64,000 bases of DNA. It comes from a virus (lineage: Duplodnaviria; Caudoviricetes). The position numbers were made by a program, and so were the translations under genes. Below, piece after piece: positions 1 through 64,000 of this stretch. The stretch spans positions 2,982 through 66,981 of IMG/VR virus record IMGVR_UViG_3300021958_010858; one strand, given 5' to 3'. The notes beneath the pieces are model-generated. The model was not told the origin of the DNA. It saw only the letters and a program-made list of their open reading frames with translations, and searched no databases. Positions within the stretch are counted from its first letter, which is position 1. Every line of letters begins with the position of its first letter.

Positions 1-64
1 GTAGGTCTAAGGACTGCCTAATGCAACCCTCAATAATTGAATATCCTTTTTTATCTTCTGACAT
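1..64 (-). CDS. hypothetical protein, 5' part only (MSEDKKGYSIIEGCIRQSLDL...), runs off the window
   Basis: ATG at 64 lies 6 nt downstream of a sigma70-like -10; frame open to the window edge. Confidence 0.5.
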   Translation of the reverse strand, partial: MSEDKKGYSIIEGCIRQSLDL

Positions 65-70
65 ATTTAT

Positions 71-99
71 ATTATCTCAAAATTTTTAGTTATTGTCAA
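71..99 (-). promoter_or_regulatory. sigma70-type promoter, likely leaderless transcript
   Basis: TTGACA-17 bp-GATAAT, then 6 nt to ATG. Confidence 0.6.
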
Positions 100-111
100 G
101 TCTAAATACAC

Positions 112-357
112 TTATTTAAAGTCCCTCAGCTTTGTTTTTTTAATAATTTCAGTTAATTCTTCTATTTGTTTTTTGTTTAATTTAGGTGTGGGGCAATCAT
201 TGGTAAACTTCCAAACTTTTCCTTGTCGGTCTAATCTCGCACTTTGTAGCATTATTTTATTATATATAGGATAGAGCCAAGATAAACAATTAAAATAAAG
301 CAAACGGCTAATAAAATCTCCAACATAATAAAGTATTTTACTTAATATCTGCTTCAT
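112..357 (-). CDS. hypothetical protein
   Basis: 81-aa ORF tiled in the minus-strand array. Confidence 0.55.
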   Translation of the reverse strand: MKQILSKILYYVGDFISRLLYFNCLSWLYPIYNKIMLQSARLDRQGKVWKFTNDCPTPKLNKKQIEELTEIIKKTKLRDFK

Positions 358-628
358 TTATTTTTTCTCTTACTGCTCTCTCGCAAAGCTCATTAAATGT
401 AATACCTTGTTCATGTGCAAACATCATATATTTTAACAAATCTTCTTCGGGGATGTCAAGATCAATCGACTCATATTTAACTTTTTTTATAATGAAACCT
501 CGGTCTTTTTCGACAAACTCTACCTCATCTCCCTCTTTCCACCCTAAACGATCAAGCATATCATCTGGTATGCGAAAAAATAATTCTCCATCTTCGTTTT
601 CTTTTATTTCAAATTCTCCTGTATTCAT
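338..628 (-). CDS. AbrB/MazE/SpoVT-family DNA-binding protein
   Basis: ELFFRIPDDMLDRLGWKEGDEVEF swapped-hairpin signature. Confidence 0.75.
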   Translation of the reverse strand: MNTGEFEIKENEDGELFFRIPDDMLDRLGWKEGDEVEFVEKDRGFIIKKVKYESIDLDIPEEDLLKYMMFAHEQGITFNELCERAVREKINEADIK

Positions 629-837
629 TTTTTTTGATAAAATTTTTCCAACGCTTCCATTCTATCAATCGCATCTGCCATCATGGAAAGTGCTTCTTCG
701 GCATTGTCGTAAAAATCTTTTGTCGAATGCTCTCCAACACCAACACCTTTTTCGTCAAGCAAGGTGAGGGTTAATTTTGCTTTATTTAAATCTGCTTCAG
801 CGGAGCTTTTTAACATATTATATAAATTAATATTCAT
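625..837 (-). CDS. small phage-type hypothetical protein
   Basis: 70 aa, VGVGEHS motif, start/stop overlap with neighbours. Confidence 0.6.
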   Translation of the reverse strand: MNINLYNMLKSSAEADLNKAKLTLTLLDEKGVGVGEHSTKDFYDNAEEALSMMADAIDRMEALEKFYQKK

Positions 838-1030
838 TTTTTATTTCTTTTATTTTTGATACGATGTTTTTTGCCTCTAAAACTGCACGATCAATATCTC
901 CACAATCCATAAAGAAAGACATTGACTTATTTGAAGTTTCCATAAAGTCTTTTTCTTCTTGGGTCATAGTTAAGGAATTCACATTAAGTTCGACCACTAT
1001 TTGTCTCGATAGTTCTAGTAATTCATCCAT
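827..1030 (-). CDS. hypothetical protein
   Basis: 67-aa tiled ORF. Confidence 0.55.
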   Translation of the reverse strand: MDELLELSRQIVVELNVNSLTMTQEEKDFMETSNKSMSFFMDCGDIDRAVLEAKNIVSKIKEIKNEY

Positions 1031-1037
1031 TTTTATT

Positions 1038-1244
1038 CTAATTTATTGTTTTTGTCCAAAACCCGCAAACACAAGGTTTGTTATCTTTTTGGTCTGCCCC
1101 ATCTCTGAAGCCTTTCTCATATGACTTGTTTGCGTTTTTTGATAAAATTTTTTCAAATTTTTTTGAAAGGTGTTCTTGTGCGTCTGCCCAACCTTGATCG
1201 TAACCTTTGCGAAAATTAATCTCTTCAGCCATCTGCTCTATCAT
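1038..1244 (-). CDS. hypothetical protein
   Basis: 68 aa with GYDQGW/GFRDG repeats of the kind common in phage small proteins. Confidence 0.55.
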   Translation of the reverse strand: MIEQMAEEINFRKGYDQGWADAQEHLSKKFEKILSKNANKSYEKGFRDGADQKDNKPCVCGFWTKTIN

Positions 1245-1407
1245 AATTTACTATTTCTTTGTATTGTGAAAAAAAATGCCCATAGTCTCTGTAGAAAAAA
1301 TTAAGCATTTCTATTGCTTTTAGCTTTTTGCCACAAACTACTGATTCTTTAAGGGTAGATGATTCTGCCTCTTTTAAAACTAATTTAAATGCTTCCTCTA
1401 AATTCAT
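1225..1407 (-). CDS. hypothetical protein
   Basis: 60-aa tiled ORF. Confidence 0.55.
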   Translation of the reverse strand: MNLEEAFKLVLKEAESSTLKESVVCGKKLKAIEMLNFFYRDYGHFFSQYKEIVNYDRADG

Positions 1408-1637
1408 GTCAAATTTTTGCCAAATTCTTGTTCCATTATATCTCTTCCAAAATCTTCGACATTAAAATTTTTATTTACCGAAATGGTCTGCAAAAATTTT
1501 AAAACTGATTTTCCTACTTCGTCGTGTACAGGAGAGAAGGTATAAGTCCATAAATCTTTATCGCTACCATATCCAAATTCAATCTTGATATGGCAATCGT
1601 CAATCATGTCTTCTTTATTTGAAATTGGGCATTTCAT
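1404..1637 (-). CDS. hypothetical protein
   Basis: 77-aa tiled ORF with ATGA overlaps. Confidence 0.55.
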   Translation of the reverse strand: MKCPISNKEDMIDDCHIKIEFGYGSDKDLWTYTFSPVHDEVGKSVLKFLQTISVNKNFNVEDFGRDIMEQEFGKNLT

Positions 1638-1852
1638 AGTATTTTCTTTTCTTTAATTAGGTTCTCAAAAATATTCCACATTTTTTGATAGCGAGTTTGA
1701 TTTAATTGCTTCATTCCTATTAACATATTAAGAAGTTCGTCTTCCGTATGTTTTATTGGGGAATCTCCGATTGCATATATTAGAGTTTCTATATCATTTT
1801 GGGTTGAAAGCATCTCTCCCATTGCTTCTTCTAAATCAAATCTATTATTCAT
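1634..1852 (-). CDS. small phage-type hypothetical protein
   Basis: RFDLEEAM...EDELLNMLIGM helical protein. Confidence 0.6.
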   Translation of the reverse strand: MNNRFDLEEAMGEMLSTQNDIETLIYAIGDSPIKHTEDELLNMLIGMKQLNQTRYQKMWNIFENLIKEKKIL

Positions 1853-2414
1853 GTATTATGTTTTTATATTGTTCAAATTTAACTATATAGCAATTCAGTA
1901 GAGAGTCAACAAAAATATCTTCAATAATTGCTTTTATTATTCTCCAACTACCTCCTGCAAGTCCACAAGAAATTCCGTAAGGTAAGCCTAATACTTGAGA
2001 CTCTCCTGTTTCATGCTGAATAAAAAGCAAATCTTCTTGCACTTCTTTTAATGCTTTCCAAAATATTTCGTAATTAACTTGCCTTTCATCTATACCCACA
2101 CTAGCTTGAGTATATAAATTGTAAATTCTTCCTTTGCCGTTTGCAATAAACTTACTTTCAATCTCGGCTTTTGAATATTTACCTAGCCAATGAATGTACT
2201 GACCATTTTTGTCGTATTCTTTATTGTAAGCCTCGGTATCCGCTTTATACGCTTCGGGATACCTGTTCTTTATCTGTAAAGCGATTCCTCCCCCCATAAT
2301 ATTTCTCGTATTACAAGAATGAGCAATGTTGTTTATTCCCAAATATTTGTTGGGGTCAGTTTTGCAATATGGTGGAAAATCTAAGAGATTGCCCTCTATC
2401 GTTTTAATATTCAT
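1845..2414 (-). CDS. macro-domain protein (ADP-ribose processing)
   Basis: EGNLL, IAHSCN, MGGGIALQIK and LGLPYGISCGLAGG motifs. Confidence 0.88.
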   Translation of the reverse strand: MNIKTIEGNLLDFPPYCKTDPNKYLGINNIAHSCNTRNIMGGGIALQIKNRYPEAYKADTEAYNKEYDKNGQYIHWLGKYSKAEIESKFIANGKGRIYNLYTQASVGIDERQVNYEIFWKALKEVQEDLLFIQHETGESQVLGLPYGISCGLAGGSWRIIKAIIEDIFVDSLLNCYIVKFEQYKNIIHE

Positions 2415-2661
2415 TTGTTTCTACGAAGTCACAAAGCCATGTAAGAAAATTTTCCAAATCATATACATACCTTTGGGGGTTTCCCTGTTTTAGCCAAAAG
2501 ATTCCTTGTTCGATTACTAACGCCATATGCTCTCTAACTTCTTCTAGACATTTTGTATTTAAATTTGATAATCCTTCGTCCATCATTAGGTTAATGTCCC
2601 CAATTAGGGCTTGAATTTGATCTGTTGAGTCTGGTTCTTCGTTCCAATTTGAGTTAAACAT
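2404..2661 (-). CDS. hypothetical protein
   Basis: 85-aa ORF with its own promoter. Confidence 0.6.
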   Translation of the reverse strand: MFNSNWNEEPDSTDQIQALIGDINLMMDEGLSNLNTKCLEEVREHMALVIEQGIFWLKQGNPQRYVYDLENFLTWLCDFVETNEY

Positions 2662-2667
2662 GGTGCT

Positions 2668-2696
2668 ATTATTTCATATTTTTATATTGATGTCAA
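2668..2696 (-). promoter_or_regulatory. sigma70-type promoter overlapping the ruvB stop codon
   Basis: TTGACA-17 bp-AATAAT, 6 nt to ATG 2661. Confidence 0.6.
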
Positions 2697-3625
2697 GCAA
2701 AAAGTTTGCACAACTCTAAGCCTTGAGATGTAATTTTTCTTTTGCCGTCAATTTCCATTAAATTTTTATTTAATAAATAAAGCTCGTGATCTCTTTGTAC
2801 TGCAGTTTTACTTAGACCAAGTTTTGCAGACAAACCTGTGAGGGTGAGCGACCTCTCTTGCAACGCAGAGAGTATCTGTTTTTCTGTGTAGCTAATTCCG
2901 AATGGCAAGATGCCAACATTATCTGCAAGGTCTTTAAAAGACTCTCTATTAAAATAAACCTTTTCTTTTGCACCGCAATATAAATTTATTTCTTTAGCTC
3001 TTTTTACTGCACTTCGGGCATTGTTTCTAACAGTAGAAGATATTTCTTCGATTACCCCTTCTTCAAAGATTACATCTGGAGAGCATAGTTTAATTATCTG
3101 TCCAAGCTCTTCATTTGTGTAAGGCTCAAAATCAATTGTAGTTAACCTGTCTTTTAGTGGGGGAAACATCTTGTCGCTTTCCGTAGTTGCAAATATAAAA
3201 GTTTGCTTCTTGAAGTTGAATTCAAAGGTTGCTTCGTTCCACTCAAAACTTTTTCGAGAATTTTTTTCCGTATTGAAAATTGTAAGAAATGCCATAGTTA
3301 GGTCAAGTGGAAGTGCGTGACACTCATCAAATAAAATTGTAATTTCATTGTCTGAAACTAATGGCATGAAAATTTGCTCGAAAAATTGTTCATTGTTTTT
3401 GATTGTCGAACAATTTAATTCTAAAAAACTTCGCTTGTCTCCATCTTTGTTTAATAGGTTTTTTGCGAAAGATTTTGCAAATTCAGTTTTGCCTAAGCCT
3501 TTTGCCCCAATTAAATTTAAAAATGGGCACATTTCTGTTTTATGAAATGCATCTAAGTAGAAACTTAGTTTCTTTTTTACCGCGTTTTGACCGACTAAAT
3601 CGGGAAAATAGTTTATATCATTCAT
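2693..3625 (-). CDS. ruvB: Holliday junction branch-migration AAA+ ATPase RuvB
   Basis: Walker A GAKGLGKT, Walker B ILFDECH, FATT sensor I, PPLKDRL Arg finger, C-terminal winged helix. Confidence 0.85.
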   Translation of the reverse strand: MNDINYFPDLVGQNAVKKKLSFYLDAFHKTEMCPFLNLIGAKGLGKTEFAKSFAKNLLNKDGDKRSFLELNCSTIKNNEQFFEQIFMPLVSDNEITILFDECHALPLDLTMAFLTIFNTEKNSRKSFEWNEATFEFNFKKQTFIFATTESDKMFPPLKDRLTTIDFEPYTNEELGQIIKLCSPDVIFEEGVIEEISSTVRNNARSAVKRAKEINLYCGAKEKVYFNRESFKDLADNVGILPFGISYTEKQILSALQERSLTLTGLSAKLGLSKTAVQRDHELYLLNKNLMEIDGKRKITSQGLELCKLFA

Positions 3626-3836
3626 TTAGATCAATTAGTTTGTATTCTATTTTTTGTTCTACCTCTTGAGGTTGAACCTCTTTTCTTTCGTATACTGGAA
3701 GTGTTTCTTTCGTTAGCGACTCTAACCAAGTCCTGCTGACTTTTACCAAAGCCAATCTTCCAACATAATCTCCAAGTTCTTCATAGCTCATCTCCACATA
3801 AGGGGAGTATCCTTTTGGTCTGCCTTTTTTCATCAT
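3618..3836 (-). CDS. hypothetical protein with N-terminal AT-hook-like KGRPKG
   Basis: ORF track 3618-3854; ATG 3836 preferred because it is 6 nt after the -10. Confidence 0.55.
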   Translation of the reverse strand: MMKKGRPKGYSPYVEMSYEELGDYVGRLALVKVSRTWLESLTKETLPVYERKEVQPQEVEQKIEYKLIDLNE

Positions 3837-3842
3837 GCCTAT

Positions 3843-3871
3843 ATTATGAGGCACGAATCTCGATTTGTCAA
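3843..3871 (-). promoter_or_regulatory. sigma70-type promoter
   Basis: TTGACA-17 bp-CATAAT, 6 nt to ATG 3836. Confidence 0.6.
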
Positions 3872-4080
3872 GAACTTTTTTTAAAAAAGATTTTTTCTGC
3901 CGTTTGGTCTATGCCGTAGACATCCTTCCAATCCTCTTGGAAGAATTTTTCATTTGCTTGGTATTCTTCGTCTAATTTGAGGATTGCGTATTCTAGTAAA
4001 TCATCTAAACTCCATGTAGAAACGCAATCCGCAGATAGTTTCTCTCTATTTTCTCGATTATTTGGTGGAATATCACTCAT
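3868..4080 (-). CDS. hypothetical protein
   Basis: 70-aa tiled ORF. Confidence 0.55.
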   Translation of the reverse strand: MSDIPPNNRENREKLSADCVSTWSLDDLLEYAILKLDEEYQANEKFFQEDWKDVYGIDQTAEKIFFKKSS

Positions 4081-4378
4081 AATTTGGTTTCCAATATATA
4101 TTTGAAAACAAAACTAACTCAACTTCATTGCCGTTATCAATATCCACGCCAACTGGATCGCCTTCTTCGACTAATTCATCTGTAACTTTGTAATAAAATT
4201 CTTCTTCGTCTGTTGCACATAAAATATCTAAACTAGATGTTTTCATAATAATGTCTTTTTTTGTTGAGTGAAAGCTCCATGAACTAGTTCCTTCCCAAAG
4301 AGCCTTTTGCTTGTAAGGGAGAGAGGAGAGCCAATTGAAAGGTGGCTTGGTGATGTCTTTAGCTTCTTTTTTATTCAT
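4073..4378 (-). CDS. hypothetical protein
   Basis: 101-aa tiled ORF. Confidence 0.55.
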   Translation of the reverse strand: MNKKEAKDITKPPFNWLSSLPYKQKALWEGTSSWSFHSTKKDIIMKTSSLDILCATDEEEFYYKVTDELVEEGDPVGVDIDNGNEVELVLFSNIYWKPNYE

Positions 4379-4538
4379 TATTTATTGATCCTGTAACGAT
4401 TTCCTCTATTATGTTATTTACATGGGGCTGAATTGCATCGCAAAGATCTTTTGTTAGGATTTCTCTGTATGCTTCGCTTGCCATATTTGGTTGAAGGTCT
4501 TTCCACTTTTCTAGTACATTAAGTATTGTTTCTCTCAT
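4371..4538 (-). CDS. small hypothetical protein (55 aa, not in ORF track)
   Basis: MRETILNVLEKWKDLQPNMASE...SINNE*, fills the gap exactly. Confidence 0.55.
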   Translation of the reverse strand: MRETILNVLEKWKDLQPNMASEAYREILTKDLCDAIQPHVNNIIEEIVTGSINNE

Positions 4539-4561
4539 AGTAACTTATAATATATGGTTTG

Positions 4562-4843
4562 TCAAGTTTTTATTTTCTTTCTGCATTCCCAATTTGATCG
4601 CATCATTTCCTTTTGCCTCCTAAGTTCGTTTCCCGCTCCTTGTAGAGTGGCAATAGCTTTCTCTTCAGTCATTTTATCATTAAGGACTTGTGTGACACAA
4701 ATCTGCACTTCTCTTGCGGTAAGTCGATAGGGAAAGTTCCTGCAAAGAAACTTATAAAACTTGCCACTTATCTTGCCGTGCTTTAATTTCTTGTGCAAAA
4801 ATCTTCTGTAATTGCAATTTTTAGTATTATGTAGCGTTTTCAT
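4562..4843 (-). CDS. basic hypothetical protein
   Basis: 93-aa tiled ORF. Confidence 0.55.
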   Translation of the reverse strand: MKTLHNTKNCNYRRFLHKKLKHGKISGKFYKFLCRNFPYRLTAREVQICVTQVLNDKMTEEKAIATLQGAGNELRRQKEMMRSNWECRKKIKT

Positions 4844-5280
4844 TCTTCACTATCTTTTATTTGATCAATTTCTTTTTCTACTTCTTTTGCGAATTCTCTG
4901 TCTGCCTCAATTCTCCATTCTGAGCCTTCTGGATATTCTGGAATGTAAGCCCAGTGAGTTACATCTCCTGTTAGAAAACCATATTCACAACCAAAAACAT
5001 GATTGTTTTCAGAGGGATACTCTTCGTCTCTTCCGTAATAAAAACCCGCCCAAACGCCCGTTCCTTCAAAAAAATAAAGTAATCTCCTGCCTTTTCGGGG
5101 TAATTCGTCTTCTATATCTATCCATTTATTTTGCGAAAAAAGTCCTTCAGTTAAGTCTTCCACTATATTAAGTGCATAATTGGTTCCACTATCGTATCCG
5201 TCTGCAAAGCCTTCTTTGTAAGCCTCTTCTTCTTTTAGGTTTTTCTGCGAATCGTCTTCGTTATTTAATATTCTAATCAT
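4840..5280 (-). CDS. DUF551-like phage protein
   Basis: KWIDIEDELP...VTHWAYIPEYP signature. Confidence 0.7.
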   Translation of the reverse strand: MIRILNNEDDSQKNLKEEEAYKEGFADGYDSGTNYALNIVEDLTEGLFSQNKWIDIEDELPRKGRRLLYFFEGTGVWAGFYYGRDEEYPSENNHVFGCEYGFLTGDVTHWAYIPEYPEGSEWRIEADREFAKEVEKEIDQIKDSEE

Positions 5281-5452
5281 TAATTTGTTTGAATTTATTT
5301 ATCCAATGCTCGACATCATTTAACTCTTCTTTTATTTTATGTAAATTATTTTTATCTAATTTATTTACTGAATGTAAGAGTTCTACTGATAGTTCATTCA
5401 GCTCTTCTGTTAGCTTTAGGTATATTTTTTTTTGTTTTTCAGAAAGCTTCAT
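5273..5452 (-). CDS. 59-aa protein with MazG-like acidic pattern (not in ORF track)
   Basis: KLTEELNEL...IKEELNDV, i.e. EExxE/EExxD pattern. Confidence 0.4.
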   Translation of the reverse strand: MKLSEKQKKIYLKLTEELNELSVELLHSVNKLDKNNLHKIKEELNDVEHWINKFKQIND

Positions 5453-5489
5453 AAATATGATTTATTCAACTTAATTAATAAATCAAGTA

Positions 5490-5993
5490 TTATTGTAAAT
5501 AACTTTTTGAAATCACTCTTTCTGCCTCTTTTTTTTCGTACCAATCAAAAACTTCAACCTTTTTATTAATTAAATCTTTATAGTGGGAAAAGAAGTTTTT
5601 GCAAATATTTAGAAAGGCGGGATCTATGTCGTCTAGAGATTTGTAATCTTTTATGTGTGAAATTGGGACTGCGAGAATTTTATAGTCTCTGTATCCATCG
5701 TCAATCATATCTAATACTCCCAAAACCCTACACTCTACAATTGTTCCTGTTTGAATTGGCATGGCATTGTAAACAAGTACATCTAATGCGTCTTTATCTT
5801 CGCATAATGTATTGGGAATAAACCCATATGAAGCTGGGTAAACCATTGCACTCAAGAGGCTTCTGTCATATTTGAATAAATCGAATTCGGGTTCGTATTC
5901 ATATTTAACATTTGTATCTTTTGGTATTTCAATTACCGCCCAAATTTTATTGGGAGATTCTTTATGTGCGGGTATTTTATAAGGACTAATCAT
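5490..5993 (-). CDS. ppa: inorganic pyrophosphatase (family I)
   Basis: EIPKD..KYE, YPASYGFIPNT, DKDALDVLV, DDGYRDYKILAV. Confidence 0.93.
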   Translation of the reverse strand: MISPYKIPAHKESPNKIWAVIEIPKDTNVKYEYEPEFDLFKYDRSLLSAMVYPASYGFIPNTLCEDKDALDVLVYNAMPIQTGTIVECRVLGVLDMIDDGYRDYKILAVPISHIKDYKSLDDIDPAFLNICKNFFSHYKDLINKKVEVFDWYEKKEAERVISKSYLQ

Positions 5994-6429
5994 TCTCTTT
6001 TATAGCTTCTTTTAATTTATTTCTCTCTTCTGAAACTTGTTGGTTTGAAAAGCCCCAAAAAGTTATTTCCCATAAAATGTGTGCAAGACATTCTTCTTTG
6101 GATAATTTATTTGGTTTTTTAACCTTCATATTTATAAGCTCTGTCCAATCTATAAAATCAAGAGAATAGATTTCGTCTTCGCTCTCATCATGCATACATA
6201 CATCTATAAATGACTCTTCTTCGTTTTCTGCGGGTACTTCTACTAAATATATCCATAGATTTGGTTGATCGCACCCCTCTAGTTTATTTAGCTCAGTCCA
6301 TGCTCCCCAAAATTTTAAATCAAAATTCTGTTTTTCGCTCAAAGTCTTATCTTTGAGAAATGAATTGTGAATTTCGTTGAAAGTTTTTTTGTAGGAAGAT
6401 TCTTTGAGTAATTCCTTTAATGTTTTCAT
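5986..6429 (-). CDS. conserved hypothetical protein
   Basis: 147 aa with LAHILWEITFWGF motif. Confidence 0.6.
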   Translation of the reverse strand: MKTLKELLKESSYKKTFNEIHNSFLKDKTLSEKQNFDLKFWGAWTELNKLEGCDQPNLWIYLVEVPAENEEESFIDVCMHDESEDEIYSLDFIDWTELINMKVKKPNKLSKEECLAHILWEITFWGFSNQQVSEERNKLKEAIKEND

Positions 6430-6445
6430 GTACTATGATATGGTG

Positions 6446-6631
6446 TCAATTATCTTTTTCTATAAAATCTCTAACAAATTTTTCTGCCTCTACAAAAGCT
6501 TCGGGGTGATATTTTTTACACCACTCAAGAACCCATTGTTTTACATATATGTTTACTAAATCTTCTGTGTCAATGTTTATGCTATATTTGAATTTTTTTT
6601 CATTCATATTTTTTGTTATAGTATCTGACAT
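6446..6631 (-). CDS. hypothetical protein
   Basis: 61-aa ORF; start uncertain. Confidence 0.5.
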   Translation of the reverse strand: MSDTITKNMNEKKFKYSINIDTEDLVNIYVKQWVLEWCKKYHPEAFVEAEKFVRDFIEKDN

Positions 6632-7253
6632 TTCCGTGCCATGGAATTTTATCCATATTTAGTTCTTCATTATTTAGATATTTTTCGCTTATTCTAAAAT
6701 TGTTTTTAATTAAAAAATCGTGAAGTTCCGCAAACAAAACTCCCCCTTTATAAGTTTCTTTATCTTTTGTTATCTCTGTTTCAATTTTTTTTGCATTAGA
6801 TAGATAATCTCCAAAGCCTTTTAGGGCTTTTAATTCTGCCCCCTGTACGTCTAAAATCAAATCAAAAGTCAAATTGGTCCACCCATGCTCTTCTAAAATG
6901 GTAGATATTTTTTCGGAAGTTAAAGATAATCTAGCTTTTGGTCTTCTAGATACCGAGCGAAAAAACTTTTTTCCTGGCTCAAAAATAGAAGATGATTGTC
7001 CATCTCTCCTTAAAATATTAAAGATATATTCTTTTTCGTCGTCAGATACAAGTTTATTCAAGGCAACGAAAGAAGTGTTGTGCTTTTTGTTGCATATATT
7101 TAAGTTGTGTTTTAATTTTTCGAATACATTAGGTATAGCTTCGATAAATAAACCTTTTTCATAAGATGTAATCTGCTTGACTTCAAGCTCTTTAAGGGGC
7201 ATTTCGTTTGCCCCAACGAATAATATGTTTACCTCTTTTGCAGTTGTTCCCAT
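6600..7253 (-). CDS. FkbM-family SAM methyltransferase
   Basis: VGANE, FIEAIP, LILDVQGAELKALKG, IETEI. Confidence 0.85.
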   Translation of the reverse strand: MGTTAKEVNILFVGANEMPLKELEVKQITSYEKGLFIEAIPNVFEKLKHNLNICNKKHNTSFVALNKLVSDDEKEYIFNILRRDGQSSSIFEPGKKFFRSVSRRPKARLSLTSEKISTILEEHGWTNLTFDLILDVQGAELKALKGFGDYLSNAKKIETEITKDKETYKGGVLFAELHDFLIKNNFRISEKYLNNEELNMDKIPWHGNVRYYNKKYE

Positions 7254-7630
7254 GTTACTGAATTTGAATTAGAGAGGTATTCTTTAACAAACCTTGGTTC
7301 AAGCCACCCTTTGTGTATATTTCTCGGGTCAATTGGTGGAATATTTTCTACTCCAATTCTTGACACAATTGCCGCCAACGCTTTTTTGTCTGGACTCTTT
7401 ATATACATGCCGTTAATCCATAATACATAGGGCATATATCCGTCTACATCGAAAGGGGGAGGAACACTATTAATTTCTATCAATAAAGGGGGTTCATTGA
7501 GAGGCTGTTTGCCTTCAAGGTCGTGTCGAACAGTATTCGTAGTTTCTTTAGAAATTTTCGTGGATATAGGGGGTGTCGCTGTAGTGCATCCACAAAGCAG
7601 ATAAAAGGCGAGTAATAGGTTGGTTTTCAT
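7229..7630 (-). CDS. putative lipoprotein
   Basis: MKTNLLLAFYLLCGC signal with lipobox. Confidence 0.55.
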   Translation of the reverse strand: MKTNLLLAFYLLCGCTTATPPISTKISKETTNTVRHDLEGKQPLNEPPLLIEINSVPPPFDVDGYMPYVLWINGMYIKSPDKKALAAIVSRIGVENIPPIDPRNIHKGWLEPRFVKEYLSNSNSVTWEQLQKR

Positions 7631-7797
7631 AGAAATTTATGAAAAATATTTAATTCGTTTTGCCCTAGGTATTTACACATATATGAACAAAACTCCGCAA
7701 CTCTATGCAAAGTCCATCTTTCTTTTCTGATTAGATCTCCGACCTGCGTGTATTTTCCATCTCGCCACATCTCTGTTAATTGTAGGAAGTCGGTCAT
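7627..7797 (-). CDS. small hypothetical protein (56 aa, not in ORF track)
   Basis: MTDFLQLTEMWRDGKY...HKFL*, ATGA overlaps on both sides. Confidence 0.6.
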   Translation of the reverse strand: MTDFLQLTEMWRDGKYTQVGDLIRKERWTLHRVAEFCSYMCKYLGQNELNIFHKFL

Positions 7798-7985
7798 GCT
7801 TCAGCCCCTTCTTCTTTTACTTCAAGTACAGTTAAGTCTTCGTTATTTTTGCCAAAAACCTCTTCCCATGCTAAATCCCACGCTTCATCTTCGCTTGGGG
7901 CTTGTACGGAAAAAGATGAAAGGCCAGTGCTTCCAACTAAAGATGCTTCGTACCAATTTTTTTGAGTTACAGTATATGTTTTCAT
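7794..7985 (-). CDS. hypothetical protein
   Basis: 63-aa tiled ORF. Confidence 0.55.
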   Translation of the reverse strand: MKTYTVTQKNWYEASLVGSTGLSSFSVQAPSEDEAWDLAWEEVFGKNNEDLTVLEVKEEGAEA

Positions 7986-8164
7986 GGTTCTATAATAGAC
8001 CCTTTTTGATTATTTGTCAAGGGTTTTTCTTGCTTTTTTTGTTTTTGCTTGTTTTCTGTCGGTGGCTTTAGTTTTGACCTATTATTGAGTTTTCTATCCC
8101 TTCTTTCCCATTTTTCCTCTACATCATCTAGGTATTCATCAAGATCTGATACATTAATCTTCAT
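7982..8164 (-). CDS. hypothetical protein
   Basis: 60-aa tiled ORF. Confidence 0.55.
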   Translation of the reverse strand: MKINVSDLDEYLDDVEEKWERRDRKLNNRSKLKPPTENKQKQKKQEKPLTNNQKGSIIEP

Positions 8165-8523
8165 TTTATTCTAATTTCCTTCCAATTAACCTTATTGTTT
8201 TTTATTAAATCTTTAATTTCTTTTTGTTTTTTTGATAGGCGAGCATTGCCGCTTTTTATTTCAACAAAAACAATTTCATCTTTTTCAAATACTAAATAAT
8301 CTATTGGTTGGCCTAGGAATGTCGCATTCTGTGGATTATATTTAAAGTGTTCTAGGAATGGAGCAATTTTTTCTGCTATTTGCCCCGTTATAACTTCACT
8401 ACTTTTCTTTTGTGATAAAACTTTACTTTTCTCTAGGTTTAGAGTTGCGCAGGTTTTATTTAATTTTAAGCAGTAAACTACTAAACACAAACATAATGCA
8501 GAAAGTATTGTCGTCCACTCCAT
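8161..8523 (-). CDS. Holliday junction resolvase-like endonuclease (Endonuc_Holl type) with N-terminal TM helix
   Basis: GQIAEKIAPFL, FLGQPIDYLVF, FVEIKSG (PD-(D/E)XK). Confidence 0.8.
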   Translation of the reverse strand: MEWTTILSALCLCLVVYCLKLNKTCATLNLEKSKVLSQKKSSEVITGQIAEKIAPFLEHFKYNPQNATFLGQPIDYLVFEKDEIVFVEIKSGNARLSKKQKEIKDLIKNNKVNWKEIRIK

Positions 8524-8753
8524 TAAGCTCTAGCCAAAGAAACTATTCTATCATGCCTAAAAGACCTAACCTCTTCCCTTCCGAAACAATAAGCTTTAAA
8601 TCCTATATTTCTCCTATTCTCGCTTACGTTTCCGAAAGATGCTCTTAGGTCAGGCTTACTGATTTCGTATGTTTTAATTTCGCTATCCTCATTTCTGTAT
8701 ACCAGAAAATAAGTTTCTTCGTTACTGTATTCTTCTTTTTCCATATTATTCAT
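8523..8753 (-). CDS. minimal WYL-like domain protein
   Basis: FKAYCFGREEVRSFRHDRIVSL, the R-x-F-R-x-D-R-I signature. Confidence 0.55.
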   Translation of the reverse strand: MNNMEKEEYSNEETYFLVYRNEDSEIKTYEISKPDLRASFGNVSENRRNIGFKAYCFGREEVRSFRHDRIVSLARA

Positions 8754-9060
8754 TATTTATTGTTTTTGAAATTACTCTTTTAGACTCTTCTAATAAATCA
8801 TCATCATAACAAAACTGAATTTGATTTGGGTCTTCAAATGGATGCTCTGCAGGTTCACAAATATCTTTAGTTTCTTTTTTGGGGCTAGACCTCAACCAGT
8901 TTCTCTGTGCCATGCGGACTACGAATCTCATAAACGCGAAAGCGTAAACCTTATTTAATTCAATATATCCATTGAAACCCTCTGCTTCCAGAATCGTAAA
9001 AGTTTTTTTTTCTTCGTCGTATTCAAAAGCGACATTCTTCAGCTCTTTTGTAATCTTCAT
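8746..9060 (-). CDS. hypothetical protein
   Basis: ORF track 8746-9090; ATG near 9060 (MKITKEL) preferred. Confidence 0.55.
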   Translation of the reverse strand: MKITKELKNVAFEYDEEKKTFTILEAEGFNGYIELNKVYAFAFMRFVVRMAQRNWLRSSPKKETKDICEPAEHPFEDPNQIQFCYDDDLLEESKRVISKTINNE

Positions 9061-9061
9061 T

Positions 9062-9190
9062 TTATTCTTCGTATTGAGTGGGGAATCCAAAATTGTTTCT
9101 CCTGACCACTTTCTTCTTTTTTGCGAGTTTTGGTTTATTTCTAATTTTTGACATTACTAAATTGAATGTATTTCGTATTATTTGTTTCAT
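9062..9190 (-). CDS. 42-aa basic peptide (not in ORF track)
   Basis: MKQIIRN...KPKLAKKKKVVRRNNFGFPTQYEE*, downstream of a TTGACA promoter. Confidence 0.5.
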   Translation of the reverse strand: MKQIIRNTFNLVMSKIRNKPKLAKKKKVVRRNNFGFPTQYEE

Positions 9191-9227
9191 TTTATATATA
9201 TTATACTGCTTTGTGGGTTTGTCAAAC

Positions 9228-9251
9228 AAAAAAAGCGCCTTTCAGCGCTTT
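9228..9251 (-). terminator. intrinsic terminator closing the ncRNA unit
   Basis: AAAGCGC-TGAAAG-GCGCTTT stem followed by a T-run. Confidence 0.8.
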
Positions 9252-9704
9252 AAGTGCAAGATGCATATTAGGGTTGCAGCTTAATGATCGGCCCAAGCTA
9301 TACATCTCTATACCCGTGGTAATAAATAGTGAGCCACATAATATATAATGTGGTCTCTGATCGGGGTTTCAATCTTATTGTGATCGACTCTCTCGATTAA
9401 AATAGGTGTGGGGGAGGGCTACTGTATACCTCCAACTTTTCGGCGTGAACATCAGTTCATGGTGTACCTACTTCGAACTACAAATTAGACGTGGTATTTG
9501 TCATCGACTCATCCGATTGGACTCTACCGCCCCACCACAGGGAATTTGCATACCTTAACCCGCTCACGACAGGTTTAGTTCGGTCACCCACAGGAAGGAT
9601 TATAAGCCCTTCCAAATAGAATGGAACGAGTCAATGTCCGATACTCAGCTATCAACTCATTGTTCCAAAAGTGTTTAAAATGTTAAAGAACAAAAATAAA
9701 TTAT
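9228..9704 (-). ncRNA. large structured non-coding RNA, family unassigned (GOLLD/ROOL/MISL-class candidate)
   Basis: No minus-strand ORF >=60 aa in the track; 44% GC (hand count 186/420 over 9241-9660) in an AT-rich genome; many hairpins; own promoter and terminator. Confidence 0.75.
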
Positions 9705-9710
9705 ACTTCT

Positions 9711-9738
9711 AGTATATATCTATATTTAAAAAAGTCAA
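9711..9738 (-). promoter_or_regulatory. sigma70-type promoter of the ncRNA
   Basis: TTGACT-16 bp-TATACT. Confidence 0.55.
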
Positions 9739-9746
9739 CAAAAAAA

Positions 9747-9923
9747 TTAATTTTCTGAATTTTCTGAATTTTCCAGCTCAAATAAATCTCCTTTGACTAC
9801 GTCTAGAGACTTTTCTAAATCTTGTATTCTTGAAAGAAGAAAGCTAAGTTTCGACCTAAGTTTTTGGTCTTTTTTCTCCATCTCTTCCCTGAGTTTTTTT
9901 AATTCTTCTTGTATTTCTTTCAT
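9747..9923 (-). CDS. 58-aa coiled-coil protein (not in ORF track)
   Basis: MKEIQEELKKLREEMEKK...ENSENSEN*. Confidence 0.6.
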   Translation of the reverse strand: MKEIQEELKKLREEMEKKDQKLRSKLSFLLSRIQDLEKSLDVVKGDLFELENSENSEN

Positions 9924-10156
9924 TAAATTGTCGGATCCTTTCCTTCTGCTTTTTCCACATAACCTACGGAATATCCTACTTTGAATACATTTCTGTCAAT
10001 GAACAAGACTAGGGCGCACACGACCCATGGTATCCAATTGGCAAAACCCATCGTTAAGAATAGTAGGGTTCCGATTAGTAGTGGCGGAAAAAACCTATTA
10101 CAGCAATAGTTGATTACTGAATTTGGATTGGGTGCTGTTTCGAATTTTTCTTTCAT
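9923..10156 (-). CDS. small membrane protein
   Basis: two hydrophobic helices. Confidence 0.6.
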   Translation of the reverse strand: MKEKFETAPNPNSVINYCCNRFFPPLLIGTLLFLTMGFANWIPWVVCALVLFIDRNVFKVGYSVGYVEKAEGKDPTI

Positions 10157-10162
10157 ATCTAT

Positions 10163-10190
10163 ATTATATATGTCGATTTTTAAAAGTCAA
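10163..10190 (-). promoter_or_regulatory. sigma70-type promoter
   Basis: TTGACT-16 bp-TATAAT, 6 nt to ATG 10156. Confidence 0.6.
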
Positions 10191-10200
10191 GTGTAATATA
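10191..10200 (+). promoter_or_regulatory. GTGTA-type upstream motif
   Basis: GTGTAATATA just upstream of ATG 10207. Confidence 0.5.
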
Positions 10201-10206
10201 GTTTAT

Positions 10207-10443
10207 ATGAAGGACAAAATTGTACATTATGGAATAATAATATTTGTTTTATTTATTATTTTTCATATTGCAACTTTGCAAAACGAAAATAGCCAAAATA
10301 GAAAATTACTTGAAGACTCTCGTAAAATAATAGAAAAGCAAAGAGATGTTATAGACGCTCAAAATATGTATATAAATTATATGGGTGGACAAAATCTTTC
10401 TCCGATTCATCAACAAGCAAAGCCCTATAAGGGGCCAATTTAA
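10207..10443 (+). CDS. single-TM coiled-coil protein
   Basis: ORF track 10123-10443; ATG 10207 (MKDKIVHYGIIIF) preferred. Confidence 0.6.
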   Translation: MKDKIVHYGIIIFVLFIIFHIATLQNENSQNRKLLEDSRKIIEKQRDVIDAQNMYINYMGGQNLSPIHQQAKPYKGPI

Positions 10444-11132
10444 TTATAGATTCTCTTTCCTCCTTTTACATATCTTTTTTTTCTCGCTCGGCTTCTTGAT
10501 ACTTTGGTTCTCCACGAGTCATTTAATATTTCGTCATTTGCTTTAAAGTTGTTTTTCCATAAAACATAGGACAATAAAGATTGATCTCTGTACGAAAAAT
10601 TTTTCATTAAGCTGTACAATTCTTCGCAAATTTTATTAACTTTATCATTTTTTAGTGACCTAAGTTGTATTTGCGTTTCCCATAGTCCATAGTTTTTAGG
10701 AAATTTTTCTAACTTTAAAAAGCTTCCCACTTTATCCATGCTTTCCTTCGAGTCTCTGCCGAATTTTACAATTGCGCGAAGTTCATCATAGATGCAATCT
10801 CTTTTTTTATGCTTTTTTAGATAAAAATCCTCTTCCAAGGAATCCCAGTTTTTATTGACATTTGGATTTAGCCATGCATCTACGTATATAGCTTTATCGT
10901 AATTTTTTAGTTCCTTATGTATATGATACTTATAGTATTTTGCCGTATAAATTGGGTGATTTGAGATAAGGTTTCTGGGCATAACTGTCCACCCATTAAA
11001 AAACTCTTGGTTGGTTATCTCGGAGACATTTGAAAAAATAAAATAATCCCAACCTTTCATTGGGGAAATCACCCTGGGGTTCTCAAACGGCTTCCCGTCA
11101 GCGGAAAAATTTGTTGTTACAACGCACTTCAT
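10440..11132 (-). CDS. DUF616-like glycosyltransferase
   Basis: YVDA, KHKKRDCIYDE, GLWET, RDQSLLSYVLWK. Confidence 0.7.
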   Translation of the reverse strand: MKCVVTTNFSADGKPFENPRVISPMKGWDYFIFSNVSEITNQEFFNGWTVMPRNLISNHPIYTAKYYKYHIHKELKNYDKAIYVDAWLNPNVNKNWDSLEEDFYLKKHKKRDCIYDELRAIVKFGRDSKESMDKVGSFLKLEKFPKNYGLWETQIQLRSLKNDKVNKICEELYSLMKNFSYRDQSLLSYVLWKNNFKANDEILNDSWRTKVSRSRARKKRYVKGGKRIYN

Positions 11133-11545
11133 CTTCCTGAACTACCAAAGCCTCCCGTCCCTCGTTCCGATTGATCAAGCTCGTCAACCTCTATAACCTT
11201 TAACATTGGTATCTCCATAATAATTAACTGACCAACTTTTTCTCCGATTCCATAGGAGCTTCCAAGTGTAGGAGCGCTCATTCTAAGTTTAACTTCTCCC
11301 CTGTAGCCAGAATCAATTACCCCAACAGAGTTTCTTAAAAACTGATCTTTTTTTGAAATGCTCGACCTAGGAAATAGTAATCCAACAAACCCTTTTGGTA
11401 TTTCTATGGATAATCCCGTGCCGTACTCCCAATATCCATCTTCCATTGTTAGTGAAACTGCCGTTAAATCTAAACCAGCATCTCCTTCGTTTGCATAATT
11501 TGGTATTTTTGCGTTGGTGTCTAATTTTTTAAATTTAAGATACAT
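11129..11545 (-). CDS. dut: trimeric dUTPase
   Basis: AGLDL, RSS, GVIDSGYRGE, RGTGGFGSSG motifs. Confidence 0.95.
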   Translation of the reverse strand: MYLKFKKLDTNAKIPNYANEGDAGLDLTAVSLTMEDGYWEYGTGLSIEIPKGFVGLLFPRSSISKKDQFLRNSVGVIDSGYRGEVKLRMSAPTLGSSYGIGEKVGQLIIMEIPMLKVIEVDELDQSERGTGGFGSSGR

Positions 11546-11990
11546 TTATTTTTGCTTCCTTTAATAGATTAATTCCATCTTTATTTCTGTAAAGTTTTCC
11601 ATATACAACTCTTTTGATTCCCGATTGAATAATTAATTTTGCACATTCTATACACGGAGATATTGTAATGTACATTGTAGCTCCTTCACTAGATTGCGTC
11701 GATTTCGCTAATTTAGTTATAGCATTACTTTCGGCGTGTAAAACTTCGGGTTTTGTTATTAGAGCGTTTGGTGGGTGTTTGCTTAAATCTTTAGGTGCTT
11801 CAGATTTTGGCATAATACTTGCCTCGCAAATGTTATCAAAACCACTAGGAGTTCCGTTGTAGCCATCTGAGATAATAGCCCCATCCTTTACGATTAGGCA
11901 GCCAACTTTTTTTCGATTAGCTTTTGAAAGCTTCGACCATCTTTTTGCCATATCTAAATATGTGGAATCTAGTTCGTGCTGATTTGGCAT
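11535..11990 (-). CDS. dCMP deaminase
   Basis: HAESNAI and SPCIEC zinc motifs, DGYNG; ATG 11990 preferred. Confidence 0.92.
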   Translation of the reverse strand: MPNQHELDSTYLDMAKRWSKLSKANRKKVGCLIVKDGAIISDGYNGTPSGFDNICEASIMPKSEAPKDLSKHPPNALITKPEVLHAESNAITKLAKSTQSSEGATMYITISPCIECAKLIIQSGIKRVVYGKLYRNKDGINLLKEAKINVS

Positions 11991-11991
11991 A

Positions 11992-12087
11992 TTAATTAAA
12001 CCAATCTGAATCTCCATCAAAAACAAAGAAATACATTACTGCAATTCCCGCGCTCATTATTAAAAAGTATGTCAACGGATCATCCAT
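11992..12087 (-). CDS. 31-aa membrane peptide (not in ORF track)
   Basis: MDDPLTYFLIMSAGIAVMYFFVFDGDSDWFN*, fills the gap. Confidence 0.5.
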   Translation of the reverse strand: MDDPLTYFLIMSAGIAVMYFFVFDGDSDWFN

Positions 12088-12364
12088 TTAATTCTGTTTC
12101 TGATTGTTGGCTTGGTACTAAAATTGAATTGCCGAGCTCCTCGGCTTTGCAGAATTTAACTGCTGGCTCCATTCTATCTATCCAATTTTTACTAAAACGA
12201 CACCACTCCTCCACAGCCAATATTTTGATTGCTTTTGTGTGGATATGTTTTGTTCTAAATGTATACGCTAGAAAATCTAAAGCTTCGCTAGAATGAAAAA
12301 CATTATAATAACTTGTGCTACTTTCTGCTGAATTGCTTCCTATCCATGTTATCCTATATTCCAT
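12080..12364 (-). CDS. hypothetical protein
   Basis: ORF track 12080-12406; ATG 12364 preferred. Confidence 0.55.
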   Translation of the reverse strand: MEYRITWIGSNSAESSTSYYNVFHSSEALDFLAYTFRTKHIHTKAIKILAVEEWCRFSKNWIDRMEPAVKFCKAEELGNSILVPSQQSETELNG

Positions 12365-12590
12365 AGGGAAATTGTGTTTGCTTGCTTTCGCCTCTTTCAT
12401 CTTCATATACTAATATAATTCTTTCTTCGTTAACGTCAACATAAACTTCCATTCCTGCCAAGATTAAATCTAATATTTCTGGGTCTTCTTGGTGAGCGTC
12501 TAATTTTAACATTCTGCTCAAGAAATCCATTAAATAGTTTTTTAGGACTACTGGTTCAGTACTTGACTCTGCAAGAAAAATATATTTCAT
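12354..12590 (-). CDS. hypothetical protein
   Basis: 78-aa tiled ORF. Confidence 0.55.
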   Translation of the reverse strand: MKYIFLAESSTEPVVLKNYLMDFLSRMLKLDAHQEDPEILDLILAGMEVYVDVNEERIILVYEDERGESKQTQFPYGI

Positions 12591-12820
12591 TCATTTTTTT
12601 TCTTATTCTTGCACTTGCATTTGATTGAACAACTATTGTTTTGCCCATCTTCTTTTCTGAAAATTGTGTCGTAATTTTCATCAAACTTTTTCTTGTCTAT
12701 TGGTCTTGGCGCATCTCCTTTGCCTGCGCCAGAGAACTCTTTTTTATAAGTTTCGTTGCTCACTAGTTTTGGTTTATTTTTTGCTATTTCGCTTGTTATT
12801 TTTTTGCCTTTTTTACTCAT
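12587..12820 (-). CDS. small basic phage-type protein
   Basis: GAGKGDAPRPIDKKKFDENYDTIF motif. Confidence 0.6.
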   Translation of the reverse strand: MSKKGKKITSEIAKNKPKLVSNETYKKEFSGAGKGDAPRPIDKKKFDENYDTIFRKEDGQNNSCSIKCKCKNKKKNE

Positions 12821-13791
12821 ATTGATGACAGGTTAAACCTTTCTCCCTTTAGTGAATCCCAGTATTCCTCTTGTTCTGCAGATTTTTTTACTCTTTTTAC
12901 TACTTTTTGAAGTTTGTGGCGATTTGCCTTTACTTCTTTCCTGTGCTCGGTTTCCGAGCAAAGCAGGTTGGAATTTTTTTGAGAAACCTGCTTGCCTGTA
13001 TCTAGGGCAAGTTTTATTTTGCTCAAAGAAGCTTCTTGGATCTGCCTTACTCTTTCTTTTGTGAGTTTATGTTCTCTTCCGATTTCGTCAAGAGTTTTAA
13101 TTGTTGACCCAAATAATCCAAATCTATGTGATACTATGTATTTCTCTCTTTCATTGAGGTTATTTACACACTCTAGGAGCTCATCATTTAATTCTGAAGA
13201 CTCTATGTCTTCCACGAAATCCTGGGAATCGTCTTTAATTAAATCCGCTAGAGTTAGATCTTCTTCGTTGCTTGAACTTAAATTTTGATCCAGCGAACTT
13301 GAGTCTGTCATAGACTGCTTTAAATTTATAATCTGAGTTTCCGCAATTCCAATCTTTTTTGAAATTTCTTTTGGCGTAGGATTTCTGCCTAATTCTTCAA
13401 GCATAGCTTCTTCCGCCTTTTTAATTTTGAAATATTTATTTACTGCACCTAGCGGAATTGCAATTGACCTATTTTTCTTGTAAATAAATTCTCTAATCTT
13501 TGATTTTACATAAAACGCCGCAAAGGTGCTGAACTTATTTCCTTTTGAAAAATCATATCTTTCTGCCGCAATCATTAGCCCGCAATTGCCTTCGGCGATT
13601 AGATCTTCTAAATCATTGACTGAAGACTTGTATTGTTTTGCGATATAGATAACTAGCTTGAGGTTAGATTCCACCAGCTTGGTTCTCGCCTCGTCTTTAT
13701 TAAGAGACGATAAGTTCATTTCTTCTTCCGCGGTAAGCGTTTCTTTTTCGGAAACTTCGTTTAAGTATTTTTGTAAAGTATTGTTTTGCAT
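12817..13791 (-). CDS. RNA polymerase sigma70-family factor (group 2-like, divergent region 2)
   Basis: r1.2 LQKYLNEV, r2 NLKLVIYIAKQY/DLIAEGNCGL, r3, r4 LDEIG...ERVRQI; ATG 13791 preferred because the track start is the promoter TTG. Confidence 0.92.
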   Translation of the reverse strand: MQNNTLQKYLNEVSEKETLTAEEEMNLSSLNKDEARTKLVESNLKLVIYIAKQYKSSVNDLEDLIAEGNCGLMIAAERYDFSKGNKFSTFAAFYVKSKIREFIYKKNRSIAIPLGAVNKYFKIKKAEEAMLEELGRNPTPKEISKKIGIAETQIINLKQSMTDSSSLDQNLSSSNEEDLTLADLIKDDSQDFVEDIESSELNDELLECVNNLNEREKYIVSHRFGLFGSTIKTLDEIGREHKLTKERVRQIQEASLSKIKLALDTGKQVSQKNSNLLCSETEHRKEVKANRHKLQKVVKRVKKSAEQEEYWDSLKGERFNLSSI

Positions 13792-13825
13792 AATTTCTGG
13801 GTTTTTAATTTTGATTATGCTATAT

Positions 13826-13854
13826 ATAGTATAGAACTCTCGCGGCTTTGTCAA
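13826..13854 (-). promoter_or_regulatory. sigma70-type promoter of the sigma gene
   Basis: TTGACA-17 bp-TACTAT. Confidence 0.55.
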
Positions 13855-13878
13855 TATTTTTTTTAAAAAAAGTGAAAA

Positions 13879-14302
13879 TGGTGGAGGTGGCGGGAGTTGA
13901 ACCCGCGTCCTAAGTGCCTTCAGTATACACTTCTACATGCTTAGTCAATTTCCTTTAGGGTTGTTGATATTGACATCGAACCGCTTGTTTCAATTATTTA
14001 CAGTTTATGAAAGAGCAAACCTTTTCTGTTTTGCAGATAATGCCCTCGCGTACGCTATCTGCGTCACGTATTTGAGGAGACAGCGTTTAAGCTGCCATTT
14101 CGAGCTCTTCAAGCTCTCCATAAAGGGCAGTGGCTTCCTCAATAACTTGAGAAACTGCATACTCTTCACGAGCGGCTTCAAGAAGCTCTTCTACGGTATT
14201 ATAACCTTCGCCATTTATAGGCTTTGTGTCTTATTGCGGAGCCAGACACATCTCCGACATGCGATGCATAAATCCAACATTAGTCGAATCCAGTACACCC
14301 CC
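13879..14302 (-). ncRNA. ssrA: tmRNA (424 nt)
   Basis: 5' GGGGGTG pairs with 3' CACCTCC-A-CCA including G3:U wobble; T-arm GCGGGTTCAACTCCCGC; pk1 CGGAG/CTCCG plus TGTGTCT/AGACACA; tag frame ending AA-stop. Confidence 0.95.
14087..14212 (-). other. tmRNA tag reading frame, 41 codons: GEGYNTVEELLEAAREEYAVSQVIEEATALYGELEELEMAA*
   Basis: resume context ATAAAT-GGC right after pk1; open to GCA GCT TAA. Confidence 0.8.
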
Positions 14303-14325
14303 AAAATTTTTCAAAGAACTATTAT

Positions 14326-14353
14326 AGTATACACTAATAAATGATAATGTCAA
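14326..14353 (-). promoter_or_regulatory. promoter of tmRNA
   Basis: TTGACA-16 bp-TATACT; also contains the GTGTA motif. Confidence 0.55.
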
Positions 14354-14580
14354 GGTTTTTTGCTTCTCTTTATTAAATTTGCGAATTTATCAACCGACAT
14401 TTCTCCTATTATAATTTCTTCGTAATCTTCTGTAGAAATACCTATGAATTGTTCGCATTTATTAATTGATTTTTTTGCCAGTTTTTCTTGTTCGTCTGAC
14501 GCAACGCCATTATCTAAGGCATACTTGGCGAGAGTAATTAAATTTTCTATTGCGTTTTTTAATTTTTTGTCTGGTTTCAT
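14350..14580 (-). CDS. hypothetical protein
   Basis: 76 aa, preceded by GTGTATATATTAT-ATG. Confidence 0.6.
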   Translation of the reverse strand: MKPDKKLKNAIENLITLAKYALDNGVASDEQEKLAKKSINKCEQFIGISTEDYEEIIIGEMSVDKFANLIKRSKKP

Positions 14581-14694
14581 ATAATATATACACTAATTTA
14601 ATTAAGCGTTGTGAATTCTTTTGTTGGCTTGGGGTATCTCTAGCGAAAAATAACCCCCTATTCCGTTATTGACATTATATGTTCTCATCGTTAA

Positions 14695-15615
14695 TTAAAC
14701 CATAAACCTGTCATATGTTATTTTGATAAATTTTTCGGCATTAGTGATGTTTTCCTTTTCTAGCTCCTCAAGGTAAGGTCTTAGTTTGCGCCTAGTTTTG
14801 TTTGCTCTATCCAAATCTTCTAGTCCATATGCTGTACCATATTTTAAATATGGAATATTTATATTTTTTGATCGATGATTTTTTCCTAGAGACGGATTTG
14901 GTATAATTACACTCTGGCAGCCGCAAAGCGCTGCAATTGTAGAGATATATGTTGCACAATCATATGAATAAAATATTTCGTGAGTATTAAATGCATGCAG
15001 GAATTCTTTAAATCTTCCAGATAAACGTAAAGCGCCAGGTTTTTCGTATCTTTCCGCCTCGCCAGACAGGAGCATTTGCTCCCTGTTTTTTTCTCCCTTT
15101 TTAACTAAAAAACAACTACCTTTTCGTTTTTTACCCAAATCTTTGAAGAAGTCTTTTTGGGTTTCCCAAATAGAAAAAACATCTTTTTCGCATTTAACCA
15201 AATCTGTTTCGAATTGAGAGCTATGTAAAAATTTTAAATCAGAATTTTTCCAGGTTTTAGATGTTTTTTCGTTGACATGATACAATATATATCTAACTAT
15301 ATTTTTTGTGCCAGCAATTGGATTTCCCTGCACTCCCTCTGGATAAATAAAAACATTTTCTTTGGCGGTGAAATCTATATCCTTGCTTAATAGTGGTGTT
15401 TTATATAGCGGATTTGTTTTATATTTTTTTTCACAAATATCTTCATTGGTTATCTCAAGACCCATTGCATGCCTTCTGTAGCCCCTTAATGGGAGCATGA
15501 ATGCGTTTTCCCCTAGCTTATTTAATATATCGCATAATTTATGTAAAACGACAATTCCGCCAGAGTCTGGATTGTATGAATTTGCAAAAATAATATAGTT
15601 TAATTTATTTTTCAC
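14695..15615 (-). CDS. glycosyltransferase-like protein (WavQ-like)
   Basis: SGGIVVLHKL, IYPEGVQGNP, FYSYD.ATY.STIAALCGC. Confidence 0.65.
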   Translation of the reverse strand: MKNKLNYIIFANSYNPDSGGIVVLHKLCDILNKLGENAFMLPLRGYRRHAMGLEITNEDICEKKYKTNPLYKTPLLSKDIDFTAKENVFIYPEGVQGNPIAGTKNIVRYILYHVNEKTSKTWKNSDLKFLHSSQFETDLVKCEKDVFSIWETQKDFFKDLGKKRKGSCFLVKKGEKNREQMLLSGEAERYEKPGALRLSGRFKEFLHAFNTHEIFYSYDCATYISTIAALCGCQSVIIPNPSLGKNHRSKNINIPYLKYGTAYGLEDLDRANKTRRKLRPYLEELEKENITNAEKFIKITYDRFMV

Positions 15616-15621
15616 AAAATT

Positions 15622-16398
15622 TTATTTTTCGTATATAGCTAAGTCTTTTAGCCATCTATCGTTTCCTAGGAATGCATCTCGAGCATGTAATGCTAGATGA
15701 TCATTGAATATTATGCCATCTCCGCGCTTCCACTGTTTGGATAAATTAAAGCAGCGGGCTGCTTGCACGTAAGTTTCCATAAATTCAAAAAACTCGTCTC
15801 TTACTTTAATAACTTCGGGACTGTTTAAGTTTTCTTTGATTTGGTAATAGTTCCAGTTTATTGTATTTCCGTCAAAAAGCTTTCTGGTGTGAGTGACTTG
15901 CCCGCTCGCTCCAGAGTATTCCCAGACTACATCGATGTTTAATTTGTTGATTAATTCGGGATTGTATTTTTCTAAAATATATTTTAATCTATTTAAGGTA
16001 AGTATATGGGTCATGCCTCCAAATTCAGAAATATCCATACAAAAAAGAAGTAGCCAGTCTGGTGCATCGGTTTCTGCGTAGTATGCATAATCTGTATGTA
16101 ATGGTTGCCTGGTATTTGCAGCAAAGTATCTATTGCCTGCAGATGGGTCATATTTAATGTCTCGATGCAGTGATTTTTTATTACTACCATTGAAATCTAT
16201 CGTCTCTTTAACCGTGCCCACGCTTTGCGCTAAATCAACATAAAAGGACTCTATATCTTTAACTGTCACATTATGTATGTGGTACCCTACATATTTACCC
16301 CAAACTTCGCTAAGCTTGTTTTTGGTTTCATTTCTCTCGGAAGATGCATCAATGCTGTATATTAAATGCTCTATATTTTGATATTTGTTATTATTCAT
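15622..16398 (-). CDS. TauD/TfdA-family Fe(II)/2OG dioxygenase
   Basis: PLHTD (HxD), PDWLLLFC, GGMT, W..GD..IFNDH..LHAR. Confidence 0.85.
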   Translation of the reverse strand: MNNNKYQNIEHLIYSIDASSERNETKNKLSEVWGKYVGYHIHNVTVKDIESFYVDLAQSVGTVKETIDFNGSNKKSLHRDIKYDPSAGNRYFAANTRQPLHTDYAYYAETDAPDWLLLFCMDISEFGGMTHILTLNRLKYILEKYNPELINKLNIDVVWEYSGASGQVTHTRKLFDGNTINWNYYQIKENLNSPEVIKVRDEFFEFMETYVQAARCFNLSKQWKRGDGIIFNDHLALHARDAFLGNDRWLKDLAIYEK

Positions 16399-17086
16399 GA
16401 TTACTTAAATATTTCAGGGTCTCTTTTTTTCCGTTAAACATTAGTACATCTATAATTGAGAGCGAGGGTATAAAACAATTTAAATGTTGACTGTATTTTA
16501 ATGTTTCGGGCTTCATAAACTTTAAGGTTACGCCCTCTTGTTTAAAATTATTGTGATCGTATAAGTGTTTGCCTCCTGTGGGGTTTATGTATACATCACA
16601 CTCTAAATTTTTACATATCGCTAATACTCTGCTTTCGCTTTTTAGGGAGTGGTCTATGTTAACCGAAGAAGAGGTGATGAATTTTGTATTAATTTCTAAA
16701 TGCGCACATAGTTTTTTCAGGCTGTTGAGTAAGAATTTAAATAAATTATTTTCTGCCAACAGGAGACATTCCTCTATTAGCGAAAAACTTTCACTAAAAT
16801 AGGGGGCTTTTGCATACGCGGATTTTATTGTATTTAATAATTTACTTCTGTCCTTTGTCCAATTTTCCGAAAGAAACCTTTCTTTAATGTCTAAATAGTC
16901 GGAATCTTTTTTGAGGGGCACTGTTATCATTTTATCTTTTCCATTTAACAGTATCCTATTTCTGTTTATCCATCCCTTTTTTGTATATTGAATATTGTCA
17001 TATACAACAAACTGATCTACAGATCTTATCAGGCGCAAATAGCCAATGTACGGGAAAAAATATGGTTGCATTATTCCTAGCTTCAT
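16391..17086 (-). CDS. wbqC: WbqC-family protein
   Basis: IMQPYFFPYIGY, YDNIQY..GW.NRNRI, YINP.GG..LY, LSIIDVL. Confidence 0.93.
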   Translation of the reverse strand: MKLGIMQPYFFPYIGYLRLIRSVDQFVVYDNIQYTKKGWINRNRILLNGKDKMITVPLKKDSDYLDIKERFLSENWTKDRSKLLNTIKSAYAKAPYFSESFSLIEECLLLAENNLFKFLLNSLKKLCAHLEINTKFITSSSVNIDHSLKSESRVLAICKNLECDVYINPTGGKHLYDHNNFKQEGVTLKFMKPETLKYSQHLNCFIPSLSIIDVLMFNGKKETLKYLSNHE

Positions 17087-17727
17087 TTTGTGTAAACTTT
17101 AAATTGGCTTAAGTCTGGGTAAATCAATGATAAATCTTTATTTTGTTTTTTTGATCCATCTGAATTGTAAAATTGTTTTATTAGTAATAGCCCTCTTGCT
17201 GCGAGTTCGGGCATCATGTAAAAGTTCCAGCCCAGCATGTCTAGGTTATCATCCAGATAATTACACTCTCTTCTGCCGCTATACCTAGCCCTCTTAAACC
17301 AGAAAAAAGCATTTTCATCATCGGTTAAAATTGCGCCCCCTTTTGATAATTTAAAATGTTTACTTGGCCCAGTAAAAGATATGCAGGCATGAGTATTAGG
17401 TTTGTACATATCTGCAGTAAATCGTAGCGCAGAATCCCATATTTTTGTACTTCCTAATTGATATGCCCCAGTAAGATGTTTTGTTTTTATTTTTTTAAAT
17501 TTAACCTTTAATCCTGCATGAATTATCTCACAGGGAACCGATGGGTAGGTTCTTGAAGGAATTGTAATATGTTTAGAGGTTATAGACTTTGCTACATGAT
17601 ATTCGTAATATAAGCATAAAAATAAAGCGTTGCTTGCGTTGTCTACCGTAACCACATATGGCGCACCAGTATATTTCGACAGTTCGCCTTCGAAATCTTT
17701 AGTTATTTTATGTACTCCGTTTGCCAT
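17083..17727 (-). CDS. DegT/DnrJ/EryC1/StrS PLP aminotransferase, short form
   Basis: VDNASNAL, TYPSVP, IWDSA, SFTGPSKHF.L.KGGAIL (PLP Lys), GWNFYM. Confidence 0.82.
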   Translation of the reverse strand: MANGVHKITKDFEGELSKYTGAPYVVTVDNASNALFLCLYYEYHVAKSITSKHITIPSRTYPSVPCEIIHAGLKVKFKKIKTKHLTGAYQLGSTKIWDSALRFTADMYKPNTHACISFTGPSKHFKLSKGGAILTDDENAFFWFKRARYSGRRECNYLDDNLDMLGWNFYMMPELAARGLLLIKQFYNSDGSKKQNKDLSLIYPDLSQFKVYTK

Positions 17728-17811
17728 TTTTGTATTTTATATCTACTGTATTATATGGATAGAGCGTTGTTTTTAAAAAAAATGTATGTTTCATGATTTC
17801 TAGAAATAATT

Positions 17812-18777
17812 TTATTTTAGAGATAATAGGTATTTTTCAAAAATGTCTGCGCATTTTTGCGTAGAAAATGATTTCATCAGTTTAAAATGTCCATTTTTTC
17901 TAATTCTGTCTACTTCGTCTTTATTGTTTATGACAAAGTTTAATTTGTCTTCAATATTCTCGATAGAATAAGATATATAGTCCTCTCCTTCAATTAATTT
18001 TGTGTAAGGAATCAAGTAAATGTCTTTGCCTTGTTCGTGTAAAAACAGGAGGCATCCGCGATTTAAAGAATCTATATCCCCTCTGGTTCTTGTCATTCCA
18101 TGCCCAGGACAACTTATCTCACACAAAACATTATTTAGGCAGTGCGGATAATTTTTAAGTCTTGATGTATTTATGTTGAACCTGTCTTTTATCTTATTGA
18201 TGTAAGGATTTATTTCTTTTCTAATATTAAAAATGTTATGAGTGTCATTTCCCCAGTAGTGTAGTAGATGTGTTCTTTTTTGGTTAAAATCTACCTTTAA
18301 GCCTTCGTCCCAAGGCCAAGTGGTCTGTAGTATTACATTAAATTTATTCAAATAAGTCTCGTGGGGAGTTGTTTTTATTCTTGGGATTTCTAAAAAAAAC
18401 TTCTCTCCCATTTTGGATATCTGCTCTCGTAAAAGCTTATTTTTTATAGTATAATTTGACAAATTGATAAATCTTGAAAACGCATCGTCTATTCCATTGT
18501 CATGCGCATCAAATAATATTTTGTTTTTATTTTTTAATTTTAAGAATTTTAAATCCGCCCTTTCAACTAATTCGCTTTTGAACCTTTTTTCAGACGAAGT
18601 TTCTCCAGGAAATGTTTGATATATAATCGTAAAATCTTCATCGCAGTAAAAGCTTTTTTTTGCGAATGTCTTTAAGTCAATTTTTCTTAAAAAAATATTT
18701 TTTTTTCGAATATGGCTTACGACGCTATTGAAGTATTTAATGTTGCAGCCTTTATCTTTTATGTATAGTATTTTCAT
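17812..18777 (-). CDS. GT-B glycosyltransferase-like protein
   Basis: C-terminal SCPG.G...R.D..SL..GCLL...LIEGEDYI...RIRKNG. Confidence 0.6.
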   Translation of the reverse strand: MKILYIKDKGCNIKYFNSVVSHIRKKNIFLRKIDLKTFAKKSFYCDEDFTIIYQTFPGETSSEKRFKSELVERADLKFLKLKNKNKILFDAHDNGIDDAFSRFINLSNYTIKNKLLREQISKMGEKFFLEIPRIKTTPHETYLNKFNVILQTTWPWDEGLKVDFNQKRTHLLHYWGNDTHNIFNIRKEINPYINKIKDRFNINTSRLKNYPHCLNNVLCEISCPGHGMTRTRGDIDSLNRGCLLFLHEQGKDIYLIPYTKLIEGEDYISYSIENIEDKLNFVINNKDEVDRIRKNGHFKLMKSFSTQKCADIFEKYLLSLK

Positions 18778-19631
18778 TAATTAATTTTGTTGAAATACTT
18801 ATGCAGTTCGGTTACATCTGGGTGACTCGGAATAAAATGTATATAATTATGTATGTTCATTTTTTTTTCGTACAATCGCTCAAAGGTAAGTTTTGGGTCT
18901 AATTTGTTTTTTATAATGTCTTCTAATAATTTTTTTTGTTGCTCGTAGACTTTCTTTCTTCCGTCTTTCGCGTAAGTAAGAAGTCTTTTTTTAAGTTTTT
19001 CAATTGTGTCTTTATTCCATTTATAATGATCCAGTACTAAAAATGAATTTTTAGGTTTTCTTATTTTGCCTTTTATGCAGTGAGCTGAGGTGAAGCGGAA
19101 ATCGGCACTGCACTTAAAAAGAGGGAGCTTGTGTGAATGGGCGCATGACTGTGTGAGGGGGTAGTAGTGGGAGAAGTTAGAAAGCGAATCTTTTTGGGTT
19201 GTAATTTCTTTTTGCAAATCGGTGATGCAAAATTTATCACACATAATGCCCGAAATGCCATCTAGGCCATGAGAGGATATGTTTTTTGTGAGTTCTCGTA
19301 AATCTCTACAATCAACTCCTGGAGATTCTTTAAGGTTGATAAATTCGTCTACGTCTACATATACAAGCCAGTCTTCTGTGCCCGAAAGTTCTTTGATGTG
19401 ATTGTTTATTTGTTCTCTTTTTATATCTGAATGGAATTTATTTACTACATAAGTTGCCCTTACATTATAGTTATTGATTGTTTTTTCTATTACGTTTTTT
19501 AAATTATTGTTTGAACTGATGTCCACTATCAGGCGAAAACTGTCCACACCAAGTTTTTTATAGTGGCTTAAGAAATGGTGCAGTAATTTATGCTCTAATG
19601 CATCAAGATAGCAGAATAAGTTAATCTTCAT
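18777..19631 (-). CDS. GT2-like glycosyltransferase
   Basis: FLSHY..LGV..F, DWLVYVDVDEF, LDHYKW. Confidence 0.7.
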   Translation of the reverse strand: MKINLFCYLDALEHKLLHHFLSHYKKLGVDSFRLIVDISSNNNLKNVIEKTINNYNVRATYVVNKFHSDIKREQINNHIKELSGTEDWLVYVDVDEFINLKESPGVDCRDLRELTKNISSHGLDGISGIMCDKFCITDLQKEITTQKDSLSNFSHYYPLTQSCAHSHKLPLFKCSADFRFTSAHCIKGKIRKPKNSFLVLDHYKWNKDTIEKLKKRLLTYAKDGRKKVYEQQKKLLEDIIKNKLDPKLTFERLYEKKMNIHNYIHFIPSHPDVTELHKYFNKIN

Positions 19632-19634
19632 GTT

Positions 19635-20597
19635 TTAAATAAAATCTGTTTCAGCCTGTCCAGTACGCGCAATTGTCCAGTTTTTTGTTTTGTCGAATTT
19701 TCCACCAAGACCCATTGCGGAATAATCTCCCCAGGGTGGGTAAAACACGCGGCTCCCTTGGTGCAAAAAGCCAGCCATTGCGGAAAACTTACTCCTAGAT
19801 AAAACTAAAACATCCGCATTGATCATTGACCATATTGCTCCATCTTTATCTGGAACCTCTACTCGATATTCTGGGAATTGTTCTTTGGCTAAGTTTTTGC
19901 TTTGCGGTGCAGTTATAATGCAGATTTTGTGGAGCGGGTAGGAAGATTCAAGGTTGGCAATTAGTTTTTTGATATATTCTGGCTTAGAGGGCACTTGTGA
20001 TATTGGCCGTTTTCCAGAAAAAGTTTTATCTGGAGTCTCTATGTATTGTTCTATGTTTTTGCAATCAGATATGATGGCTTCATGTTTGAATCTTTTTTTT
20101 CGAACATCCTCAAGTCTCAAGTGAATGCATATAATTTTCTCGCCTTTTTGCCATAAAGATTTTTCCCTTGAGGCGTCTTTATTGAGGTAATGCAAGAAGT
20201 CTTTTTTGAAATATTTTTCAAATGCAGAAACTAAATCTAGTTCAATTTCTTTGGTAGTATCCGCACTACACAAGAATGATGCGCAGTCCCAGCAGCTTTC
20301 GGCTGACAGAAAATGACATGATTTCTCTCCGTTCATATTTTTCTCTGGAATTTCGACTCCAGCTATTTGTTTTATTTCTTCTGCAGTTATTTGTTTTGAA
20401 AAATTTTCGAATGTTTTTGACCAAATACTGTCGGGGTATTTTATTTTATAATGATAGACATTTGAGTTTGAAAATTTTGCCCTTATGAAGTTTGCCACTT
20501 TATTTATCCAGTTCGTCCCCTCTCTGTCTTTCCTATTTCTTAATAGGATTTTTTGTCTTGCTGGATGAAATCCTTGTTCTCTGAAAATTTTTTTCAT
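19635..20597 (-). CDS. GT11-like (fucosyltransferase-fold) glycosyltransferase
   Basis: CIHLRLED and M.NADVLVLSRSKFS motifs. Confidence 0.6.
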   Translation of the reverse strand: MKKIFREQGFHPARQKILLRNRKDREGTNWINKVANFIRAKFSNSNVYHYKIKYPDSIWSKTFENFSKQITAEEIKQIAGVEIPEKNMNGEKSCHFLSAESCWDCASFLCSADTTKEIELDLVSAFEKYFKKDFLHYLNKDASREKSLWQKGEKIICIHLRLEDVRKKRFKHEAIISDCKNIEQYIETPDKTFSGKRPISQVPSKPEYIKKLIANLESSYPLHKICIITAPQSKNLAKEQFPEYRVEVPDKDGAIWSMINADVLVLSRSKFSAMAGFLHQGSRVFYPPWGDYSAMGLGGKFDKTKNWTIARTGQAETDFI

Positions 20598-21583
20598 ATC
20601 GCGCTTATCTGATTATAATATTTTTTTGCCCATACCATTGGATCATATTCTATCTTGGCTTTATTATACGCATTAATTGATACTTCTTGTCTAATTTTAT
20701 AGTCACTTAGCTTTCTTAGGGCATGCAGCCAGCCTGATTTACTATGAGCCATAAAACCGCAATCTCCAGAACCTAATAAATGCCCGTGGCTGGGGGAAAA
20801 ATCCGCTATGACTGGAATTCCTAGTTGAAAAAAAACTAGACATCTTCCGTTATTACATTTGTTTTTAAATCTAAATAGGTAGTCCGTTTTAAATTTACCA
20901 TTCTTTTCGTCTATAGAATCTAATTTTTCTGTAGCGTCGTGTATCCCTGGAATGATTCCTATGTCACAACTTTGTATGTCTGATTTGATTGAATCAAAGT
21001 TCCATAATTTTGTTTTTATGTTTTTTATATTTGGCTTGCCTGTTGTCCAATTTGGGGATTCTTTTTCCGAAACGATTAAGAGTTCTATCTCTTGCTCTTT
21101 TTCAAATTCTTCAAGCGCATATTTTAAATTTGGGCCAAAGGAGGCTAGGTGGTGCGTCCATCCGTGAAAGCATATCTTAAGCAATTCTTTTTTTTCATGA
21201 ATTTTTATCTTTGCATCAAGATACATTGACTCGATGTGCGCATTAATTATTACATTTTTGTGAAAAGACAGGCTGTCCGCCTCTTCAAGGGATCCAGCCA
21301 TTGCAAAATCAAATGGCAAATTGAGCTTTGGCGGAGGCGTAATTGCGCCAATAATTTTATTTGGGTGGCTTTTTTTAATGTCATTAAAAACCCTTCTATT
21401 TTGGAAGCGACCTTTTCCTAAGATTATTATATCATGCTCTTTAATTTCGCTCTCTCTGGGCTTATTAGTTATTTTTGAAGGTATGCCTAGAGATTTGAAA
21501 TAACCATTGTAATCGTTTACCCATATCCTAAAAGACCCAGTGGTTATTTTGTGGTTGGATGCTATGAATAAAATTTTTTTCAT
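20594..21583 (-). CDS. GT4-like glycosyltransferase
   Basis: CFHG, CDIGIIP, K.NNGR, LGIPVIAD; ATG 21583 preferred. Confidence 0.65.
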   Translation of the reverse strand: MKKILFIASNHKITTGSFRIWVNDYNGYFKSLGIPSKITNKPRESEIKEHDIIILGKGRFQNRRVFNDIKKSHPNKIIGAITPPPKLNLPFDFAMAGSLEEADSLSFHKNVIINAHIESMYLDAKIKIHEKKELLKICFHGWTHHLASFGPNLKYALEEFEKEQEIELLIVSEKESPNWTTGKPNIKNIKTKLWNFDSIKSDIQSCDIGIIPGIHDATEKLDSIDEKNGKFKTDYLFRFKNKCNNGRCLVFFQLGIPVIADFSPSHGHLLGSGDCGFMAHSKSGWLHALRKLSDYKIRQEVSINAYNKAKIEYDPMVWAKKYYNQISAI

Positions 21584-22161
21584 TGTTTCCAGGGTAATGC
21601 TAATGATTTTCCGTTTCCCGCCCATTCTCCATAAATATTATCAATCCCCAAAGATTTTATCTTTTTTTCTAACGCCACTTCTTCGTCTTTTAGGGTCTTT
21701 ATTTTATTTGCATGAAACTCGACAAAAAGTTTGTCGATATTAAATATGACTTTTGTATCGATTAATTTATTAAGCACACGATATTCTGCGCCCTCTATGT
21801 CCATTTTTAATATATGAATATTTTCGCCTAGAGATTTTATGAATTCACACAAATCAATTGATTCAACTTCATCAAAGGGTTGGTCCATGAGCCTTCTGCC
21901 CTGCCTTGAAAAAATGGATGAAGATTGGAATCCGCCTTCGTTTCCGTATTTATCCATGTAATAATTTAATTTTAATTTAGATTTTTTGTCTAAAATTAGA
22001 TTATTGAAGCACTTTACCTTTGGGTTATTTTGGAATCTTTTTTTTAGTTTTTTAAAAGGGATTTTTGCAGGTTCAAAAGCATAAACGACATCCGTCTCTT
22101 TTAGCAGTTTTTCTACTACATCTCCCTGATTTGCACCGCAATCTATTGATATTTTTGTCAT
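21580..22161 (-). CDS. FkbM-family SAM methyltransferase
   Basis: IDCGANQG, YAFEP, LKMDIEGAE, FVEFH. Confidence 0.9.
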   Translation of the reverse strand: MTKISIDCGANQGDVVEKLLKETDVVYAFEPAKIPFKKLKKRFQNNPKVKCFNNLILDKKSKLKLNYYMDKYGNEGGFQSSSIFSRQGRRLMDQPFDEVESIDLCEFIKSLGENIHILKMDIEGAEYRVLNKLIDTKVIFNIDKLFVEFHANKIKTLKDEEVALEKKIKSLGIDNIYGEWAGNGKSLALPWKQ

Positions 22162-22925
22162 TTTATATTTAAAAGAAGTTTTATTCGTTCTTTGTCGTGT
22201 GAGTGTAGGAGCCCGAAATCATTTCTTCCTTTTTGCTCGCAAAAAATATTATATTTTATTTCATTATCTTTCAGCATTTTTTTCATTATGATTTCTGTTG
22301 GCACCCAATCTTTTTGATTTAGTGATTTTCTGTCATTAAATAATTTTTGAGAACAATATTTTTTGATTGTTTTTTTGTAGTTTTCGAAGTGATTGTATTT
22401 AAATTTATTAGGGCGATATATTTGACTAGATGTGGTAAGTCCAGAAGTTGGGCCGCTTCTAAATCTAGAAAAATGATGTGAAATATCATTGGGAAAATTT
22501 TTTAACATATATTTTTCTATATTTTCGTGATTGGTAACATAGCAATCTATATTTAGGTGAATTACGTAATCGTATGACCGCAATAATGGAAAAGTTAAAA
22601 AGTATGCCTCGAGAGTTCCAGCAAACCATCCTGGTGAACTCGACATCTTTTTTTTGATATTAATTTGTTGGGGTTCGCTTGTCAAGTCAAGATCTTTGAA
22701 GATTGTATGTCCATTTACTGGGCTATAAAAAAGTCTTTTGTTTTTGTTTGGAAATTTTAAAAGATAGTTTTCTATTTGTGTTGCAGAAACTTTTTGGCTA
22801 TTTACGTAGGCTAGTATATCGGCATTTTTTAAAATTGATTCGTCTGGTAATCTGTCCAGAAAACGGGCCGAAAAATCCCATTCATAAGTGTTTTCATGGG
22901 AAGTGTATAGGATTGCGCATTTCAT
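22158..22925 (-). CDS. possible GT-A glycosyltransferase
   Basis: YDYVIHLNIDCY; position inside the glycan cluster. Confidence 0.4.
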   Translation of the reverse strand: MKCAILYTSHENTYEWDFSARFLDRLPDESILKNADILAYVNSQKVSATQIENYLLKFPNKNKRLFYSPVNGHTIFKDLDLTSEPQQINIKKKMSSSPGWFAGTLEAYFLTFPLLRSYDYVIHLNIDCYVTNHENIEKYMLKNFPNDISHHFSRFRSGPTSGLTTSSQIYRPNKFKYNHFENYKKTIKKYCSQKLFNDRKSLNQKDWVPTEIIMKKMLKDNEIKYNIFCEQKGRNDFGLLHSHDKERIKLLLNIK

Positions 22926-22932
22926 TTATCGA

Positions 22933-23646
22933 TTAATATTTGTAAAAATTATCTTCGCAATATTTTTGTGCGGAGTCTAAATCTGGACAATTATGCCTCA
23001 TATGGTATATTCTTTCCTTTAAATGGGCTTGTCCAAAATTTCTGTGAAGCCTACGAACCTTTTCTCTCGTCTGTTGTCCTCTAATATTATACTCTACTGG
23101 ATAGTGGCAAATATTGACCCCGCTTTCCCACAAGCTTATTCTTAGGCTGACTTGATCCCAGCCGCTAGTCTTTGAGGAATATTTATAGAAATATTCTTTC
23201 CATAATTTTAAAAATTTTTCTGTCCTTTCGTTTTTTGTGAAACTCATTATTCCGCCGTTTATTTCAGAGAAGCTGTAGGGTATTGCGTTGTACTCTGGAA
23301 TATTGCAATACTTTTTTCTTTTTCTTGCTAAATCGTGTGTTGCCCCGACATCAAATCTTGGGAAAATATCAAACATATCTGAAATATCATAATTAATTAC
23401 TGTATCAGAGTCTAAATATAGGGTATTGTCGTAAGGGGAATCGCTTATAAAGTCAACCTTTGCTCGAATATGTTTTGGATTAATTTGTATTAAATTGTCT
23501 ACCCTTTCATCCCTAAAGCTCTTGTCGCAAAAAACCGTAACTGGAATATTTGGCGAATGTTTTTTAAGAGACTCAATTGATACCAAAAATTCTTTTATAT
23601 ATTTTTCGTTGAAGATGATGTATATTATTCCATTTTTCATTTCCAC
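22933..23646 (-). CDS. nucleotide-diphospho-sugar transferase (GT8/GT77-like)
   Basis: SPYDNTLYLDSDT, EINGG, WDQVSLR. Confidence 0.75.
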   Translation of the reverse strand: MEMKNGIIYIIFNEKYIKEFLVSIESLKKHSPNIPVTVFCDKSFRDERVDNLIQINPKHIRAKVDFISDSPYDNTLYLDSDTVINYDISDMFDIFPRFDVGATHDLARKRKKYCNIPEYNAIPYSFSEINGGIMSFTKNERTEKFLKLWKEYFYKYSSKTSGWDQVSLRISLWESGVNICHYPVEYNIRGQQTREKVRRLHRNFGQAHLKERIYHMRHNCPDLDSAQKYCEDNFYKY

Positions 23647-23807
23647 TTACAGTAGCTTGGATCTTCTGCCCGTTTGCGGCGCATATAATCTCTTTTTTGT
23701 TGTTTGCGTTTTTCAGGGTCTTTGCTGTCGTACTTCTCTTGCGCGCGCGAGGAAGCCTCTTTGCCCTTTTGTGTCTTTAGATATTTTTCCTGGGATTTAT
23801 TTTTCAT
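23637..23807 (-). CDS. 56-aa basic protein (not in ORF track)
   Basis: MKNKSQEKYLKTQKGKEA...RDYMRRKRAEDPSYCKWK*. Confidence 0.6.
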   Translation of the reverse strand: MKNKSQEKYLKTQKGKEASSRAQEKYDSKDPEKRKQQKRDYMRRKRAEDPSYCKWK

Positions 23808-24005
23808 TATCTATAGTCCACTGGTGAGCCGAATTTTGTTCACTTTTTTTTTTCATATTTACAATTCTATTGTACTACCTTTTTGGTAGTTTTCTAAAAA
23901 AAATAAAATTGTGTAACGATCTTTTTGACCCTGTTAAAAAAATTTGATAAGCTCAAAGGACTTTGGCCCTCTCGCTACAATAATATATACACATAAATAA
24001 ATTTT

Positions 24006-25268
24006 TTAACTAAAAATATCTAATATTGGGGGCTCGCCATTTGAAACTTTAAAGGGTCTTCCGCTTGGGGAGTAAGTTGTCTTTTCGACGCTTAGTCCCA
24101 TAGCATAAGCTATTGTTGCATTTATTGACGGTACATCTACTCCATTTTCTTCCACATAATGACCTCTTTTGTCTGATTTTCCGTAAACATAACCTTCTTT
24201 GATTCCTCCTCCCGCAAACAAAACGCTAAACGCAGATGGATGATGATCTCTTCCAACTCTTCCAGCTTTTACTTCTGGAGTTCTTCCGAATTCACTGGCC
24301 ACAACAACCATTGTGTCAGAAAGTAAGCCGCGAACGCTCAAATCCTCGAGTAGAGAACTTAGTCCAGCATCTAGGACCGCTCCTCGTGTTTCCATGTTTC
24401 CAAAAACATCATTGTGCATGTCCCATCCGCCGTAAGAAACTTCTACAAAGCGAACTTTGTTTTCAACAAGCCTTCTTGCGAGCAAGCATCCCTGTCCGAA
24501 GTTGTCTTGTCCATATTTTTCTCTAAGCGATTCAGGCTCTTTTGTTAAATCAAAAGCCTCCAAGTCTTTACTTTTCATTAAGTTGACTGCGCTGTCGTAT
24601 AAATCTGAATAGGCTCTAACTTGTTTTTGCGGAAAGTCATTCGAAAAACTTTTATTTAAAAAACTTGATGCCTCCAAGCGCTTGTTATACATACTTTCTT
24701 GAACGTATCCAGATTTTTTTACATTTTGTATTCCTGCATTTGGATTTCCTAGAGGTAGTGGCCCATATTTACTTTCAAAATAACCAGCCCCAATGATTCC
24801 GCTTCCTCCATTAATTTTTACATTATCTGGCAAGGCTTCATTTAGTTTGCCAGACATTTTACTAATCCAGCTTCCCATGCTTGGGTGAACTATGGTTCCT
24901 CTTTTTTGATAGCTAGTATGTAGTAAATAATTAGCTTGTTCATGCGCTCCCTGATTACTGTTTACAGATCTAACCAAAGAAGCTAAATGCATTTGTTTTG
25001 CGGTCTTGGGTAGCCAATTTCCTAACTGTATTCCATCTGCAGATGTATTGATCGCCGTAGTCTCTCCCATTACATCATTATTTTCTGGCTTTGGGTCAAA
25101 AGTATCGATATGGGTCATGCCTCCAGTCATGTTTAAAAATATGACATGTCTGGCCGTTGGAATTCTTGTTGTTTTTGCTATAAGTTCTGGGCCGTAGATC
25201 AAAGCACTCACTCCCAAGTACGATTTTGCCAAACCTTCTATGAAGGATCGTCTTGATATTTCATTCAT
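24006..25268 (-). CDS. DUF1501-family protein with Tat-like signal
   Basis: SRRSF, VIFLNMTGGMTHIDTFDPKP, ARRLVE..VRFVEV..GGWD.H, SEFGRTP, GRDHHP. Confidence 0.93.
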   Translation of the reverse strand: MNEISRRSFIEGLAKSYLGVSALIYGPELIAKTTRIPTARHVIFLNMTGGMTHIDTFDPKPENNDVMGETTAINTSADGIQLGNWLPKTAKQMHLASLVRSVNSNQGAHEQANYLLHTSYQKRGTIVHPSMGSWISKMSGKLNEALPDNVKINGGSGIIGAGYFESKYGPLPLGNPNAGIQNVKKSGYVQESMYNKRLEASSFLNKSFSNDFPQKQVRAYSDLYDSAVNLMKSKDLEAFDLTKEPESLREKYGQDNFGQGCLLARRLVENKVRFVEVSYGGWDMHNDVFGNMETRGAVLDAGLSSLLEDLSVRGLLSDTMVVVASEFGRTPEVKAGRVGRDHHPSAFSVLFAGGGIKEGYVYGKSDKRGHYVEENGVDVPSINATIAYAMGLSVEKTTYSPSGRPFKVSNGEPPILDIFS

Positions 25269-26116
25269 TAGTAATCTTTCTTTTTTTTGTGATAACCTTT
25301 TGCTTTTTCGTGTTTGTAGCCCATGTCTTTCATTTTCAAATGGTCTTTGTAGGTTTTTGCCATGTATCCCTTACCTGTCTTTGGGTCATACATCATATGT
25401 GGCTTGAAGTCTTTTTCTCCCTCTTCTCCTTTGGCTTTTTTCTTTTTTTCTAAAATAGACTTTTTAATCGCTTCGGGTAATTTTTTTTGCTGCTCAGTTA
25501 GGGAAGACTCTTTATCTTTTTTATTATCTTCTTCGGCTTTGGATTTTTTCTTTTTCTTCTTCTTGGGTTCTTGCGCTTTCTTCCAAGACTTTGCGTCTGG
25601 TCGGTCTTTGTCTCCTGGTTTTGCGGGGCGATAATTTTTTCCCATTCTCTCTTTCTTTTTTCTAATGTTATCCCACAAACCTTTTCCTTGTGATTCGTCT
25701 AAAATTTCTTCAAGCTCTTGGTCGTCTAGCTCTGAACCTTTGGTTATTTTTGTTACACTTTTTGCCGACCACATTTTGCAACTCCAGTATCTTGCTTTCC
25801 ATTTGGGGCCAGGATTGTCGCAATTATGTCTAGACCTAAAAGCTTTTCTCCTGCCTGGGTCATCTCGCTTGATTTCCATATTTGGATCCCCGAAATTAAC
25901 TTTTACGACATTGCCTTTATCGTTCTTTACATAAACAGAAAACTTTTTAGGTCCTCCTGAGGTTCTGAAAGGCTTGTTTAACTTTTTACCTTTGTTTTTT
26001 TCTTCTGCCCAAGCTTCATGGGAGATGTCTTCTTCGATTCCCTCTAGTGAGCATGCATAACAATCCATATAGTGGATTTTTTCAGAAAAGTCTATTTCAA
26101 TTTTTTTATTATTCAT
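25268..26116 (-). CDS. very basic modular phage-type protein
   Basis: VKVNFGDPNM.IKRDD..RRKAFRSRHNC...ARYWSC, GLWDNI and FKPHMMYDPKTG modules. Confidence 0.7.
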   Translation of the reverse strand: MNNKKIEIDFSEKIHYMDCYACSLEGIEEDISHEAWAEEKNKGKKLNKPFRTSGGPKKFSVYVKNDKGNVVKVNFGDPNMEIKRDDPGRRKAFRSRHNCDNPGPKWKARYWSCKMWSAKSVTKITKGSELDDQELEEILDESQGKGLWDNIRKKKERMGKNYRPAKPGDKDRPDAKSWKKAQEPKKKKKKKSKAEEDNKKDKESSLTEQQKKLPEAIKKSILEKKKKAKGEEGEKDFKPHMMYDPKTGKGYMAKTYKDHLKMKDMGYKHEKAKGYHKKKKDY

Positions 26117-26138
26117 AATGATAAAATTTGGTATAGTA

Positions 26139-26148
26139 TATAATACAC
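26139..26148 (-). promoter_or_regulatory. GTGTA-type upstream motif
   Basis: GTGTATTATA upstream of ATG 26116. Confidence 0.45.
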
Positions 26149-26155
26149 GTATTTT

Positions 26156-28183
26156 TTATTTTATAAAGATAAATTCGTGTGTGTTTAATAGAATCCATGA
26201 AACGTGTTTGAATCCATCTTTCTCGTCTATAAAGTCTTTTAGTTTATTTGATTCGTTTGTTTTTGGCTTTCTTGATAAAATTGATAAGAAAGCATTTTCC
26301 ACTTGTTTTTGTTTGCTGTTTTCTTTCTGCATTAATTTAATAAAGTCGGCGTCTTTTTTATTTAAAATATTACTTTCTACAAATCCATTTAATAAATTAA
26401 GAACTTGGGTTGTATTGGGTTCTGAATTGCTGTTGTCTATTTGTTCTTTGTCGCTGCCCCCAAATTGTCTAATTAAGTGTCCTCCAGGTGCAGGATACTG
26501 AAGGTAACTGCTTCTAACTAAATTCCTATCTTTAATTCGTTTTTCTTTATCTGAGCCAGAATAAATAATTGCAAGTAGATTTCGATTGCCGTCATTTTCT
26601 GAGGCAAGTTGTTTAAAATCAGCATAAATTTCTTCCCCCGTCATGTCTTTGTACCTTTCGTATAATGGAGTATAATCTTGTTGGTTGTGTAGATAAACTC
26701 TATCTTTTGAATCTATATTGTTATAAACTAAGGTTACTAACGAGTCCCATAATTGCTCCCCAGTCATTCTTCTTAAAATTGGTCCCTGAAAATTATAATC
26801 CTCAAGGGTTTTATAATCTTCTTTTTTACTTTCTCTTTGAAAAAGTTTTGTGTTGAGCAAGATTCTCTTATATTCCCTGAGATCATAATTAACACTCACC
26901 ATTAATCTTTCCAAATATTTCATTAGCTTTTCGTTGCTTGCTAGGGTATTGTCCATCATTGAGTCTATCGGCTCTATTAAGCCTGCGCCAAAAATATGTT
27001 TCCAGATTCTATTTGCTATCATAGTCGTAAATCTCGGGTTGTCTTTGCTGGTTAACCAGTCTGCAAAAACTTCTCTGCTTTTTCCCTCTACTGCTTCTGT
27101 TGGTTTTGGAGTGAAGATTGCCTTGGCCATAACTAAATCTCCAGGTTTTCCATCGTCTTCTGCGAAATCTTTTGGTAGTTTTATGGTGCCCGTTCCATTG
27201 TTTTCTATTCCGAATTGGATTGAATCTCTAACTTGATTTCTCCAATTATTAAATAAGCCAGCCTTTTCATCTCCGTCTCTATTGATCGCTCTACTTAGTT
27301 CGCCTATAGCTTTGCCCCCCTCTTTCAGCCTAACATTTCCAATACCAGATGTGAAAGCGGTCATTTCGTAAAACTGTCTTTGGGTCCACTTGTCAAAGGG
27401 GTGATCGTGGCACATTGCACACTCAAGTTTTGTTCCCAGAAAAATACGAATGGTATGAGAAAGATTGTCTTCTTGCATGCCCCTGTCTCTAAGATAATAA
27501 CTTATTGCCTCTCCTCCATCTAAAAGCTTGCCGCTGCTACTCAATAACTCTCGGACTATTTTGTCATAGGGCTTTTTGTTTTCCAATTGTACCCTTAACC
27601 ATTTCCTATAAACCGACCCAACGTTTATATTTGTTCCGCTTACCCTATCTTTTATTCTTAGCATATCGCTCCACCAATTTAATTGGTGATTGACGTATCC
27701 ATTTGAATTCAAAAGTTTTTGAATCAACTTATCTTTTTTATTGCTGTCTCTATCATCTATAAAAGCTTGTAGTTCAGATTGAGTTGGAATTCTACCTATA
27801 ATTGTCAAGTATAGTCTTCTTGCGTAGGTATAGTCATCTAATTCTTTGGTTTTTTGTAGTTTTTTTGCTCTTAAATTTTGTTCTATCAAGCTGTCAATAT
27901 ATGATACGTAGGAATTTAATGTTCTTTGATCTAGTGGTCCTTTCGATTGAGGTATGGTACTGTATCTGCCTTGTGAATGATATAGCTCTACTTGTTTTTG
28001 AGAGTCTTCCGTGAGCAAGCCTATCTCGAATCTAAACTGCTGTAGGTCTTTTGCCCTCTGTATTCTTACGTGCGTTTCGTTTGCATCTAATATTTTAGCC
28101 TCTAAAATATTTCCGTCATTAAAATAGAGTTTTTCCGCAAAAATTACAAGCGGTAAAAAAAACAATATTGCTAGTGCCTTCAT
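26156..28183 (-). CDS. DUF1549 (PSCyt2)/DUF1553 (PSD1) protein with signal peptide and SHD1-like N-domain
   Basis: ARRLYL.IIGRIPT, FLGTKLECAMCHDHPFDKW (CxxCH), DWLTSKDNPRF...NRIWK..FG.GL. Confidence 0.92.
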   Translation of the reverse strand: MKALAILFFLPLVIFAEKLYFNDGNILEAKILDANETHVRIQRAKDLQQFRFEIGLLTEDSQKQVELYHSQGRYSTIPQSKGPLDQRTLNSYVSYIDSLIEQNLRAKKLQKTKELDDYTYARRLYLTIIGRIPTQSELQAFIDDRDSNKKDKLIQKLLNSNGYVNHQLNWWSDMLRIKDRVSGTNINVGSVYRKWLRVQLENKKPYDKIVRELLSSSGKLLDGGEAISYYLRDRGMQEDNLSHTIRIFLGTKLECAMCHDHPFDKWTQRQFYEMTAFTSGIGNVRLKEGGKAIGELSRAINRDGDEKAGLFNNWRNQVRDSIQFGIENNGTGTIKLPKDFAEDDGKPGDLVMAKAIFTPKPTEAVEGKSREVFADWLTSKDNPRFTTMIANRIWKHIFGAGLIEPIDSMMDNTLASNEKLMKYLERLMVSVNYDLREYKRILLNTKLFQRESKKEDYKTLEDYNFQGPILRRMTGEQLWDSLVTLVYNNIDSKDRVYLHNQQDYTPLYERYKDMTGEEIYADFKQLASENDGNRNLLAIIYSGSDKEKRIKDRNLVRSSYLQYPAPGGHLIRQFGGSDKEQIDNSNSEPNTTQVLNLLNGFVESNILNKKDADFIKLMQKENSKQKQVENAFLSILSRKPKTNESNKLKDFIDEKDGFKHVSWILLNTHEFIFIK

Positions 28184-28335
28184 ATAACCCCTCTTTTTCT
28201 CTTAATATAGAAATAAAGAAGCGCTGCTATCAGTGCTCCCCAGTAGATAATGTTTGTTTTGTGTTCTACGTGTTCACATGAACCGCTTGCGCATTCTAAG
28301 TATTGTGGGTCGATTTTATCTAGTATAGTTTTCAT
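28180..28335 (-). CDS. 51-aa membrane protein with Cys/His motif (not in ORF track)
   Basis: MKTILDKIDPQYLECASGSCEHVEH...YWGALIAALLYFYIKRKRGVI*; ATGA overlap with the DUF1549 gene. Confidence 0.6.
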   Translation of the reverse strand: MKTILDKIDPQYLECASGSCEHVEHKTNIIYWGALIAALLYFYIKRKRGVI

Positions 28336-28337
28336 TT

Positions 28338-30041
28338 TTAATTTTTGGTGTATTTTCCGTCAGTTAAGCCTGCTCCACTTACTTGTAGATCAATGCCTAT
28401 CCTCTTTGAGGCGTTTAGTATTAGGTCCATATAGTACTGGGGCTCTGCCTCTGACCTCGCGTGGTACTCGTCACTAAATACAATTCCATTTTTATTTTTT
28501 ATGTTTTGTTGATTATTGTCTCTATGGTATTTTTTTAAATTTTCTTGCTCAAGATATCCTTGCCCATTCCATGCAAACTGTACCATTTCTTTGAATGATT
28601 TAGAGAATACCTTACCCCTATCTACTTGAAAAATAACTCCTCTGTAAAGTCCATTGTATCCATTTAATTGATTCTTGAGTTTGGATAGGTCGTGGCTATA
28701 TTTATTTTGCGGAACTTTATTAAAATTTGGTAGGTGGTAATCTGGCGCAGCTTCGTCCTGAAAAGCTATAGCTAATACATTGTCTTTTTTTGAGGCTTGT
28801 GTGAAAAAGTTTAACGTTCTTTCTCCAGCGTCATCTATAATTGTTACCCTTTTATTGTATAGCGACTCATCGTTATTGTAATAGGGGAGCAGCGCTTTTT
28901 TCAACAATGTTTCCTTCATCTCCTCTAGTTTTACTCTGGTTGACAAAAGGCTTCCGCTTCCATCTACATGTATCATGATATGTAGAGCGCCATTTTGCGG
29001 GAGGTGATCGTAATTATATTCCCCTCTTCCGTTTGCGCCATACCCTACTCCTTGACCAACTCCCGTAGCCATTCCTAAACTTTCTTTAATATAACCTTGG
29101 GTTAAGCCTGCTGCCCCTCCAGCTCCAGCTCCTCCTATGAGACCTCCAACTCCCCCCGAAGGAATTGCATCTGAGGGTTGGCTCTCTAGGGGTTTTGCTC
29201 CTGTACCCACGCCCCCTAAGGTTGGAACCACCTCGCCATTAAGCATTCCCTCTCCAATTCCTCCACTAATGCCAGCGCCAGCTCCTGACCCAGCACCTAT
29301 TGCAGAAGATCCAATTCCCGCTCCGACTCCTTGGCTTGGGTAACTATAGGCATAAAGCTGCCCACCCTTTCCCGTTCCATAACCTTTACTATCTTTACTG
29401 AAATCTAAATCTATATCCCCAAGTTCTTCGTCATTGTCTCTAGCCAAAGTTATCTTTGACATGTCTACATCATTGTCATATTCGCGAAATCCGATCTTGT
29501 CATGTCGATTTAACTTATCTTTTTTTGTATTTTTGCCAAAAATATCTTTTCCATCTAATTCCTTTAGCCTTCTGTCTAGAAGTCCAAGGTCAATGCTCTG
29601 ATCCAACCTATCTGTGATATGAGTTTTATCAATGACATCATGAGAACTATTGTTCCTATGAATCCCAGAAACGAAATCACTGCCAGTATCAATGACTGAA
29701 TGAACTTGCTCATCTCTATCTAAATCTATGTGTAAACCCCGAGAATTTCTTAAATTGTTATGTAAAAGATCTACATTATTATCTAATGTAGTTATGCGTT
29801 TGTTTTTTACGTTATTGGGTTTGGTTGTGTGGTGATGATCATTAATATACACCACTTTTGTTTCATGAGAAATGTTTTGTATCTCGGATTTGTTGTCATC
29901 TGGAGCGCTCACAATCTCAAGTTTTTCTGCACTCGCCCTATCTTTTAAGTTCATTAAAACTAAAAAGAAAAAGATAATTGCGCATATGTAACCAGCAATT
30001 AAATTTACTAGCGATGTTTTTTTGAGTTTTTTATTTTTCAT
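28338..30041 (-). CDS. membrane-anchored protein with Gly-rich linker and C-terminal vWA-like domain
   Basis: N-terminal TM; His/Asp/Asn-rich segment; GAG-rich tract; IMIHVDGSGS MIDAS (DxSxS). Confidence 0.65.
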   Translation of the reverse strand: MKNKKLKKTSLVNLIAGYICAIIFFFLVLMNLKDRASAEKLEIVSAPDDNKSEIQNISHETKVVYINDHHHTTKPNNVKNKRITTLDNNVDLLHNNLRNSRGLHIDLDRDEQVHSVIDTGSDFVSGIHRNNSSHDVIDKTHITDRLDQSIDLGLLDRRLKELDGKDIFGKNTKKDKLNRHDKIGFREYDNDVDMSKITLARDNDEELGDIDLDFSKDSKGYGTGKGGQLYAYSYPSQGVGAGIGSSAIGAGSGAGAGISGGIGEGMLNGEVVPTLGGVGTGAKPLESQPSDAIPSGGVGGLIGGAGAGGAAGLTQGYIKESLGMATGVGQGVGYGANGRGEYNYDHLPQNGALHIMIHVDGSGSLLSTRVKLEEMKETLLKKALLPYYNNDESLYNKRVTIIDDAGERTLNFFTQASKKDNVLAIAFQDEAAPDYHLPNFNKVPQNKYSHDLSKLKNQLNGYNGLYRGVIFQVDRGKVFSKSFKEMVQFAWNGQGYLEQENLKKYHRDNNQQNIKNKNGIVFSDEYHARSEAEPQYYMDLILNASKRIGIDLQVSGAGLTDGKYTKN

Positions 30042-30234
30042 TAAGTACTCCCTTTTTGAAAGAATTTATTAAAGCTGTTACTCCTTCTTGGTTTTTGGTC
30101 ATTATATTTTCTCCGTTAATTAAAGATATCTTCCAGAATCCCGTTGATTTTTTGTGTTTAACATAAACTACATTTTTGGGGTTTATGTGGTAGGACTCTT
30201 CGGCGGTATCCTCAATTGTTATTATTGTTTTCAT
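30031..30234 (-). CDS. hypothetical protein
   Basis: 67-aa tiled ORF. Confidence 0.55.
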   Translation of the reverse strand: MKTIITIEDTAEESYHINPKNVVYVKHKKSTGFWKISLINGENIMTKNQEGVTALINSFKKGVLNEK

Positions 30235-30235
30235 A

Positions 30236-30484
30236 TTACCAAGGGCTTATTTCGTATCCAAATGTATTAAAAATTAAGTTTAGTATCCATAATATCAATA
30301 AATATATTGGAAGTTCTATTAGGAACTGCTTCCATAAAGGTTGGCTCAGCTTCCATGTTTTAAACCTATTTGGTTTGTCGACGCCAGTTTTTGCTGCAAG
30401 CTTTTTTGTTAGGAATTTTGTAATATTTCCTTGTAATCCCTTTAGCCATATCAGGGGGAAAAAGATTTTTCTTATTAATTGCAT
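30236..30484 (-). CDS. small membrane protein
   Basis: ORF track 30236-30544; ATG 30484 preferred; C-terminal TM. Confidence 0.5.
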   Translation of the reverse strand: MQLIRKIFFPLIWLKGLQGNITKFLTKKLAAKTGVDKPNRFKTWKLSQPLWKQFLIELPIYLLILWILNLIFNTFGYEISPW

Positions 30485-30627
30485 TTGCAATCTGCGCAAT
30501 TCTTTTCGCAATTTTCGCAATGACAAATCTTGTCTCCGTTGCATTTATGCGTTAAATATAATCGTGTTTCCACTGTTGTGCAGTTGCAGAAACATAACGA
30601 ACTTATTGCTAATAGTATGTATTTCAT
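30475..30627 (-). CDS. 50-aa Cys-rich, metallothionein-like exported peptide (not in ORF track)
   Basis: MKYILLAISSLCFCNCTTVETRLYLTHKCNGDKICHCENCEKNCADCKCN*, 10 Cys. Confidence 0.6.
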   Translation of the reverse strand: MKYILLAISSLCFCNCTTVETRLYLTHKCNGDKICHCENCEKNCADCKCN

Positions 30628-30637
30628 AATTTTATTA

Positions 30638-30859
30638 TTAATATATATTTTTTTGCTTCAAAGTCAATTTTTCTTTTCTAAGCTCTTCCATAAAAAATTT
30701 TATTGACGCTAGGTCATTATTTTCTATCGCAACTCTAAGTTCATGTCTATATACTTTTATCCAGTCTCTTTCTTTTTCGTTAAATTTAGTATCTTCGGGC
30801 ATTGGGTTATGTGTCGTAACGCAACTTGTTAGTAGAATTACTGGCCATAACTTAAACAC
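30638..30859 (-). CDS. putative lipoprotein
   Basis: MFKLWPVILLTSC lipobox; preceded by GTGTAAATTACTAT. Confidence 0.55.
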   Translation of the reverse strand: MFKLWPVILLTSCVTTHNPMPEDTKFNEKERDWIKVYRHELRVAIENNDLASIKFFMEELRKEKLTLKQKNIY

Positions 30860-30894
30860 ATAGTAATTTACACCCTATTCTGGGGTTTGAGAAG

Positions 30895-31806
30895 TTATTG
30901 GATTGTATATTTACTTAAGGAATCCCTTAATGCGTCCTCTGTTGACCTGATTTTAACGTATTTTTCAATTTTTGTCGTATCAAGTACGCAATTTGATCTC
31001 GGTGCTATTGTTTGTTGCATAAAAGTATCTAAATTACTAAAAAATTTAAATTGTTTATCTGATAAGTTATGCTTTTTAATTAATTCCACAACATCTTTTG
31101 TGGTTAAGCTTCCTTTGTTGGTTATATTATAGATTCCGTATGGAACTTGTTTTTCTATTAAATCTATTGCATACTTTGCAAAATCAGCTCTATGTGACAA
31201 AGAGTTTTTTGCATCTAATAGTGTATCGTATGATAAAAGTTTTGTGAGGTAATTTCTTGGAGACGCGTGTTCGTCGAAGGGTATACGTAGCCTGAATATA
31301 TAAGAATCGGGGTTGTTTTGAGATACAACTTTCTCCGCAAGCGCCTTTGTTCCGCTGTAAAAACTGCCGTTTTGAAAATTAAAGTTGGGTTCATCTTCTT
31401 CGGTGAAGTCTTTTTCATATCCACCATAAATGCAACCCGAGCTAATGTGAACATATTGATAACAGCGATCTTCGCAAAGCTGCGAAAGCATTGCGGGTAG
31501 CAAAACGTTTCCCTCTATACAGTCTGCTTTTGCTAACTCACAAGCATCAACATTTGGCTTGCCTATGTATCCTGCACAATTAATTATAATAATTTTTTCG
31601 CCTTCGAGTAGGTTGCGATTGAGATTGTTTAATAAAAACAAATCCAGCTGAGATTTATTAGTATAGTCTACATCTTTGCGAGAAAGTGTGATGTGGGTTA
31701 GGTTTCGTGACTGTAGTTCTTTTGTTATAGCTTCTGCTATGTAGCCATTTTTGCCGAGCATTAAGTACATATAAGTTTTATATATTTCTTTTTTTAAGAA
31801 AATCAA
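30895..31806 (-). CDS. NDP-4-keto-6-deoxyglucose 3,5-epimerase/4-reductase-like (RmlD/UER1 family)
   Basis: GKNGYIA, NCAGYIGKPNVDACE, HISSGCIY, SFYSGTK, RLRIPF. Confidence 0.85.
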   Translation of the reverse strand: MIFLKKEIYKTYMYLMLGKNGYIAEAITKELQSRNLTHITLSRKDVDYTNKSQLDLFLLNNLNRNLLEGEKIIIINCAGYIGKPNVDACELAKADCIEGNVLLPAMLSQLCEDRCYQYVHISSGCIYGGYEKDFTEEDEPNFNFQNGSFYSGTKALAEKVVSQNNPDSYIFRLRIPFDEHASPRNYLTKLLSYDTLLDAKNSLSHRADFAKYAIDLIEKQVPYGIYNITNKGSLTTKDVVELIKKHNLSDKQFKFFSNLDTFMQQTIAPRSNCVLDTTKIEKYVKIRSTEDALRDSLSKYTIQ

Positions 31807-31808
31807 AT

Positions 31809-31831
31809 AAAAAGCGGCTCAATGCCGCTTT
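31809..31831 (-). terminator. intrinsic terminator after hsp20
   Basis: AAAGCGGC-ATTGA-GCCGCTTT followed by a T-run. Confidence 0.8.
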
Positions 31832-31841
31832 AATTTTAAAA

Positions 31842-32300
31842 TTATAATATTTTAATTTTCTTTGGTTTTTCTGGCTCTTTCTTTGGTAGTTCAACCAACA
31901 GGATTCCATTGTTGAAATCTGCTTTGGTTTTTTTGCAGTCGATATTATCTCCAAGTTTAAAAGACCGCTTGAATGAAGAGCGTTTTAATTCTTTACGGAT
32001 GTATCTGGTCTTCGTATCCTCGCTGTGGCTGTGCTTCAATCCAGAAATGGTCAGCACATTTTCTTCTAGATCAACGGAGACTTCTTCTTTTCCTAGTCCT
32101 GGAATTTCTGCTTCTATGGTAATCTTGTCATCGTGGTCGATTACATCCACTTTGGGATAAGAATTGTTTCCAAAGAACTCTATGCCAAATTCTTGGCCAA
32201 AGGCTGGAAAGGCTTTCGCTAGAACATTGTCGAACAGCGAATCGAACGGGGTGAGAAATTCATCTCTACTTACTCTTGATGGTATTTTTTTATATGTCAT
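31842..32300 (-). CDS. small heat-shock protein Hsp20/alpha-crystallin
   Basis: PKVDVI, AEIPGL, LTISG, FKRSF.L, A.FNNGIL.V.LPK; AAGGAG Shine-Dalgarno. Confidence 0.95.
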   Translation of the reverse strand: MTYKKIPSRVSRDEFLTPFDSLFDNVLAKAFPAFGQEFGIEFFGNNSYPKVDVIDHDDKITIEAEIPGLGKEEVSVDLEENVLTISGLKHSHSEDTKTRYIRKELKRSSFKRSFKLGDNIDCKKTKADFNNGILLVELPKKEPEKPKKIKIL

Positions 32301-32375
32301 TTTAACTCCTTGTTTGAATGTTAGTGAGCCCTTTCGGCACTCAAGAAGCCTCGTTTGAGTACTTCCATATATATT

Positions 32376-32392
32376 ATAGCTAAAATTATGCC
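32376..32392 (-). promoter_or_regulatory. sigma54-type -24/-12 promoter candidate
   Basis: TTGGCATAATTTTAGCT with GG and GC at consensus spacing. Confidence 0.5.
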
Positions 32393-32401
32393 AAAATCAA
32401 A

Positions 32402-32476
32402 TTAAAATAAAATTTGAAGTGCAATCGCCAGAGATAAGAGGGCTGCTATTTGCCAGAGTTTTACGTGATGAATCAT
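32402..32476 (-). CDS. 24-aa hydrophobic peptide (not in ORF track)
   Basis: MIHHVKLWQIAALLSLAIALQILF*. Confidence 0.45.
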   Translation of the reverse strand: MIHHVKLWQIAALLSLAIALQILF

Positions 32477-32505
32477 ATCTTTATTATATGAGGATTTGAC
32501 AAAAA

Positions 32506-33450
32506 TCAAATTTTTAAAAAATCGCTTTTCCAGAAATGCATATCTAGCCACTCTTCATTATCTGAAAAAATAGCTTTTATTTGTGGTGAGACGTCTCCTA
32601 TTGTCTTTGATTCTGTATGTATCATATCTATAATATCTTGAATGCAGCTTGGTCTTAGAAGGCATTTTTCTCCTTGATTTCTATAAAAATCAAAGACTGT
32701 ATGTCGGGTGGACGAGAAATGTTTTAAGCGTAAACTCGAAAAGTCTTCTTTTTGTATCGCGCGAGGCCTAACTGCAATCGTTTTTACTCCCATGTATCCA
32801 AGTTCTTTAGCGGTTAACATTGACCCTCCCGCACTAAAGTTTAGGTTTAGAAAGCACTTGTCGTAATAGTCTCTTTTTAGCGTTTTGTAATCAAAATAGT
32901 CTGCTAGGGATTCGTGGTTTGTGGTAATAAATTCGTAGGAAACTGATTCTTTAAGTATTTCAATCATACTCATTTCTTGGGGATTTGCGCTTCTCCATGT
33001 GCTGTGATAGTAAATTTTGTCGCCCTTTTCTTGTGGACGATATAGGGACATATCTTTTAGCTCTGGTTGGAACCCTTTAACGACTATATTTTCGGGAATT
33101 TTCGCAAAAGTCTTTTCTCTTCGTCTATTTCTAGATTGAAATTGCCTATTTTCTGACCCATTAAGGCCTGCCATTATGTATACATTTTTTAACCTTACTA
33201 GCCAGTCTTTGTTTTTTTTTATAAAGTTATGGGCGTCTATTAAGGAAACTGGGTGGAGTAATATTTCATGGTTACACTGTGTAGAGTAGTGTTTTATTTT
33301 TTCTGCGCTGTTGCCTCCGAGACCGAAAAAGAAACACGGAGAAGTGTAACTTGGGCTCTCGCTATGGTCAGAAAAATTCCACCTAGATAAAAAGTCGTGT
33401 TTAAACTTTTTTGCTAGTTCGGGTTGTACATAGGCTTGATTTACTTTCAT
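32506..33450 (-). CDS. hypothetical protein, possibly GT-B-like
   Basis: 314 aa; preceded by GTGTATATATGATAT-ATG. Confidence 0.5.
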   Translation of the reverse strand: MKVNQAYVQPELAKKFKHDFLSRWNFSDHSESPSYTSPCFFFGLGGNSAEKIKHYSTQCNHEILLHPVSLIDAHNFIKKNKDWLVRLKNVYIMAGLNGSENRQFQSRNRRREKTFAKIPENIVVKGFQPELKDMSLYRPQEKGDKIYYHSTWRSANPQEMSMIEILKESVSYEFITTNHESLADYFDYKTLKRDYYDKCFLNLNFSAGGSMLTAKELGYMGVKTIAVRPRAIQKEDFSSLRLKHFSSTRHTVFDFYRNQGEKCLLRPSCIQDIIDMIHTESKTIGDVSPQIKAIFSDNEEWLDMHFWKSDFLKI

Positions 33451-33471
33451 ATATCATATATACACAGAAAT

Positions 33472-33636
33472 TTACTTTAAACACCTTTTGTCATATGTTC
33501 CAAGCCAGCATATAAACGCTATGGTAAAACTAAATAAGCAAGTGAAGTCTTTATGGCATGCTAGAACGAAAGCCGCCCATATATTTATGGCACTAAGGCA
33601 GAGAAGAAGTTTTCCTCTTGCCGTGTACCTTGTCAT
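33472..33636 (-). CDS. 54-aa membrane protein (not in ORF track)
   Basis: MTRYTARGKLLLCLSAINIW...; AGGGAG SD-like leader. Confidence 0.55.
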   Translation of the reverse strand: MTRYTARGKLLLCLSAINIWAAFVLACHKDFTCLFSFTIAFICWLGTYDKRCLK

Positions 33637-33643
33637 CTCTCCC

Positions 33644-33826
33644 TTAAGATTCTAGCTTATCGTCTAGCTGTTCTTGGATTTCCTTAATCCTATCTCTTAG
33701 TGTGCCTACTGTGGTTTTTAAGTAGCCACAATCTTGCGGCTCAATTCTAGACTCCAAAACCCTAACTTCTTCATGTAAGACGTGAAGATGTCTTACCATG
33801 TCTCTTATTTCTTTCATATTATTCAT
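33644..33826 (-). CDS. small phage-type coiled-coil protein
   Basis: VLESRIEPQDCG.LKT. Confidence 0.6.
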   Translation of the reverse strand: MNNMKEIRDMVRHLHVLHEEVRVLESRIEPQDCGYLKTTVGTLRDRIKEIQEQLDDKLES

Positions 33827-34143
33827 TGATTATTTTCGCACAAAAATTCTGCCATTTCTTGTATTCCTATTTCTTGCAAAATATCTGCTCCAAGTTTATT
33901 GTAAATTTCTTTGTCAGAAAAGCCTTCTAGTTTTGCCCACCTATACTTTTTTCCGTCTCTACGAAAACATCTTATTTGATCATTCTCGCAAACTCCTAGG
34001 CATCCCCATTTGTTTCTTCCAGACTTTAGTATAATTACTTTGTTTCTTATGCTTGATTTCAGGTCACTGTGCTTTAGTTTCACTCCTCTTTCTTCGCAAA
34101 ACTGCTTTAGAGCTTCTAAAGCTGTGACCAATCGAAAGCTCAT
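33823..34143 (-). CDS. hypothetical protein
   Basis: 106-aa tiled ORF. Confidence 0.55.
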   Translation of the reverse strand: MSFRLVTALEALKQFCEERGVKLKHSDLKSSIRNKVIILKSGRNKWGCLGVCENDQIRCFRRDGKKYRWAKLEGFSDKEIYNKLGADILQEIGIQEMAEFLCENNQ

Positions 34144-34460
34144 TAAGCTTCAAGCATATCGGGAATATCTGATGTAGCCTCTTGGCTTGTCGAAACCTCT
34201 TCGCTACCTGTATTTTCTACAGTATTCTGCGCAGAGTCTTCTGCTTGATAAACAATGAAGTCTGGAGCTTTTGGGTTGTCCTTTTTGTATTTGTTTGTAA
34301 ATACAACAAGCTTTACATTTGTTTCTACCCCAAACTCTCCAACTTTAACGTGTCCAGAAAGATAGTTTTGGTTTCTTCCTTCTCTCCTCCAGAGTGCTCC
34401 CATTTCTCTATTCTTCCAGCCGTTATTGTTTTCTTGATTATTGGTATTTTCTTCGCTCAT
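34143..34460 (-). CDS. DUF736-like protein (possible ssDNA-binding, acidic tail)
   Basis: MGALWRRE...YLSG...KAPDF; acidic C-terminus. Confidence 0.6.
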   Translation of the reverse strand: MSEENTNNQENNNGWKNREMGALWRREGRNQNYLSGHVKVGEFGVETNVKLVVFTNKYKKDNPKAPDFIVYQAEDSAQNTVENTGSEEVSTSQEATSDIPDMLEA

Positions 34461-34521
34461 AATATTGTTTTAATTGTTAATGATGCTTACAATATAAAAC
34501 AACTTTGAGATTCGTCAAGAA

Positions 34522-35814
34522 TTATTTTTTTCTTTTTTTAATTCTTGAGCGTTCCATTTCTTCTGTGGAATCTTTTGGTGTGTCAATACCTGTTGCAATT
34601 ATTTTATATGCGGGTTCTTGTTTTTTTTTAATATTTTTTTGCTTTTCCACTATGTAAACGGGAGGTTTTTCTTTTGTTGAGAAAATTTCTTTCTCTCCGT
34701 CTTTCTCCTTATGGTTCTCTTTCTCTTTCTCTTGTATCGTGTTGATCTTTGACACCCTGATAGAAGAAGTTGCGGCTAAAAGCATTAATACTGCAAGCGG
34801 ATCAAATACAAACATTATAATAGTTGTAATCATTCTAACCGCCGAATCGTTTTCTAGGTCAACTATTCCGAACTCTCGTAGTATCTCTGCAACATATTTT
34901 ACTGGACCAATTTCTGCCTCAATTTCAGAAAGGCTATCTTTTTCATCAAACTTTCGCAGCTCAAGTTCTTCTATTCCGTTTTGTATCGATTTTATTTTCA
35001 AGCTAGAATCTTCAATCAGTTCGTCTAGCTCGGTTTGACTTGCGAGATCTTTGTTTTGGTAGCTATCTATTTTGTCTCTTATCTTTTTTATTTCTTCCGC
35101 AGAAGAAACTCTATGGTTGTTTATGGCTGTTTCGTATTTCGCCATCTTGTCTTTAATCTCTTGTCTTTCTGCGGCTTGAGTTTCTTTGAGTTCTGCAAGC
35201 TTCTTTTTCTTGTTTGAGAACAAGCCTCCACCTTGTGATTCTATGAGTGCGACTTCTGCATCAAGCTCTTTGCGCCGCTCTGTTAATTTGTCGATGTAGC
35301 CCTGCTCAATTTTAATGTTTTTGTCCAAGGATTCCTCGATGCTCTTGATTTTATCTTCTTCTCTATCAAAATTTACATCTGTTCGGGATGTAAAGTCTTG
35401 AAGGCGTTCTTTTGCTTGAATTATTGATTCATTGAGCCTCTTAATCTCAATATTTTCTCTTTCTATTTTATTGTCTATCTGGGATATGGTTGCCGCAACC
35501 TTTTGTGATTGCCTCTCGTGTTCTATGTGCGCCTTACTGAGGTACCCAAAGATACCCATGCTTGTTATTCCTATTAATACTATGACTGCGGCAGTAAGGT
35601 ATGATTTAAGAAAGAAGCTTGTTTTTTTCCAGTTGGCATGTAACCATACCGCGGTTACAAGTTTTGCTGCTTCGAGGACCGAACCCATAATTATTACAGA
35701 CCAAAAGGCTCCAGAAAAAATTACAGATAATCCGATAATGCTGAATATTCCAGCTACTAGTGAAATGCTAATTGCTGACGCAAAAAGCAGATAAGGTAAT
35801 ATGTTCGTCTTCAT
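34522..35814 (-). CDS. multi-TM membrane protein with long coiled coil
   Basis: three N-terminal TM helices, SMGIFGYLSKAH, EIGPVKYVA, FVFDPLAV. Confidence 0.7.
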   Translation of the reverse strand: MKTNILPYLLFASAISISLVAGIFSIIGLSVIFSGAFWSVIIMGSVLEAAKLVTAVWLHANWKKTSFFLKSYLTAAVIVLIGITSMGIFGYLSKAHIEHERQSQKVAATISQIDNKIERENIEIKRLNESIIQAKERLQDFTSRTDVNFDREEDKIKSIEESLDKNIKIEQGYIDKLTERRKELDAEVALIESQGGGLFSNKKKKLAELKETQAAERQEIKDKMAKYETAINNHRVSSAEEIKKIRDKIDSYQNKDLASQTELDELIEDSSLKIKSIQNGIEELELRKFDEKDSLSEIEAEIGPVKYVAEILREFGIVDLENDSAVRMITTIIMFVFDPLAVLMLLAATSSIRVSKINTIQEKEKENHKEKDGEKEIFSTKEKPPVYIVEKQKNIKKKQEPAYKIIATGIDTPKDSTEEMERSRIKKRKK

Positions 35815-37649
35815 GTGTGTGGTGTACAGGTTATTATTGTTTTATAGTAATCTAAATTTTTTACCGACAGCTTCCAGTTTTTATGTTCTGCAAATTTTGG
35901 CCATGGATTTTCTAGAGCCCACTTTCTGTTTTTCATTGTTTCTTCAAAAAGAATCTTGCCCAATTCTTCGTCGGTTGAATCCTTCGCAACTTCTGTAAAC
36001 TCTTCTTGTCCAGAGGAGCGCTCGATATTTTTCGTGACAAGGTGATGAATCTTGTTGTTGTCTATATACTTTTCATCTAAGCCTTTTTGAATTAACCTTC
36101 CGTAAAGATCGTCATCGTCCCATCCGTAGGAGGTTATTCCTTCGTGATATCCATTAACTTCGTGAAAATCTTTTGTTTTGCATAAGAGTTGTCCATTTAA
36201 ATGTAGCTCGTTGTCTGTTCTTGCTACCCTCCAACTTCCGTGGTAAAATTCTACGCCGTTCAATAAATGAGAAGTAAAAAAATCAGGAGTAATCAAAACG
36301 TCCGCGTCTATTTTTGCCAAAGAATCATAACTAATAAATTTGGATCCCAAATTGAATGCCCAGCTTAATACCCATCTCTCTTGTCCCTCTGCTCTTATTA
36401 TTTTTATTTTTTTTCCGTTCGTGTATTCTGGTATAATGTCTTCTACCTTTTCTTCGGAGCTCCAGTCTACTATCACGATTTCATCTACGCTTGGGCACGC
36501 CAGCCAGGTTGGTAGCGCGATTTTTAGGTTTTTATTTCGGTTCATGCAGCAAGTTAAAATAGAAAATCCTGGATTAAACTTTGTCTTCCTGCAATTTATT
36601 TCTCTGGTTGTTTGGGTTTCTTTTAAGCTTCCAAAAGCTATTTCTGGTCGATCTGTTTCTACTACATTCATTTTTACTCTATTTAGTTGGCTGGCGATTC
36701 TCGAAAAAGAACTGAATTTTGTTCCATATATTCTTTTCGTTCTTGAAAGTAGCCACATATCACACATGGCGGCAAGTTGCCCTTGTTTTTCCGCCTTGAA
36801 TGAACTGTCTACAAATTTTTTTTCGTGATAAATTAGTTTGTCTTGGTAGCGTTTTTTGAACCGCTCTAGCGTGTTTTCATCATCAGTTGTAAGAAAAATT
36901 TTTGCGTCTGGATTGTTTTTTAATTCAATGTCCACTATAGATTCAAAATCCGCTTGTGTGGATCGTAGGTATTGTTTTTTATTTGGATTTTTTTCTGATA
37001 CTGCGTCGCCCCTGCGAATATGTAAACCAAACGTATGCTGTTGTTCGATTTTTTCTAAAGTCGGCGCAATCTGTAAAAAAAGGTTGCCGTTTATTTGAAC
37101 CTCTGACATGTTTCTCAAAAAACGCCTCCACCAGTCTGGCACATATGCCTGAACGAGGCTTATCCAGAATGCCCACGGCATGAAATTTGTACATTGTACT
37201 GTCATGCGCTGGTGTTCTCCTTTGAATATTTGTCTAATATATTCTGCTCTTTTTTTATTTTCTGGTCTTGGAACTGAAGATGATGCGTGGTCTATGTCGT
37301 TTTCGTAGACTCCAGCGATATGTTCGTCGATGTTGAAAGACTGTTTTCTGTATTTTTCCCACTCTGCTCTGCCTATTAAATTAACATTAATTGACGCTGG
37401 ATCAATGAGATGTTCGATCTTGGTATCGTCAAATCCTGGCCCAGTCTCCCATAAAACATAAACTGGTAAATCCAATACGTCTCCTATTATCTTGAATGAG
37501 AGCAATGCTCTCAGGCGATTTCCTAGTCCGTTTTGGGGTCGAATCAATAAATATCTATCGGGCAAAATTTTTTTCTTTTTTAATATGCTTGCTATAGATA
37601 CTTGTGAAAATGTCGAACCAAGTGCTTTAAATATTGTCTTAAAAGGCAT
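35811..37649 (-). CDS. two-domain glycosyltransferase (O-fucosyltransferase-like + GT2/GT7-like)
   Basis: NGLGNRL, GLHIRRGD, FLTTDD, SSFS; then KIDADV and YGWDDDDL. Confidence 0.8.
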   Translation of the reverse strand: MPFKTIFKALGSTFSQVSIASILKKKKILPDRYLLIRPQNGLGNRLRALLSFKIIGDVLDLPVYVLWETGPGFDDTKIEHLIDPASINVNLIGRAEWEKYRKQSFNIDEHIAGVYENDIDHASSSVPRPENKKRAEYIRQIFKGEHQRMTVQCTNFMPWAFWISLVQAYVPDWWRRFLRNMSEVQINGNLFLQIAPTLEKIEQQHTFGLHIRRGDAVSEKNPNKKQYLRSTQADFESIVDIELKNNPDAKIFLTTDDENTLERFKKRYQDKLIYHEKKFVDSSFKAEKQGQLAAMCDMWLLSRTKRIYGTKFSSFSRIASQLNRVKMNVVETDRPEIAFGSLKETQTTREINCRKTKFNPGFSILTCCMNRNKNLKIALPTWLACPSVDEIVIVDWSSEEKVEDIIPEYTNGKKIKIIRAEGQERWVLSWAFNLGSKFISYDSLAKIDADVLITPDFFTSHLLNGVEFYHGSWRVARTDNELHLNGQLLCKTKDFHEVNGYHEGITSYGWDDDDLYGRLIQKGLDEKYIDNNKIHHLVTKNIERSSGQEEFTEVAKDSTDEELGKILFEETMKNRKWALENPWPKFAEHKNWKLSVKNLDYYKTIITCTPHT

Positions 37650-37653
37650 ATTA

Positions 37654-37663
37654 TATAATACAC
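37654..37663 (-). promoter_or_regulatory. GTGTA-type upstream motif
   Basis: GTGTATTATATAAT-ATG. Confidence 0.5.
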
Positions 37664-37669
37664 TTTAAG

Positions 37670-38794
37670 TTACATAATTAAATTTTTTGAATACTTTATT
37701 TTTAATTTTTTAAAGGCATTAATATAAACTTGTGATAATTTTTTTCTATTTTCGTCAAACTCTTTTCCAGAGAAAGTAGTTTCTTTAAATATTTGTTCTG
37801 GAGTTTTGTTGATTGAATCTCTTAAATCGCAAAAGGGTATTTTGTGCATTGCACATAATTCATTGACTCTTCCGTCATGTATCGCGCATATCGTAGGAAG
37901 CTCTGAGGCTATAGATATCATTGCTCCGTGTATCCTTGGGGTCAAAACATGCCCTTTTGAGCTTTCAAGAAAAGATTTTAGCTCGTTTGGTGATACAAAT
38001 ACATTATATTTATCTTTAGATTCTCCTTTTGCAAGGCTGGCTAGGTTTTTAATTTCTTTATCTACTGACTGGTCTCCTGCACTGGAAAATAAATTCCACA
38101 TTGTTCCATCGCAGCCATTAACCATAATATGGTCTGCTGTAGTCGTCATTTTTTTATATAATGTATTTAACGATGGTTCTGCATGGGATAATTGGCTGAA
38201 ATATATTAGCTTTTCGATTTTGCCTTGCATTTTTGCCTCTATTATTTCTCCTAAATTTTTCTTGCCATTTAAAAATAGAGATTGGCATCCTGTGATGTGA
38301 ATGTTTTTTTTGATTCCATTGTCAAATAGGGATTTTTTTGTAGTCTCTCCCCTGATCAAGAGGTGATTGCCTTTATCGACGAACCGTAGGAAAAAGTCTC
38401 TTAGGCTTTTGGGCATAGTGGGAATTTTGCCATCTAGATTTGTTTGTGCTCCAAGTCCAAACAAGACTACTGGTACAGAAGAGCTTTCTGAGAGATTTAA
38501 AACTCCATTTATCCAAAGCTGTTCGTTGCCATCGATCATATTTGCAACTGTCATCACCAAGAGCTTGCAGGAGGAATTTATTTCTTTAGGGTCGGTTCCA
38601 GTATGCACGAACTTAATTTTTTCATCTATTGTTTTGAGCGCGGCAAGTCGATGAACTATGTTTCCAGTATTATTCCCAGAGAATTTTTTGACGTGATTAA
38701 AGCTCCAGCCCGAGGAGTCTAGAGTATTATTGTATAACTGCTCCCATTCGAGAGCGTTTTCTTCGTTGTCGCATATAAAACCTACGCTTTTCAT
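37670..38794 (-). CDS. polysaccharide pyruvyl transferase family protein
   Basis: NTGNIV, FGLGAQ, IRGE.T, TGCQS, PRIHG.MI, D.R..EL. Confidence 0.8.
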   Translation of the reverse strand: MKSVGFICDNEENALEWEQLYNNTLDSSGWSFNHVKKFSGNNTGNIVHRLAALKTIDEKIKFVHTGTDPKEINSSCKLLVMTVANMIDGNEQLWINGVLNLSESSSVPVVLFGLGAQTNLDGKIPTMPKSLRDFFLRFVDKGNHLLIRGETTKKSLFDNGIKKNIHITGCQSLFLNGKKNLGEIIEAKMQGKIEKLIYFSQLSHAEPSLNTLYKKMTTTADHIMVNGCDGTMWNLFSSAGDQSVDKEIKNLASLAKGESKDKYNVFVSPNELKSFLESSKGHVLTPRIHGAMISIASELPTICAIHDGRVNELCAMHKIPFCDLRDSINKTPEQIFKETTFSGKEFDENRKKLSQVYINAFKKLKIKYSKNLIM

Positions 38795-38795
38795 T

Positions 38796-40595
38796 TTATT
38801 TTTCGTTAATTATAATTATATTTTCATTGTTAATGCTTGCTATTCTATCGTAAAACATATCAAACATTTCATAATCTTTTAATCCTAGAAAATTCGACAT
38901 ATGTTTAGGGGTGTCTATATTGATGGCGCCGAAATTTGATTCGACAATGAAAGATTTTTTTTCGTTTGCTTTTTTAAATTCATATAATTTGAACGAGTCC
39001 AGGTCCTGGTATTTTATAAAATCTACCCCGCTGAAATAGTTATTTATCTTTACGATTAAATAGAATAATTTATTGGCGAATCCGTTAGATTTTACCATAC
39101 TATATCCCTCCGAACAATTTTGGTCATAGGAATCATCATCCAGGGACAATGTGCTTTTTGTCCGAAATAATAAAAAATTTTCAATGTAATTATAGTTTCT
39201 GATAACTAGCAAAAATAATTTAAAAGTGTAATAGCATTGTTCATAATGGCTATAATGGGGGTATCTAAAGCCGAATTCAGTGATTAGCAGTTTTAGATTA
39301 TATTTCTTACAAATATCTATAATGTCTTCAAAATGCTTCTCCATATTCTGCGGGTCATATGTATAAAGATGTACTGATATAAACTCTAATAAATTTAATT
39401 GGTCTTTGAATAAATGAATGTAATTTGAAATATAATTCGAATGGTCGGTTGGGAATGTATGTGTATTTAAACCCACGATGCTAAAATTAAATTTCTTTGC
39501 GCATTCTATTTGCATATCCGTCATTGCCTTTAATGTTTCTAGATCGTCTGCATATTCATACCCTATCGAACTTTCATTCCAAACTTCAATATAGACTTTT
39601 CCTTTTATTCCGTTGCTGTTTATCGTTTTGAATATTGAATTTATTAAACTTTTATATTTGTCGTAGTCGTATGGGCCATACTTATGAAAATTATTTTTAC
39701 TCTTGTTCTTGGACAGCCAAATTGGCATTTTTTTAAAACAAAATATAAAATTATTATTTAGCATGTCTTTGTCTACCAGGCTGGGGTTATACTTACCCCC
39801 AAAACTTAAGTCTTCTTTGTAGGCAGACAGGTCAATCATTTTTCTATGGTTCTTGATATTGAGATTTTTGTTGTAGAATGTGGCGGCGTAATCCGAGATG
39901 CCGAATTTAGATAAGCATTTTATATTTTTATATTCTTCGTCTAGAATTATAAAATAATATTTAAATGTTTTTGACTCGCTATGTATACGTAATTCGTATT
40001 GACCAGGGAAAAACTCACCTTTTACCCAGACATCTTTCCTGATTGGGTTGAAGTTGTCGGTCTTTATTAAGTGGTTGTTCTTGTATATTTCGTATTTAAG
40101 CAAGTTTATAGGGCTAGTTATGTGAGCCTTAAAGTATTTATTTTTAAATACATTTTTAAAAATATTATCTGACTTAAAATCTATAGAGGGGCTTTGCGTT
40201 TTTGGTAAATCTTTATTTTTACAAAATCCTAAACTGCAATATAGGTTCGTATCTCGTTCAGCCATACCTCTCGAGCGGAGACAAATGCTTGTTATTTTTT
40301 TAAGCTTGTTGCTAAACCATTTTAAATTGAGGTGAAAAGCTATATCTTTATTATAAACACCTCTTGGCAAAAAGTCTTTAAAGTTGCCGTATTTAAAAAG
40401 ACTTAATTGTTTTCCGTCATATAATTCAATCTGGGGATATATACGATCATAAGTGCTCAGCGAGGCCTCCAGTGCATCATAACTAATTTTAAAAGTAATA
40501 TTTAATTCGTCGTTCCATGGAATAGGTTCTGCAAAATTATGCTCAAGGGCTGACGTCTTCCCTTTTTTGACGTCCATGTTAAATTCTATATTCAT
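38796..40595 (-). CDS. clan GH-A glycoside hydrolase (GH39/GH5-like)
   Basis: EVWNE acid/base, FISVHLY, LITEFG nucleophile. Confidence 0.7.
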   Translation of the reverse strand: MNIEFNMDVKKGKTSALEHNFAEPIPWNDELNITFKISYDALEASLSTYDRIYPQIELYDGKQLSLFKYGNFKDFLPRGVYNKDIAFHLNLKWFSNKLKKITSICLRSRGMAERDTNLYCSLGFCKNKDLPKTQSPSIDFKSDNIFKNVFKNKYFKAHITSPINLLKYEIYKNNHLIKTDNFNPIRKDVWVKGEFFPGQYELRIHSESKTFKYYFIILDEEYKNIKCLSKFGISDYAATFYNKNLNIKNHRKMIDLSAYKEDLSFGGKYNPSLVDKDMLNNNFIFCFKKMPIWLSKNKSKNNFHKYGPYDYDKYKSLINSIFKTINSNGIKGKVYIEVWNESSIGYEYADDLETLKAMTDMQIECAKKFNFSIVGLNTHTFPTDHSNYISNYIHLFKDQLNLLEFISVHLYTYDPQNMEKHFEDIIDICKKYNLKLLITEFGFRYPHYSHYEQCYYTFKLFLLVIRNYNYIENFLLFRTKSTLSLDDDSYDQNCSEGYSMVKSNGFANKLFYLIVKINNYFSGVDFIKYQDLDSFKLYEFKKANEKKSFIVESNFGAINIDTPKHMSNFLGLKDYEMFDMFYDRIASINNENIIIINEK

Positions 40596-40602
40596 TCCTC
40601 GA

Positions 40603-41610
40603 TCACTTATCTGGTAGCGTTATGTCTTTTTTATTGTTTATTGACTTGAGTATATCATGCTGCCATTCTTTGCACCCCCCCTGAAGGTGTAGGAAAGGCA
40701 CTTCTTTATCGTTGTAAAAATATGCACCTTCTTTGAGGGTTAGTTTTTTGCAGCCCATTCCTTGAAGCTGGAATGCTTGAGAGGGTAATATTAAGTTTTT
40801 ATATAATGGATCTTGTCTATAATTATTATAGCTATTCGCAAAACAGACATTTTTTATGGTAATGGGTAAATTTTTAGGTGTCGAGGGCTCTCTAACATAT
40901 TCGCAACGCCCTTCCCCTTTGTATTTCATAATGGGCTTATCTCGAACTTTCTCCGAGTTTGAAAAATCACCAATTAGCTGCATATCTGAAATGTGTATAT
41001 CTTTGCGATCATGTATCCGTTGAGCCATAGTCTCCATGCCTATTTTTTTAAGTTGAAAATATGTTTTTTGCCGCGCAACATCTGCAATTTCTCTTAACAC
41101 TGCAAATTTTTCTTCCTGCGTTAAGGAATATAGTTCTAAAATATAGTTTGCAAAATATTTTATGGCGCTTTGCTTCCAGAAACAGAGAAAGGGAACTGAT
41201 ACTATATTTGAATCTTTTATTAGGTCATATTTATTGTCATAAAATACATCTAGAGTTTTATCCGACAATACAAGAACGTCGCTATCTAGGTATAGCGCTT
41301 CTTGAATTCCGCGATTCTCCATAAACTTATGGAGTATTATCCATCTGTCAATGCAAAATTTTTCAAAACGAAACCTGCTCCACTGTTTCCAGGGCGCGGG
41401 AGAATAATTTACAAAATCACTATCAGGTATTCCAGAAAATTTATCATACCTTTCGAAATTAATTTTTAGCTCCTCTGCCGTTGCCCTGTTTTTTTCGTCC
41501 CCAATCAACCAAAAATTACAATTCGGGATTACTGCTAGCACTCTTTCTATGTTTGGGCGCAGGTAAGGGGCGGCTCCTCTATGTATCATTACTATATTTG
41601 GAGAATTCAT
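40603..41610 (-). CDS. GT-A-like glycosyltransferase
   Basis: RWIILH.FM, LYLDSDV, LHLQG. Confidence 0.6.
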   Translation of the reverse strand: MNSPNIVMIHRGAAPYLRPNIERVLAVIPNCNFWLIGDEKNRATAEELKINFERYDKFSGIPDSDFVNYSPAPWKQWSRFRFEKFCIDRWIILHKFMENRGIQEALYLDSDVLVLSDKTLDVFYDNKYDLIKDSNIVSVPFLCFWKQSAIKYFANYILELYSLTQEEKFAVLREIADVARQKTYFQLKKIGMETMAQRIHDRKDIHISDMQLIGDFSNSEKVRDKPIMKYKGEGRCEYVREPSTPKNLPITIKNVCFANSYNNYRQDPLYKNLILPSQAFQLQGMGCKKLTLKEGAYFYNDKEVPFLHLQGGCKEWQHDILKSINNKKDITLPDK

Positions 41611-41613
41611 TTT

Positions 41614-42165
41614 TTATTCTCCAAATTTGTAACCGAAATATTCAATATCTTTTGCATACCTTTTCGCAACTATATCACGAGTTTCATCATCGTAGTATTC
41701 GGTATAGTGTTTGTGTTCGCTTTTGTTTTTATGTGGAAGTTTCTGTTGAGGGATTCCAATTTTACCACAAATGATATCAAAGTCTTCTTGGAAGTTTCCG
41801 AATCTACCAATAAAATTTAATTTTACTTTGTTGTCGGAGTCTTCCAGGAAATCCAGGTCGGAAAGTGGGTTCTTGACAAGAGTGTACGCACTATGGGTTT
41901 TCATTCCCAGACGAACCCATTCATTGAAATCTTTAGTTTGATATTCATTTAATTTTGGATAGTTTTTTTTGTGAAACAGGTACCACGACACAGCTTTATC
42001 GAAAATATTACGTATAATCGTAAAGCTAAAATACTCATTTTTATTGGGATGAAATTTAAATGGGACGTGTTGCGGGCCTCCTTTTAATTCTAGCGCGGCC
42101 TCCACGCTTGTGCCTCCTGCTTTCGGGATATGAATAAAAATAAACTTGCGCTTGTGATCTATCAT
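41614..42165 (-). CDS. sulfotransferase (Sulfotransfer_2 family)
   Basis: FIFIHIPKAGGTS, FTIIRN..D..VSWY, Y.KDIE.FGY. Confidence 0.88.
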   Translation of the reverse strand: MIDHKRKFIFIHIPKAGGTSVEAALELKGGPQHVPFKFHPNKNEYFSFTIIRNIFDKAVSWYLFHKKNYPKLNEYQTKDFNEWVRLGMKTHSAYTLVKNPLSDLDFLEDSDNKVKLNFIGRFGNFQEDFDIICGKIGIPQQKLPHKNKSEHKHYTEYYDDETRDIVAKRYAKDIEYFGYKFGE

Positions 42166-42788
42166 AAATATTCAGCTTCGAAGTCTTCAACTGAAATTAG
42201 ATTCAGCCACTCTTTTCTATTTCTGTTTAAATTTTCGTAAGTTAATTCTAGCCCTTTAAGATCTAATAATTCTTGGGCACCTCTTTGGATTACCCCGCAC
42301 CCCAAGTCCGTGTCTACCACAAACATTTTCAGGTTTGGATTATGAGAACGAATGTTAACCCACGCCTTCCAGCAATCCCCAGTCCAGCCTGGTCCGACGT
42401 TAGCTTTTGGGACTGACTGCATATCCTTTGTTATCGGAGACATATCGTGGCAAACTATAAAACCCCCATGGTTCAAAAAGTTTAGGGAATTAATGATATC
42501 TTTCTTGACTTGATCTGCAATATGCAGGCCGTCGATAAAGATGACATCAAAGCTTTCTTTATTTTGTGCAAAGAACTTATCTGACTCCATTTTATACGTC
42601 GGCATATCACTTTCTTTTAGCAATTTCGCGCCATCGGACACACACGGATCAACTGAAACTTTGTGGCTGCATTTTCTTTTTTTAAAGCCTTTGGCATTGC
42701 CTATTCCTATTTCTAAATATGACTTTGCCTCTATTTTGTTAATTAGGGCTTGGATTACTTCGTGTCGTGGGATTTTTTTATTTTTCAT
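42162..42788 (-). CDS. class I SAM methyltransferase (Methyltransf_24-like)
   Basis: YLEIGIG, VDP, FDVIFIDGLH, GGFIVCHD. Confidence 0.85.
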   Translation of the reverse strand: MKNKKIPRHEVIQALINKIEAKSYLEIGIGNAKGFKKRKCSHKVSVDPCVSDGAKLLKESDMPTYKMESDKFFAQNKESFDVIFIDGLHIADQVKKDIINSLNFLNHGGFIVCHDMSPITKDMQSVPKANVGPGWTGDCWKAWVNIRSHNPNLKMFVVDTDLGCGVIQRGAQELLDLKGLELTYENLNRNRKEWLNLISVEDFEAEYL

Positions 42789-42822
42789 ATAATGATATTG
42801 TAAGATTGCCTACCTTTTTATA

Positions 42823-42835
42823 TACACTCTGTGTA
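42823..42835. promoter_or_regulatory. back-to-back GTGTA motifs (TACAC-TCT-GTGTA) between divergent genes
   Basis: inverted repeat in the gap between ATG 42788 (-) and ATG 42846 (+). Confidence 0.45.
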
Positions 42836-42845
42836 TGACTTTTGT

Positions 42846-43160
42846 ATGAATTTAATAATAGATTGCTCATTAACGGTTCCGCCGAGCGAAATTTATTGTT
42901 TTAGAGACGTAACATTATACGCAAAAACCTTTGTTTTCCAAGATATTTTGGTGCAATGCGAGAAAAATACCAGAAGCATGTATTGGAAGTGGCTAAAGGA
43001 TAATAGTATCCATGATTTCGTCTCGTACATGCTCAAGCCTTCTGAGCGGGAGAACGGCTTTAAAATTGCCCCTAGGGAGGCTAATTTAAACATAGATAGA
43101 ATAACAGCTGACAACTTGAATTTTGTAATATCTTGCATCTCTTCTGTTAAGAAGAGTTAA
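42846..43160 (+). CDS. hypothetical protein
   Basis: ORF track 42831-43160; ATG 42846 preferred. Confidence 0.6.
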   Translation: MNLIIDCSLTVPPSEIYCFRDVTLYAKTFVFQDILVQCEKNTRSMYWKWLKDNSIHDFVSYMLKPSERENGFKIAPREANLNIDRITADNLNFVISCISSVKKS

Positions 43161-43396
43161 AGATCGTGATATTTTTTCTCCCACCAAGGCTTATTTTTCG
43201 CTCTTTCTTTGAGATAATTAATTATTAATTCTCTTATCGCTTGGCTTTCTACGCAGCTTTTTATATACTCCACTAATGGTTTGTTGTGTTTGTCTGCCCA
43301 TTCTGTCCATTCATTGTAGACCTCTTCTGTAATTCTTAGATTAATCTCTTTGAATTTTAATTTTTCATCTGGGTCGATATATTTTTTATTTTCCAT
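43157..43396 (-). CDS. ribbon-helix-helix-like DNA-binding protein
   Basis: INLRITEEVYNEW..WA...L.EYIK; preceded by GTGTAGTATATTAT. Confidence 0.5.
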   Translation of the reverse strand: MENKKYIDPDEKLKFKEINLRITEEVYNEWTEWADKHNKPLVEYIKSCVESQAIRELIINYLKERAKNKPWWEKKYHDL

Positions 43397-43415
43397 ATAA
43401 TATACTACACAAAAA

Positions 43416-43607
43416 ATGAAGAAACTTTGGTTAATATGGGCAAGAACTTTGGATCATAGGGTTGGTAAGACTGATGAAGACCAACCTGATATACCTATAC
43501 TGTCTTTAAAGGAGGCAAGATTTAGTTTGATCTTGAGAACAATAATTGTCGTATTAAATATGGTAACATGTGTATTTATTATAGCAAACATTATAAAAAA
43601 TTGGTAA
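43416..43607 (+). CDS. small phage-type membrane protein
   Basis: LW.IWA..L...LRTII..LN..T..FII.NII.NW. Confidence 0.65.
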   Translation: MKKLWLIWARTLDHRVGKTDEDQPDIPILSLKEARFSLILRTIIVVLNMVTCVFIIANIIKNW

Positions 43608-43608
43608 A

Positions 43609-43806
43609 ATGAACCTAAAACAATTACAATTTGAATTAATAAAAAAAGATAAACAGATCTCTGAACTGTATGCCCTGATAGATACTCTGCAGACCAATCT
43701 AAGAACCGCAATTTTTTATATCTCTGAAGAGGATAAGCCGAAGGTCACTGGTGTACAGAGTTACAAGTGGTGTACGAATTGGAAGCAGGGTGATGAAAAA
43801 GTATAA
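43609..43806 (+). CDS. small coiled-coil protein
   Basis: 65-aa tiled ORF. Confidence 0.55.
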   Translation: MNLKQLQFELIKKDKQISELYALIDTLQTNLRTAIFYISEEDKPKVTGVQSYKWCTNWKQGDEKV

Positions 43807-44218
43807 TCAAATAGATAAAAAAATATTAAAGTCTTTACCTAATCCAAGTGAGGGTGCCTATGAAATAAAAATTAAGGTTCCCGAGTTCACTTTTCTCGGA
43901 GTAAAAGAGCAGCCTGATTTTGCAAATGCATATCTTAGTTTTTATCCCAAAAATAAAATTATTGAATTAAAAAGTTTAAAGCAATATGTTTTTCATTTAA
44001 GAGATATTGTTGTGTCTTACGAGAGATTAATTAATATATTTTATGAAGATTTAATAGAGGTTTATGAGCCCGAACGATTGAGATTGGTCATGGTTTTTAA
44101 TCCACGGGGCGGAATATCTTCCAAATTGACTATTGATTCTGATTGGTCTGCGAGAGGCGGGTATGAGAAATTTAAAGATTGGATAGAAAAAGAAGAAGAG
44201 TGGAATGTTGTTATGTAA
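43793..44218 (+). CDS. queF: QueF-family T-fold protein lacking the catalytic Cys
   Basis: PEFT, QPDFA, ELKSLK.Y, F.PRGGIS; ATG 43793 preferred. Confidence 0.8.
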   Translation: MKKYNQIDKKILKSLPNPSEGAYEIKIKVPEFTFLGVKEQPDFANAYLSFYPKNKIIELKSLKQYVFHLRDIVVSYERLINIFYEDLIEVYEPERLRLVMVFNPRGGISSKLTIDSDWSARGGYEKFKDWIEKEEEWNVVM

Positions 44219-44607
44219 TGGACAAAAAAGATTTGCCCGATAGTTATGTTCCAAACGCTTACGCTTTACCTTATGGCAGTAATCTTTCTGCGCCTGTAAT
44301 TAAACCCGACCATAGTCTTGGGGGCTGGAAAGTTGGCGCAGTTCATTCTGCAAACAAACATTACGAAGAGCGTTTTGATAAATTAAAAAGAGAATTCGAG
44401 CAGCTTGTGGATGACGTTAAGTGGAACGAAATAATATTTAACGCAGAAATGAGAATGAAGCCTGTTATAGGTAACATATATCACCTATACAGAAAAGACT
44501 CTGGTGAATATTTTATGAGCTTGTTTGCCCCAAACGAATGCACATGGGGCGAAAAACATCAGGGCAGCTTTAGATTAAACTATGACAACCGCTGGGAAAA
44601 ACAATAA
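44218..44607 (+). CDS. DUF2452-like protein
   Basis: LPYGSNLSAP, KPVIG.IYHLY, L..P.E, GSFRL; TAATG overlap with queF. Confidence 0.7.
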   Translation: MDKKDLPDSYVPNAYALPYGSNLSAPVIKPDHSLGGWKVGAVHSANKHYEERFDKLKREFEQLVDDVKWNEIIFNAEMRMKPVIGNIYHLYRKDSGEYFMSLFAPNECTWGEKHQGSFRLNYDNRWEKQ

Positions 44608-44683
44608 TGGAGCCACCTGTCGGGATCGAACCGACGACATCCTCATTACAAGTGAGGTGCTCTACCAGCTGAGCTAAGGTGGC
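44608..44683 (-). tRNA. tRNA-Thr(UGU), CCA encoded
   Basis: GCCACCT acceptor, anticodon arm CCTCA-CT-TGT-AA-TGAGG, GGTTCGATCC T-loop, 76 nt. Confidence 0.97.
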
Positions 44684-44684
44684 G

Positions 44685-45122
44685 TTAATTTTTTAACACA
44701 TCGGGGTTTTGTTTTATTGTTTGTTTTGTGATTAAATCTTTAAGTCGAGTTGTTGACCACTCGTGTGATCTTGTAGTGTATATTACGCGAGGAGGAAGGT
44801 CGTCTCCAGTAAAACTTTTACCAATATAATCTTCTCCGAGTATACGAATATCAGGTTTCCAGAATTTTATAAGTTCAACAAGCTCTTCTTCTGTTTGGTA
44901 CATATATACTTCATCTATATACTTTATCGCCATGAGGGCTTTATAGCGTTCGTAATATGGTATTACAGGTTTGTATTTCGTAAACCGAGTGGCGCTTGGG
45001 TCTTTTTGAAGAAAAACTAAAAAACGATCACAATGTCGTTTAGCCTCTTCAAATGTATAAATGTAACCTGGGTGCAATAAGTCAAAATTGCCTGCTGTGA
45101 ATCCTGTTATTTCTTTATTCAT
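44685..45122 (-). CDS. cytidylyltransferase-family protein (TagD/RfaE-like)
   Basis: GNFDLLHPGY, ERY..L..IKY.DEV, R.LGEDY, STT. Confidence 0.85.
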   Translation of the reverse strand: MNKEITGFTAGNFDLLHPGYIYTFEEAKRHCDRFLVFLQKDPSATRFTKYKPVIPYYERYKALMAIKYIDEVYMYQTEEELVELIKFWKPDIRILGEDYIGKSFTGDDLPPRVIYTTRSHEWSTTRLKDLITKQTIKQNPDVLKN

Positions 45123-46069
45123 AATAATTCCTTTAGTCCGTCTTTAAATTTTACACTAGGGAACCAATTTAATTCATTTTGAATTTTACTATTATCAATT
45201 GCATATCTCCAGTCATGACCTAGCCGATCTTGAACAAATTCTATTTGGCTTTCATTTTTTTTCAAGAGCTTGAGGATAGTCTTAACAATATCGATATTGC
45301 GGACTTCATTTTTGCCCCCAATATTATAAACTTCTCCAATTTTTCCGCCATGTAATACTGCATCAATGCCAGAGCAGTGGTCTGAAACATGGATCCAGTC
45401 GCGAATATTTCTTCCATTACCATAAACAGGAAGTTTTTTTCCTTCCTTTGCCTTTTTGATCATTAATGGAATTAATTTTTCTTCGTGTTGATTCGGGCCA
45501 TAATTATTTGAACAACGAGTAATCAAAATGGGATAATTGAAAGTCTCATAAAAACTGCGACATAATAAATCCGCGCTAGCCTTACTCGCAGAATAAGGGC
45601 TATTTGCTTGCAGTGGAGTATTTTCAGTGAAAGCATCGTCTTCTTCAGTTAAACTGCCATATACCTCATCTGTGGACACTTGAAGGTATCTTTCGATACT
45701 TGGGCAATCGTGGAGCAAACTCAATAAAGAATGTGTTCCATTTATGTTGGTCTGAACGAAAGGAGTTGAATCATTTATACTATTATCAACATGACTCTCA
45801 GCCGCAAAGTTAACAATGTAATTTATGTTTTGGTGGTGTATAAGATTTTTGATACGTTTTGTATCATTTATATCGCAAATAGATAGAGTGTATCTTCCTG
45901 ACTGCCTTATGTCTTGATCTATGTTGTCGTAACTTGCTGCATACGTTTTGAGGTCAACGTTGTGAATTTTATAATCATACTTATTGAATATGTGTTTTAT
46001 AAAATTGCTTCCAATGAAGCCTAGTCCGCCTGTTACTAAAATAGATTTATGACTTGATTTCTCTTCCAT
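45119..46069 (-). CDS. rfbB: dTDP-glucose 4,6-dehydratase
   Basis: GGLGFIGSNF, FAAESHVD, VSTDEVYG, YSASK, RCSNNYGP, R.GHD.RY. Confidence 0.95.
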   Translation of the reverse strand: MEEKSSHKSILVTGGLGFIGSNFIKHIFNKYDYKIHNVDLKTYAASYDNIDQDIRQSGRYTLSICDINDTKRIKNLIHHQNINYIVNFAAESHVDNSINDSTPFVQTNINGTHSLLSLLHDCPSIERYLQVSTDEVYGSLTEEDDAFTENTPLQANSPYSASKASADLLCRSFYETFNYPILITRCSNNYGPNQHEEKLIPLMIKKAKEGKKLPVYGNGRNIRDWIHVSDHCSGIDAVLHGGKIGEVYNIGGKNEVRNIDIVKTILKLLKKNESQIEFVQDRLGHDWRYAIDNSKIQNELNWFPSVKFKDGLKELL

Positions 46070-46226
46070 CAAATTGAGCCTCTAATTCTTTTAGAAATCT
46101 GTTTCTTTTTTCTTCTGGCAATTTCTTGTATTCTGTATAAAGTCTTCGAAAAACTCTTTTGTGTACTTGGTCTTCTTTATTGTACTTTATAATTTTTTTT
46201 ATTTTTTTAACTGTTTTTTGGCTCAT
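46047..46226 (-). CDS. 59-aa basic protein (not in ORF track)
   Basis: MSQKTVKKIKKII...DGREIKS*; ATGA overlap with guaC. Confidence 0.55.
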   Translation of the reverse strand: MSQKTVKKIKKIIKYNKEDQVHKRVFRRLYTEYKKLPEEKRNRFLKELEAQFDGREIKS

Positions 46227-47215
46227 AGTTCTATGTATTCTACATTCTTTGGATTTAAGATTGAGAGATCTGTGCCTCCTGCATAGCTAACCGAGCTTTG
46301 TAGGTCTTCCTCGATCTCTAAAAGTTTTGATTTGTAAGTCATACCAGACGAAGGTACGTTTTTTAATACCCCCTCTATGTGGGTTTTTGTTTTTTTATTT
46401 TCAAAACTTGCTGACCCATAGTAGGCTTTATGTGTCGAGCCCTGTATTTTAATAGAGTGTGCGGGGCTATCAGTACATGCCGCGAAAATTCCTCCTGCCA
46501 TAACTAGGTCTGCTCCCGCAACTAAAGCTTTAGCTATGTCTCCATTACATTTGACCCCTCCGTCTGCTATGACTGGAATTTTTTTGTGGTCAGCTGTTTG
46601 ATTAAATAAATCGCCAGAATAAACTTCTGCGCAATTTTTGACGCAAGTAAACATTGGCATTGTGAATCCAGTCTTGTCTTTTGTTGTGCAAGGTGATCCT
46701 TGTCCAATTCCTACTTTAACCATATCTGCACCCCAATTGTATAAATCTCTAACCGCCTCTGGTGTCGCGACATTCCCAGCAATAATCTTCGTTGAGGGCA
46801 TTGCTGCTTTGCAGTGCGCCAACATTTCTTTCATTTTTTTTGAGTGTCCGTGTGCAATATCAATTGTGATGCAATGTACCCTTCCTCTTTGTCCATTTCT
46901 TTTTAGCTTCGAGAGGGTTTGTATATCGTTTTCTTGTACACCAAGACTAATGGAAACTAGATTCCACTCTTCTCTGTTTGCCCTGTCTGCAAAAGCCACG
47001 TTATCTACATCAAACCTATGCATAATATAAAAATATCCATTCTCGCTCAACCACTTGCATAAATCTTCTGTGATTACCGCCTTCATATTGGCGGGAATAA
47101 TTGGTAATTTATAGTCTGCGCCAAATATAGATGTCGCTACGTTGCATTCTGACCTACTTTCGCACGATGAATAGTTTGGTTTTAATGAGATGTCTGAGTA
47201 TTTCAAAGCTCGCAT
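46223..47215 (-). CDS. guaC: GMP reductase
   Basis: IPANM, IDIAHGHS, AGNV.T, KVGIGQGSPCTT, IADGG, MAGG. Confidence 0.92.
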   Translation of the reverse strand: MRALKYSDISLKPNYSSCESRSECNVATSIFGADYKLPIIPANMKAVITEDLCKWLSENGYFYIMHRFDVDNVAFADRANREEWNLVSISLGVQENDIQTLSKLKRNGQRGRVHCITIDIAHGHSKKMKEMLAHCKAAMPSTKIIAGNVATPEAVRDLYNWGADMVKVGIGQGSPCTTKDKTGFTMPMFTCVKNCAEVYSGDLFNQTADHKKIPVIADGGVKCNGDIAKALVAGADLVMAGGIFAACTDSPAHSIKIQGSTHKAYYGSASFENKKTKTHIEGVLKNVPSSGMTYKSKLLEIEEDLQSSVSYAGGTDLSILNPKNVEYIEL

Positions 47216-47254
47216 AGGTTATTATATATACCTGATATGTAAAAAATCAAGATG

Positions 47255-49678
47255 TTACTTCGCTTCTATCTCTGATTTTGATTCTTTGAATTTAAAATTA
47301 ATTTCTTTTAGGTCTTTGTTTTCTAAAATTTTTCTTGCACAAATCGACTGAACTTCGTCTCTAAAAATTCTTTGCAAGGGTCTTGCTCCCATGTTTTCCT
47401 CCATTGCTCTTTTGCATATATCTATTCTTGCTTGCGCTGAGATCTTTAAGTTTATGTTTTTCTTTTTTAATTGTTTTTGAAAGTCTTTTATTTCTGTGTT
47501 TAGTATTTTTCTTAAATCTTCTATTTTTAATTGATTGTAAGCTATAATAGAGTCTATCCTATTCAAGAGCTCAAGTTTAAAATGCTTCTTCGCTGAATTT
47601 AAAATTGATTTTTTTAGATCTTTTGTGTTTGGCTCTTGGCTCATGAAGCCTACTGAGCTTGTTTTTTGATATAACTCTTGCCCAACATTAGACGTCATTA
47701 CTATTATTGCGTTTGAGAAATCCGCAGATTGCCCCATATTGCCCGTTAATTTTCCTTCTTCTAGGATTTGAAGTAATAAATTTAATACGTCTTCGTGCGC
47801 TTTTTCTATTTCGTCAAAAATAATAACACAATACGGGTTTCTCTTTACTCTTTCTATTAACTGCGCTCCTTCTTCGTATCCAACATATCCTGGCGAGGCC
47901 CCAATTAATCTTGTTATTGATGTTTTTTCTGAGAACTCGGACATGTCTAACTGAATTAAATTATCCTCTCTTTCAAATAAATTTCTGGCAATCATTTTTG
48001 CCGTGTATGTTTTACCTAAGCCCGTGGAACCTAGAAAAAGAAAGCTTCCTATTGGCTTGGTGCTGTCACTTAAGCCCGAAAAAGAAAACATAACTGCTTC
48101 GTTGATCGCTTTTACTGCATCATCCTGGCCAATAACTGATTTCAAGAGCTTTTTTTCTAAGTCGATAGCTTCGCTGCTATAATCTTTTTTGATTTTTTCG
48201 ATGGGAATGCCTGTTTTTTCTGAAATTACTTTGTATAAGTCTTGTTCTGTTACTTTTACTCCTATTTTCTTACATTCTTTTGCCCAGTCATCAAGTTTAT
48301 TTTTGTACGACTCGAAAACCTTCTCTGCCCTATTCATTATTTTTACTTTAGCTTTTCCTTTTGCAAATTCTTCCTGGTCGAAAAGTTTTTGTAAATTTTT
48401 TTCTATTTTTTTAATATTCTGCGGTCTTTTAAATGCTTTTATTTTAACTTTAGAGGCAGATTGATCTATTAAATCTATTGCCTTGTCTGGCAAAAACTTA
48501 TCCATGATATATTTTTTTGACAAGTCTACTGCTGCCTCTATTGACTCTGCTGTGTACTCTATACCGTGAAAATTTTCATAGGTTTTAGAGACTTTATTTA
48601 AAATTTTAATTGCTTGATCTCTCGTTGGCTCATTTACTGAAATTGAATGGAACCTTCTATCTAATGCTCCATCTTTTAGTATTGTTTTTCTATATTCATC
48701 AAAAGTTGTCGCTCCAATACATCTTACTTGACCCCTTGCTAGGAAGGGTTTTAAGATATTTGCTGCGTCCATTCCTCCTTCCGAGTTGCCTGCGCCAATA
48801 AGCGTATGAATTTCATCTATAAATAATATGACTCTTTGGTCCGCCGAAGCTTCTGTTATTAAATTTTTTAACCTTTCCTCAAACTGTCCTCGATATTTTG
48901 TCCCCGCAATCATTGCTGGTAAATCTATTGCATAGATTTTTTTATCTAATAAAAATTCTGCCGAATCGCCTTTTGCTATTTTTTGAGCTAAAGCTTCAAT
49001 TACTGCGGTTTTCCCTACTCCAGCATCTCCTAATAATATTGGATTATTTTTTGCTTTTCTGCATAAGACTTCTGATATTTGGATTATTTCATTTTCTTTA
49101 TAGAAAACTTCGTCTAATTTATTTTGTGCTGCAAGTTCCGTGTAGTCGATAGAAAATTTTGCTAACGCGCTTTCTTTGGGTTGCGTTTCTGTAGTATTTA
49201 GCGGTGTTGGTGTGCTGGGGTTTTTTTCTGGAGACTTGTTGCAAGTTATATACTCTTCTACTGATCGTAATACTTTCTGTATATTATGTCCCAAATCTTC
49301 AAAATAGTCTTTGATTCCTTCGCTTGACACGCAAACATAAAAAAGGTGCTCTAAGCCTACGTAATCGTGATTAAATTGAGTGGCGTATACTAGAGATTGT
49401 TTTATATTTTCCTTAAAAGATTCGCTGAATTCTGGGATATTCTTTTCCGACTCTTCTAGAATTGCTTCCTGTAGAATTGTCGACAATAGTCCTCCATCAA
49501 TATTTAAATTTTCTAAAATATTGTTAATGACGAATTGCCTCGCTTCCAGGATCGCTATCAAGAGATGTACGGGTTCCGTAGAGGAATTATTTAATTCCAT
49601 TGCAATCTTTTTTGCAGACGCTATGGCTTTTTGCGCGCGGGGCGTAAAATTAGGAGTAATGTTATTCATTCTTCTCAT
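47255..49678 (-). CDS. clpC: ClpC/ClpA-type AAA+ chaperone with ClpP-docking loop
   Basis: Clp-N repeats, GDAGVGKT/FIDEIH, GSTGLGKT/FDEIEKAH, SVGF loop, GARPL. Confidence 0.92.
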   Translation of the reverse strand: MRRMNNITPNFTPRAQKAIASAKKIAMELNNSSTEPVHLLIAILEARQFVINNILENLNIDGGLLSTILQEAILEESEKNIPEFSESFKENIKQSLVYATQFNHDYVGLEHLFYVCVSSEGIKDYFEDLGHNIQKVLRSVEEYITCNKSPEKNPSTPTPLNTTETQPKESALAKFSIDYTELAAQNKLDEVFYKENEIIQISEVLCRKAKNNPILLGDAGVGKTAVIEALAQKIAKGDSAEFLLDKKIYAIDLPAMIAGTKYRGQFEERLKNLITEASADQRVILFIDEIHTLIGAGNSEGGMDAANILKPFLARGQVRCIGATTFDEYRKTILKDGALDRRFHSISVNEPTRDQAIKILNKVSKTYENFHGIEYTAESIEAAVDLSKKYIMDKFLPDKAIDLIDQSASKVKIKAFKRPQNIKKIEKNLQKLFDQEEFAKGKAKVKIMNRAEKVFESYKNKLDDWAKECKKIGVKVTEQDLYKVISEKTGIPIEKIKKDYSSEAIDLEKKLLKSVIGQDDAVKAINEAVMFSFSGLSDSTKPIGSFLFLGSTGLGKTYTAKMIARNLFEREDNLIQLDMSEFSEKTSITRLIGASPGYVGYEEGAQLIERVKRNPYCVIIFDEIEKAHEDVLNLLLQILEEGKLTGNMGQSADFSNAIIVMTSNVGQELYQKTSSVGFMSQEPNTKDLKKSILNSAKKHFKLELLNRIDSIIAYNQLKIEDLRKILNTEIKDFQKQLKKKNINLKISAQARIDICKRAMEENMGARPLQRIFRDEVQSICARKILENKDLKEINFKFKESKSEIEAK

Positions 49679-49687
49679 ATAAATACA

Positions 49688-52252
49688 CTATTTTAGGTCA
49701 CTAAGCTTCATATAAATTTTTTCATCAACTATGGAGAGTTCGTTTGCAAATACAATATCTTCTCCTTTTGATCCATAAACCATAACTATGCTATTTTTTT
49801 GTGGAACTTTTCCTCCCCTGTCTAAATATTTTTTGCAACTCGGGTTTCTTCTGTTGTCTGCCAGCATTGCGCTATATCTTCCAACTTCGTCGCTTAAAAA
49901 TAACCTTATGTACTGGTTGCCGTTTCTGCTTACTCTTTTCATGGAGTCTTCAACTACAGCTATAAACTTGCCGCGCTCTCCTACAGCCATATTGTAATAA
50001 TCATTTGCGTCCATCAGGTCTCCGAAATCAAGAGAAAAGGTTTCCTTGAGCGAAACGCTGTAGCTGTAGCCCAATAATTGAGTTTCAAAGTACCAGTTTG
50101 CAAATTTTTCATATCTTTTATTTTTATCATAAATCTCTTTGTATGGCAAATATTTTTTCTTGAATGTATTAAATCTCGATTCCGACATCAAAGCTCTATT
50201 GTCGTCTCCTGGGAGATTTTCTTTTACCGCCGCTTCAATGCTCTTTAGTATGTCGTGGTCAAATTTTGGACCAAGCGCAATAAAGTTCCTCTTCTCTCTA
50301 TCTGTCAAGAGATTAAATGCCTGCGCTTCTAGTACCAGCCTGGGTCTTCTTGATTTAAATTCTGACAACGCTCCAGCTTGAATTAGCGCAGAGAGAATTC
50401 CTATATTTAGCCCAGCTTGCTTTGCGGATAAAAATATATCATACTTTGTTGGCGTGTCACTTTCTCTGAAATCTCTAAGAGACTGTAGGGATTTCTCGCT
50501 TACGCCCTTGATTGAATTTAGTCCAAACCTGATGTCCGAATCTTCTTTTGAGAAATCCATTTTAGATTTAACTAGGTCTGGTGACTTCAGTAAGATATTG
50601 AAGTGCGGTAAGTCTTGGCAAACTTTTCGTATTTCTTCTTGTGGAGAAGGTTCGTATTTTGTCATTTTAAGCAAGCTTAAAAAGAAATCTTGAGGGTATT
50701 TAAATTTTAAATACGCAGTCCAAGCCGCAAGAGAGGCGTAAGCAATAGAGTGCGACTTATTGAACGAATAGTTTGCGCTGTCTTCCGCTACCTTCCATAA
50801 TACATCTCCAATCTCTGGATCTAGATTATTTTGCTCTATCTTTTTTTCGATTTTTTCTTTCCACTCTGGCATCTTGTCCACCTTCTTTTTTCCAACAATT
50901 CTCCTGAGTTGCTCAGACTCGTCTAGCGAAAATCCTACCTTCACCGCCATTTTCATAAGTTGCTCTTGATATAAGGGAAGCCCCCCTGTATAAGAAAGTA
51001 CATCGTCGTAGAATTCATGTACGCTTTGGAATTCTCCCGTTCTAACATATGATGCGTAATCGTCAAGAAAGTCTAATGCGCCTGGTCTGCCTATAGCGAT
51101 AACTGCAGATAGCTCCTCTAGATTTTTTGGATTAATTTTTCTACAAACTTTGAAATTTGCGTCTGCTTCAATTTGAAATAGGCCATGTGGGGTTTTTAGG
51201 TTTGTTAGATTTTTATAGGTTTCTTCTTTATCTAAAAAATCCATGTTTGACATATCTAAGTCAAGTCTTTTGCAAACATCATGTATTACACTTAAGGTTC
51301 TCAATCCAAGAATATCAAACTTAACCATAAGTTCTGAGACCCAATTCATGTCATAGCCTGTGACTAGCGCCCCTTCATTTGTCAGCTGCACTGGGCATAT
51401 GTCTGTCAGCTTGTCGTGGGAAATTGCAATTCCAGACGGATGAACTCCAGTATTTTTATTTAAGCCTTCTAGTTTTCTAGCTATACTAAAAACTTTTTTA
51501 TTTTTCACCGCCCACTCAGCAAATACTTCGCTTTCCACTATTGCGGTTTTAAGTGGCGCAACTTTACCGAAGTGCTTTGGGATAAGGTCACTTACCCTGT
51601 TGACTTCTTGCTCTGAGTATTCTCCAACTATCTTTCCACATTCTTTAACGCATAACTTTCCGCTAAGAGTGTTTAGAGTCAATATTTTACAAGTTCGGCC
51701 TGGATGTTTGCGCTCAATGTAATCTATAACTTCTTTTCTCCTTTCATAAGAGATGTCATTGTCTACATCTGCCAGTAGAGATCCGTCTAGATAGGTGACA
51801 CCGTCTTTCTCAGTCTTCTTTGCCCTACTCTTTGAAACAAACCTTTCAAAAAATAGATCGTGCTTTACTGGGTCTATGTTTGTAACTCCAATAAGATACA
51901 GCACCAAACTCCCTGCTGCCGATCCTCGACCTGGACCAGTCGGGATATCGTTTTCGTGACAATAATTTAAAATGTCCCAATTTAGGAGAATGTAGTCTGT
52001 AAATCCAAGGTCTTCTAGTATTGAAAGCTCAGTTTTTGCCCTTTGAAAATACTCGTCTTTATTAGATAGTTCGTCTATTTTCCTTTCTTTAATTCCTTTG
52101 TGGCATAGCTTTCTCAAGAAATTAAAATTAGAGGTACCTTTGTCTATATTTAATTCTTTATAATATTTGTCTTCAATATTTGTTTTCGGCAACCTTACTC
52201 CTGGCGGCGCGCAATCTTCATATTTAACAAACTTGTCTGTAAAAGAATCCAT
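49688..52252 (-). CDS. dnaE: DNA polymerase III alpha catalytic chain lacking PHP domain
   Basis: GRGSAAGS, ADVDND, HPSG, KFDILGL, YQEQ.M, YSFNKSH, C-terminal OB region. Confidence 0.95.
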   Translation of the reverse strand: MDSFTDKFVKYEDCAPPGVRLPKTNIEDKYYKELNIDKGTSNFNFLRKLCHKGIKERKIDELSNKDEYFQRAKTELSILEDLGFTDYILLNWDILNYCHENDIPTGPGRGSAAGSLVLYLIGVTNIDPVKHDLFFERFVSKSRAKKTEKDGVTYLDGSLLADVDNDISYERRKEVIDYIERKHPGRTCKILTLNTLSGKLCVKECGKIVGEYSEQEVNRVSDLIPKHFGKVAPLKTAIVESEVFAEWAVKNKKVFSIARKLEGLNKNTGVHPSGIAISHDKLTDICPVQLTNEGALVTGYDMNWVSELMVKFDILGLRTLSVIHDVCKRLDLDMSNMDFLDKEETYKNLTNLKTPHGLFQIEADANFKVCRKINPKNLEELSAVIAIGRPGALDFLDDYASYVRTGEFQSVHEFYDDVLSYTGGLPLYQEQLMKMAVKVGFSLDESEQLRRIVGKKKVDKMPEWKEKIEKKIEQNNLDPEIGDVLWKVAEDSANYSFNKSHSIAYASLAAWTAYLKFKYPQDFFLSLLKMTKYEPSPQEEIRKVCQDLPHFNILLKSPDLVKSKMDFSKEDSDIRFGLNSIKGVSEKSLQSLRDFRESDTPTKYDIFLSAKQAGLNIGILSALIQAGALSEFKSRRPRLVLEAQAFNLLTDREKRNFIALGPKFDHDILKSIEAAVKENLPGDDNRALMSESRFNTFKKKYLPYKEIYDKNKRYEKFANWYFETQLLGYSYSVSLKETFSLDFGDLMDANDYYNMAVGERGKFIAVVEDSMKRVSRNGNQYIRLFLSDEVGRYSAMLADNRRNPSCKKYLDRGGKVPQKNSIVMVYGSKGEDIVFANELSIVDEKIYMKLSDLK

Positions 52253-52282
52253 ATTTACAATATGGTTAATTAAGCTCTATAA

Positions 52283-52960
52283 TCAAGCTTTTTTGTCTAG
52301 AATAACTGTAGATGGTAGAGCCTTTATATCTTCATAGGTTACATAAGTTAGCAGGTCTTCCTTCGGCGAGCCATCTTGATTTCGATACTTAAACCTCCTA
52401 GTGTAAAGCTTGTACTCCGCATCTCCAGAATATTCTACATATTCCTCTCCTTTTTTAAGGCCGCTCCATCCTACTTTTTTAAGCTTCTCGAAAAGCATGC
52501 TTACTGGACTGTTTTTAATTAGCCATTCTAAAACTTCTTGTCTATCTGCAACGATTTGTTGTCCAGAATTTGTCACAAACAGTATTAAATCGGCTTTTTT
52601 GGGCCTTAACCATCCAGGTCCACCATGTACGTTCTGTAGTTCGAGTGCAGTCCATGTGTCGCTTACTTGAGTGGTTGCCCTCGTTTGGCCTTTGGGGATT
52701 TTTTTCTTAGCGCTTTTTGCGTCAACAGAGACAACTTCTCCATATTTTTTAAAAAATGAAACTAATGCCCCGCTAGAATTTGTAGAATCCTGAATTAAAA
52801 TATCTCTTCCTTGCTTATCTTCTTTTGTTGTTGTGTCTCGGGGTATAACGTACCCGTGCTGTTTTAATCTTTCTTCCGCTGCTATATGGGCTGCCTTGCC
52901 CGCTTGCGCAGCTTTTCCGCTCCTATCGTTCTTTTTTTCTTGAAAATGTTTTTTGCTCAT
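52283..52960 (-). CDS. PD-(D/E)XK-type putative endonuclease
   Basis: ED..G.D, VDAK, W.ALE..NV.G..GWL...AD. Confidence 0.6.
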   Translation of the reverse strand: MSKKHFQEKKNDRSGKAAQAGKAAHIAAEERLKQHGYVIPRDTTTKEDKQGRDILIQDSTNSSGALVSFFKKYGEVVSVDAKSAKKKIPKGQTRATTQVSDTWTALELQNVHGGPGWLRPKKADLILFVTNSGQQIVADRQEVLEWLIKNSPVSMLFEKLKKVGWSGLKKGEEYVEYSGDAEYKLYTRRFKYRNQDGSPKEDLLTYVTYEDIKALPSTVILDKKA

Positions 52961-52961
52961 A

Positions 52962-53597
52962 TTATATTTCTATGTTCCATATTAGTTTTTGAAATACTTC
53001 ATAGTTTTTTTGAATGTCGTACAAAGCATCGTGAAGTTTTTTGGGGTCAAAGTTTATGTCATAATCTTTACAGCACTGCGCTAAAGAAGTTTTCAATCCT
53101 TTTTTTCTAAACTTAGTTAGCTTGTACTGCCAAGAAAGTAAATCATGATTCTTGTCGTAGTTTATGTTTGCTTTTATTGCCTTGGCCAAGCAATTTGTAT
53201 CTATGAAATTTTTTAGATACGAATAGTCCCTTTTCTTTCCTAAGAGCTCTCTATAAATACCGTGAATGTAAACATCAAAGCCGAGTCCGTTATGTGCTAC
53301 TTTAATGTAAGAGTCGTCATATAAATATTTTTCAAAATGCTTTAGTGGCTCAGATGGGTCCACTGCTCTTGACTCGTATTTTCTTTTTGTCCAGCCCGTT
53401 ATTTTTGCAGCCTCTGGTGACATTTTTAAATTGTCCCATTTTAGCCAATAGTCTAGCTTTTCTGTGACTCTCCCTTTTTCTGCCACAATAAAACTCAACT
53501 GCCAAGGTTTGTTATCTAGCGATGCTAGGTTTAAATTGCAAGTCTCGAAATCGAAGACCATATAATTTTGGCCTTTATTAAATCTAAGCAAGCTCAT
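52962..53597 (-). CDS. DEDDh 3'-5' exonuclease (epsilon-like)
   Basis: VFDFET, AHNG.GFD, HDALYD. Confidence 0.9.
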   Translation of the reverse strand: MSLLRFNKGQNYMVFDFETCNLNLASLDNKPWQLSFIVAEKGRVTEKLDYWLKWDNLKMSPEAAKITGWTKRKYESRAVDPSEPLKHFEKYLYDDSYIKVAHNGLGFDVYIHGIYRELLGKKRDYSYLKNFIDTNCLAKAIKANINYDKNHDLLSWQYKLTKFRKKGLKTSLAQCCKDYDINFDPKKLHDALYDIQKNYEVFQKLIWNIEI

Positions 53598-54360
53598 TTT
53601 CTTTGTTTTCTAAATAACTTTCAAAGCAAAACTCTCTGCTTGCTAGGTGGTCTAGGTTCGGCCTAGATAGTGTGCTTTGCCTGCCAAAGTTTCTTGAGCA
53701 AATGCACTTGTATGTTTGAAATGCTTCAAAATCGCTTCTTTTGTTATAGTAAATTGTTTTCGCTAATTTTGCTTTGTGATTAAATGCATCGCAATAAGAC
53801 AAAACTTTTTCCTCTAGAAGGGAGTCAAACGGCAAATCATTTCTTTCGATAAAAAAGGAAGGGCTAAACTCGCTTAAGTGTGGAGTACAATTATTAAATC
53901 CCATTGTATTGTTAAATATAAAAGAATCATAAAACGGTACTACAAACTCTAGATCGTCATCGTTCCATATTTTTTTCAATGTTTCTTCGTCTATCCTTCC
54001 TTCTCCGTTTGCGAATGCGGAGGAGTAAATTCCGTAAAGTCTTTTGCACCCCATATCATTTTTTGCAAAAATAATTACTTTGTGTTCGCAGTTGTTGTCT
54101 TGTGACTCTTTTTTTAGTATAGACTTATCGTCACACATACTAACTCTTAATCCAAAAATAAGTTGAATTCCTAGATCTCTACTTCTCTTTAGGGCTTCAA
54201 GAAATCCAATCATTGTATCTTCCACAAGAATAACTTTATCTAGGTCTTCTGTTTGAGCAAGCGAGAAGATAGAATCTGGACCTTGATCGTCATTGCTATC
54301 AGAGAGAGTTAGTATTGACTTGCCTCCGATTGAATAGTGGCTTTTCCATAGTGGAATCAT
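53584..54360 (-). CDS. stand-alone PHP domain of Pol III alpha
   Basis: KSHYS, I..IFGLR, IFAKN..G..RL, YY...D..AF....CI align with the DnaE N-terminus. Confidence 0.8.
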   Translation of the reverse strand: MIPLWKSHYSIGGKSILTLSDSNDDQGPDSIFSLAQTEDLDKVILVEDTMIGFLEALKRSRDLGIQLIFGLRVSMCDDKSILKKESQDNNCEHKVIIFAKNDMGCKRLYGIYSSAFANGEGRIDEETLKKIWNDDDLEFVVPFYDSFIFNNTMGFNNCTPHLSEFSPSFFIERNDLPFDSLLEEKVLSYCDAFNHKAKLAKTIYYNKRSDFEAFQTYKCICSRNFGRQSTLSRPNLDHLASREFCFESYLENKENELA

Positions 54361-54371
54361 TACTACAATAT

Positions 54372-55454
54372 TTACAATGTGAACTCATCGTCAAGTTCTT
54401 TTTTTTGCGTCCAGCGTGGGCAGCCTTCGTATCTGCGTTTTTCTATGGTTTGCTTGTCCGATTTTTTGAGAGAGTCTTTATCTTCCAGGAAACATGTTTT
54501 TGCTATCGTTCCGTCTTCATTTAGTAGAGCGTAGTAATCAAAAGGCTTTCTGAAAGCGCATATATAAGCTTTTATTGGGTTTCCGTCTTTATCTAAGACT
54601 TCGCTACCTCTACTCATTTTGTATCCATCTTTACCGCAAACAAGCGGGCCGCCAAAAGTGCCATCCGACGGGTAGCCTTGATCCCCCGCAAAGTTGGAGG
54701 TCGCCTCGTCCATTCCGAAAGATTCTAGGTATTTTTGGATTTCAGTTAATTGAAATTCAAAACCTTCTAGCTCTTCCTCTGAGAGCTGGGCCATTTCTAC
54801 TATACCTTTTGTTGGTTTTCCTAGGAGGTCTCTACCTACTTCAAATTTCAAAAAAAGAAATTCACTTTTTCTTTTTAAGTATTCTGGGTATAAATGCTTG
54901 ACCGCAAGACAGTACATTAGGTCTTGCATATTGTCTGTTATTTCTGCACCCTTAAATACTTGCTTACTTGTCTTGAAATCTCTGATAATTGCCTGTTTTT
55001 TCTTTTTGTATAAAAACAGTTTGTCTATGAACCCCAGTATATTATACCTCTTTCCGTCTTCATCTATTTTTAAGTCAAATCTTTCCTCTGAAATGGCTTT
55101 TGTGGGTACGCCATTGTCTGTTCCAAAAAAATCATACAACAGGCCATTAAGCGTCATGTCTTTAATTAATCCAATATTCTCTTCGTCGTTTACATTTAGC
55201 TTTCTCGCATGATACCTAACTAATCTTTCTATCGACTCAACAGAAAATATATCCGCAGTTTTTATAATTTTATTGTAAGTTTTTTTGTGCCTTGGGTTTC
55301 CTAAGCATTCAAATATTAAGTGGCATATCCAGCCCCTACTCGCTCCATCATTCGATGTGTCTGGAAGCTTTAATATATATTTGCAATAATATAACCAAGA
55401 ACATTTTTTTGCCGTACTAATACGGCTTGCCGATAATTTTACTTCTTTATTCAT
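54372..55454 (-). CDS. RecB/AddB/Cas4-like PD-(D/E)XK nuclease
   Basis: LSASRI...C, GFID, IRDFKTSK, Q..MY, C-terminal cysteines. Confidence 0.85.
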   Translation of the reverse strand: MNKEVKLSASRISTAKKCSWLYYCKYILKLPDTSNDGASRGWICHLIFECLGNPRHKKTYNKIIKTADIFSVESIERLVRYHARKLNVNDEENIGLIKDMTLNGLLYDFFGTDNGVPTKAISEERFDLKIDEDGKRYNILGFIDKLFLYKKKKQAIIRDFKTSKQVFKGAEITDNMQDLMYCLAVKHLYPEYLKRKSEFLFLKFEVGRDLLGKPTKGIVEMAQLSEEELEGFEFQLTEIQKYLESFGMDEATSNFAGDQGYPSDGTFGGPLVCGKDGYKMSRGSEVLDKDGNPIKAYICAFRKPFDYYALLNEDGTIAKTCFLEDKDSLKKSDKQTIEKRRYEGCPRWTQKKELDDEFTL

Positions 55455-56505
55455 CTAATGGTAGGATTTTTAATTTAGAAAAAAGATTTTTACTAAGCTT
55501 TTTATTGTCGTAGAGCTTTTGCGCTGTCTTTTTTATGTTGACTCTTAATTGTTGTTGGTTGGTTGTTGATTTTTTGACTTCCCAATTCGCAAAGTCTTCT
55601 GTTGACATATCTCCAAAATCTTTTTTTGTAGGAAGGCATATCTCTAACTTGTTATGGTCAAAGAATCCTAAAAGTTTACAATAATTTTTTATAGATGCAA
55701 TTAGCCCTCTGTTTTCTTCGCTTGTCTTGTCGTTATTAAATGAAATTATAATCTTGGATGGGTTTAGTTCGGTTATTGCACAAATCAATTTTTGAGAAAT
55801 TGTTAAACCGAAGCTAACCAGGCAATTTTTGAATCCATTTTCGAATAGATTTATGCAGTCTCCTACGCTTTCTACTATAATAATTTCTCTGGTTTTCACA
55901 ATGCTTTCGTAGCACTCGCTAAAATCCAAATTGTTTTTCAAGTAAAGGGGGAATACCCAGTTGCTGGTTTTTCCCATATGCTTCCACTTTGGCCTGGAGT
56001 CGTTTGATTTTATTGATACGTCTCTGCCAGAAAGACCGTGAACTTCTTGATGCTCGTTGAAAATAGGAAATACATGCCTTTGATACATTGCTCCGCCAGT
56101 GCAAAGTCCAGAATGGAAGTGTTTTAATGTTCTTTCTGAGATGCCTTTTTCTGTATAGAAATCATAATGAGGCATCAGGTTTTTATATATAGAATCGTCA
56201 AATCTTTTTTCTGTTTCTAGTTTTCGCACAGAAATACTCTCTTCGGAAGAGTCTTTAATTTCCCCAAGAATTTTATCTAAATTTTTTCCATCTGTGCCTG
56301 ATGTCTTGTTTACTAATGCTTGGAGCGGTAAATACTCTGTACCTTCTACATAATCTTTCCAGACTCCAGTGTCTTTATAAATTTGTATTGCAGTATTGTT
56401 GTCTCCCTCTCTGAATAGCGCATTAGTCTGCCAGTATGCGCCTCTATCCGCAAGCCTATATCCTAATTCACTTAAGATTTCTTTTACCTTGTCTTCGTTA
56501 CTCAT
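55447..56505 (-). CDS. dnaG: DnaG-type primase (Toprim)
   Basis: GLSGR, PKWKH, IVES..D..NL, SFG, FNND; ATG 56505 preferred. Confidence 0.82.
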   Translation of the reverse strand: MSNEDKVKEILSELGYRLADRGAYWQTNALFREGDNNTAIQIYKDTGVWKDYVEGTEYLPLQALVNKTSGTDGKNLDKILGEIKDSSEESISVRKLETEKRFDDSIYKNLMPHYDFYTEKGISERTLKHFHSGLCTGGAMYQRHVFPIFNEHQEVHGLSGRDVSIKSNDSRPKWKHMGKTSNWVFPLYLKNNLDFSECYESIVKTREIIIVESVGDCINLFENGFKNCLVSFGLTISQKLICAITELNPSKIIISFNNDKTSEENRGLIASIKNYCKLLGFFDHNKLEICLPTKKDFGDMSTEDFANWEVKKSTTNQQQLRVNIKKTAQKLYDNKKLSKNLFSKLKILPLDE

Positions 56506-58066
56506 CTGAGGGAAAAATTGACTCTTGCCTTTCTCCAAGATTTGCGAATCCATCTTCTACTGGGTTCTCTGCGTTGGCGATATAATCTTCCATATCCTGC
56601 AAGTCTCCTTTTTCTTGGACTACAAAATTATCTAACTCTAGATTAATATAGTTCTGTTGTTTTGACCCAGTTTCGCTACGCTCTACAAGATTTAATGCTC
56701 TGGCCACATTAGGCCCTAGGTGTCTATGTTTTAGACATATAAGTTTATGTGATCCAAAGTTAGACGGTTCTCCCATTGTTTCGTCATTGGTTTTTCTGCG
56801 CAGAAGAAATAAGTGTGAGCAAAACTGGGTTATTTGATCTGATAGCGAAACTATACTTTCGTCATCTATGACATTCTCTGCTCTTCTATTTGTAGTTATT
56901 CCTGTTCTATTGCTTTGTACGCTTGTGAACATTGAAATTAATGGGCCATCCGAGTCTATAATTTCAGATTGTATCAATGTTTTGAACTTTGTGACCATAT
57001 CTCCAACTCTTTCCCAGTGGGAGTCGTTTCCTTTATTTTTTTCCGAAGTTGTTTTTATGTAATCGAAATTAAAAATTAATGGATTGCCTCTTCCGACTTT
57101 TGCATAATAAAATCTTCTGACTGCATTGACCATCTCGTCCACGCTAAGTCCTCCTACATTATAATAGTAGTAGTTTAATTTATTAGTCTTCAATGCTTTC
57201 CATAGGTTATCTATTGATTGCCTCATCTGTTGTCCCTTTACGCCTTCTACGTGCATATACTTACCTGTCTCCAAGTAGTACAAGGGTACTCCAGTTAGCG
57301 CCGAGCATTGTCTTAGCATGAGTTCTTCTTTGCTCATTTCTCCATTATCAAAATGGAGAACTGGCACATCGTATTCTTTGGATACTTTGGTGCAAAAATC
57401 CATGCAGAACTGTGTTTTTCCGACGCCCGTTCTTGCTACTACAACCGTAATATTTCCTGGTTTTAGTAAAGAGCCGTATAGTTCATTTACCATGGGCATA
57501 TGCGGAGCAAGGAATCCTGACTCACTGAACTTTTCTGAGTTTTCTCCCCTGATGTCTATGAATTCTTGCATTTCTTCATAAATATCTTCTGGGTGCTTTG
57601 CTCCTGCTTCGTAGAAATTTAATTGGTCGTTGTAAATTTTGTCTGCTTGGCTTATGATGTCTTTATACGACATGTCTGGCGGCATTGTCTTCATTTTTTT
57701 TGCCACATTGTTGCAGGCAAAATATATTTCCCTTCTTATCGTGAACTTTTTAAGTTCTTTCGCTGCCGTCACGACTCCTTCTTTCGAAATCTTTTTTAGG
57801 CCTAGGTGTTTGATATATTGAACTATGTCAACATTATCCTCGAAAGATATATTAAGTGATTTTATGCGCTCCGCCAAAAGGGTTTCATCTAAGACTTCTC
57901 CTGCATTAAGAGATTTTGATAAAATGCTGTATATCGTGGAATTAACTGAAGAGTTAATTTTGCAGAAGTCTTTTTCTCCTATGAATGGCGCTATTTCTGC
58001 ATAAGTGTCTGGGTATTTTATTAATCCTGCAAGTAAATGTTGTTCTAGCTCGTAACTGTATATCAT
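56498..58066 (-). CDS. dnaB: DnaB-type replicative helicase
   Basis: E..LLA, ARTGVGKT, GEM..EEL..R, FDYI, QSNR, LK.R. Confidence 0.9.
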   Translation of the reverse strand: MIYSYELEQHLLAGLIKYPDTYAEIAPFIGEKDFCKINSSVNSTIYSILSKSLNAGEVLDETLLAERIKSLNISFEDNVDIVQYIKHLGLKKISKEGVVTAAKELKKFTIRREIYFACNNVAKKMKTMPPDMSYKDIISQADKIYNDQLNFYEAGAKHPEDIYEEMQEFIDIRGENSEKFSESGFLAPHMPMVNELYGSLLKPGNITVVVARTGVGKTQFCMDFCTKVSKEYDVPVLHFDNGEMSKEELMLRQCSALTGVPLYYLETGKYMHVEGVKGQQMRQSIDNLWKALKTNKLNYYYYNVGGLSVDEMVNAVRRFYYAKVGRGNPLIFNFDYIKTTSEKNKGNDSHWERVGDMVTKFKTLIQSEIIDSDGPLISMFTSVQSNRTGITTNRRAENVIDDESIVSLSDQITQFCSHLFLLRRKTNDETMGEPSNFGSHKLICLKHRHLGPNVARALNLVERSETGSKQQNYINLELDNFVVQEKGDLQDMEDYIANAENPVEDGFANLGERQESIFPSDE

Positions 58067-58072
58067 ATACAG

Positions 58073-58100
58073 AATGTAAGCGAGTAAGGCTTTTAGTCAA
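58073..58100 (-). promoter_or_regulatory. sigma70-type promoter of dnaB
   Basis: TTGACT-16 bp-TACATT, 6 nt to ATG 58066. Confidence 0.5.
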
Positions 58101-58383
58101 GTCTTTCTTCTCCTTCGTCTTCGTCTCTAAAATTTAGAATGCCTTCTGCGTTCTCCACATCAATTAAATATTTTTCCATGGATTTCCTAAGCCCCATTTC
58201 TATAATTTGAGAATCTGTTCTTGAGTAAACCATGGGTCTGCCATTTTGATCAGTATAGACTAGTACAAAACCTTTGTTTGCGCTAGATGACCCAGTAAAT
58301 TCGTAGAGCTGCTCAAGAAAGCTCTCTGGTAAAGTGAACTCTGGTAAAGCTTCTGGGTCTAAGTTGCCTTCGTTATCTAACAT
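58093..58383 (-). CDS. hypothetical protein
   Basis: 96-aa tiled ORF. Confidence 0.6.
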   Translation of the reverse strand: MLDNEGNLDPEALPEFTLPESFLEQLYEFTGSSSANKGFVLVYTDQNGRPMVYSRTDSQIIEMGLRKSMEKYLIDVENAEGILNFRDEDEGEERLD

Positions 58384-59299
58384 TATTTTGCGTAACTTTG
58401 ATTAAAAAGGGGAGCTTGTTGAATTCCTTGGGGAAGCTTTGGTTTTTTTTGTTTTTATCTCCCTCCTCTTTTTCTTTTGATACATTTTCAACTGGCAGGT
58501 TTTTAATTTCCTCTAGGGTTGGTGTTTTAATATTTGGGTCAAGCGCCCACATTATACTATGTTCTTCTGCCCACCTTTTCATCCTTCTTACTGGAACCAT
58601 TAAGTTAAATCCTTCTCCAGCTCCCCTAACTATCATTCCAACATATCTGCCATCTTGTAAATAAACTCCTCCTCCTGAACTTCCTGGGAAAGCTGTAACT
58701 GTAGTTTGGTCGTACTCTACTTTATCTCTTATTCTTCCTACTTGAGATATGATTCCACTCGTCATGCTGTTTGATCCGAACTGGCCCAAGAGCGAGCCGA
58801 CGTGAAATAATGGTGTTCCGATGGGGATAATTGGCTCTTTTTTATCTAAGTAAAATTTAGCGCTTGCCTTTCCATAATCTTTTGCCCTAACCATTAATAA
58901 GGCTAAATCTTCTCCGTCGTCCGCATCGCTATATTTAACTACTGTTGCGTCCATTTTAATTTCTCCAACCCTGCGGCCATCCTCTACTAACTCTTTAATG
59001 ATTTGAACATCTCCGAATTCAACAATTTTTTTGGGGGAACCATCTTCTATAACCGTTCTAATGTCCCTTAAATTGTCTACAACATGCCCGCAAGTCCATA
59101 CAAAAGTTACTTTTTCCCCATCGATCTCTCTAGTAATGAGAACGCCTGAACCTTCGGATCTGCTATAGGAGCTCTCTGATTTAATTGTTACTGAAATGTC
59201 TTGCAAGTAATCTGAAACCTCCCTCCTTTCCTTAGGGGAAATTGAAAATAAATTTAAACAAAACAGAGGTAAGGCTAAGGCGATAATTAATTTTTTCAT
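58373..59299 (-). CDS. secreted trypsin-like serine protease
   Basis: signal peptide; triad TCGH, DLALL, PGSSGGG. Confidence 0.88.
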   Translation of the reverse strand: MKKLIIALALPLFCLNLFSISPKERREVSDYLQDISVTIKSESSYSRSEGSGVLITREIDGEKVTFVWTCGHVVDNLRDIRTVIEDGSPKKIVEFGDVQIIKELVEDGRRVGEIKMDATVVKYSDADDGEDLALLMVRAKDYGKASAKFYLDKKEPIIPIGTPLFHVGSLLGQFGSNSMTSGIISQVGRIRDKVEYDQTTVTAFPGSSGGGVYLQDGRYVGMIVRGAGEGFNLMVPVRRMKRWAEEHSIMWALDPNIKTPTLEEIKNLPVENVSKEKEEGDKNKKNQSFPKEFNKLPFLIKVTQNNVR

Positions 59300-59305
59300 A
59301 ATTTA

Positions 59306-59713
59306 TTATAGTAATATATCAAACTTTTTAAATAATGATTTATTGATCTTGTCTTCTGGATAAATTTCTACAAGTTTTATATCATTTAATACACAAAATT
59401 CTCGCTTTTGAGCGTCTCTTCTTTTTTGGTCTATAAAGTTGGCCTTTGTTCCATGAAAAAATTTAACAAACTTTGTGTGTTGCGCTCCCTGTACTTCTAC
59501 CGCTATTTTTTCATTAGCGTTATAAAAGTCAAGGGACAGTTTTGTTCCAGCTACTGGAAGCTCTTCAAATACAACATGTCTTGACCAGTATTTTTTGAGA
59601 AAATGTTTTGCCCTAAACTGAAAGTCGCTTTTGCTTTTTTCGTCCCAGTCTATTAAATACTTTCTTATGTTCTGTATTCTTCTTTGCGAGCCAGTTAGCG
59701 TTTTAAATTTCAT
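59306..59713 (-). CDS. Vsr/DUF559-like endonuclease
   Basis: LDFY, IAVEVQG.QH, RD..K..FC..N.I.L.EI. Confidence 0.8.
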   Translation of the reverse strand: MKFKTLTGSQRRIQNIRKYLIDWDEKSKSDFQFRAKHFLKKYWSRHVVFEELPVAGTKLSLDFYNANEKIAVEVQGAQHTKFVKFFHGTKANFIDQKRRDAQKREFCVLNDIKLVEIYPEDKINKSLFKKFDILL

Positions 59714-60629
59714 TTAAAATTTTTTTCCATTGATATTCTGTCGAGAGTTTTGTGTGTAAATTATTTAATTTCGGTGACAGCTCTTTCCACCAAAGATCTA
59801 AATTTTGCGGGTTTATTTCTGAAAAATTATCTATAACAACTACGGGCAGATCTTCGTAGGCCTCTTGCCATACACCGAGTTTTTGTATAATTGGAATTGT
59901 TTTTAGAGCTAGTGCCTCAAATGTTTTGAAAGAATCGTAGGTTGTTCCTAGTGGAGATAGAAAAAATCTATGAGACTTTACTACTTCCCAGTATCCAGTA
60001 TGACTTAAGCCCCCAAAGAAGTAGCAAAAATCTTTATTTTTCTCCATGTAGCTTTGGGCATTACTCCTATCCCTTCTTGTTCCAAATACTGTTTTGCCCC
60101 AAGGGCTCCAACCTCCACAAACTGTATCCTTTTTTTTCTCTATATTTATGTCTTTTATTAAATATTTTAAATCCTCATGGTAGTTTATTAAGGGCGCTGG
60201 GTGTATTCCGATTGGAACGGCGCATATTCTGTCGGAATCTATATCTTTTTCTTCTGAAAAAATTTTAATTATTTTTTTTTCTTGTAAAAGTTGCTTTCTC
60301 GCTTCCCTCCTTAAAACCCTTTTTATGCTTTTGTCTGCGTTGCCAAGGCATAATACGAATTCAGATTCTATAGTTGGCAAAATGTTCTTCATAAAATATT
60401 TTAAATGATTCATTTTTACGAAGACGGTTTGTGGTGGAGAGCGCTGTTCTGTTTTAATTTTGCTCATTGTTTTCATGCCTCTCTTCCAGTCGAGATGCGT
60501 GTCTATTACCCAGTCAAATTTAGCCAACCAAGGGCTTGTGGAATTTTCGTTTTTACTTATTCTGTGTCTTCCCGAGGCATGCCTCGTGTTATGAAAAAGC
60601 TTTAACTTTGGATTTATTTCTAGGGACAC
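59703..60629 (-). CDS. exostosin/GT47-like glycosyltransferase
   Basis: FFLSPLG..YDSF.TFEAL....IPI, LPVV.I. Confidence 0.7.
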   Translation of the reverse strand: MSLEINPKLKLFHNTRHASGRHRISKNENSTSPWLAKFDWVIDTHLDWKRGMKTMSKIKTEQRSPPQTVFVKMNHLKYFMKNILPTIESEFVLCLGNADKSIKRVLRREARKQLLQEKKIIKIFSEEKDIDSDRICAVPIGIHPAPLINYHEDLKYLIKDINIEKKKDTVCGGWSPWGKTVFGTRRDRSNAQSYMEKNKDFCYFFGGLSHTGYWEVVKSHRFFLSPLGTTYDSFKTFEALALKTIPIIQKLGVWQEAYEDLPVVVIDNFSEINPQNLDLWWKELSPKLNNLHTKLSTEYQWKKILNEI

Positions 60630-60633
60630 AGTG

Positions 60634-60864
60634 TTATATTATAACACGATTTGTATCAAATTCTAGTTCATAGTTGTCCCAATACTTATGGTCGTATTTA
60701 CTGTATTTTATATCATTAAATAAAACCAAGCCTTCGTCGTCAAACTCGTAACCTACTGCTAGTCCGTCAGGGACTCTACCTGTTCCGTTTTTATACTCAA
60801 AACATTCGTCGTAGTGGTGTTCTGAGTATACTATTTGTAATGAATTTAATTTAAAATTTTTCAT
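60634..60864 (-). CDS. hypothetical protein
   Basis: 76-aa tiled ORF. Confidence 0.5.
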   Translation of the reverse strand: MKNFKLNSLQIVYSEHHYDECFEYKNGTGRVPDGLAVGYEFDDEGLVLFNDIKYSKYDHKYWDNYELEFDTNRVII

Positions 60865-61543
60865 GTTTCCAATTGAATCTAAGGCAGTTCCAGTCTGCTC
60901 TTGGTAAGTTTTTTATTTTTTGATGGTATTTTGTTCTATTGTCTGATTTTCTATTTAACTTGCAGTCTGCGCTAAATTCTTCGCAGTATATTTCTGGGGT
61001 AACTTCTTTCATTCCGATCTTGCTTAGCTGTTTTCTGAATAATGGGTCGTTGTGTCCATAGCTCCATGCCATATCTTCATCGTAGCCGCTTGCCGCCCAC
61101 CAGCTTTTTATTGACAGAAGCATTGTTCCGCAAGTCTTTCTTTTGCATTTTCTTTTTAGCCTGTCATCTTTTGAAAATCTTTTAAATGAAAAGTACCAGT
61201 TTTTTCCTTCTACGGCGATCAGTGATTGCATTTTTAATACAGCTTCTCTATCAAAAACTTGATCCATATCACAGATTAAGATATACTCCGTGTCGCACAC
61301 TGTTGCGCTTAAATTTCTTGCTCCAGGAATATTCCATGGAATATCGTCTTCTATTCTATATAAGCTAGAATCTAAGTCGGGAAAAACAGTATCTTTTAAA
61401 AGGGATTTTGCTGGAATTTTAGATCCGTCATCTATAACTTGAAACTTTACTAAATCATCATACTCCTTCCAGGCTTCAAGGTGTCTACCTATATGATCTT
61501 GATCGTTATAATATAATAACGATATTGTCATTTTTTTACTCAT
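60851..61543 (-). CDS. GT2/GT7-like glycosyltransferase
   Basis: VIDDGS, WNIPGARN, ICDMD, GYDE...YG..D. Confidence 0.8.
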   Translation of the reverse strand: MSKKMTISLLYYNDQDHIGRHLEAWKEYDDLVKFQVIDDGSKIPAKSLLKDTVFPDLDSSLYRIEDDIPWNIPGARNLSATVCDTEYILICDMDQVFDREAVLKMQSLIAVEGKNWYFSFKRFSKDDRLKRKCKRKTCGTMLLSIKSWWAASGYDEDMAWSYGHNDPLFRKQLSKIGMKEVTPEIYCEEFSADCKLNRKSDNRTKYHQKIKNLPRADWNCLRFNWKHEKF

Positions 61544-62235
61544 TACTTATATAGTCCGTGTCTATGCCTAATGCAAGTCTTGAGATTGCTTCTTCTTCTG
61601 TTGTTATAATCTGGTAAAAGGGTCGCTATTCTTAGGTCGGATTCCCATAGCGCCCTTCTCAGGTAGGGCTGGTCTCTATGTCCGTATCTAGTTTGGATGT
61701 TTCTTGCGTGATAGTCGTCATTCCATCTTTGCATCAACGCTTGTACTTCTGGGCTTTTTTTAAAAAAAATGACTCCCCCGTTAAACTCTGGAAAAGAGTT
61801 GGGTATGTGTTCTATTTGCGTGCAAACTCTTTTTAAGGGGGCATGAGTTAGTGCTACGTCAAACCTGTCTAGCAATTTAAATGCTTCTTTTAGTATTGGT
61901 TTTTTTAATTCTGTATCATTGTCTAGATAGAGCGTTTTTTCATAAGGAGAATTTAATATTGCGTCTAGTTTATTTCTTCTGTTTGGATTTGTTAGGGTTG
62001 TAACTTTGTGAAATAGACTTGTATCCTGTATCTTTTTTTTGTTTTCGTTATCTATGAACAGAGAAATATTTAAATCTGGATGGAATTTTTTAATGCTTTT
62101 TGCCGAAAACTCACACTCTAATAGGTTCCTGTGCGAACCAGATACGCCGTATATCACCCCGTGTTCTTGCAATTCATTGTCTTTAACCTCTGCAATAACA
62201 TTTTCAGGTTTTTTCCTTCTTGTTTTTCTTCCCAT
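61543..62235 (-). CDS. nucleotide-diphospho-sugar transferase (paralog of 22933-23646)
   Basis: SPYEKTLYLDNDT, EFNGG, RDQPYLR. Confidence 0.75.
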   Translation of the reverse strand: MGRKTRRKKPENVIAEVKDNELQEHGVIYGVSGSHRNLLECEFSAKSIKKFHPDLNISLFIDNENKKKIQDTSLFHKVTTLTNPNRRNKLDAILNSPYEKTLYLDNDTELKKPILKEAFKLLDRFDVALTHAPLKRVCTQIEHIPNSFPEFNGGVIFFKKSPEVQALMQRWNDDYHARNIQTRYGHRDQPYLRRALWESDLRIATLLPDYNNRRRSNLKTCIRHRHGLYK

Positions 62236-62241
62236 GGTTTT

Positions 62242-62832
62242 TTACATTTTCCATAATCCTAATAATTTTTCTGGAACATGGTTATTTGAGTCATTTAAGT
62301 AAAGCATTGGCTTAGTCCAAGAAAACGGTTCTACCTCTAAGTTATGTCTGCTTAAGTTTGCCGAAGTTTTAAAGGAAAAATTGTTTGATTTGTTGTGTGG
62401 GTATGTGGATGCCAGCACGTATTTTATTTTGCTTTTTTGTATGTTTTTAAGGCATTTTGCAGCATCATGTACCGACATATGCATTAGGCAATCTCTTACC
62501 AAAATAATGTCTGCTTCTGGCAGCTCGTCTTTCGACAAATCAATTTGAAGGAAGCTGGTCTTCTCATCGTCGTGTAAGGCTATATTTTTTTCAATCAATT
62601 CTTTTACTATATCTCCTCCTATATAATGCACATCTCGCCAATCAATTTTTTGTGCCCAATTATAATCTCCACAAGGAACATCTAAAAAAGTTTTTATCTC
62701 CAGACCTTTAAGTAGGAGCGGTAATCCTGAGCGAAGGTTTTTTGTCCAACCTATTGTAGAGCCCGCTCCGCTCACACTCTCCGCGCATTTCCATTTATTT
62801 TGTTTAAATATGTCTGTAAAAATTTCGTTCAT
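62242..62832 (-). CDS. class I SAM methyltransferase
   Basis: SGAGS, LDVPCGD.NW, GGDIV, RDCLMH. Confidence 0.85.
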   Translation of the reverse strand: MNEIFTDIFKQNKWKCAESVSGAGSTIGWTKNLRSGLPLLLKGLEIKTFLDVPCGDYNWAQKIDWRDVHYIGGDIVKELIEKNIALHDDEKTSFLQIDLSKDELPEADIILVRDCLMHMSVHDAAKCLKNIQKSKIKYVLASTYPHNKSNNFSFKTSANLSRHNLEVEPFSWTKPMLYLNDSNNHVPEKLLGLWKM

Positions 62833-63467
62833 ATAATTATTAAGTTTGGTGTGTTGTTTATTTTTTCGTCTAAGCTAGAATAAATTTCAACAAATTTTTC
62901 TTTTTGCGCTTCTGTTAGTGTGTCAAACGAAGAATTTCTTTGTTTGAGCGGAGGAAACTTATTTATTTCTAGTCTGGAGATTTCTAGAAAATCAAAAATT
63001 TGATCCAGATAGTGCCATAGATACGGAAACTTAATAATTAATCTCTTGTAACCCCTTTCGTTTTTGTGATTTGTCCAATTCTCAAACTGATCATAAAAAC
63101 AGAAGGAATCTTCTCCGTGTTCTAGAAAGGCTTCTAAATTATTTTCGTGCGCAGGCCTGTATCCGCTTATAGCTTTTGCATGTCCTGCCGCTATTCTTCT
63201 TCTAAATAAGCTTGGGATAATATTGTATGGAGTGTCTGTTATAAACACAGCGTTTTTTATTGTGTTTTGATTAGGTAAATAAGGATCTACTTGTCTTGGT
63301 GGATCTATTCTGTGCTTTAGTCCTTTTGGATTTGCTCCAGGGCCTTTTTGAGGTAGGCCTTCTGAGTTAAGGTAACAGTTTACTTTTATTCTTCTGGCGA
63401 ACCAATGTATGAAGCTCGTTGAGCCCGTTCCTCCCATCGAGGAAATGATGCTCATATTTTGGTTCAT
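62829..63467 (-). CDS. possible sulfotransferase-like protein
   Basis: SMGGTGSTSF P-loop-like N-terminus; glycan-cluster context. Confidence 0.45.
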   Translation of the reverse strand: MNQNMSIISSMGGTGSTSFIHWFARRIKVNCYLNSEGLPQKGPGANPKGLKHRIDPPRQVDPYLPNQNTIKNAVFITDTPYNIIPSLFRRRIAAGHAKAISGYRPAHENNLEAFLEHGEDSFCFYDQFENWTNHKNERGYKRLIIKFPYLWHYLDQIFDFLEISRLEINKFPPLKQRNSSFDTLTEAQKEKFVEIYSSLDEKINNTPNLIII

Positions 63468-64000
63468 TTTATAATGATGTCGTTACATCTCTTTTCTTTT
63501 GTTGTACAAAGCCAGTGCGGATGATTACCTTCTTCAAAATCGAATTCCGTTTCTTGTTTGTATGTTTCTTTTGAGGCATACAAAACTTTTTTGTGCAAGC
63601 GTGGTGCGAAAATTTTTGCTGGAACCTCTCTTTGTTGGGAGAGAAAAGATGCCCACCAACTAAACGAAGAGTTTGCCCTGAAGATTGTTCTTGCAAAATA
63701 TAATTTCAAGAAGTCTTCAAACCAGTCAAAAATTTCTTTTGGGTCGTAGTTCGCTCCCTCTGGATACCTCCATCCGAAATTCTTTGATGGTTTTTTTACT
63801 TTCCATTTTCCTGTCCAGTCATCGCTAGTCCATAATACTTGCTTATTGTCGTAGCCGAACTTTTTAAAGGCTTTTTCGTAAGATTCTTTGCTTACTACTG
63901 AATACCCTCCGTTTTGTTTATAATTTACGTTAGAGATGTCGTCCCTTCTGAGATGCGCAATATCATACGTTCCTTGTTTGTCTTCGAGCCTTTTGTATAA
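63464..64000 (-). CDS. GT11-like alpha-1,2-fucosyltransferase, 5' end outside the window
   Basis: frame open from 64000 by manual translation; AHLRRDD and ANSSFSWWASFL. Confidence 0.75.
   Translation of the reverse strand, partial: LYKRLEDKQGTYDIAHLRRDDISNVNYKQNGGYSVVSKESYEKAFKKFGYDNKQVLWTSDDWTGKWKVKKPSKNFGWRYPEGANYDPKEIFDWFEDFLKLYFARTIFRANSSFSWWASFLSQQREVPAKIFAPRLHKKVLYASKETYKQETEFDFEEGNHPHWLCTTKEKRCNDIIIK

Follow-up and report, generated by a model that had tools for sequence, protein, structure and literature searches.

The minus strand of a 64,000-nt stretch of viral DNA (hereafter the window) probably contains a stand-alone phage gene that encodes an enlarged manA-family RNA, and the product of this gene appears to be a stable RNA that acts in trans and self-assembles. 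The IMG/VR virus record from which the window comes has 66,981 bases, is approximately 51% complete, and carries a single manA copy. By covariance-model matching, the core of the RNA is a full-length member of this already catalogued family; what is unusual here is confined to the separate promoter-to-terminator build, an rRNA-like leader signal, and two extra arms. Our proposal of a stable, trans-acting, self-assembling RNA is drawn from four features taken together: the free-standing build, a boxA-like leader of the kind also present at the tmRNA gene, a leaderless next gene, and tolerance of insertions at the periphery of the RNA.

The transcription unit and its manA core

Read along the minus strand, the locus consists of a TTGACT-16-TATACT promoter, an AT-rich leader, a GC-richer tract free of ORFs, and an 8-bp stem with a GAAA loop followed by a run of seven T. 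The promoter (9711-9738) is of the sigma70 type; a consensus scan recovers it with 10/12 matches and places the predicted start near 9704, and a consensus promoter also occupies the equivalent place in the group-A homologues described below. The intrinsic terminator (9228-9251, stem 9251-9232) was recovered by scan as well. Between the two elements lie a conserved leader box (9671-9694), a lineage-specific hairpin (9623-9666) inserted between the leader box and helix P1 of manA, the manA core (9403-9613), and a lineage-specific 3′ arm of approximately 150 nt with three predicted hairpins, which fills the interval from core to terminator (9252-9402). The GC content is 0.43-0.49 across 9400-9699 versus 0.27 just upstream; no minus-strand ORF of at least 30 aa was found between 9478 and 9229, and a 45-aa TTG-start ORF at 9478-9615 falls within the RNA core. 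The predicted transcript is approximately 476 nt long, from near 9704 to the terminator at 9251-9228, its start, end, and abundance all being predictions; the full RNA (477 nt) folds at -130 kcal/mol with a z-score of -2.1. The original prediction had named this promoter, this terminator, and an ORF-free tract richer in GC, and had read them as a structured non-coding phage RNA made from a stand-alone transcription unit, a reading that the fold, the promoter, and the terminator all support.

A separate promoter for the next gene, TTGACA-16-TAATAT (9198-9225, minus strand, by scan), begins 2 nt beyond the T-run of the terminator. This gene, a basic 42-aa ORF (9062-9190, minus strand), lies outside the RNA gene, and because its ATG stands 7 nt past the -10 box, with no Shine-Dalgarno sequence, its mRNA is predicted to be leaderless. 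Searches of Pfam and PHROG returned no match for it. Given the terminator, the separate promoter, and the leaderless ATG, manA at this locus is not located in the 5′ UTR of a protein-coding gene, which is a feature of the context and not of the RNA itself. Among other proteins encoded in the window, a 230-aa neighbor (10440-11132) has no relative that we could find in viral contigs, and an 807-aa ORF (47255-49678, minus strand), located beside the replication genes for a DNA polymerase and a DnaB-like helicase, matches the PHROG "ATP-dependent protease" family phrog_4871 at 754 bits, which is unusual cargo for a phage.

Across the whole window, cmscan reports three matches above threshold: a tmRNA, a tRNA, and manA RNA. 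The manA match (Rfam RF01745) spans 211 nt at 9613-9403 on the minus strand and covers model positions 1-192 of 192, with a score of 77.9 bits (gathering score 55.2) and an E-value of 4e-18; our own covariance model, R1, scores the same core at 256.7 bits. With R1 and filters off, no second manA core is found in 9100-9800, the next best match reaching 5.7 bits. A blastn search of 9150-9800 against 50,697 phage records, representing cultured phages, gave no match. The conserved part, as judged by comparison with its relatives, is exactly this 211-nt core plus the 24-nt leader box, with no conservation outside these two parts even in the closest relative.

The original prediction had proposed a short variant of the GOLLD, ROOL, or MISL RNAs or else a new large family, a proposal for which the size of approximately 476 nt, the many hairpins, the phage origin, and the possession of its own promoter and terminator could all be cited. 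However, no GOLLD, ROOL, MISL, RNase P, or group I or II intron match is found by cmscan at E<=10 over 9100-9850, the RF01745 match is full-length, and conservation is confined to the core and leader box; we give this proposal almost no credence. That prediction had itself foreseen that a strong full-length Rfam match would remove the novelty and confirm the RNA, and this is the outcome. The RNA resembles GOLLD and ROOL in being phage-borne, ornate, and non-coding, and differs from them in sequence and structure, with which it has no match, and in a conserved core of only 211 nt. GOLLD and ROOL are also reported to form RNA-only multimers. In this one respect the comparison was apt, given that a 2026 preprint reports RNA-only multimeric cages for manA RNAs as well (10.64898/2026.07.01.735769).

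Relatives, the leader box, and the tmRNA gene

Using a pattern from the conserved 3′ loop, we collected 82 IMG/VR loci and split them into two groups with nhmmer and with R1, which was built from our alignment A1. Group A comprises the window locus and 33 other full-length loci (25 distinct sequences), which score 225-263 bits, and group B comprises 27 full-length loci, which score 48-68 bits; locus L030 is intermediate between the two, and the 5′-truncated loci L022, L040, and L055 look like members of group A. Group A is found in large uncultured phages, with complete genomes available for two records (206 and 214 kb). Four related phage records that we searched in whole contain one manA each, at 70-88 bits. 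A Gp23 (PF07068) search of five records gave no match, and neither did its controls, so that it carries no weight on phage type.

Group-A loci are built in a common order: a consensus promoter 63-200 nt upstream, often a small hairpin, the 24-nt leader box, an optional insert, the core, and a terminator. A few nucleotides past the T-run there follows a TTGAC(A/T) promoter with a 16-17-nt spacer, and because an ATG stands approximately 7 nt past the -10 box of this new promoter, the next gene is predicted to be leaderless and to lack a Shine-Dalgarno sequence. The succession of promoter, leader box, core, terminator, new promoter, and ATG is present in most of the 25 distinct full-length loci, the position of the post-terminator promoter being fixed among homologues and the sequence of its spacer variable. 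By strict scan a terminator follows the core in 19/25 of these loci, with several more seen by eye, at a distance of 5-60 nt in 17 group-A loci and of 150-180 nt in the window locus and L067. Directly after the terminator, most group-A loci encode an 84-aa ORF (L062:8495-8746, plus strand, starting MKTLKDILSNYGY...) that has no Pfam or PHROG family; this ORF is absent in the window, and the 42-aa ORF found there is not homologous to it. Leaderless mRNAs seem common in this phage group, as judged from 9190-9225 on the minus strand of the window and the equivalent place in approximately 20 loci (e.g., L081, L062, and L023).

In group B, a consensus promoter lies approximately 30 nt before the core, no terminator is found in 22/23 distinct loci, and the boxA-like box is missing. 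An ORF starts 20-56 nt past the core in most group-B loci, and these ORFs encode gp32 (PF08804) or transaldolase (PF00923); classical copies ahead of gp32 and transaldolase genes can be seen at L039:142-993 and L045:4508-5179, both on the minus strand.

The central part of the leader box (9691-9681) lies 13 nt past the predicted start and fits the boxA consensus GYTCTTTAANA (bioRxiv 10.1101/091223) exactly, including the critical C at position 4. The exact match taken alone is at chance level, with 1 match versus 1.19 expected in the AT-rich window. Because the match by itself has little significance, our boxA reading depends on conservation in group A, on occurrence once per locus, and on the build of the tmRNA gene. 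A relaxed form of boxA is present upstream of 24/25 distinct group-A cores versus 0 of approximately 24 group-B cores, and most homologues have an A at position 2, where C or T would be expected from the published consensus. Each homologous locus, like the window, contains the box only once, which rules it out as a general phage promoter element.

The tmRNA gene of the window (13879-14302, minus strand) is built alike: in its upstream region (14303-14353), a TTGACA-17-TATACT promoter is followed by the boxA-like GTTCTTTGAAA (14319-14309), which is separated from the mature 5′ end by 6 nt. The composite of promoter and box has 2 matches in the 64 kb, at the manA and tmRNA genes only, with 0 expected. 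A boxA-like box also precedes tmRNA in three of four related phages (L094, L095, and L096 examined) and is weaker in the fourth. From these sequence features we infer that, in this phage clade, stable RNAs that are not translated have a putative loading site for Nus factors, as in rRNA operons. As in the boxA leaders of rRNA operons and of lambda nut, the box has 11 nt, fits the consensus, retains the critical C, and lies early in an untranslated RNA; boxB precedes boxA in rrn leaders, and a small hairpin likewise precedes the box in many manA homologues. Unlike the boxA of rRNA operons, the box here belongs to a phage RNA gene, the preceding hairpin is missing in the window copy, and position 2 departs from consensus in most homologues. 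One tmRNA gene, at 118-140 bits, accompanies group-A manA in each of five records (G000-G004: the window, L062, L074, L023, and L005), and the pairing of manA with tmRNA may be a marker of a phage clade.

These comparisons bear on the established view of the family. The manA motif has been an orphan, probable riboswitch candidate since 2010, when it was listed as lying in 5′ UTRs (Weinberg et al. 2010, PMC2864571), and this position is the basis of its cis-regulatory Rfam type, so one could read the window RNA as a riboswitch or other cis-regulator whose terminator is an expression platform and whose read-through controls the downstream gene. Group-B copies do occupy 5′ UTR positions ahead of gp32 and transaldolase genes, and in most group-A loci the terminator lies 5-60 nt past the core with the same 84-aa ORF behind it. 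However, approximately 150 nt of unrelated sequence between core and terminator leaves no competition for pairing in the window copy, and in the homologues the spacers vary in length and sequence without overlapping the closing helix of the core. Read-through would be poorly translated given the conserved promoter a few nucleotides past the T-run, the ATG approximately 7 nt beyond its -10 box, and the lack of a Shine-Dalgarno sequence. The downstream gene is moreover not conserved among the closest relatives, encoding 42 aa in the window, 87 aa in L005, and 67 aa in L008, and a boxA-like leader in common with the tmRNA gene suits an untranslated stable RNA. We consider cis-regulation of this kind unlikely for this clade and favor a stable RNA that acts in trans. 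Compared with the element catalogued in Rfam, which is a cis-regulatory 5′ UTR element, manA in the window and approximately 34 related loci forms a gene of its own, with a promoter, a boxA-like leader, and a terminator, and the window copy adds to this the 53-nt 5′ hairpin and the 3′ arm of approximately 150 nt. As far as the literature shows, the free-standing boxA-led subtype and this enlarged copy are apparently undescribed.

Two insertions in the window copy

The closest syntenic relatives of the window are L005 and L008, which have in common with it a dUTPase, a dCMP deaminase, a resolvase-like nuclease, and small ORFs. L005 has the same promoter and leader layout, with 41/42 of the first leader nucleotides identical, but in L005 helix P1 follows directly after the box and the terminator follows directly after the core. 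Given this compact unit, the window RNA can be described as a unit of the L005 type with two insertions.

The first insertion, of 53 nt, contains a 44-nt stem-loop (9666-9623) that folds at -17.4 kcal/mol with a z-score of -3.3. Its GGAAC.../...GTTCC helix, which the original prediction had drawn by hand, is real in that it belongs to the MFE fold, and it is a lineage-specific insertion that L005 lacks. At the same site, 11/25 distinct group-A sequences, including the window, contain unrelated inserts of 54-206 nt, most of which are predicted hairpins.

The second insertion, the 3′ arm (9402-9252), is without relatives both in the 82 loci and in the rest of the window; two metagenome pattern scans yielded no close relative, and a search against Rfam gave no match above noise. 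The longest ATG-started ORF in the arm is 13 aa. The arm, having no relatives, may be functional or may be inserted filler, and the candidate CCACAT/ATGTGG helix (9353-9334) that had been proposed earlier falls within this same stretch.

One could suppose that the transcript combines two functional RNAs, manA and an independent element in the 3′ arm, the latter being a small regulatory RNA, a solitary mimic of a CRISPR repeat, or a leaderless micro-ORF of 13 codons. The arm folds somewhat better than its shuffles (z-score -2.2, with 6/200 shuffles folding equally well), and a weak promoter-like site (9372-9345, 9/12) is located 5 nt before the ATG that opens a 13-codon frame. The segment 9397-9366 (minus strand), by virtue of its ...GATTGAAAC end, matches four CRISPR-repeat models at 13-15.5 bits and E-values of 1.6-6.9, all of them sub-threshold. 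We rejected this segment as a repeat mimic, given that the Rfam matches of the arm are all far below gathering scores and that the word scans returned unrelated coding matches: an exact 20-mer of the repeat-like part has one lone match, in a coding sequence, in 596 Gb of genomes, a 17-mer has eight unrelated coding matches in viral contigs, and neither scan found an array. The lack of relatives for the arm also counts against a second functional RNA, and unrelated 3′ insertions at the same site in three other group-A loci fit a tolerated filler. A second functional RNA in the arm thus seems to us rather improbable, and we return to a single manA-family RNA with a lineage-specific addition.

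Fold, loop contacts, and proposed assembly

The modelled structure of the core has 10 helices, in which 95.7% of cells are paired and 30/48 pairs show compensatory changes among 54 distinct sequences. None of 500 shuffles reaches any of five measures of the fold, and partners slid out of register pair at 38-48%. The fold, maintained by compensatory changes, consists of the P1 hairpin and a junction of several helices that a long-range helix closes, and its G-U pairs assign the RNA to the minus strand. The core lacks codon periodicity, with variable columns distributed 37/35/37 by position modulo 3 and no conserved frame; the comparison with homologues that the original prediction had suggested therefore yields covarying pairs and no codon-like conservation.

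Several of the helices folded by hand in that prediction reappear in the model, some in another role. GGAAGGG/TCCTTCC is P1 of manA and covaries. The TGTGGG/CCCACA pairing (9592-9587/9412-9407) is real, although it closes the junction as a nested helix and is not the long-range pseudoknot that had been suggested. The stem thought to be capped by GTGA does exist as a hairpin, but its cap is not a GNRA loop: the loop CGUGA (9564-9568, minus strand) instead forms a 5-bp pseudoknot with UCACG (9444-9448, minus strand). This pseudoknot is 100% paired in 25 distinct sequences and has two compensatory positions: where CG is replaced by GA, its partner CG is replaced by UC, and one UG is matched by CA. 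The pseudoknot and two other extra contacts came from a search for further covarying columns. One of these is a lone pair, 9475-9436, that covaries perfectly (C-G 16, G-C 5, U-A 4); its C9475 belongs to the GTTCGAA once described as T-loop-like, which is not conserved as such. The GTGGTG/TACCAC helix survives as a possible contact between two loops, GUGGU (9534-9538, minus strand) and ACCAC (9491-9495, minus strand), in which the GUGGY/RCCA motifs have one variable position that covaries (U-A 18, C-G 4) with three U-U exceptions, column-based counts being blurred by the alignment of the loops. The AAGTAGGT/ACCTATTT helix, said to close a multi-stem junction, is not upheld, as it is paired at 77% versus 75% in shuffles.

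In these features the core is a recognizable manA RNA: like the Rfam family, it has a P1 hairpin, a junction closed by a G-rich/C-rich helix, a pseudoknot from a loop to the 3′ region, GUGGUG and ACCA loops, a 3′ hairpin with a conserved GGUAUACAGUA loop, and an origin in marine-type phages. The pairing of the GUGGU and ACCA loops, whose motifs are present here, was marked "pseudoknot?" in the 2010 consensus. One Rfam stem does not form in this copy, seven of its pairs being non-canonical, and one hairpin is longer than in Rfam.

A 2026 cryo-EM preprint reports on five manA RNAs whose pentamers build decamers and, in one case, an icosahedral cage of 60 subunits, with the kissing loops L5-L7′, L8-L9′, and L3-L8′ holding the particles together; the constructs, of less than 200 nt and either group-B-like or from Photobacterium, were studied in vitro only (10.64898/2026.07.01.735769). 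A cage-forming construct in Table S3 of that preprint has the same loop motifs, GGUGGUG and ACCA, as those covarying here, and by analogy the GUGGU/ACCAC pairing of the window RNA is probably the counterpart of the L5-L7′ contact. The RNA resembles the cage-forming manA RNAs in its Rfam family and in its complementary, covarying kissing-loop motifs. It differs from them in its predicted length of 476 nt and its extra arms, and group A departs from the group-B-like and Photobacterium constructs in two peripheral regions.

We posit the following sequence of events. RNA polymerase would start near 9704, and the nascent leader box (9691-9681) would recruit NusB/NusE and further Nus factors in the manner of rRNA operons. 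The transcript, which is untranslated, could then escape Rho while folding during synthesis; the tmRNA gene is similarly built. The core would fold into its multi-helix junction, and if it behaves like the manA RNAs solved by cryo-EM, copies may join through loop-loop contacts (GUGGU with ACCAC) into closed, pentamer-based particles. The 53-nt 5′ hairpin and the 3′ arm would be peripheral, lineage-specific additions at two insertion-tolerant sites, that is, decorations or filler; these arms might also hinder assembly. Finally, the terminator at 9251-9228 would release an RNA of approximately 476 nt that acts in trans as a stable particle and does not switch a neighboring gene.

The group-A comparison suggests that manA, throughout a clade of large phages that are uncultured, is made as a separate RNA with its own terminator, behind a boxA-like leader of the rRNA type and with a build like that of tmRNA, and the window locus itself contributes only an enlarged member to this picture. 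The separate-gene build, as opposed to the mRNA-leader position in cyanophages, supports a role as a stable RNA acting in trans. The boxA-like leader offers a testable link to Nus-factor antitermination, and the locus provides natural constructs for assembly tests, at full length, as core only, and with or without the arms. As a tentative extension that we regard as doubtful at present, group-A manA genes may be dedicated, boxA-driven phage genes whose product forms RNA-only cages in infected cells, with the arms projecting and altering the surface, size, or contents of the cage. If this were true, the riboswitch label of the family would be wrong for the whole group-A clade, and nature would offer in this RNA a genetically tractable example of a capsid-like RNA particle whose decorations vary.

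Follow-up and report, generated by a model that had tools for sequence, protein, structure and literature searches.

A phage one-piece tmRNA gene with a probable 41-codon acidic tag

Trans-translation tags are usually regarded as short degrons of about 10 residues. A tmRNA gene in a contig of an uncultured marine phage, in which the open frame behind the expected resume site runs for 41 codons, raises the question of whether so long a tag is really read and, if so, what it is for. The gene lies in the window, by which we mean the whole 64,000-nt stretch of DNA analyzed here; it makes up most of an IMG/VR viral contig of 66,981 bases (∼51% complete according to CheckV; GC ∼35%). Our reading, to which we give a probability of about 0.82, is that the gene specifies a functional phage-encoded one-piece tmRNA that appends a long acidic tag of 41 codons.

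The identity of the RNA is clear (Table 1). The gene matches the Rfam tmRNA family along its entire length (score, 120.9 bits; gathering threshold, 47; E = 1.1e-46; positions 1 through 374 of the model), and both the length of 424 nt and the canonical tRNA-like domain followed by PK1, as given in a preliminary description of the locus, are borne out by the Rfam match, the acceptor stem, the T-arm, and the pseudoknot. In tmRNA numbering the acceptor stem comprises pairs 1 through 7 with 414 through 420, including G3·U418 (the G3·U70 alanine identity pair), and the T-arm spans 397 through 413; all seven acceptor pairs are invariant in 10 sequences. Scans of viral contigs with the first 20 nt of the gene, in exact and in relaxed form, together with one metagenome match, gave 18 further tmRNAs whose scaffold is conserved at a mean column identity of ∼73%. 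PK1 carries compensatory changes in these relatives (e.g., UGCAUCU/AGAUGCA and GCACUU/AAGUGC), the pairing count of its stem 2 being depressed in the alignment by 1-nt register slips. Across the named helices 83% of cells pair, compared with 40 to 47% in slid controls, and double changes occur in 15 pairs, compared with 1 to 6; this covariation supports the helices. The PK2 through PK4 region is strongly conserved across the lineage, yet Rfam posterior probabilities are low there.

Upstream of the gene is a predicted sigma-70-type promoter that agrees with the consensus at 11 of 12 positions. It ends 24 nt before the mature 5′ end, so a short leader would be removed by RNase P, and its sequence is identical upstream of a near-identical copy of the gene (L074). 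The flanks are phage-like, with a sigma-70-family factor directly downstream as well as dCMP deaminase, dUTPase, and sugar-modification genes. No tblastn-confirmed homolog of the sigma factor was found in viral contigs, and none was detected in five lineage relatives that carry the tmRNA, four of which also carry ClpC. Elsewhere in the window, a region at 9228 through 9738 that had been described as an ornate noncoding RNA is probably accounted for by a manA RNA motif.

Table 1. Features of the tmRNA locus and of other elements in the window (window positions)
Feature	Position	Strand	Details
One-piece tmRNA gene, complete	13879..14302	(-)	424 nt with encoded CCA; Rfam RF00023
Candidate sigma-70-type promoter, TTGACA-16 nt-TATACT	14326..14353	(-)	11/12 consensus positions; function predicted
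Acceptor stem, 5′ strand GGGGGUG	14296..14302	(-)	Pairs with 13883-13889; holds G3·U70
PK1, stem 1 CGGAG/CUCCG and stem 2 UGUGUCU/AGACACA	14225..14256	(-)	Read from sequence; CGGAG-A-UGUGUCU-GG-CUCCG-CAAUA-AGACACA (14256-14225); H-type; stems of 5 and 7 bp
Spacer AAGCCUAUAAAU, 12 nt, single-stranded	14213..14224	(-)	Contains U(-5) and A(-4), counted from the resume codon
Tag frame GEGYNTVEELLEAAREEYAVSQVIEEATALYGELEELEMAA, 41 codons, GGC...GCU	14090..14212	(-)	Placed by Rfam alignment, lineage, and collinear relatives
Imperfect hairpin in tag template, 87 nt	14102..14188	(-)	tmRNA nt 115-201; tip CUCAA-GUUA-UUGAG
UAA stop in helix-5 loop	14087..14089	(-)	Stem 14091-14095 / 14080-14084; helix of 5-6 bp
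T-arm of tRNA-like domain, GCGGG-UUCAACU-CCCGC	13890..13906	(-)	Every cell pairs; compensatory changes in 2 pairs
Sigma-70-family factor	12817-13854	(-)	Directly downstream of tmRNA; own TTGACA-17-TACTAT promoter
manA RNA motif (RF01745)	9403-9613	(-)	Rfam 77.9 bits vs. gathering score 55.2; E 4e-18; full model
DUF1501 protein and PSCyt2-PSD1 (DUF1549/DUF1553) protein	24006-28183	(-)	
ClpC-type double-AAA+ unfoldase	47255..49678	(-)	Pfam Clp_N, AAA, AAA_lid_9, AAA_2, ClpB_D2-small

The length of the tag depends on where translation resumes. The proposed site, AUAAAU followed by GGC at window position 14212, places the resume codon at tmRNA nt 91, 12 nt after PK1, and the consensus resume codon of the Rfam model aligns on this same GGC. 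All 19 lineage tmRNAs have GGC at nt 90 through 92 after an invariant A-x-A-U; within the spacer A87, A89, and U90 are invariant and U86 is nearly so (at least 90%; alignment A1). In E. coli, U85 and A86 set the tmRNA reading frame, with A86 almost universally conserved (PMC2481249), and the window U(-5) and A(-4) correspond to these two bases. The alignment to the Rfam model, the distance of 12 nt from PK1, the U(-5)/A(-4) pair, and the position of GGC in 18 related tmRNAs together show, on comparative grounds, resumption at GGC 14212 and hence a 41-codon tag, in agreement with the resume site and the frame (14212 through 14087) first proposed.

Comparison with relatives indicates that the frame is also maintained as protein. 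From codon 1 onward, the tag is collinear with the 34-residue tags of four relatives (L203, L213, L223, and L231), which read GEGY(D/Y)SIEEL(L/I)EAA(R/T)EEY...AEELEMVA, with dN/dS of 0.26 to 0.40; the set available for the 41-codon variant is a small one, consisting of a single near-identical copy and these four relatives, which differ mid-tag. Over the first 18 codons dN is 0.07 to 0.16 and dS 0.32 to 0.48 between the window and the 34-residue relatives, and in the same comparison tag columns 13, 18, 27, 30, 31, and 34 show synonymous variation only. The near-identical copy L074, from a marine metagenome, has seven substitutions in 424 nt, of which the single one in the ORF is synonymous. From these substitution patterns, peptide-level constraint is seen to act on the tag, although a hairpin that runs through the ORF could account for part of the apparent coding constraint.

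The peptide itself contains 12 Glu and a single Arg but lacks Asp, and its net charge is -11; the absence of Asp had been noted before, together with a count of 13 Glu that is not reproduced here. AlphaFold2 predicts one continuous helix over residues 7 through 40 (pLDDT 91.5) in place of the three similar helical blocks suggested earlier. An amphipathic character of this helix was considered and rejected, the hydrophobic moment being not above that of shuffled sequences (p = 0.16). The octamer-scale DNA repeat GAAGAGCT, from which growth by internal duplication had been proposed, does occur twice in the ORF (nt 22 and 103), but an exact repeat of at least 8 nt is found in 39% of codon shuffles; the repeat is thus not significant, and internal duplication was dropped as the origin of the tag length. 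The peptide ends in ...LEMAA. A ClpX-type degron formed by the C-terminal Met-Ala-Ala is plausible but uncertain, since in the nearest relatives with acidic tags the ending is ...EMVA and not Ala-Ala.

An alternative account of the long frame is that selection acts on the RNA. The tag template folds into an 87-nt imperfect hairpin with a minimum free energy (MFE) of -47.3 kcal/mol (z = -3.47), and none of 200 shuffles folds as well; an equivalent hairpin was found by folding the relative L203. Two copies of GAAGAGCU lie on opposite arms at the hairpin base, although the octamers are not paired to each other in the MFE structure. For relatives with basic tags, the RNAalifold consensus is a hairpin of 26 pairs, four of them compensatory; for those with acidic tags it has 36 predicted pairs, and covariation there is thin (two pairs only). 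The extra length of the window tag over its 34-residue relatives corresponds to a single expansion of 21 nt, in frame and located apically in the hairpin, the exact position of this seven-codon indel being ambiguous. A comparable feature is seen in basic 31-residue tags (alignment A3), where an apparent peptide repeat, GFKNR...KRFGFK, sits on the two arms of a hairpin with the tip CGCU-GCAA-AGCG; the peptide "duplication" is in that case tied to an inverted repeat in the RNA.

Under this alternative the peptide would be mostly a passenger, needing only to keep the frame and its C-terminal end, and the hairpin might serve RNA stability, nuclease resistance, or gating of the resume codon. The stable fold, the consensus pairs in both tag classes, the GAAGAGCU repeat on both arms of the stem, and a mid-peptide that varies freely among relatives all argue for it. 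What it leaves unexplained is the uniformly extreme charge of the tags (net -11, or +4 to +12) and the retention, through synonymous and conservative changes, of the N-terminal 18 residues GEGYxxxEELLEAAREEY, whose codons lie partly outside the stem; the thin covariation in the acidic class also speaks against it. We therefore regard hairpin selection as a possible but doubtful explanation for the frame, and one that can coexist with a role of the RNA in ribosome rescue.

The lineage to which the gene belongs has tags that differ widely. Two classes can be distinguished. Acidic tags, on six contigs, have 34 or 41 residues, a net charge of about -11, and the ending ...EMVA or ...EMAA; basic tags, on 13 contigs, have 20 to 33 residues and a net charge of +4 to +12 (e.g., GNKNRVRALGFKNRLAAKRFGFKGRKLALAA). 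Indels in the tag measure 21, 33, 3, and 6 nt, and every length difference is a multiple of three; the tag cassette is hypervariable on a conserved scaffold. In the scaffold tree the window falls among members with basic tags. Under the approximately unbiased (AU) test, however, a common origin of the acidic members is not rejected (p = 0.41), and for this reason exchange of tag cassettes between scaffolds was dropped.

In this sampling the lineage is known from phage contigs only. Among 50,697 GenBank phage records, the matches covered only the 3′ tRNA-like end and fell at att sites of enterobacteria, and the scaffold was found in no isolate phage. As to a cellular donor, an nhmmer profile of the lineage run against 119 and 70 cellular tmRNA loci matches the 3′ tRNA-like domain only, with the exception of one weak full-length match in Endomicrobium. 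Separately, at least five other, unrelated phage tmRNA scaffolds encode tags of 11 to 34 residues ending in E-(L/M/Y)-EMAA (e.g., DNKVISLDVNQVNANMSKVFSLINSNVEELEMAA and ANVELSTWTFEDAMAFAEGELEMAA; members L003/L005/L006, L014, L017/L028/L050/L052, L043, L049, and L016/L019/L020/L060/L063). The EMAA ending is absent from the sampled cellular tags and may be a phage-specific or host-clade-specific variant of the degron.

How unusual the length is can be judged against the probable hosts. The best clue to these is a pair of genes for a DUF1501 protein and a PSCyt2-PSD1 protein, families that Planctomycetota and Verrucomicrobiota have expanded to dozens of copies and that are phage-borne here; the DUF1501 gene has 32 to 50 matching loci per genome in Opitutales and Tepidisphaeraceae. 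Because the contig carries these genes, the two phyla are candidate hosts, and from gene content the host is probably a member of the PVC superphylum. Host-phylum tmRNAs were sampled independently of tag sequence (30 from each phylum): tags of 8 to 10 residues were found in 28 of the Planctomycetota, where the longest tag had 20 residues, and in 29 of the Verrucomicrobiota, where the longest had 18. When one genome per GTDB species was scanned for the pattern ...MAA-stop, spaced from a T-arm as in a tmRNA, the matches were mostly Planctomycetota with nine-residue tags, and no tag ended in EMAA. In these samples, equally long tags are not common in the presumed host clade; that they might be was one outcome that the preliminary description had set against its own claim. 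ARAGORN tags of 25 to 33 residues in the cellular loci L107, L148, L167, and L244 were left uncounted as secondary or oversized calls with noncanonical ends.

Some cellular tags of ∼20 residues with a G-R-(F/I)-G-F core (ANSDVAGRFGFAAAPVRMAA; L085, L136, L175, L185, L194, L115, and L253, from Tepidisphaerales/Phycisphaerae) are similar in length to the basic phage tags of 20 residues (GNKNRVRAFGFKSRELALAA) and share an xFGF motif with them; beyond the tRNA-like domain, their RNA scaffolds are dissimilar to that of the phage.

The literature that we searched yielded no published maximum for tag length. The mRNA-like domain has been given as 48 to 126 nt and the longest tmRNA as 425 nt (Burks 2005), and a Mycoplasma tag of 27 residues has been called "unusual long" (PMC8403727). 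The initial description of the phage tag as exceptionally long stands with respect to the host phyla, whose tags this one far exceeds, but not in the sense of an isolated case, its lineage relatives having 20 to 34 residues. It is a very long tag, the longest seen in its lineage, yet it is the top of a continuum, because tags of up to 34 residues occur in its relatives, tags of 24 to 34 on other phage scaffolds with ...E-x-EMAA ends, and an acidic tag of 25 in mycobacteriophage Bxz1.

Could the long tag serve to divert rescued proteins from a host SspB/ClpXP-type pathway to a protease built from a phage unfoldase and host ClpP? The window encodes a ClpC-type protein. Among solved structures S. 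aureus ClpC is its best match (E = 6e-182), and the ClpP-docking loop aligns with SVGF in the phage protein. Homologs with 42 to 45% identity are present in eight of 10 lineage relatives, including all that are at least 90% complete, and the gene lies 1.4 kb from the tmRNA in two of them; one homolog (G120:C1:49124-51502) is read through a single in-frame TAA, which may reflect gene breakage, an error in sequencing, or recoding. There is also a precedent, the 27-residue Mycoplasma tag being read by Lon instead of ClpXP (PMC8403727). Against such rerouting, the distance between the two genes varies from 1.4 to 33 kb, acidic and basic tags both occur with similar ClpC proteins, complete phages of other groups have long ...E-x-EMAA tags without ClpC, and an adaptor was not found in the phage records. 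For the first three of these reasons the association between ClpC and the tag is phylogenetic co-occurrence and nothing more, and rerouting through ClpC is unlikely. Neither SmpB (window contig and seven related phage records, two of them at least 93% complete) nor ClpP, Lon (Lon_C), SspB, or ClpS (window contig and related records, some 93 to 100% complete) was found; the RNA would thus use host SmpB, and any proteolysis would fall to host peptidases.

A shorter tag, arising from resumption further along the same frame, is much less probable still. ARAGORN calls a tmRNA from 14255 with a 28-residue tag starting at GCU, and a second AAAUGGC is present at about 14095 through 14100. The start called by ARAGORN, however, falls within PK1 and misses the true acceptor stem at 14302, and because the 5′ end is wrong so is the 28-residue call. 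Its GCU has no A-rich context upstream and lies ∼50 nt from PK1, the residues before it are conserved as protein, and the Rfam consensus places resumption at GGC 14212 instead. Resumption near 14095, raised in the preliminary description as an outcome that would leave a very short tag, is excluded, because several phage tmRNA lineages retain the peptide ELEMAA while its codons change synonymously, and the 34-residue relatives retain the first 18 codons. ARAGORN also miscalls or misses further members of the lineage: for several, among them L207, L208, and the window, it returns a wrong 5′ end, a wrong tag, or no call, where Rfam scores 97 to 139 bits. Phage tag statistics based on ARAGORN are consequently off and under-report tag diversity.

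An origin of the gene as host DNA, whether from an attachment site or from a misbinned contig, or as a decaying pseudogene is extremely improbable, for although 3′ ssrA fragments from integration sites are common in phage records, this gene is full length with its own predicted promoter, has phage genes on both sides in a 67-kb viral contig, has conserved counterparts on 18 or more further viral contigs, and resembles sampled cellular tmRNAs only at the 3′ tRNA-like end; it is a phage-encoded tmRNA and not an ssrA att-site fragment.

By analogy with established tmRNA biology, the phage tmRNA would act as follows. It would be transcribed from its own strong sigma-70-type promoter, trimmed of its leader, and charged with alanine by the host alanyl-tRNA synthetase via G3·U70. 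Host SmpB would presumably deliver it into stalled ribosomes, where translation would resume at GGC (nt 91), positioned by PK1 and the U(-5)/A(-4) bases, and the ribosome would read 41 codons up to the UAA in the helix-5 loop, appending (A)GEGYNTVEELLEAAREEYAVSQVIEEATALYGELEELEMAA. The result would be ribosome rescue during infection from an early promoter, with the C-terminal Ala-Ala as a putative degron; the long charged helix may add a further property to rescued proteins, for example, adaptor or unfoldase binding, or solubility. The window variant itself would have been produced by the 21-nt in-frame expansion in the hairpin.

More noteworthy than a record length is that a single scaffold carries long tags of two kinds, acidic and basic. 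Lineage tags are two to four times longer than those of the probable host phyla and carry extreme opposite charges, which suggests that these phages use the tag beyond the standard ClpXP signal of the host. A bolder version, which we offer as speculation and consider improbable, is that the tag is a swappable effector module on a conserved scaffold, a helix of charge about -11 in one form and a peptide of about +10 in the other, 20 to 41 residues long, that is put as a functional peptide on host nascent chains during takeover. If so, the peptide could pass host chains to a phage-specific unfoldase or adaptor, or change their solubility or localization, and the two charge classes would represent adaptation to different hosts or an arms race. 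The reader of the tag, if identified, would show how the phage reshapes host protein quality control, and the 41-residue version would be a handy extreme case for experiments.

Among known systems, tmRNA genes occur in about 2.3% of sequenced phages, and the Methylophilales phage Melnitz and the pelagimyophages, large marine phages, carry them behind early promoters (PMC9004378). Those RNAs are circularly permuted, two-piece, and of alphaproteobacterial type, whereas that of the window is in one piece and has no identifiable cellular donor. The mycobacteriophage Bxz1-type tmRNA (listed in PMC4131195), for which ARAGORN gives the 25-residue tag ATDTDATVTDAEIEAFFAEEAAALV, is likewise complete, in one piece, and encoded by a phage, and its tag is also long and acidic. 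Its scaffold, however, is unrelated (no blastn similarity), the tag is shorter and ends in ...ALV, and its host belongs to another phylum.

The 27-residue Mycoplasma ssrA tag is, according to PMC8403727, which cites Gur and Sauer 2008, read by Lon. Like the phage tag it is much longer than the norm, and its length goes together with being recognized by a protease that is not ClpXP, so that it offers a model of what additional tag length may achieve. It is, however, rich in hydrophobic and aromatic residues, cellular, and evolved in organisms that lack ClpXP, whereas the tag described here comes from a phage, is acidic, and has the ending MAA. With 12 Glu and a net charge of -11, the phage tag differs from Lon-directed tags, and Lon was not found in the phage; the likeness is one of functional analogy only.

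A further comparison is with canonical bacterial one-piece SsrA (RF00023; e.g., E. coli). Shared with it are the tRNA-like domain with G3·U70 and CCA, PK1, a spacer of 10 to 12 nt, U(-5)/A(-4), a resume codon at approximately nt 90, a stop codon in the helix-5 loop, and an Ala-Ala C terminus. E. coli SsrA encodes ANDENYALAA. The phage, in which no smpB was found, departs from this with a resume codon for Gly (GGC), a tag template contained in an 87-nt hairpin, and a tag of 41 codons rather than 10, with a net charge of -11 and a predicted single long helix.
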